This document shows, in pieces, positions 1 through 17,074 of a DNA stretch of 17,074 bases. The notes under the pieces are model-generated. The model did no database searches and was not told where the DNA came from. It saw nothing but the letters and a program-made list of their open reading frames with translations. Position numbers and translations under genes: made by a program. Every line of letters starts with the position of its first letter. Position 1 is the first letter of the stretch. The stretch comes from Candidatus Bipolaricaulia bacterium (lineage in GTDB: Bacteria; Bipolaricaulota; Bipolaricaulia; JBHIAT01). Location of the stretch: positions 1 through 17,074 of the forward strand of contig JBHIAT010000069.1 in assembly GCA_046758705.1 (NCBI GenBank). The letters are read 5' to 3'.

Positions 1-51
1 GATCGCCCAAAAGGGAGACAAAATTCCTTGCGATACTTCAACTACAGTCCA

Positions 52-771
52 CTAGACACTATCCTCTTCAGTTGGGGACACTGTAACCTCCTGAACTTCG
101 ACGGCGCCGTCGCCAACAGGCGTAAGCCGATAGATCTTGTCCGCATAGCGGTCGAATGCAGCAATGTCGTGGTGACTAATCATCAACACCTGGAAACCAA
201 GCGCTTTTCCGGCATCGTGGACGATCTTGACCAGCCTTGGAACGAGGTCCGGGCGGAGCCAGCAGTCCTGCTCGTCGAGAATGAGGAAACGGCGGTGCTC
301 GTTCTCATCAAGGGTAGCCAAGGCAAATATCCGCAGGCCAACGCTCAGGATGTTGGCCACGGAGCCACCTTGCCCGTGGAGAACGTCCTCCTGGTTGCCG
401 TTTCGCTCCATCCAGAACTCCACCACAGCTCTGTTGCGCTTGAACTCCACCTCGGCGTGAAACTTGATCGGCTGCTCAAGAATCTCCTGCAGTGCCACAG
501 TGAGTTTTTCTTGGACGATGTCGAGAAGCTGCCGGAAGAGCTGCTCGCTGAGCTGTTCCAGGGCTGTCGTGACCTTGCCGGAGATGGCCAAGTAACGGTC
601 TAGTTCTGAAAGCCGCTCTTTAACCCGTTTGGCCTGTCGCTTCTGCTCTTCATACTGCCAAGCGAGACCATCAACCCTCCTGCGCAGCACCTGGGGCGAG
701 GCTAGCTCCCCCGCCGGGGGCTGCTCGTCGGATCGGTCGTCGTCGCCGAAGGTGGCGCTTGATTCGGTCAT
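52..771 (-). CDS. Rad50/SbcC-like ABC ATPase, C-terminal half (short coiled coil, degenerate signature, Walker B, D-loop, H-switch; no Walker A)
   Basis: 239 aa. N-terminal helical/coiled stretch, then GQGGS (degenerate LSGG signature), FLILDE (Walker B), QDCWL (D-loop position), MISHH (H-switch). Starts with an ATGA overlap on the upstream stop (768-771). Confidence 0.85.
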   Translation of the reverse strand: MTESSATFGDDDRSDEQPPAGELASPQVLRRRVDGLAWQYEEQKRQAKRVKERLSELDRYLAISGKVTTALEQLSEQLFRQLLDIVQEKLTVALQEILEQPIKFHAEVEFKRNRAVVEFWMERNGNQEDVLHGQGGSVANILSVGLRIFALATLDENEHRRFLILDEQDCWLRPDLVPRLVKIVHDAGKALGFQVLMISHHDIAAFDRYADKIYRLTPVGDGAVEVQEVTVSPTEEDSV

Positions 772-1112
772 TCTGAGCTTTCCTCCTCTTCATCAGCTTC
801 TTCGCTGCCGCTCACCGCCTCCTGGAACTCCTCCTCCACAACCGCCAAGTTGCTCTCGATCTCGTCTAGGTGTTGCTGGTATTCCTTACGCTTCCGCTCG
901 TTCTCCTGTTTCATCTCCTCAAGCTTGCTTTTCAACTCTTCAATGTCGTCAGTGCCGTATTGGTCAAGCGCTTGCTCTTTCAGTTCGTCCAAGCGCTCGC
1001 GGGCGCTGTCTCGCTGCGTCTCTGCCTGGATTTTCTTCTTGTTAAGTTCTTGATACCGCTTCTGAAGCTGCTTGATTGTTTGTTCGGGCGATTTACTCTT
1101 TTTCTTAGCCAT
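768..1112 (-). CDS. Small coiled-coil protein, likely a subunit of the split Rad50/SbcC complex
   Basis: 114 aa, K/E/Q/L-rich heptad pattern with an acidic tail. GGAGG-like SD; the start overlaps the upstream stop (ATGGCTAA, 1112-1105). Confidence 0.8.
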   Translation of the reverse strand: MAKKKSKSPEQTIKQLQKRYQELNKKKIQAETQRDSARERLDELKEQALDQYGTDDIEELKSKLEEMKQENERKRKEYQQHLDEIESNLAVVEEEFQEAVSGSEEADEEEESSE

Positions 1113-2055
1113 CGCTCGTGACCTCCCTCACCAGCACCATGATCTCTTGGGCGACTTCATCTTCGAACTGTTCAAGGTTCTTCTCAAGAAATTGCATTAG
1201 CCCAGCTGCAGAGTCAGTCTTTCGGGCCTGAAGTTCAGCGAGCCCTGCGATGAAGGCCGACTCTGATGTATCTACGCTCTCGACCTCGACCATCTCGTGA
1301 AAAACCTCCTCGAAAGGACGATGGGGCACCTCGACATGCTCGTGGCTCCAGGTCTTAGATCGGACATTGATGCGCAGTACGGAGGGGACGTGCTCGAACG
1401 TCGCCTCGCTGCGCGTGCGCCGGCTGATGTTGCCCGGTGTCAGCCATAGGGTGCGACCGATCTGGAATGGATCGAGCTTGCGATGTATGTGACCGTTGAT
1501 CACCACGTCCACACCCGGAATCTCCTGGGGCTTAACTCGGCCTTGCTCTTCGTAACCGGGGACGCCGATGTCGTGATGTGCTAGCCAGATAACCAGCGCC
1601 GAGCCGTCCTCCTCTTCGTCGCTCGGATTAAAGGCATCGGGAAGGAACTGACGGTAAGAGGAGCCGCCCACGATGACGGGCCGGCCGTTGATACGGCCGC
1701 ACCAGGGGCAGTTGTGATCCACGAGCTGGATACAGCCGGCCTTGATGAGCAGGCTGAGGGAATCGTGCTCGTTGAGCTCCGGATCGGCGCAGTCATGGTT
1801 ACCATAGACACCGACTACCTCGGTGTTGAGCATCTCGATGAGCTGGCAGAGTATCCACGTCGGGTTGTCGCGCGGTTTGTCGAAAAAGTCGCCGAGTATC
1901 ACCGGCAGCAGTTGGTTCTGATCGGCATAGCCGAGGCACCACTGTAGCTTCTCGAGGATCACCCGTGGGTAGTCATCCTTGCGGAACCCGGGCTGGCGAC
2001 CCTCGAGGTGTGGATCACCGATGACCAGCACGCCCTTGTACTTGCTCTTAGCCAT
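1105..2055 (-). CDS. Mre11/SbcD-like calcineurin-type metallophosphoesterase (putative nuclease)
   Basis: Motifs GDPH, LGDFFD, GNHD, AHHD, GHIH and PGNISRR. Start reassigned to ATG 2055 (MAKSKYKG), which follows GGAGG and overlaps the upstream stop (ATGGCTAA). Confidence 0.9.
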   Translation of the reverse strand: MAKSKYKGVLVIGDPHLEGRQPGFRKDDYPRVILEKLQWCLGYADQNQLLPVILGDFFDKPRDNPTWILCQLIEMLNTEVVGVYGNHDCADPELNEHDSLSLLIKAGCIQLVDHNCPWCGRINGRPVIVGGSSYRQFLPDAFNPSDEEEDGSALVIWLAHHDIGVPGYEEQGRVKPQEIPGVDVVINGHIHRKLDPFQIGRTLWLTPGNISRRTRSEATFEHVPSVLRINVRSKTWSHEHVEVPHRPFEEVFHEMVEVESVDTSESAFIAGLAELQARKTDSAAGLMQFLEKNLEQFEDEVAQEIMVLVREVTSDG

Positions 2056-3385
2056 GGTCGTGTCCTCCGATGCCGGCAGCCGTCTGCTCGACCAGTTGGT
2101 CCGGGTCGACGCGGCCGCCACAGGTCGGGCAGATACCGTTACTCTCGGCCCAGTCCCTCAGCGACTGCTCGGCTTGCTGGAGTTTCTTCTTGGCTGCTTG
2201 CGTTGCCTTTTTGTACTTCTTGACGTCGGCGTCAGCTTGCTCAAGGCTGTCGATTAATTGACTTAACGGGCTCGTGTCGATCGTCTCGGGAATGGTCTGA
2301 ACTTCCTGTAGCAGTTCATGCCTCCAGTGCCATCGCTGTACATCATATTGGGCCGCCTCCAAGGCAAAAATAGTGTCGTTTAGTGCGTTCTCATCTTCCA
2401 TCTGAGGCGGCGAATCGAGGGAAGCAAGCTTCTCGGTTCGGGATTGGGCAGCGACGGTGGCCTGTGTCTGCTGCTGAAGGCCGCGGATGAGATGGGTCAA
2501 TGGCTCGATATCAACGGGCGGGGGTGACTCAGCGAGCGGACCAAGCGCCTTGGTTCGTCCGGCCTCGTACTGACGCCGCTGCTGCGTCCTCTCTAAATGT
2601 TTGATCAGTTGGGCCAGCGGATCGGGCGACTCAAGCTTGGGAGGGGCTTCCAAGGCCCCCAGTTTTTGAGCTACGGCGTCATGCCGACTCAACAGGCGGG
2701 TCGTCGCGTGGAGCTCCTTGACAAGCTTTTCGACCTCCTCGACCTGCCAGGCGAGGTTGAGAAGGGTGGCGTGCTCGGACTCGGCCTTTCCGACTTCGTC
2801 CTGGAGATTCGGAACGGGTTCCAGCTTTTCGAGTACCTCGGTGACCTTCTCGGCTTCTTCTCTCAGTCGCTGTTTATCTCTCCGAGCCTCGGTGACTTTC
2901 TGCTTGTGAAGGCTTTGCATCTCGATGAGGCGAATAGCGTCGGAAGAGGAAGCAAAGAACCCAGCCGCGTGTGAGGGCGAGGCATTGAGCAAGAAGATGG
3001 GTGACTTCTGCTCGGCAAAGTGAACGTCGAATTCCTCCCTGTCTGACTGGACCCGGGGCAGTCGCAGAACCTCGTAGAGCTTGTCGGGAACACCGCCCTT
3101 GCCGAGCCGGTCGAACTGATCGCCGTCGATCTTGTACTGTGGTGAGTTCTTACGAACCCATTCGATTGTATGCCCGTCGTCAGTCTCGACCCGTACCAAG
3201 CACTCGCTCTCACCGTGACGCGTGACGAATGTGCTCCTGTTGTTATAGCAGAGAATCTGGAACGCCTTGACGACCGCACTCTTGCCGCAGTTGTTGGGGC
3301 CGACCAGGACGGTGAGGCCATCGGCAAGGTTGATCACCGTGTGCTTGTGCGACATGAAGTTGATAAGCTCGATGCGTCGAATCAT
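2048..3385 (-). CDS. Rad50/SbcC-like ABC ATPase, N-terminal half (Walker A, Q-loop, coiled coil/repeats, C-terminal CxxC zinc-hook-like motif)
   Basis: MIRRIELINFMSH start typical of SMC/Rad50 N-termini, GPNNCGKS Walker A, FAEQ Q-loop, CPTCG near the C-terminus, no Walker B. Start set at ATG 3385 after GAAGGA (ORF-track start 3418). Confidence 0.9.
   Translation of the reverse strand: MIRRIELINFMSHKHTVINLADGLTVLVGPNNCGKSAVVKAFQILCYNNRSTFVTRHGESECLVRVETDDGHTIEWVRKNSPQYKIDGDQFDRLGKGGVPDKLYEVLRLPRVQSDREEFDVHFAEQKSPIFLLNASPSHAAGFFASSSDAIRLIEMQSLHKQKVTEARRDKQRLREEAEKVTEVLEKLEPVPNLQDEVGKAESEHATLLNLAWQVEEVEKLVKELHATTRLLSRHDAVAQKLGALEAPPKLESPDPLAQLIKHLERTQQRRQYEAGRTKALGPLAESPPPVDIEPLTHLIRGLQQQTQATVAAQSRTEKLASLDSPPQMEDENALNDTIFALEAAQYDVQRWHWRHELLQEVQTIPETIDTSPLSQLIDSLEQADADVKKYKKATQAAKKKLQQAEQSLRDWAESNGICPTCGGRVDPDQLVEQTAAGIGGHDHG
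2195..2662 (-). repeat. Four tandem degenerate 39-aa repeats in the ATPase N-half arm
   Basis: Units start LGALEAPP..PLAQLIKHL / LGPLAESPP..PLTHLIRGL / LASLDSPP..ALNDTIFAL / LQEVQTIP..PLSQLIDSL, spaced exactly 39 residues apart. Confidence 0.75.
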
Positions 3386-3502
3386 GCCACATCCTTCGAA
3401 AAAGTCATTGTCTTTCAACTACTTGGCATACTGCCCCAAGCAAAATCCTTCGTACATTCAAGCTCAGTCGCCAACGTGCCAACGACAAGTAGAATTTGTT
3501 CC

Positions 3503-3511
3503 ATTATATCA
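3503..3511 (-). promoter_or_regulatory. Extended -10 promoter (TGnTATAAT) for the split-SbcCD operon
   Basis: Minus strand reads gtgTGaTATAAT about 120 nt upstream of ATG 3385; the -35 element is poor. Confidence 0.55.
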
Positions 3512-3738
3512 CACCGTTGGGGTAATCCTGAAGTGAAGAACGTGGCGACCTGTCCGCCTTGGGCTCCTAAGCCTGAATGAAGTAATGAGAGGGGCCTTCA
3601 GCTTGGAGGTGGAGGTAACCCTGGAAGAGCAAATGATAGGGAGAGGCGAGAGTCCAAGCCTAACGTGATGGACAGGGTGTTCAGGAGAGGGACACCCAGG
3701 AGGTTCTTGACAACTACATCAAGATAGGAGGAAACGAC

Positions 3739-3822
3739 GTGACCGTCAAACGGCGACGATTCACTCGGGAATTTAAGCTTCAAGTGGTACGTGAAGTTGA
3801 GGCGGGTAAACCCATAGCCACA
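3739..3822 (+). pseudogene. IS3-family OrfA (HTH transposase) N-terminal remnant
   Basis: AGGAGG SD + GTG, reading (M)TVKRRRFTREFKLQVVREVEAGKPIA, typical of IS3 OrfA N-termini. Similarity stops after ~27 codons. Possible degenerate left end near 3669-3697 (TG...GGACAC). Confidence 0.7.
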
Positions 3823-4065
3823 CGCGATCGCGGCTTGAATCACCGGCTCGGTCAGCAGACTGCAATCGACCACGACCACGACCTTCGCTTGCCCGCCATA
3901 AGGCGGTTCGAACGTCTGGATCAACTCCGCTGCCAGCTCGGTCTGCTTGCGAAAGTCTGCTTCCTTGACAAACCGTTGGTTGACATAGGTACGCCAATCC
4001 CACGGCGCGACGATGTCGCCGACCCCGATCGCTGCGATCACCAGTTTCTGGCCCCACACGACCGA
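3820..4065 (-). pseudogene. IS701-like (DDE) transposase internal fragment
   Basis: VWGQKLV...PWDWRTYV...FRKQTELAAELI...VVVVVDCS resembles the central region of IS701/IS4-superfamily transposases, including a catalytic Asp strand. Both ends are missing. Confidence 0.55.
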
Positions 4066-4165
4066 GTCGATGTGGTGGACGGCATCGGGACGCTTAGAAA
4101 GACCTGCCGAGACATACCTCGTTGGCGTTTCAGCGATTTTAGGGAAGGTCTAGCTCCGCGCCCCC

Positions 4166-4195
4166 TTGACTTTTCAGCTCCTTCTCTGTTATCAC
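4166..4195 (+). promoter_or_regulatory. Putative sigma70 promoter for larA, possibly leaderless
   Basis: TTGACT (4166-4171), 18-nt spacer, TG-n-TATCAC (-10 at 4190-4195), about 10 nt before ATG 4206. No SD sequence. Confidence 0.35.
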
Positions 4196-4205
4196 CTTAT
4201 GACCA

Positions 4206-5495
4206 ATGATGAACATCTCTATTCCATACGGCAGAGAACGGTTGGAGTTTCAGGTTCCGAAAAGAAACCTGGTCGACGTCCTCCACCCGAATGAGATCAC
4301 CCCTCCCGATTCGGAGAAAGGAGAGATCGAAACGGCGATCGATCACCCGATTGGGACCAAAAAGCTAAACGAGATCGTCCGACCGAACGATCGAGTGGTG
4401 ATCATTTGCGAAGATATCACCCGACCCACGCCCGCCGATAAGATACTTCCCGTACTTTTGGACCGGTTACACGCAGCCGGCATCGCCAACGACGATATCC
4501 TCATCGTTATGGCTTTAGGAAGTCATCGGCCTATGACCGAAGCGGAGATGGCCGAGAAGGTCGGCCAGGAGATCTTTGCTCAGGTTCGCGTGGTCAACTC
4601 CGAGTTTCAGGATAAAAGCAAGCTAGTGGATCTCGGGCGAGCTCCGGGAGGGGTCAGAGTTTGGATTGATCAGCGGGTGGTGGCGGGAGATATCAAAATC
4701 GGTGTGGGCCATATTGTGCCTCATCCCGGCGCTGGATATACGGGCGGCGGAAAGATCATCTACCCTGGAGTGGCAGGAGCAGAGACCGTCGCTCAATTCC
4801 ACCTGCGCAGCGCTCTCCTGAATCGGAATATCTTAGGGGATGAGGAAAACCTGGCCAGACAGGAGATGGAGGGTTGGATCGATACCGTAGGACTGGATTT
4901 TATCATCAATTGTATCCTGACGCCTGAGGATCGCATTTATCGGGTCGTGGCTGGACACTATGTTAAGGCCCATCGGACCGGCGTAAAGTTTAGCCGACAG
5001 GTGTACGGGGTCAGAGCCAGAGAAAAGGTGGACATCGTCGTAGTGAGCGCTCACCCGGCGGATATTGACTTCTGGCAAGGGGGGAAAGGGCTTTTGTCCG
5101 GGGATCTCATCGTCAAAGATGGGGGATCACTGATCCTCACTGCCCCGTGCTTCGAAGGCGTGGGGCCTCATCCCTCCTTCCTGGATTATTGCGGAGCCGA
5201 CAACCCAGATAGATTGCTTAACGAGGCTCGGCAAGGGAAGGTGGATGCCAACGAGGCACTTCCCCTATCGGTAGGAGTTATGACAGCTAGAATCATAAAA
5301 AGGACAAAAATAGGGATAGTATCCAAAGGTTTGAGCGAAGAACAAGCTAAACGGGCGAAATTGGAGTATTTTTCTGATCTTGATGGTGCGCTTCAGGCCG
5401 CTCTCAGTCGTCACGGGCGTGGTGCCAAAGTCTCCGTGATACCCTACGGAGGTCATACCTATCCTTATCGCGTTTGGAAATCCCTCTTTCCCTAA
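4206..5495 (+). CDS. larA: Nickel-pincer-dependent lactate racemase family protein (LarA homolog, DUF2088)
   Basis: 429 aa with LarA motifs DITRPTP, ALGSHRPM, PHPGAGYTGGGK and FWQGGKG. Family is clear; substrate is unknown. Confidence 0.9.
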   Translation: MMNISIPYGRERLEFQVPKRNLVDVLHPNEITPPDSEKGEIETAIDHPIGTKKLNEIVRPNDRVVIICEDITRPTPADKILPVLLDRLHAAGIANDDILIVMALGSHRPMTEAEMAEKVGQEIFAQVRVVNSEFQDKSKLVDLGRAPGGVRVWIDQRVVAGDIKIGVGHIVPHPGAGYTGGGKIIYPGVAGAETVAQFHLRSALLNRNILGDEENLARQEMEGWIDTVGLDFIINCILTPEDRIYRVVAGHYVKAHRTGVKFSRQVYGVRAREKVDIVVVSAHPADIDFWQGGKGLLSGDLIVKDGGSLILTAPCFEGVGPHPSFLDYCGADNPDRLLNEARQGKVDANEALPLSVGVMTARIIKRTKIGIVSKGLSEEQAKRAKLEYFSDLDGALQAALSRHGRGAKVSVIPYGGHTYPYRVWKSLFP

Positions 5496-5583
5496 GTTTT
5501 CCCTGTCTAACCGTCAGAAATCGTTAATAATAGCCATATATTTGGCTAAAAAATCAATTTCTTTCTGATTTTCTGTGAAATAA

Positions 5584-5619
5584 TTGACAACACTTATAAA
5601 AATATGTTATTATAACATA
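5584..5619 (+). promoter_or_regulatory. Sigma70 promoter with overlapping palindromic operator
   Basis: TTGACA 5584-5589 and TG-n-TATTAT (-10 at 5608-5613). A perfect 8-1-8 palindrome TATGTTAT-T-ATAACATA at 5603-5619 covers the -10. Confidence 0.7.
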
Positions 5620-5643
5620 CAAAATAACGGGGGGTGTTTCAAG

Positions 5644-7239
5644 ATGAACGGGGAAAAGCAGGGAGGTTGGACGGAGAGGAAGGTCTCTCGTCGCGACTTT
5701 CTACGAGAGGCTGGAGCGGTTGGCCTCGGTGCCGCATCGATCGGGGTGCTTTCCGCTCTAAGTTCATCAACGGCCTTTGGTCGCCCCGACACTGAGGTGA
5801 TCTTCGCGACCTCGAATATGCCGAGCAGCTTGGAGCCTCATCTCAACGGGGCCGATATATGGCAGAGACGGAAGCCGATGATCTACGAGAACCTCACCCG
5901 GATTAGTGAGGATCTTGCTCCCGAGCCCCAATTGGCAGAGTCGTGGGAGCAGCTATCCCTAACGGAATATGTCTTCAAGGTTCGTCGGGGTGTCAAATTC
6001 CATAACGGTCAGGAGCTGGATGCCGAGGATGCGAAGTATACCTATGAGCGCGTTCTCGATCCTGATGTGGGTTCAGGAGGTGCCGGCGATCTAAGGTTCA
6101 TCGATAAGATCGAGGTTCTCGATAAGTACACCGTAAGATTCAGTCTCAAAGAGGTTGTAGCGCCGGGGCTGTTCCTGCTCAACTTGGGGGGTAAATACAA
6201 TGGGATCATCCCCAAGGATTTCTTGCCGGAGAAGACCAGCAGAAATCTGTCCAATGCCGGCATGGGAACGGGTCCCTACAAAGTCGTGGACTTCGAACCC
6301 AATGAAAAAATCGTGCTGGAAAAGCATGGAAGCTATTGGCAAAGCGGGAAACCGCATGTCGATCGGGTCACTTTCCAGGCGATCCCGGATGAATCCTCCA
6401 TCGTAGCCGGTTTGCGAACCGGCGAGGTAGACATCACCGACTTCTGGGACACCTTCAACTTCTATCGAGTGAGTGGGGATCAGCGGCTGAACACGGTGCG
6501 CGTTCCCTCCCTGACCCTCAAAGCCCTTGATCTGTCAGGGAGCCTCGAACCGACGAATGACCCGCGGGTCAGGTTGGCCATTCAGTTGGGAATCGATCGT
6601 GATGAGATCCTCAAAATCTCCGGCAACAACATCGGTCAGCAGATCGGGATCATCCCACCGGGCATGACCTTTTGGGCGCTTCCCTGGACAGAGCTGCCCA
6701 ATCAGAAGCGGGACGTCAATCGTGCTCGGGAATTGTTGGCAGAAGCCGGTTACACCAGAGGAATGAAGTTGAAGCTGCGGAACATCATCGGATATCCGGC
6801 GTTGGCTGCGAGTATTCAAGTCATCGCCGATCAGCTCAGGGACGTGGGGTTAGATGTAACGATTGAGACCATAGACATTGGCCTATGGATCAAAGATTGG
6901 CTCGAGTTTAAGACGCCACCTACGATGAACGCGTGGGGAGGCTTCGTCGATCCCGACCAATATCTCTATAGGCATTTCCATAGCCGCCCTCAGGGAGCGG
7001 ACTTCCGTAACTGGAACGACCCTGTAGGCGATGCATTGCTGGATGCGGGACGCCGTGAACTGGATCGGGAGAGGCGCAGGAAAATCTACAATCAGTTGCA
7101 ATCCCATATGGCCAGTTCAGCGATCACCATCCCGCTGTACGCGCCAGACCTCGTCTACAGCATGCAAAAGTCTATCCAAGGCTTCACGTACCATCCTATG
7201 GGTTTCTACTATGGCTTGCGCTTCATAGAGAAGGCGTAG
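5644..7239 (+). CDS. ABC transporter substrate-binding protein, family 5 (Dpp/Opp/Nik-like), Tat signal
   Basis: SRRDFL twin-arginine motif plus hydrophobic stretch; LAESWE, FHNGQEL, GTGPYK, DPRVRLAI. Start reassigned to ATG 5644 (the ORF-track TTG start at 5584 is the -35 box). Confidence 0.92.
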   Translation: MNGEKQGGWTERKVSRRDFLREAGAVGLGAASIGVLSALSSSTAFGRPDTEVIFATSNMPSSLEPHLNGADIWQRRKPMIYENLTRISEDLAPEPQLAESWEQLSLTEYVFKVRRGVKFHNGQELDAEDAKYTYERVLDPDVGSGGAGDLRFIDKIEVLDKYTVRFSLKEVVAPGLFLLNLGGKYNGIIPKDFLPEKTSRNLSNAGMGTGPYKVVDFEPNEKIVLEKHGSYWQSGKPHVDRVTFQAIPDESSIVAGLRTGEVDITDFWDTFNFYRVSGDQRLNTVRVPSLTLKALDLSGSLEPTNDPRVRLAIQLGIDRDEILKISGNNIGQQIGIIPPGMTFWALPWTELPNQKRDVNRARELLAEAGYTRGMKLKLRNIIGYPALAASIQVIADQLRDVGLDVTIETIDIGLWIKDWLEFKTPPTMNAWGGFVDPDQYLYRHFHSRPQGADFRNWNDPVGDALLDAGRRELDRERRRKIYNQLQSHMASSAITIPLYAPDLVYSMQKSIQGFTYHPMGFYYGLRFIEKA

Positions 7240-7267
7240 TGTACCGATACCGATAAGGAGTAAGGAC

Positions 7268-7312
7268 AAAACCACCGTATCCTCCCAGCCTCCGGGGAGA
7301 TATGGTGGTTTT
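7268..7312 (+). terminator. Intercistronic stem-loop (mRNA stabiliser or partial terminator) after the binding-protein gene
   Basis: AAAACCACCGTATCCTCCC ... GGGGAGATATGGTGGTTTT near-perfect inverted repeat. Confidence 0.6.
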
Positions 7313-7343
7313 GCTTAAAGCGAGATCAGAGAGTTATCCTCAC

Positions 7344-8294
7344 ATGGGGGAATATATTGCCCGTAGGTTGCTAGCGACCCTCCTGACCGCGCTTGGGTTA
7401 AGCCTGTTGATCTTTTTCATTATGAGATTGATCCCGGGGACCGTCGTTGAGCAACTTTTGGGGCCCAATTCCTTTGCTCCCAAGGAAGCGATAGAAAGTC
7501 TTAAACAGATGTTCGGCCTCGACCGGCCCCTCTATGTTCAATACTTCAATTGGATGAAGAACATCTTCGTCGGGGGGTGGGGCCTGGATTATAAAAGTGC
7601 CCAACCCGTGCTAAGCCTCCTGTTGAAAAAGATCCCGGTTTCCGCTGAACTGGGTTTCTTAGCTGTGTTGTGGTCCCTGATCATCGGCGTTCCCATGGGG
7701 GTAATCGCAGCCGTCAGACGCAACCGCTTCTCGGACAACTTTATCCGCATCATCTCTACTTTGGGTCTGTCCATCCCGGCCTTTTGGCAAGGGACTCTAC
7801 TCATCTTGCTCTTCTCCGTTCACCTGAATTGGATGCCCCCATTTCAGTGGGTTCAATTTTGGGAAGACCCCATCAAGAACCTCACGATTATCGCTTTACC
7901 TGCCTTAACGTTGGGCACAGCAACGGCGGCCATGATTACTCGATTGACCCGATCAACCATGTTGGAAGTTTTGAGTATGGATTACGTTCAGACAGCCCGC
8001 TCAAAGGGATTGGTTGAGAGAGCCGTTATCTTGAAACACGCGCTCAGAAACTCTTTGATCCCGGTGATCACCGTGGCTGGAGTTCAGATGGGGTATATCT
8101 TGGGAGGAATCGTTGTGATTGAGGAGGTCTTCTCCCTGCCCGGGGTCGGTCGCCTGCTGATGAACGCCCTGTTCGAACGTAACTACCCTCTTGTACAGGG
8201 GAACATCCTGTTATTTGGGCTGTTGTTCATGGGGATAAACTTATTGGTTGATCTCTCTTACCTTTTCCTGGACCCGAGGATTCGCTATGAATAA
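7344..8294 (+). CDS. ABC transporter permease (DppB/OppB-like)
   Basis: MGEYIARRLL N-terminus, FGLDRPLYVQY, DYVQTARSKG (EAA-like loop), KHALRNSLIP, DPRIR C-terminus. Alternative start 7302 lies inside the hairpin. Confidence 0.92.
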   Translation: MGEYIARRLLATLLTALGLSLLIFFIMRLIPGTVVEQLLGPNSFAPKEAIESLKQMFGLDRPLYVQYFNWMKNIFVGGWGLDYKSAQPVLSLLLKKIPVSAELGFLAVLWSLIIGVPMGVIAAVRRNRFSDNFIRIISTLGLSIPAFWQGTLLILLFSVHLNWMPPFQWVQFWEDPIKNLTIIALPALTLGTATAAMITRLTRSTMLEVLSMDYVQTARSKGLVERAVILKHALRNSLIPVITVAGVQMGYILGGIVVIEEVFSLPGVGRLLMNALFERNYPLVQGNILLFGLLFMGINLLVDLSYLFLDPRIRYE

Positions 8295-9165
8295 AAGGAT
8301 GCAGAGCATCTTAACGTTCTGGTTTAAATCCCTCTATATTCGTATTAGAGCGTCTAATATCATATCAAACAAATTCCTGCTCGTTGGAGCCATCATTCTG
8401 ACGCTCTATCTCATTATAGCGATCTTTGCCGATATCATTGCCCCTTACCCGCCGATTAAGACCGACTCCGCATTGATGCTCCAGTCTCCCAGCTTAGCGC
8501 ATCCGTTCGGCACCGATCGCTTCGGCAGGGATCTGCTCAGCCGGACGGTTTATGGAACCCGTGTGTCACTGAGTGTCGCGTTTGCCTCGATCGGGGCCGC
8601 TGTTTTCGCAGGCAGTCTGTTGGGACTGGTCGCCGCCTATTTGGGCAAGGCCGTCGATCAGATCTTAGGGCGGGTGATGGATATCTTCTTTGCGCTTCCC
8701 TCCATCCTGCTTGCAATTGCCATCTCAGCCATTTTGGGAACCGGGAGGAGCAACGCCATTCTCGCGATCGCTATCGTCTATATGCCCTCGTTTTTCCGGG
8801 TCATGCGTGGGAGCGTTCTGTCCGAGAAGGAGAAGGTCTATGTTGAAGCCGCCAGAGCCGTAGGCGCCAGCCCGTGGTATATCATGTTCCGTCAGATTCT
8901 CCGCAACGTCTTGGCACCGATCTACGTGCAGGCCGCTGTATCTCTCTCTTATGCCATCTTATTGGAAGCCGCGCTGAGCTTTCTTGGCGTGGGCGTTCAG
9001 CCTCCCACCCCGTCTTGGGGAACCATCTTAAACGAAGGGAGAAACTACCTGGAAATCGCGCCATGGATTTCGATCTTTCCTGGGGTGTTTATCATGCTCT
9101 CTGTGCTCTCCTTTAACTTTATTTTCGATGGACTCCGTGATATTTTCGACCCCAGATTGCGGTAG
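8287..9165 (+). CDS. ABC transporter permease (DppC/OppC-like)
   Basis: HPFGTDRFGRD, YVEAARAVGA (EAA), LSFLGVGVQPPTPSWG, DGLRDIFDPR. ATG 8287 overlaps the preceding gene end. Confidence 0.92.
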   Translation: MNKRMQSILTFWFKSLYIRIRASNIISNKFLLVGAIILTLYLIIAIFADIIAPYPPIKTDSALMLQSPSLAHPFGTDRFGRDLLSRTVYGTRVSLSVAFASIGAAVFAGSLLGLVAAYLGKAVDQILGRVMDIFFALPSILLAIAISAILGTGRSNAILAIAIVYMPSFFRVMRGSVLSEKEKVYVEAARAVGASPWYIMFRQILRNVLAPIYVQAAVSLSYAILLEAALSFLGVGVQPPTPSWGTILNEGRNYLEIAPWISIFPGVFIMLSVLSFNFIFDGLRDIFDPRLR

Positions 9166-9174
9166 GATACAGGG

Positions 9175-9843
9175 TTACCTCCCACCCCGCCCCGGCGGGG
9201 GGATCACACCGAGTTGTTGCATCAGGCCCAGCGAGTCCGCTACGCCCCAGTGCTCAACTATCTTGCTGTCAACGATGCGATAGATGTGGATCTCCGTTAT
9301 CGTGAATCGCCTGCCAGTCGGGGGGATGCCTAGAAACACTCCCCTGTGTGTGCCGCGAGTTGTGACTCGTGCCACGACCTTGTCCCCTTCGGCGACCAGG
9401 TCCTCAATAGTGGAATGAAGGTTGGGGAAGGCCGTTTGGAATATGGTGAAGAGTTGCTTCATGCCCGCGATGCCGGGTGATAGTCCGGAAGGAGCGCTGT
9501 GATCGACGAAGTCGGTGACGACCAAATCGTCCAATGCGTCCAGGTTCCCCCCGTTGATGACCTGCTCAGCGAAACGGCGGTAGATGACCTTGTTTTCTTC
9601 TGCCTGTCGCTTTGGGATGATGAGCGACTCCCCGATGCGCAGACCCCTGGGATTTGCTACCCTGATCCCATTGGCTTCAGCGATCACTGTCCACAGGGTT
9701 CCATCCCCGTAGAACTGCTCAGCAATCCTCCACAGAGAATCCCTCTCTTTGACCTGATACGTCGTGGGGGTCTGGGCTAGAGCTGCTGTTGTCAGCATCA
9801 TCAATATGATTGCCAGTGTCAAAAGACCGAACCAGCGATTCAT
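9175..9843 (-). CDS. Secreted LysM domain - SnoaL-like (NTF2-fold ester cyclase) fusion protein
   Basis: Sec signal (MNRWFGLLTLAIILMMLTTAALA), LysM (YQVKERDSLWRIAEQFYGDG...IAEANGI...LRIGESLIIP), then SnoaL-like domain (EENKVIYRRF, AFPNL, EGDKVVAR, GTHRGVFLGIPPTGR, KIVEHW). AAGGAGG SD. Confidence 0.88.
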   Translation of the reverse strand: MNRWFGLLTLAIILMMLTTAALAQTPTTYQVKERDSLWRIAEQFYGDGTLWTVIAEANGIRVANPRGLRIGESLIIPKRQAEENKVIYRRFAEQVINGGNLDALDDLVVTDFVDHSAPSGLSPGIAGMKQLFTIFQTAFPNLHSTIEDLVAEGDKVVARVTTRGTHRGVFLGIPPTGRRFTITEIHIYRIVDSKIVEHWGVADSLGLMQQLGVIPPPGRGGR

Positions 9844-9882
9844 GATTAGCCTCCTTGAATTTAGAATTTAACTGGTAATTTT

Positions 9883-9911
9883 ATAATACTCGATACTTAG
9901 GGTACCTTCAA
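9883..9911 (-). promoter_or_regulatory. Sigma70 promoter for the LysM-SnoaL gene
   Basis: Minus strand TTGAAG-17 nt-TATTAT. Confidence 0.55.
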
Positions 9912-9951
9912 TGCAACTTTGAGAGGGTGAGCAGAAAGTTTTTCTGAAATT

Positions 9952-9980
9952 TTGACAGATGGATGCTAACCATGTACGAT
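9952..9980 (+). promoter_or_regulatory. Sigma70 promoter for the PPOX-AKR gene run; contains 18-bp repeat copy 1
   Basis: TTGACA-17 nt-TACGAT. Positions 9952-9969 (TTGACAGATGGATGCTAA) are identical to 15732-15749. Confidence 0.65.
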
Positions 9981-10002
9981 CTAAAAATAATAGGAGGAGG
10001 AG

Positions 10003-10467
10003 ATGGGCAAGCTCAGTGCGGAAGAGCTGGGAAGATTCCTATCGCTCCCGTGGAATGGACGGTTGGCCACGGTCACTCCGTCGTGTACACCCTATGTGAC
10101 TCCGGTTTGGTACGAATATGACCCGTCCAAACGGGCCTTCTATGTGATGGCTCGGGCGCGATCTGCTTACATAGAGCACATCAAGAAGAACCCTCAAGTC
10201 GCCTTTCATATTGCCGATGATGGGCCGGAGCACACCAGAGTTCTGGTGGAAGGGACGGCCAAAATTCTGGAAGGGCCTACCCCTCCCAGTCAAAGCGAGA
10301 GGTTACGAGCTTTGGCAGATCGGATGGCTCGCCGATATATGGGGGAGGAAGGACCGGCATATGTCCAAAAAACCTTAGATCAACCTCGCTATCTGTTAGA
10401 GGTCACCCCTAAAAAACTGACTTCGTGGACCGGGGCGGGTGTATGGCATCCAAGATATTATCAGTGA
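10003..10467 (+). CDS. Pyridoxamine 5'-phosphate oxidase-like (split-barrel FMN/F420-binding) protein
   Basis: 154 aa; GRLATV..PYVTPVWY, KKNPQVAF, VLVEGTA. AGGAGGAGG SD. Confidence 0.85.
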   Translation: MGKLSAEELGRFLSLPWNGRLATVTPSCTPYVTPVWYEYDPSKRAFYVMARARSAYIEHIKKNPQVAFHIADDGPEHTRVLVEGTAKILEGPTPPSQSERLRALADRMARRYMGEEGPAYVQKTLDQPRYLLEVTPKKLTSWTGAGVWHPRYYQ

Positions 10468-11666
10468 AACCTATGATCATTATCCTGGTAGCGGGGGGCC
10501 TGCTGATCGGAACTGTTTCGCCTGGAACGGCTACCCACGAGGGAATCACTGGCTCTGACCGGATCAGTCGGGGAACCCTCGGGATAAAGTACTTCTTCAG
10601 ATACGAGCTCCAGGATATCAACCCCGATGTCGACCCCAGCAACGTAAAGTACCTCGCTGAGCTCGATTTGAGTCTGCTCATCCCGGGTGGGCCGCCCCGC
10701 GATTGGATCTCATCGGTCGACTCCCCCCGATTTACACCTCCCGAGGAGGCGACTTGGCTCAACGAGGACGATCTGGTCGTCGGCATCCAGTTCAACGGCG
10801 CCGTCCGTGCCTACCCGGTTAACATCCTCAACTGGCATGAGATCGCCAACGATAATCTCAACGGCATCCCGGTCGCGATCACCTACTGCCCGCTGTGCAA
10901 CTCAGCGCTGGCGTTCGTCGCTCCGGAGATCGACGGTCGGATCGCCCCGTTCGGAACCTCCGGACGTCTGTACCGATCCGATCTGGTGATGTACGATCGG
11001 GTCACCGGCAGCTTCTGGAGCCAGATCGAGGCGCAACCGATCGTCGGACCGGCCGTGGGTGAACTCGGCAAGCTTCATCAGATACCGGTTGATATTGTCC
11101 CTTGGGGGTTGTGGAAAGCTGAGAATCCAGAGACGATGGTGATGGCTCGGCCTGAGTTCGGTGATGTGTTGGGTGGAACCCAGACCGAACCGATCCCAGC
11201 GGTTGGCCCGTTCCCTCGGGATTACGATCGTGATCCCTACGCCCCTTACCGGCTGAGCGACCTCAGCACGTTTGGCACCCCGTTCAACGACGCGCGTCTT
11301 CGGGCGAAGGACGATGTCATCGGCATCCGCATCGACGGCAACGCGAAAGCCTATGCTAAGAAAGCGTTCGATGAACTGCCACTGCTGAACGACCGGGTCG
11401 GTAACATCCCGATCTTGGTCGTCAAGTCCCCGGCTGGCGAGGTCAAGTTCTTCGTCCGCCGAGTCGAGGAAGGCAGCCGTGTCCTGGAGTTTGAGCTCAT
11501 CGACGGCCGACTCATCGATATACGGACGCGATCGGTCTGGAGTTTCCGGGGAGAGGCTGTCTCCGGAGAGCTTGCCGGAACGCAGTTAGAGAAGGTCGTC
11601 GGGATTCCATCTTTCTGGTTTGCCTGGGTCTCCTTCAATCCTGACACGGAGCTGTTCGTTGAGTGA
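10464..11666 (+). CDS. DUF3179-family exported protein with CxxC motif
   Basis: Signal-peptide-like N-terminus; GGPPRDWI.S.D.P, RAYP..IL.WHEI.ND, TYCPLCNS, FGTSGRLY.SDLVMYDR.T.S.WSQ, FWFAW..F.PDT. Start uncertain (10443, 10464 via GTGA overlap, or 10473). Confidence 0.8.
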   Translation: MKPMIIILVAGGLLIGTVSPGTATHEGITGSDRISRGTLGIKYFFRYELQDINPDVDPSNVKYLAELDLSLLIPGGPPRDWISSVDSPRFTPPEEATWLNEDDLVVGIQFNGAVRAYPVNILNWHEIANDNLNGIPVAITYCPLCNSALAFVAPEIDGRIAPFGTSGRLYRSDLVMYDRVTGSFWSQIEAQPIVGPAVGELGKLHQIPVDIVPWGLWKAENPETMVMARPEFGDVLGGTQTEPIPAVGPFPRDYDRDPYAPYRLSDLSTFGTPFNDARLRAKDDVIGIRIDGNAKAYAKKAFDELPLLNDRVGNIPILVVKSPAGEVKFFVRRVEEGSRVLEFELIDGRLIDIRTRSVWSFRGEAVSGELAGTQLEKVVGIPSFWFAWVSFNPDTELFVE

Positions 11667-11684
11667 TATGACTGCAGTGAAGAG

Positions 11685-12467
11685 GTGATCGAACCCATGA
11701 AAATTATGGAGCGGATTTGCTTGGTCGGGAGCAGCCGGTTTGGACTCTCCAATCCGTTTGACTGCAGCGTGTACCTGCTTGACGGTGGTTCCGAGCTGCT
11801 GTTGATCGACGCGGGAGCCGGCGTCGATATTCAGCCCATCCTGCACAACATTGAAACGGATGGGTATGATCCGGAAGATATCAGCACGATCATCGTCACC
11901 CATTCCCACGCAGATCACGGAGGTGGATGCAGAGACTTTAAAGAGAAAGTAGGGTGCAACATTACCGTTCCAGAGGGAGACCGGATGGTCATCGAAGGGC
12001 AAGTCCCCGAGATGGGATTGGAGCAGGCGAAGCACAGTGGCATTTATCCCGCCACCTACGACTATCCGCATGTCCCCGTGGATCGCGTCTATCAGGATGG
12101 GGAGCGGCTAAAGTTCGGCGACATCACTTTGCACGCCATCCGTGTTGCCGGACACCATCCCCACCTCATGTGCTTGCTCCTAGAGGGAGAGGATCGGCGG
12201 ATTCTCTTCTCTTCAGATGCGGTCTTCTATGGAGGGAGCATCAGCCTATTGAACGCCCCAGGTTGCAGTTTAGATGACTCTAGACGCGATATTCACAAAC
12301 TGGCCTCGCTGGATGTCGACGTGCTGTTACCCGGTCACGGTATCTTCGTACTCAATTACGGACAAGACCATATCAACAGAGCGATCGCTTATCTTGAGGG
12401 AATGAAGGTTCCTCCGAACTTTATCGACCTATGCCCCAAGATCATCCCTGAGGGATATGCACGATGA
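11685..12467 (+). CDS. Metallo-beta-lactamase-fold hydrolase
   Basis: LLIDAG, THSHADHGGG (HxHxDH), AGH, FSSD, LPGHG. Confidence 0.88.
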   Translation: MIEPMKIMERICLVGSSRFGLSNPFDCSVYLLDGGSELLLIDAGAGVDIQPILHNIETDGYDPEDISTIIVTHSHADHGGGCRDFKEKVGCNITVPEGDRMVIEGQVPEMGLEQAKHSGIYPATYDYPHVPVDRVYQDGERLKFGDITLHAIRVAGHHPHLMCLLLEGEDRRILFSSDAVFYGGSISLLNAPGCSLDDSRRDIHKLASLDVDVLLPGHGIFVLNYGQDHINRAIAYLEGMKVPPNFIDLCPKIIPEGYAR

Positions 12468-13675
12468 AATTGTTAACCCCTAATGAGATCAGAGCAAAGA
12501 TACACGACGATGAACTCATTGATCTGGTGTCCGATTTGATCAGAATTCCCAGCCATGCTCAGATAGCAGATCAAGAGAAACAGGTGGGGCAATTTCTGGT
12601 GGAGTGGTGCCAAAACCAGAAGATCGACGTTGAGCGCCAAGAAGTGGGGGAAGGGCGGTTCAATGTGATCGCAATGGTGCCAGGCCATGCCCCGCAAAAA
12701 AGCAAGCGCCGGCTGAGGCTGATGTTCAATGGCCACTTAGACACCGTCCCTCCCTCTGCACAGATGCAGATCGATCCCTATGGGGCGACGCTGACTCAGG
12801 GTCGAATCTATGGAAGAGGGGCTGTGGATATGAAGGGAGGTTTGGGGGCCATGGCCTATGCGCTGAAGCTGGTCCAAGAATCTGGCGTCCATCTCAATGG
12901 CGATCTCATGCTAGCGGCCGTCGTGGGTGAGGAGACCGGAGGCCATGGAACCCACCGATTGGTCGCCCAAGGGCCTCAAGCTGATCTTGCCATTGTCGGT
13001 GAGCCGACGGACCTTCAGATCCTCGTAGCGCATAAAGGGGTGGAGAGGTTCTCGGTGATTGTCAAGGGACTCGCGGCCCACGGCAGCAGTCCCGAACGGG
13101 GTGTGAATGCGATCAGTCAAGCGGCCAAGCTGATTACGGCTATCGATGAACAGCTCATTCCAAAACTGAGGGAACAGCACCATCCGATGTTAGGATATCC
13201 GACGCTTAACATTGGGACGATATGCGGGGGAACGAGCCGGAATACCGTGCCCGATCGATGCGTTTTCCAGGTGGGGAAGCGATGGCTGCCTGGGGATTCT
13301 GTGGAAAAGATATATCGGGATTTCCAAGACCTCGTCGATCGATTGAAGGAAATGGACCCCTCGCTGGAGGTCGAGATCGAAAGGGAAGCTTACCTCACAG
13401 AGATCCCTCATCCCCCGTTTGAGATCCCGATAGACCATCCTCTGGTTCAAACGTTGAGGCGTTCGATCTTGGAGGTCACCGGCCGCGAACCGGCCTATCA
13501 GGGAATGCCGTTTTGCACCGATGCCAGTATACTTTCATCGGGTGGTGTGCCCACGGTCGTCTTGGGTCCGGGGAGTTATCAGCAAGCGCACGGAGATTCC
13601 GAGCACATCGATGTGAAGCAGCTCCTCGATGCGACATGTATTTATAGCCTTGTGGCTCTGAAACTTCTTACATAA
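12464..13675 (+). CDS. M20 family metallopeptidase/deacylase (ArgE/DapE-like)
   Basis: NGHLDTV, GRGAVDMKG, GEE, GEPT, AHGSSPERGVNAI, GPG..QQAH..SEH. ATGA overlap with the upstream gene. Confidence 0.92.
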   Translation: MKLLTPNEIRAKIHDDELIDLVSDLIRIPSHAQIADQEKQVGQFLVEWCQNQKIDVERQEVGEGRFNVIAMVPGHAPQKSKRRLRLMFNGHLDTVPPSAQMQIDPYGATLTQGRIYGRGAVDMKGGLGAMAYALKLVQESGVHLNGDLMLAAVVGEETGGHGTHRLVAQGPQADLAIVGEPTDLQILVAHKGVERFSVIVKGLAAHGSSPERGVNAISQAAKLITAIDEQLIPKLREQHHPMLGYPTLNIGTICGGTSRNTVPDRCVFQVGKRWLPGDSVEKIYRDFQDLVDRLKEMDPSLEVEIEREAYLTEIPHPPFEIPIDHPLVQTLRRSILEVTGREPAYQGMPFCTDASILSSGGVPTVVLGPGSYQQAHGDSEHIDVKQLLDATCIYSLVALKLLT

Positions 13676-13690
13676 GGGGGGATCTTTCTG

Positions 13691-14689
13691 ATGGAATATC
13701 GCACATTGGGACGAACCGGCGTACAAGTTTCTAGTCTGTGCTTGGGAACGATGCCGTTTGGCGACGCCGCCGATGAGAAGACTTCTGCAGCTATGTTTCA
13801 TCGCTGCCGTGAAGTCGGCATCAACTTTTTCGATACGGCGGACGTGTATGCGGGCGGTCGTTCCGAGGAGATCCTGGGCAAGTTGATCGCGGATTGCCGC
13901 GACGAGATTGTCCTGACATCCAAGCTCAGCTTCCCCACCAGTGAGGATGTGAATGCACGCGGCATGTCACGTCGCCACATCAGGCTGGCCGTGGAGGTCA
14001 GCCTGAGACGTCTGGGAACGGATCGTTTAGACCTCTATTTCCTGCACAGCTTTGATCCCAAGACGCCGATTGAGGAACCACTACGCGCCTTGGATGATCT
14101 CATCCATCAGGGAAAAATCCTATACCCGGCGGTCAGCAACTGGGCGGCATGGCAAATCGCCAAAGCACTGGGTATCTCAGCACGCGAGGGATTGGCGCGC
14201 TTTGAATGCATCCAGCCCATGTATAACCTGGTCAAACGTCAAGCTGAAGTCGAAATTTTTCCACTGGCTTTGTCAGAGCAAGTGGGCGTCATCTCTTATA
14301 GCCCCCTGGGAGGAGGGCTGTTGACCGGAAAGTATGGCACGACTCACCGGCCGGAACGAGGGCGGCTGCTGGAGAGTGAAATATACATTCAGCGTTATGG
14401 TGACCCAATCTACTATGAGGTTACGGAACGTTTCACGGCACACGCCCAACAACACGGTGTGCACCCTGCCTCGCTGGCGGTCGCCTGGGTCATGTCCCAC
14501 CCGGCCATCACCGCGCCGATCATCGGTGCACGCAACGTGAAACAACTCGAAGCGTCGCTGGCCGCACTCGATATGGACATGACACCTGAGTGGCGTGCCG
14601 AGATCTCGGCGCTCTCCATCGAGCCACCATCGGCAACCGACCGCAATGAAGAAAGGAGTGGCATTTTTTATATGGAAAGGAAAGAATGA
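13691..14689 (+). CDS. Aldo/keto reductase
   Basis: MEYRTLGRTGVQVSSLCLGTM, FFDTADVY, TSK, LYFLH (D/Y/K/H tetrad), YSPLGGGLLTGKY, PIIGAR. Confidence 0.95.
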   Translation: MEYRTLGRTGVQVSSLCLGTMPFGDAADEKTSAAMFHRCREVGINFFDTADVYAGGRSEEILGKLIADCRDEIVLTSKLSFPTSEDVNARGMSRRHIRLAVEVSLRRLGTDRLDLYFLHSFDPKTPIEEPLRALDDLIHQGKILYPAVSNWAAWQIAKALGISAREGLARFECIQPMYNLVKRQAEVEIFPLALSEQVGVISYSPLGGGLLTGKYGTTHRPERGRLLESEIYIQRYGDPIYYEVTERFTAHAQQHGVHPASLAVAWVMSHPAITAPIIGARNVKQLEASLAALDMDMTPEWRAEISALSIEPPSATDRNEERSGIFYMERKE

Positions 14690-14719
14690 GGGAGCAGGGC
14701 CCCGGCACCCTGCCCCCTC
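14688..14719. terminator. GC-rich hairpin between convergent genes
   Basis: GAGGGAGCAGGG ... CCCTGCCCCCTC inverted repeat; no U-tract. Confidence 0.5.
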
Positions 14720-14728
14720 CGTCCCGGA

Positions 14729-15091
14729 CTATCCCGTTTGCTCCAAGTCTTGCCACAGACCAAACGGATTCCCATCCGGATCCAAGACTATAGCCATGTA
14801 ACCCGTGTTCGGTACCTCCTGCTTGGGGACAGCGACCTTTCCGCCGAACTCCTCGACCTTCTTGACGAAATCGTCGACGGAGTCCACTCCGATGTAATTC
14901 ATCGGGCGTTGTGAAGGCTCTGTTCTCTTGAACATGCCGCCGCCGATGCCCTCCCCTTCCGGGGCTGTCTCAATCAGCCAGTAGTCCATCGGAGTCGTTT
15001 CGATCTTCCAGCCGAACAGCTTGTTGTAAAATTCCCCCAAGGCGTCGGGGTCATCGGCAGGAATTTCGAAGTGGACCACAGTGTAGGACAT
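14729..15091 (-). CDS. VOC/glyoxalase family protein
   Basis: VVHFEIPADD..FY.KLFGW, Y..VDSVD, GG.V..PK, DPDGNPFGLWQ. AGGAGG SD. Confidence 0.92.
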   Translation of the reverse strand: MSYTVVHFEIPADDPDALGEFYNKLFGWKIETTPMDYWLIETAPEGEGIGGGMFKRTEPSQRPMNYIGVDSVDDFVKKVEEFGGKVAVPKQEVPNTGYMAIVLDPDGNPFGLWQDLEQTG

Positions 15092-15123
15092 AGTTGATTT
15101 CCTCCTCTTTGTTTGTTACTTTC

Positions 15124-15152
15124 ATTATACTCAATGAGATCATTGAAGTCAA
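15124..15152 (-). promoter_or_regulatory. Consensus sigma70 promoter for the VOC gene with a palindromic operator in the spacer
   Basis: Minus strand TTGACT-17 nt-TATAAT. The spacer holds TCAATGA-GA-TCATTGA (15131-15146). Confidence 0.75.
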
Positions 15153-15204
15153 CCCCTAAAATCTGTGCTATGATAATAAGGATCACTGAATGCGGAGGGA
15201 GCCA

Positions 15205-15687
15205 ATGGGATTGCATTCGTCGGTTCAGAAGGTTCAGAAAGCGCTCAACGAGCGCGGGTTGGACGTGGAGATTATCGAGTTTTCCAAGAGCACCCGCACG
15301 GCGGCCGAGGCGGCCGAGGCGATCGGGACGAGCGTCGCTCAGATCGCGAAGTCGTTGATCTTCCTGGCCGGCGATGAGCCGATCCTGGTCATCACCTCCG
15401 GCGCTAACCGGGTGGACACGGACAAGCTCAAAGCGATCACCGGACGGGAGATCCGACAGGCCGGTGCTGATACGGTCCGAGACGCGACCGGCTACCCGAT
15501 CGGGGGTGTCCCCCCGGTCGGGCACAGGCAGCGACTCACTACTTACCTTGATGAAGATTTCCTCAAGTTTGAAACGATCTATGCCGCTGGTGGAACGCCC
15601 AATGCGATCTTTCCGATCTCTTCTCGAAAATTGATCGAGATCACCGGCGGCAAGGTCATAAACCTCAAGGAGGAGAGCGGGGGGTAA
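15205..15687 (+). CDS. YbaK/EbsC family aminoacyl-tRNA deacylase
   Basis: TRTAAEAAEAIG...QIAKSLIF, SGANRVD, ATGYPIGGVPPVGH, YAAGGTP. GGAGG SD before ATG 15205; extended -10 TGTGcTATGAT at 15164-15174. Confidence 0.92.
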   Translation: MGLHSSVQKVQKALNERGLDVEIIEFSKSTRTAAEAAEAIGTSVAQIAKSLIFLAGDEPILVITSGANRVDTDKLKAITGREIRQAGADTVRDATGYPIGGVPPVGHRQRLTTYLDEDFLKFETIYAAGGTPNAIFPISSRKLIEITGGKVINLKEESGG

Positions 15688-15731
15688 ATGATTGGGTTGT
15701 GATGCTGACGGCCTCCGGCGATCAACACCTA

Positions 15732-15761
15732 TTGACAGATGGATGCTAAATGATATATTAT
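15732..15761 (+). promoter_or_regulatory. Putative promoter; 18-bp repeat copy 2
   Basis: TTGACAGATGGATGCTAA (15732-15749), identical to 9952-9969, followed by TATTAT at 15756-15761. Confidence 0.5.
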
Positions 15762-15871
15762 GTAAAAAACTGACAAGAAAGTTCAAGAACTGCGCAGATT
15801 TATAGTTATGTCACCGTCAGGAATCCGGACAAAATCAAGAATTTGTTGGATGTCTTGGAATAAATAAATGA

Positions 15872-15944
15872 CGGTATAATAAAATAGGGGGTGCGCAGCT
15901 ATCCGGTGCTCTTTAGGAAGCTTCCTATTTCGCCTATTATACCG
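15872..15944. repeat. Long nested inverted repeat in non-coding DNA
   Basis: CGGTATAATA (15872-15881) / TATTATACCG (15935-15944); inner AAATAGG / CCTATTT; overlapping palindrome TAGGAAGCTTCCTA (15914-15927). Confidence 0.6.
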
Positions 15945-16060
15945 CACCGTAACCGTAGGAGATCATACAAGCTTCGCATATCCCACCCCTGTCTTGTAAG
16001 GAAACGACAATATATGGATACGATATATGATGGGTAAAAAACTTAAGGCTGAGGTAAAGA

Positions 16061-16314
16061 GTGAAACGGCTGCGTAAATTCCTACTCCTCACATCGACCG
16101 ATCGGCGCCTGTTGGTCAGAGCCACGCTTCTGGTTTGGGTGATCAGGTTTGGGCTGTGGCTGCTTCCGTTTCAGACCCTTCGGCGCCTTCTGGCTCGTGT
16201 GGCACAGGCACCCGCCGGGTGGCGCAATTCCGGCTCATTATCTCCAGACCGGATCGCCTGGGCCGTGGCGGTGGCAAGCCGGTACGTGCCGGGAGCCGGA
16301 ACCTGTCTGACACA
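16061..16314 (+). pseudogene. Lasso-peptide B2-like (transglutaminase-like) peptidase, truncated by IS insertion
   Basis: GAGG SD + GTG; LWLLPFQTLRRLL...IAWAVAVASRYVP..TCLT matches the N-half of lasso B2 proteins up to the catalytic Cys. The frame stops at 16319-16321 inside IS sequence, so the His/Asp half is absent. Confidence 0.75.
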
Positions 16315-16339
16315 TCCATGAAAGCGCTGCTTTTGTCAA

Positions 16340-16530
16340 GCCCCCCTTCTCCTTCAGCTTAATGACTCTGATCTCACCCAACGGTCCTGCTTACTTAACT
16401 CAGGCCGATCTTGCCGGAAACATCCATTCGCCGTCTTTTCTCGCTCTGCTTGCGGCATGAGTGTATTCAACCGGGGTGTCGCAATCATTTGTCGTATCTC
16501 TTCGGATACATGTTTAGCTCGCGCTTACCT
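16340..16530 (-). ncRNA. Putative bridge RNA / seekRNA of the IS110-family element
   Basis: Stem - 9x9 internal loop - hairpin at 16480-16523, and an 8-nt copy of the element-end sequence at 16420-16427. Boundaries are approximate. Confidence 0.55.
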
Positions 16531-17074
16531 CGGCTTTGGCAAAACCGTGTTCGCCTTCGGTTCCCTGTAAGGTTCCCTCTTCTTCAACACCCAGTAAGCC
16601 GCCTCAGAAAGATGCCGGGCCACCGCCCCTACCGCTATGGCAGGCCCCCTCCGACTTCTGATCCGCTTGTACAGACGGGTGACGTGCCGCTGCTGCCACC
16701 CTCTACGGTTTTGATGCCGGACCACCACATTCGCCGCCTCGATGAACGCCCACTTCAGATACCGATTGACATCCGGACGCGTCCTCCCATGCCTGACCTT
16801 GCCCCCGCTGGCTCTGACCTTCGGCGTCGTCCCACAATAGCTCGCCAACCGCCCGTTGTCCGGGAAGCGATCAATACAGCCCACTTCCCGCTCGATCACG
16901 ATCGCCAGAATGTCTCCCACTCCAGGAAGCGTCTTGAGCAACTTCATCTTCTCCGTCACTTGGATCCGCTCTTTCATCCGCGCTTCGAGCTGGTCGATCT
17001 GCTCTTGAACCTCATCCAGCACCTCGAGATGCTGTTCCAGGCACCGACGGGTCTCAGGCGGCAGCTTTTGGATC
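16525..17074 (-). CDS. IS110-family transposase/recombinase, 5'-partial
   Basis: Frame is open to the window edge; LLKTLPGVGDILA, IDRF, LASYCGTTP..ASGGK (conserved Ser), NRYLKWAFIEAA, AIAVGAVARHL. Confidence 0.93.
   Translation of the reverse strand, partial: IQKLPPETRRCLEQHLEVLDEVQEQIDQLEARMKERIQVTEKMKLLKTLPGVGDILAIVIEREVGCIDRFPDNGRLASYCGTTPKVRASGGKVRHGRTRPDVNRYLKWAFIEAANVVVRHQNRRGWQQRHVTRLYKRIRSRRGPAIAVGAVARHLSEAAYWVLKKREPYREPKANTVLPKPR

Follow-up and report, generated by a model that had tools for sequence, protein, structure and literature searches.

The window analyzed here, a stretch of 17,074 nucleotides from a Candidatus Bipolaricaulia bacterium, carries close to one end an operon of four genes on the reverse strand, which we designate A to D in the order of their transcription. 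Gene A (3385..2048, 445 amino acids) encodes the N-terminal half of a Rad50/SbcC-like ATPase, gene B (2055..1105, 316 amino acids) a metallophosphoesterase of the Mre11 fold, gene C (1112..768, 114 amino acids) a small helical-hairpin protein, and gene D (771..52, 239 amino acids) the C-terminal half of a Rad50/SbcC-like ATPase, so that the nuclease gene and gene C lie between the two ATPase halves. All four begin with ATG; the A/B and B/C junctions are the identical overlap ATGGCTAA (at 2055-2048 and 1112-1105, respectively), and C and D overlap by ATGA at 771-768. The open reading frames thereby bear out the first-pass annotation in describing four translationally coupled genes with these starts and overlaps. 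The contig ends 51 bases past gene D, and the view of the locus stops there.

The product of gene A consists of an ABC-head N-lobe, an ascending helix, four repeats of about 39 residues, a hook-proximal helix and a C-terminal segment of the form CPTCG...GGHDHG. It matches the Pfam families AAA_15 (3.4e-12) and AAA_23 (6.4e-10), and of 7,999 candidates that were scored, 752 proved to be homologs at E<=0.001. Its Walker A motif, GPNNCGKS (3278..3301, reverse strand; residues 29-36), is invariant at G29, P30, N31, N32, G34, K35 and S36 in 12/12 and 46/46 sequences of two alignments (A1 and A6), and the family alignment likewise shows an invariant Q-loop glutamine, Gln126. The arm (2171..2659, reverse strand) is built from four copies of the repeat, a proline-punctuated unit with the pattern L..L..PP.L.D...L..LI..L that recurs in the A1 consensus. 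Relatives possess 3-6 copies, and the 120 best homologs group into length classes of about 445, 485, 522 and 562 amino acids. Beyond the arm lies a zinc-hook-like CxxC, CPTC (2120..2131, reverse strand; residues 419-422), both cysteines of which, C419 and C422, are invariant in the family alignments. All of the 120 best homologs have the CxxC within their last 45 residues, and 84 of them an HxH in the tail that follows it. Over positions 409-468 the A profile aligns with a Rad50 zinc hook of solved structure, 6zff_A (E 1.4e-4). To judge from its sequence, the HxH tail could complete the metal site within the chain, as an alternative to hook dimerisation. Contrary to the initial description, the protein does not end at CPTC: 23 more residues follow, finishing with GGHDHG. 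We considered and rejected the notion that A is by itself a folded-back, single-chain Rad50, because the chain stops those 23 residues past CPTC and the descending part resides in other genes.

Gene D comprises N-terminal helices followed by an ABC-head C-lobe. Three motifs, all on the reverse strand and all invariant across the family, mark it: the signature-like GQGGS (361-375), the combined Walker B and D-loop LILDEQD (265-285) and the H-loop SHHD (166-177). No Pfam family scores above its cut-off in D, and 1,652 matches were obtained at E<=0.001 among cluster representatives. The family alignments confirm the proposed partition of the ATPase, with Walker A and Q-loop in the first gene and Walker B, D-loop and H-loop in the fourth. 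The signature motif that had been assigned to D is likewise present, but not in its canonical form: read from the alignment, the window family has QGGS where Rad50 has SGGx, and ATP-driven engagement of the heads is therefore an assumption.

Gene B retains all five phosphoesterase motifs (GDPH, GDxFD, GNHD, HHD and GHIH) as invariant features of its family alignment, and matches the Pfam Metallophos family (3.9e-11). Its AF2 model (pLDDT 85.2, pTM 0.77) retrieved only Mre11 structures among the Foldseek PDB matches listed down to rank 49, with 4yke_A as the best (E 2.8e-12), E-values ranging up to 7.9e-9, and TMq of 0.48-0.60. Sequence and profile searches of the PDB recovered no solved Mre11 or SbcD, but only Vps29 at E>=0.08. 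Three conserved helices (267-277, 284-296 and 299-313) form the C-terminal region, where the block-mean pLDDT is 60-83.

The product of gene C is a helix, a YGTDD turn, a second helix and an acidic tail. It is present in 11/11 related loci, with T54, D56 and further positions invariant in the family alignments, and has no match above the respective cut-offs in Pfam, PADLOC or NCBIfam; its look-alikes in the Atlas fall into unnamed clusters of 100-146 members. A complex prediction, whose score covers the docking of C only, placed it on A/D with an ipSAE of 0.53 against 0.01 for the best control, graded by the tool as 'weak support', and the signal was lost when A was replaced. The suggestion that C is a further subunit thus stands at that level, while its portrayal as a simple segment of the arm gives way to a helix-YGTDD-helix hairpin.

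The four-gene arrangement is conserved: the order A-B-C recurs in 11/11 related loci fetched, and D adjoins it in 10 of them, being located on another contig in the eleventh genome. A second set of relatives provides the most informative comparison for the ATPase. In these, D and A are fused in swapped order into a single chain, i.e. a circular permutation (e.g. P0178 and the ATPases of loci L035 and L036). Profile-profile comparison with hhalign aligns the fused family with A over positions 233-647 (probability 100, E 8e-64) and with D over positions 19-222 (probability 100, E 1.1e-56). The fused proteins thus resemble those of the window in homology throughout D and A, in having the repeats as well as a C-terminal CxxC...H tail, in their partners B and C, and in an operon order, C / D-A / B, that is a cyclic rotation of A-B-C-D. 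They differ in having D and A in one chain, in often being adjoined by a RecJ paralog or RecQ, and in sequence, identities to the window's proteins being about 25-35%. Their hosts are Proteobacteria and megaplasmids, and in a quick tree, for which only a midpoint root was used, all 75 fused forms make up one clade (SH-aLRT 97) amid the split forms. In a structural model of the fused form, residues 1-450 cover both lobes with block-mean pLDDT of 79-98, mostly >90; the repeat region has low pLDDT. The best PDB matches of this model are Rad50/SMC head halves (5h66_B, 1f2t_B, 1f2u_D with TMt 0.72, and 9a9j). Rad50 heads of P. furiosus are reported to have been crystallised with the N and C parts as separate chains (1F2T/1F2U). 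Since a single head of the Rad50/SMC type is predicted with confidence for the D-A chain, assembly of an ABC head in trans from A and D appears well supported by sequence and modelling. The motifs of the two proteins are complementary, their genes are always co-encoded, and their homologous single-chain fusions fold as one head; on these grounds the original view of the operon as a four-component system of the SbcCD or Mre11-Rad50 kind, with a two-chain head, has held up.

Placed beside Mre11-Rad50/SbcCD, including phage pairs such as T4 gp46/gp47 and the T5 type, the window operon shares all the ABC motifs of a Rad50/SbcC head, present and invariant and shared out over A and D, a CxxC near the tip of the arm that resembles the solved Rad50 hook, and a nuclease with the Mre11 fold and all of its metal-binding motifs. 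The SbcC-like and SbcD-like families of PHROGs were matched as well (phrog_77, 1.5e-18; phrog_100, 3.3e-7). In contrast to Rad50/SbcC, the ATPase is composed of two chains, cut about 23 residues past the CxxC; the arm is a string of 3-6 proline-punctuated 39-residue repeats in place of a continuous folded-back coiled coil; an HxH tail after the hook is frequent; and the signature motif departs from the standard form as noted above. In contrast to SbcCD, the operon adds the conserved hairpin subunit C, and its nuclease gene sits between the halves of the ATPase. The best score obtained with the NCBIfam Rad50 models was 44.6 bits, where the cut-off is 1000. A rearrangement of the opposite kind has been described in Mre11/Rad50 fusion proteins, which are scattered sporadically among plasmids, viruses and cells (Yoshida, Claverie & Ogata 2011, PMC3175470): there nuclease and ATPase are joined, whereas here the ATPase itself is split. 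In the text of that article, the word 'split' is absent and 'circularly permuted' is applied only to the T4 genome. We found no published account of a split A-B-C-D operon, which is apparently a form of this familiar repair complex that has so far gone undescribed.

We favor, with a probability of roughly 0.6, the interpretation that the operon encodes a four-subunit, ATP-gated nuclease of the Mre11-Rad50/SbcCD type acting on DNA ends or hairpins, and that it is an accessory, horizontally acquired system distinct from the core SbcCD. In such a complex, A would supply the N-lobe with Walker A and Q-loop, and D the C-lobe with the signature-like motif, Walker B, D-loop and H-loop, the two joining in trans through their lobes and through paired antiparallel helices at the arm base. 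By analogy with Rad50, two heads of this kind may then close over ATP and DNA. The predicted Mn-dependent, Mre11-type nuclease B would probably dock at the base of the arm via its C-terminal helices. The arm of A would be a variable string of 39-residue helical repeats, terminating in a CxxC(+HxH) zinc module that might either link two complexes or cap the arm, and C may be a helical hairpin that binds A. The cassette would serve recombination, repair or the maintenance of replicons by processing DNA ends or hairpins.

The strongest competing explanation, already raised in the first-pass annotation, is anti-phage or anti-plasmid defence, in which, much as in Lamassu or Wadjet, foreign DNA ends would be sensed by an SMC/Rad50-like protein coupled to a nuclease. 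The patchy distribution of the cassette (1/184 and 12/301 genomes in the two samples described below, and 1/301 for the fused form) makes such a role possible, and it would be in keeping with a self-contained cassette that turns up in unrelated contexts and with relatives carried by megaplasmids. There is also a resemblance to Lamassu in the pairing of a Rad50/SMC-like ATPase with a small partner, and the best PADLOC match of A is the LmuB model PDLC03859 (3.1e-14, residues 2-427). However, B matched no PADLOC family at all; D had only weak matches, the best being mad3 (2.5e-6), with PDLC03859 at 0.018; and C gave weak coiled-coil matches to the LmuB and JetC models at E>=2.3e-5. Among the PADLOC families listed for A to D there was no LmuA, LmuC, JetA, JetB or JetD model. 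Lamassu membership was rejected accordingly, as the LmuB match of A is unaccompanied by LmuA or LmuC in those listed families, and the operon differs from Lamassu in having an Mre11-type nuclease and no LmuA-type effector. Wadjet was rejected too, its sole trace being the weak match of C to JetC, as was MADS, for which the scores were 2e-6 (A) and 2.5e-6 (D) against PADLOC mad3 and 18 bits against the NCBIfam MAD3 cut-off of 420.

The genomic surroundings also offer defence little support. The 'IS debris' reported next door amounts to no more than some 24 residues with likeness to a transposase HTH, which score 22.2 bits against a Pfam cut-off of 24.1, though a transposase-like remnant in this position would speak for defence. 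Among 106 neighbouring ORFs at 11 loci no defence-island context was found: the 25 families listed, of 104 detected at E<=1e-10, are generic, including ABC transporters, UvrD-type helicases and sigma-54 activators, which is weak negative evidence. Three neighbour matches to mad3 are most likely the three ABC-transporter ORFs seen by Pfam, and the immediate neighbours scanned in the split subfamily are ordinary metabolic genes. In the fused subfamily, RecJ paralogs adjoin both betaproteobacterial loci, and RecQ, RdgC, LigD, RecJ, or a helicase with a topoisomerase adjoin all five of the plasmid loci that were inspected, from among 21 plasmid records that gave a match; these repair-gene neighbours come from the distant fused forms, at about 25-30% identity, and not from the split subfamily of the window. 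With the lack of PADLOC matches for B, the generic neighbours and the company of RecJ, RecQ, LigD and helicases kept by the Proteobacterial and megaplasmid relatives, the proposed defence role or island finds no support in these data, and we regard it as possible but doubtful.

It is quite improbable that the operon is instead a vertically inherited, housekeeping replacement of SbcCD. Such replacement is hinted at by two betaproteobacterial genomes with the fused form that have no convincing canonical SbcC (TIGR00618, best E 3e-4). Yet the window genome also encodes an ordinary pair, an SbcC-like protein of 960 amino acids and an SbcD-like protein of 353; TIGR00618 matched only the 960-residue ORF on contig C39 and TIGR00619, the SbcD model, matched only the same contig, neither search picking up A or B. 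In a 184-genome sample of the phylum, none of the remaining 183 genomes was found to carry the cassette. It occurs in just 12/301 genomes in the order of genome G184, which holds relatives, and the fused form in 1/301 genomes of the order holding fused relatives. Moreover, the flanks are unrelated from locus to locus, save for L033 and L034, which come from two sister genomes. The cassette is thus an addition to the ordinary SbcC/SbcD-like pair of its genome, and has probably spread horizontally. As for the idea that an sbcC gene has decayed or been mis-assembled, leaving an artefact of the frameshift or pseudogene kind, nothing besides the split itself speaks for it, and its chance is negligible: a simple frameshift had already been discounted in the earlier reading and is excluded because the split layout is conserved among relatives, with the same borders and intervening B and C in 11/11 loci, hundreds of A-, B- and D-sized homologs, uniformly invariant catalytic motifs, and ATG starts with coupled overlaps.

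Going further than the preferred nuclease reading, we offer as frank speculation that the operon represents a mobile class of Mre11-Rad50 systems with an open Rad50 ring. In these, the number of repeats might set the reach of a single-chain arm that ends in a C2H2-like zinc module and not a shared hook, C might close or gate the arm, and split and permuted operons might interconvert through tandem duplication of the operon; together with RecJ or RecQ paralogs they could travel on megaplasmids and further mobile DNA as a self-contained kit for end resection or against invaders. Models of Mre11-Rad50/SbcCD rest heavily on a continuous, folded-back coiled coil with a hook, and here is a large conserved family in which the chain is cut right past the hook, the arm is a variable array of short repeats, a fourth subunit is added and a sister form is permuted. 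With these natural 'split' and 'permuted' versions one can probe what the sensing and cleavage of DNA ends owe to a continuous arm, to its length and to the chemistry of the hook. The family also falls in an annotation gap: D escapes Pfam, C belongs to no family, and A is labelled in databases either generically, as 'AAA family ATPase', or as 'exonuclease SbcC'.

The cassette spans positions 52-3385 of the window and consists of four minus-strand genes, each with an ATG start. Gene A (3385..2048, 445 aa) encodes a version of the N-terminal half of Rad50/SbcC, gene B (2055..1105, 316 aa) an Mre11-fold phosphoesterase, gene C (1112..768, 114 aa) a small helical hairpin protein, and gene D (771..52, 239 aa) a version of the C-terminal half of Rad50/SbcC. 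The same overlap, ATGGCTAA, is found at both the A/B (2055-2048) and B/C (1112-1105) borders, and C and D overlap by ATGA (771-768). Searches with tblastn of 11 related loci, drawn from 11 genomes, recovered the order A, B, C in all 11, with D adjacent in 10 of them; in the remaining genome (G464), A, B and C lie together on one contig (C9, locus L032) and D on another (C22, locus L053), where about 1.5 kb on each side of D gave no match to A, B or C. Outside A-D these loci have nothing in common, save for two from related genomes (L033 and L034). The split Rad50-like system of four coupled genes proposed in the first-pass annotation is thus confirmed, together with its conserved synteny. As the split arrangement, with its gene set and order, is conserved across relatives, a frameshift or pseudogene is ruled out.

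Alignment of the relatives of each protein revealed the sequence correlates of these functional assignments. All A relatives share the N-terminus MIRRIEL, and the protein contains a Walker A motif (GPNNCGKS) and an invariant Gln126. In D, the motifs GQGGSVANILSVGLR, LILDEQDCWLRP and ISHHD are invariant, and QGGS occupies the place of the Rad50 SGGx signature in an alignment judged by eye, the D signature being therefore non-canonical. The calcineurin-type motifs of B (GDPH, GDxFD, GNHD, HHD and GHIH) are likewise all invariant, and C displays a layout of a helix, a YGTDD turn, a second helix and an acidic tail.

Existing family models captured these proteins to a limited extent. Pfam coverage was confined to the N-terminal ATPase part of A (AAA_15, 3.4e-12; AAA_23, 6.4e-10) and the Metallophos domain of B (3.9e-11), with no family above cut-off for C and D, and the NCBIfam Rad50 models scored far under their cut-offs (44.6 bits versus 1000). 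The best PADLOC match of A was LmuB (3.1e-14), D matched mad3 (2.5e-6), and no PADLOC family matched B. Among the PHROGs, A matched an 'exonuclease' family (phrog_16465, 5.7e-21) and an SbcC-like family (phrog_77, 1.5e-18), B an SbcD-like family (phrog_100, 3.3e-7), and D an 'ATPase' family of 211 positions (phrog_15167, 2.6e-11). Sequence searches recovered 752 homologs of A at E<=0.001 (7,999 candidates scored), 971 homologs of B at E<=1e-10, and 1,652 matches to D at E<=0.001 among representatives of clusters at 50% identity. The best 120 A homologs range from 413 to 570 aa in length, with identities of 36-47%; labels on A homologs are 'exonuclease SbcC' or 'AAA family ATPase', and the few bearing an organism name belong to the Planctomycetota (Pirellulaceae, Phycisphaerae).

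Evidence on how the ATPase head is built came from the search of cluster representatives with D, in which proteins of any length were admitted. This exposed many proteins of 570-760 aa with an N-terminal D-like domain, followed, according to Pfam and inspection, by a Walker-A N-lobe, A-type repeats and a C-terminal CPTCG...H tail; by their domain order they are to be read as circularly permuted D-A chains. In profile-profile comparisons the D family aligns to positions 19-222 of the fused family (probability 100, E 1.1e-56) and the A family to positions 233-647 (probability 100, E 8e-64). An AlphaFold2 model of one fused protein, P0178, built from a 62-row alignment, has a mean pLDDT of 85.0. 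Its residues 1-450, comprising two N-terminal helices, the C-lobe, the N-lobe and an 87-residue helix, show block-mean pLDDT values of 79-98, mostly above 90; the repeat region (457-567) falls below about 60, and the hook-proximal helix (573-617) is at about 90. The best Foldseek matches of the model are half-chains of SMC/Rad50 heads (5h66_B, 1f2t_B, 1f2u_D with a TMt of 0.72, 9a9j and 1ii8), as is expected from a sequential aligner when the head is a permuted one of the Rad50 type. Assembly of the head in trans from A and D, as the first-pass annotation had suggested, is predicted for the split form, and is well supported by this homology to fused D-A chains, given the profile matches and the confident P0178 head. 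The interpretation of the cassette as a four-part Mre11-Rad50-like nuclease, with a head made from two chains, is well supported.

The arm of A is built of repeats of about 39 aa with the motif L..L..PP.L.D...L..LI..L, with 4 copies in the window protein and 3 to 6 across the alignment of A relatives (A1); the 120 best A homologs fall into length classes near 445, 485, 522 and 562 aa. The lengths of C (96-118 aa) and D (223-258 aa) stay nearly constant while the number of repeats in A varies, which argues against residue-for-residue pairing of the repeats with C or D. A CxxC motif is present within the final 45 residues in all 120 of these homologs, followed by a tail of 20-24 residues in 111 and by an HxH in that tail in 84. 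Contrary to the first-pass description of A as ending with CPTC, its C-terminus (CPTCGGRVDPDQLVEQTAAGIGGHDHG) extends 23 residues beyond this motif. Over positions 409-468, the A profile aligns with 6zff_A, a solved fragment of the Rad50 zinc hook (E 1.4e-4).

The B model (pLDDT 85.2, pTM 0.77; 42-row alignment) matched Mre11 proteins of eukaryotes, archaea and bacteria in every listed row to rank 49, with 4yke_A as the best match (E 2.8e-12) and TMq values of 0.48-0.60 over the listed rows; by sequence, the PDB yielded Vps29 alone, and weakly. The complex of A, D and C was predicted with alignments, C being the scored partner. In three runs, docking of C reached an ipSAE of 0.52-0.53, whereas the controls gave 0.00, 0.00 and 0.01. 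This score lies in a range (0.60 or under) that contains only 7 of the 80 solved complexes as passes, along with the only 2 of 110 mismatched pairs to pass. Partner pLDDT was 75-76, and contact agreement between the runs was at least 94%. The ipSAE fell to 0.01 when A was swapped out, which points to A as the docking partner. These predictions, graded 'weak support' (0.53 versus 0.01), leave the earlier proposal of the small coiled coil as an extra subunit weakly supported. In the ESM Atlas the neighbors of C fall in unnamed clusters of 102-146 members with proteins of 100-115 aa, in which the few members that have a record come most often from Thermodesulfobacteriota and Pseudomonadota.

The fused form has its own operonic context. 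In the betaproteobacteria Achromobacter anxifer and Novimethylophilus kurashikiensis, a C-like gene (145 or 127 aa) is followed by the D-A fusion (713 or 687 aa, ending in CPLC...HQHG or CPVC...H) and a B-like gene (333 or 345 aa), an order that is a cyclic rotation of A-B-C-D in the window. Tandem duplication of either the split or the fused operon could give rise to the other gene order. Divergent RecJ genes lie upstream of both fused operons (locus L035, 3613-5403, minus strand; locus L036, 3674-5425, minus strand). They are extra paralogs: each genome has three RecJ-model matches, of which the operon-adjacent copy is not the top one (403 versus 452 bits; 434 versus 484 bits). A canonical SbcC was not convincingly detected in either genome (best E 3e-4). 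D also matched 21 plasmid records, all typed as non-mobilizable and many of them megaplasmids. In all five loci inspected, from the top of the table, a small ORF precedes an ATPase of about 550-660 aa and an ORF of about 257-334 aa, the last being annotated as 'metallophosphoesterase' in two. The operon is adjoined by RecQ, with RdgC further on, in an Aeromonas plasmid, by RecQ in an Alteromonas plasmid and by LigD in a Bosea plasmid; RecJ, RepB, ParAB and ThyA lie by it in a Variovorax megaplasmid (L055), and a helicase and a topoisomerase in a Pseudomonas plasmid. With identities of only about 25-35% to the window proteins, these proteobacterial and plasmid relatives provide a repair-gene context that is suggestive and not decisive.

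For a phylogenetic view we took 151 candidates (P0004 and the 150 listed of the 1,652 D matches), removed proteins of under 200 aa as well as rows that spanned less than 150 profile positions, and computed a quick maximum likelihood tree with IQ-TREE, rooted at the midpoint. The resulting 110 domains comprise 29 split forms, 75 fused forms and 6 with other extensions. All 75 fused forms fall in a single clade (SH-aLRT 97) amid split forms, along with 3 short rows and 1 truncated row. One fusion of a split ancestor fits this tree, and the reverse fits with another root; as the tree is quick and its root a midpoint only, we claim no direction of change. Five close D relatives (P0132, P0142, P0145, P0148 and P0156; 475-531 aa, about 45-53% identity) bear a C-terminal extension of about 250-300 aa, near 280 aa in P0132, P0142 and P0156, which had no Pfam match in P0132, P0142, P0145 and P0156. 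The extension-bearing relatives form one clade (SH-aLRT 95), and a search of the window's genome found no counterpart of the extension, the D-like part alone being matched (query residues 8-225).

A phage origin of the window's subfamily was rejected: the 27 pattern stretches that the D profile picked out in IMG/VR included 0 relatives, and GenBank phages gave only gene 2 of Microbacterium phage Magritte and a protein of Bacillus phage 0305phi8-36 that matched at its N-terminus. The Magritte gene (L051, 284-934, plus strand), at the extreme left genome end, encodes a 216-aa 'exonuclease', a D-like C-half standing alone (24% identity, E 1e-7), so that split Rad50-like ATPases may also occur in actinophages. 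An 'ASCE ATPase' lies two genes downstream, and partner genes were not seen at the right genome end. Searches of main article texts turned up no account of a split or permuted Rad50/SbcC. Yoshida et al. 2011 (PMC3175470) describe Mre11-Rad50 fusions, the opposite rearrangement, and a protein of phage 0305phi8-36 without one P-loop segment; Iyer et al. 2021 (PMC7824862) mention ordinary SbcCD in jumbo phages.

The distribution of the cassette is patchy. Among 184 sampled genomes of the window's phylum, its own was the only one with an A-like protein, and 12 of the 301 genomes sampled from the order holding locus L001 had one; in the order of A. anxifer, the fused form turned up in the query genome alone, out of 301. 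The cassette was therefore most likely acquired by horizontal transfer in the window's genome. The same genome contains a separate, conventional-looking SbcC/SbcD-like pair (contig C39, about 8281-10315, minus strand; loci L007/L008), with a 960-aa SbcC-like ORF (TIGR00618, E 1.6e-27) and, about 1 kb from it, a 353-aa SbcD-like ORF (TIGR00619, E 1.4e-16), both below cut-off. With this pair present and the cassette so patchily distributed, the cassette is not the cell's SbcCD.

The further proposal of the first-pass annotation, that the cassette is a defence system or sits in a defence island, is unsupported and the less likely reading. Among 106 neighboring ORFs, 150 aa or longer and no more than 8 kb from the 11 planctomycete-type loci, a single set unmatched to controls, the listed PADLOC families (E<=1e-10) and the 20 ORFs scanned with Pfam gave generic matches only, which argues weakly against it. 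The 25 listed of 104 matched included mad3 (3 members), GajB/UvrD-type (2), RtcR-type (2) and RTasHel (2); three ORFs of one similarity cluster are ordinary ABC transporters according to Pfam and likely account for the mad3 matches. The immediate neighbors scanned were DUF1559 proteins, a Na/H exchanger, an asparaginase, a disulphide oxidoreductase, a sigma-54 activator and UreD. The four-part nuclease most likely serves as a horizontally moving accessory for processing DNA ends or hairpins.

In the window, the contig ends 51 bases beyond D, and the only neighbor of the cassette is an ORF at 3739-4209 (plus strand), whose first 27 or so residues (MTVKRRRFTREFKLQVVREVEAGKPIA...), chiefly 3748-3819, are transposase-HTH-like. 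Of the 'IS debris' reported there, the HTH_Tnp_1-like start of this ORF holds (residues 4-27, E 1.7e-4), though its 22.2 bits lie below the cut-off of 24.1 and the rest of the ORF had no match; the stretch, which separates the cassette from larA, is probably a short remnant of an IS. From 4206-5495 (plus strand) onward the window encodes ordinary metabolism, beginning with a LarA-type lactate racemase, and its further genes include a family-5 solute-binding (peptide-binding) protein, a SnoaL/LysM protein, a DUF3179 protein, a metallo-beta-lactamase-fold protein and an M20 peptidase.

Follow-up and report, generated by a model that had tools for sequence, protein, structure and literature searches.

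Does the non-coding tail of a transposase gene encode an RNA whose loops spell out both the end of its own element and the site at which that element inserts? The question is raised by one end of the window, by which we mean the whole stretch of 17,074 nucleotides analysed here. The window is contig C69 of a 3.7 Mb genome from a hydrothermal-vent metagenome (319 contigs, 93.9% complete), and its last 760 bases, read on the minus strand, are the 3′ part of an insertion sequence. An initial annotation of 16309-16530 had described a stem, loop and hairpin just after the transposase stop codon, a repeat of the element end, an outward-facing TTGACA and a probable TG core, and had taken the region for the guide of a programmable recombinase; every one of these features is present there. 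As set out below, the element very probably encodes a bridge or seek RNA of about 130 nt in its 3′ non-coding end, folding from the last transposase codons.

Identity and ends of the element

The insertion sequence in which the window ends lies on the minus strand and belongs to the IS110 family, IS1111 group (Table 1). Its transposase reading frame matches Pfam PF02371 (E 2.7e-22) and positions 177-343 of 343 of the NCBIfam model NF033542, 'IS110 family RNA-guided transposase' (E 6.6e-36), and among solved structures it matches the IS621 and ISCro4 transposases, the former (8wt6) over the C-terminal half at E 5.8e-10. The frame carries the G--P----S/T-G motif of the IS110 family, as GTTPKVRASG, and the Ser of RASGG is aligned with the Ser of the IS621 ESG. 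The window holds the C-terminal half; the N-terminal DEDD (RuvC-like) domain PF01548 was found on the sibling copy on contig C14 (E 7.7e-10), and the N-terminal part of the transposase matched no solved structure by sequence.

The C14 copy, about 1.38 kb long and 89% identical to the window copy, is the sole full copy in the genome. It is a pseudogene, its transposase being interrupted by one in-frame TGA into 127 + 224 codons, about 352 in total; the size by which IS1111-group transposases are recognised is about 330-350 aa, and in the window copy the contig ends within the gene. Other contigs contain parts of further copies: C127 a 5′ part, C118 a left end, and C114 and C141 right ends. A distant, 5′-truncated and decayed element on C27 carries the third RNA copy of the assembly, and its end is not definable. 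Beyond this genome, a scan of one genome per prokaryotic species returned 79 loci encoding relatives of the C-terminal half of the transposase, with best-segment identities mostly of 48-66% and two outliers at 36% and 27%. Their hosts are mostly uncultured Chloroflexota-type bacteria, together with many other phyla and one archaeal genome.

Homology among the copies stops at window position 16312, where the end of the element had been placed, with the core TG at 16314-16313. Left ends read ...TG-ATTATA-TGAAAGCGCTGC and right ends GCAGCGCTTTCA-TRGA-TG..., with TG at both junctions, and the left-end repeat ATGAAAGCGCTGC is seen on C14, C127 and C118 and again in related loci. The junction model LT-TG-ATTATA-TGAAAG ... 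CTTTCA-TAGA-TG-RT, with LT and RT standing for the target flanks on the left and on the right, agrees with each of the 31 elements whose locus contains both ends, which bears out the TG core proposed earlier. Subterminal inverted repeats and a longer downstream non-coding end are given as defining features of the IS1111 group in the published description (PMC11187229), the repeats being recognised at 7-17 bp. Here the non-coding region runs for about 210 nt from the stop at 16525 to the element end at 16315, and about 100 nt separate the left end from the ATG on C14. Because the element has subterminal repeats, TG junctions and a longer non-coding end downstream of its gene, we assign it to the IS1111 group; the IS110/IS1111 label of the initial annotation is upheld by PF02371, PF01548, NF033542, the 13-bp repeats and this longer end.

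The outward TTGACA (16339-16334, minus strand) was also correctly noted. When both ends are joined at one TG, a promoter with a -35 of TTGAC[A/C/T], a spacer of 17-18 nt and a -10 of [G/T/C]ATGAT appears in 31/31 elements with both ends, the -10 being composed of the last 2 right-end bases, the core TG and the first 2 left-end bases; for the window element the predicted junction promoter is TTGACA, 17 nt, GATGAT. A search of the linear window sequence found no promoter-like site. Because the junction promoter is present in 31/31 elements and the linear sequence has no such site, TTGACA is most likely one half of a promoter completed in the excised circle, as is known for the IS110 family.

Table 1. 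Features of the element and its right flank, by position in the window.
Feature	Positions	Strand	Remarks
Right flank: truncated transglutaminase-like (lasso-peptide B2-like) ORF running into the element end	16061..16312	+	PF13471
Core dinucleotide TG, right junction	16313..16314	-	Element's own bases stop at 16315; junction model
Right subterminal inverted repeat GCAGCGCTTTCAT, 13 bp	16318..16330	-	Pairs with left-end ATGAAAGCGCTGC
Outward-facing TTGACA, probable -35 half of circle-junction promoter	16334..16339	-	Begins 25 nt ahead of the core TG
Conserved structured guide RNA (bridge/seek RNA), helices P1-P5	~16404..16535	-	64-tail alignment; predicted extent
P5 hairpin TCCGG-CAAGA-TCGGC	16404..16418	-	Weakest helix; 60% and 85% of cells paired
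Second loop, 3′ strand GAATGGATGTT	16419..16429	-	Same sense as right-end TGGA + core TG + handshake bases TT
P4 hairpin GCCG ... CGGC	16430..16456	-	3/4 pairs changed on both sides
Second loop, 5′ strand GAATACACTCAT, candidate left-end guide	16457..16468	-	Weakly supported assignment
P1 3′ arm ACCCCGGTT, 9-bp helix	16469..16477	-	Covariation
Target-binding loop, 3′ strand GACAAATGAT	16484..16493	-	Same sense as left flank ACAAA + core TG + AT (first left-end bases)
P3 hairpin GTATC-CGAAGA-GATAC, inside target-binding loop	16494..16509	-	4/5 pairs changed on both sides
Target-binding loop, 5′ strand AGCTAAACAT	16510..16519	-	Reverse complement A-TG-TTTAGCT = one right-end base, core TG, right-flank guide
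P2 5′ arm CGCG, 4-bp helix closing target-binding loop	16520..16523	-	Pairs with TGCG 16480-16483
Transposase C-terminal half, 182 codons + stop TAA (16527-16525)	16525..17073	-	ORF; gene cut by contig end
P1 5′ arm AGCCGAGGT, in last transposase codons	16527..16535	-	Pairs with 16469-16477; 9/9 P1 pairs changed on both sides

A structured RNA and its guide loops

The downstream tails were compared after removal from the 79 loci of 2 that end before the stop codon, 10 without a recognisable tail and 5 identical duplicates; the remaining 62, together with the window and the C14 copy, gave an alignment of 64 sequences. In this alignment 89.1% of the cells of a five-helix structure are standard pairs, compared with 33-41% after a shift of the 3′ partners by 1-3 columns, and compensatory changes on both sides are seen in 23/27 pairs. 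None of 500 shuffles equalled any of the five structure measures, although shuffle tests of this kind overstate independence since the homologs are related to one another. Covariation therefore supports the internal-loop structure of a bridge RNA or seekRNA. The stem, 9-by-9 loop and hairpin recognised in the initial annotation, which run on the minus strand through CGCG(A) at 16523-16519, AGCTAAACAT at 16519-16510, GTATC at 16509-16505, CGAAGA, GATAC at 16498-16494, GACAAATGAT at 16493-16484 and TGCG at 16483-16480, are backed by the covariation in the 64 homologs. P1 and P2 are separated by a bulge, which contains the transposase stop codon. The closing pair of P2 is G-U in 62/64 sequences, and because of this the structure fits an RNA of the transposase sense strand rather than a DNA hairpin or the opposite strand. 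A search of 15600-17074 against Rfam matched no family, single-sequence folding energy was no better than that of shuffles (z 0.39 and -0.74), and a search of sequencing runs for the stretch gave no RNA run among the holders listed.

The relation of the loop strands to the DNA was evaluated on the 31 elements for which the locus includes both ends, to which were added 15 with a recognisable right end. Three elements were set aside (an inserted hairpin misaligned the 5′ strand), and the window, which the pattern missed, was scored separately. The 5′ strand of the target-binding loop is antisense to the core TG and the right flank: over 34 distinct guides the cognate score is 5.65/7, compared with 2.72 (sd 0.23) when shuffled, and 0/10000 shuffles equalled it. 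The 3′ strand has the sense of the left flank plus core, with a cognate score of 4.28/6 over 18 distinct guides as against 1.91 (sd 0.30), again equalled in 0/10000 shuffles. Across the family, this loop would be able to pair with either target strand, the two pairings sharing the core. Natural retargeting is visible both among relatives, where a one-base difference between the guides of L060 and L063 is accompanied by a one-base difference between their flanks, and within one genome, where the C14 loop reads TTCAAT at a flank of TTCAATG (6/7) and the window loop reads TTTAGC.

The second module appears to read the element itself. The 4-mer before TG in the 3′ strand of its loop equals the right-end 4-mer in 51/51 elements, through six different 4-mers (TAGA 33, GAGA 10, GATA 3, TATA 3, TACA 1 and, in the window, TGGA 1); L072, whose register is unclear, was left out of this count, and one exception seen by eye outside the 51, L014, has TGGA in its RNA and TAGA at its right end. 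Consistent with this rule, an A/G difference between ATAGATGT in C14 and ATGGATGT in the window, inside the RNA, is mirrored at the two termini. The initial annotation had rested its donor match on ATGGATGT, of which there are indeed exactly two copies in the 17-kb window (16312-16319 and 16420-16427, both on the minus strand). That eight-base match is weak alone, given that 27/200 whole-window shuffles yield at least two matches, and it is the 51/51 rule of the family that sustains its reading as a donor guide. The two bases that follow TG in the same strand agree with the first two right-flank bases at both positions in 40/51 elements, at one in 8/51 and at none in 3/51. On 30 distinct cases the match averages 1.53, compared with 0.60 (sd 0.13), and 0/10000 shuffles equalled it, as would suit the handshake bases of bridge RNAs, which are reported to read the partner DNA after strand exchange (PMC11208158). 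The 5′ strand of the second loop scored 3.30/6 against the left end, compared with 2.78 (sd 0.12) and with 1/10000 shuffles equal on 20 distinct cases, a weak signal whose register is not fixed. The loop would thus match the element's own right end throughout, the TGGA of the window included, and the left end only weakly.

These data bear on two other ways of reading the tail. In the initial annotation the 3′ strand, beginning GACAAA, was to pair with the element's own right flank, the 5′ strand GCTAAACA was to mirror the left flank, and the copy was taken to lie at its cognate target. It had correctly picked out the loop just after the stop codon as the guide loop, whose strands track the flanks across the family, and the check that it proposed, covariation across homologous non-coding regions, bears this out for both the flanks and the element end. 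GACAAA is also antisense to TGTGTC, the core plus first flank bases, at 5/6 positions, but with this 17-nt flank a score as good is reached by 17% of random 10-nt strands. With the 5′ strand antisense to the right flank in 34 distinct guides and the 3′ strand of left-flank sense in 18, the family rule reverses this strand assignment, and we consider the initial one very improbable. A different proposal is that the conserved structure does no more than serve the transposase mRNA in cis, as terminator, stabiliser or translational control, with the matches to end and flanks incidental. The overlap of P1 with the last codons and the stop codon speaks for such a role. It is, however, the unpaired loop strands and not only the stems that covary, and they do so with flanks and an element end that lie outside the RNA; no terminator-like site was found in the window sequence; and homologous IS1111 tails are reported to yield transposase-bound guide RNA in experiments (PMC11187229). 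We therefore regard an mRNA element as the least probable account of the tail, to the point of being scarcely credible.

The bridge or seek RNA remains the preferred reading, and allows us to propose how the element would work. The long stem P1 together with P2 would close the target-binding loop, with the donor-reading module next to it. Excision would join both ends at one TG and so create the TTGACA-17-GATGAT promoter, which would drive the transposase and, behind it, the RNA. The RNA would then bind the recombinase, and the complex would direct recombination, inserting the circle at the site spelled by the loop.

The insertion site of the window copy

The RNA of the window copy is internally consistent, with a right guide of TG-TTTAGC(T), handshake bases TT, a left guide of (A)CAAA-TG and a donor strand TGGA-TG equal to its own end. 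The target predicted from it is (A)CAAA-TG-TTTAGC, whereas the actual right flank is TG-TGTCAGA, a match of 3/7 that is at the level of non-cognate pairs; the handshake bases TT agree with the flank bases TG at 1/2 positions. The same guide scores 5/7 against the flank of the C141 copy, better than against its own, and the C14 guide scores 6/7 against its own flank. Judged by these scores, the present right flank of the window copy is not its cognate target, and the suggestion that guide and target of this copy match each other does not hold.

An assembly chimera was considered as the cause of this mismatch and is ruled out. The linkage of flank, element end, loop and gene is confirmed by contigs with 0 differences that span 16100-16750 in two sequencing runs and 16100-16736 in a third; all three are hydrothermal-vent metagenomes of one study, and the DNA analysed here may itself derive from one of them. 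The truncated flank gene aligns with positions 3-60 of the 117 of PF13471 (E 4.2e-5) at 23.9 bits, below the 26-bit cut-off. Searching the assembly with PF13471 for the other half of this gene gave weak, unrelated matches only, and the left end and left flank of the window copy were not found in the assembly. The locus was present in 0/40 relatives examined for an orthologous empty site, the nearest of them being only of the same class, and comparison of the flanks of all copies with their own genome revealed no empty sites and no repeats. A genome scan for the 13-nt targets predicted by the guides returned 16 and 20 matches at ≤2 mismatches, compared with 82 expected under uniform composition, and is uninformative. 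One 13-nt match is an unoccupied C14-type site on C215.

How, then, did the copy come to lie beside this flank? An off-target insertion on a partial guide match, or one for which a sibling copy with a different loop supplied the RNA in trans, is a distinctly possible answer: at least two loop variants coexist in the genome, further element variants occur in the same samples, and half-match off-target insertion has been reported for IS621, as described in a preprint (bioRxiv 10.64898/2026.08.31.748434). Against it, none of the three RNA copies in the assembly has a loop for TGTCAG, and a half match would need the left flank, which is absent from the assembly. It is possible, if a little less readily so, that the copy first entered a cognate TG-TTTAGC site and had its flank replaced afterwards, through a deletion or recombination at the right junction, so that the element end now abuts a truncated gene. 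The transglutaminase-like frame does stop at profile position 60 of 117 with its other half not found in a 94%-complete assembly, and bridge recombinases are reported to be able also to excise and invert DNA (PMC11208160). The missing half may nevertheless lie unassembled beside the left end of the same copy, and a deletion has to be squared with a TG core that is precisely kept at the junction and with the lack of an empty site in the 40 relatives. Mutation of the guide after a cognate insertion, in a decaying copy, is improbable and the least likely of these three explanations. It would suit a genome whose only full copy is a pseudogene, but requires that about 4/7 guide positions changed while all helices stayed intact, and the separate handshake bases TT agree with the guide TTTAGC and not with the flank TG.

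Significance and relation to known systems

Taken together, we tentatively propose that the window copy is a natural, assembly-verified element at a site specified by neither its target guide nor its handshake bases. It may record either a half-match or trans-guided insertion or an RNA-guided deletion at the junction, and its widespread subfamily may hold a fully readable code of four guides and handshake bases, mirrored with respect to IS621; vent and subsurface bacteria would then offer, through this subfamily, a convenient supply of new programmable recombinases. RNA-guided IS110/IS1111 recombinases are under development as genome-editing tools, and a subfamily of more than 60 natural variants whose code can be read could supply design rules and new orthologs; the code covers the loop bases for the right flank, the left flank and the element end as well as the handshake positions. 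The mismatch between guide and site adds one small observation from nature on off-target or secondary recombination. Within the genome, the element accounts for a truncated gene and several contig breaks.

The mechanism itself was published in 2024, and the element is a well-supported new example of it rather than a new system, leaving the known mechanism unchanged. The initial annotation had spoken of a new programmable recombinase-guide pair. A further example of a guide-RNA element is what stands of that claim, and its novelty was overstated, as the kind had been described that year (PMC11187229, PMC11208160). In those accounts, a bridge RNA is predicted in the right end of 93% of IS1111 elements, and each module of a bridge RNA has one strand that pairs with the top and one that pairs with the bottom DNA strand, the core being part of every pairing (both PMC11208160).

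The closest resemblance is to the seekRNA elements ISEc11, ISPa11, ISKpn4 and ISPst6, as described by Siddiquee et al. 2024 (PMC11187229), which share with the present element a DEDD transposase, the G--P----SG motif, subterminal inverted repeats and a longer downstream non-coding region. In the same description, the IS1111 seekRNA has its top-strand target match 5′ of the bottom-strand match, with an overlap at the insertion point, and relatives are naturally retargeted through loop changes only; both features recur here. The sequences are presumably unrelated at the DNA level, and the hosts here are uncultured, mostly Chloroflexota-type metagenome bacteria. Compared with the elements of that report, the present subfamily is known from sequence alone, and its donor-reading strand and handshake bases have been resolved by covariation. 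ISPpu9 (PMC12288879) also belongs to the IS110 family and likewise has a gene for a small RNA, Ssr9, downstream of that for its transposase; ISPpu9 is described as forming several circular intermediates and as targeting repetitive extragenic palindromes in Pseudomonas.

With IS621, as reported by Durrant et al. 2024 (PMC11208160) and Hiraizumi et al. 2024 (PMC11208158; PDB 8wt6), the element shares two guide modules with top- and bottom-strand pairing, handshake bases after two of the guides, a circle-junction promoter and an aligned catalytic Ser. In contrast to IS621, whose RNA lies in the left end before the gene, the RNA here lies in the right end behind it. The core is TG rather than CT, the subterminal repeats, at 13 bp, are long, the protein is only distantly similar (E 5.8e-10) and the guides are arranged along the RNA in mirrored order. 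If the element is read from the other strand, its RNA would have the exact order of IS621: left target, right target with handshake, left donor, right donor with handshake. Given this mirrored order, gene and RNA would together be flipped, with respect to the recombination site, between the two systems.

Copies and remnants of the element in the genome

The only full-length copy of the insertion sequence in the genome assembly holding the window lies on contig C14 (locus L002). As this copy carries an in-frame TGA (~22872-22874) separating the DEDD domain from the remainder of the transposase, it is probably a pseudogene. Two further right ends, on contigs C114 and C141, have flanks that are alike over ~38 nt, so these may be copies of one duplicated target or parts of a larger unit that is repeated. 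The more distant element on contig C27 carries its own version of the guide RNA, in which hairpin P3 is greatly enlarged, and the right end of this element is decayed.

On contig C215, downstream of a permease-like gene, we identified an unoccupied site. On its right it shares homology with the right flank of the copy on C14, and on its left it resembles the left flanks on contigs C14, C118 and C127. The site looks like an empty target for a C14-type guide.

Features beside the element in the window and related features elsewhere in the genome (assembly G000)
Feature	Location	Strand	Detail
Transglutaminase-like ORF (lasso-peptide B2-like)	window 16061-16321	+	PF13471 positions 3-60 of 117, below cut-off
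YbaK-type aminoacyl-tRNA editing domain protein	window 15190-15687	+	PF04073
Glyoxalase/bleomycin-resistance-fold protein	window 14729-15091	-	PF00903
Solo right end	C114:7917-7983		last ~62 nt only, contig-internal
Right end of another copy	C141:1-64
Distant related element	C27:10913-11900		~66% identical, 5'-truncated
Unoccupied site	C215, ~4128-4140	-	TAGTA-TG-TTCAATGG

Variation of the guide RNA in the samples and among relatives

In sequencing runs X1-X4, window positions 16298-17074 are represented by further sequence variants of the element, the summed depth of which exceeds that of the single-copy flank. Since these variants include changes at loop position 16490, multiple guide variants seem to coexist within the community.

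Some relatives of the element carry an extra hairpin of ~22-26 nt set within a guide strand. Two relatives (L015 and L042) have it in the first (target-binding) loop, on the 3' strand; in nine (L017, L018, L029, L038, L050, L066, L067, L075 and L078) it directly precedes the donor guide in the second module. The guide bases that border it are unchanged. The rule that the four donor-guide bases before the core TG equal those at the right end, which held in 51 of 51 elements, has a single observed exception outside those counted: in L014 (3013-3250) the donor guide in the RNA reads TGGA-TG, whereas the right end reads TAGA-TG. At this locus a sequence like a left end also occurs within the gene region.

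Genes beside the element and its occurrence across host genomes

In the window, the transglutaminase-like ORF reads into the end of the insertion sequence; the second half of this ORF had no match anywhere in the assembly. The two neighbours of this ORF are both ordinary, housekeeping-type genes.

Genomes carrying the subfamily are labelled as Chloroflexota, Spirochaetota, Planctomycetota, Verrucomicrobiota, Actinomycetota, Acidobacteriota and other phyla; one, Candidatus Methanosuratincola (L039), is archaeal. This occurrence across many phyla and an archaeon suggests either binning errors or wide horizontal spread.
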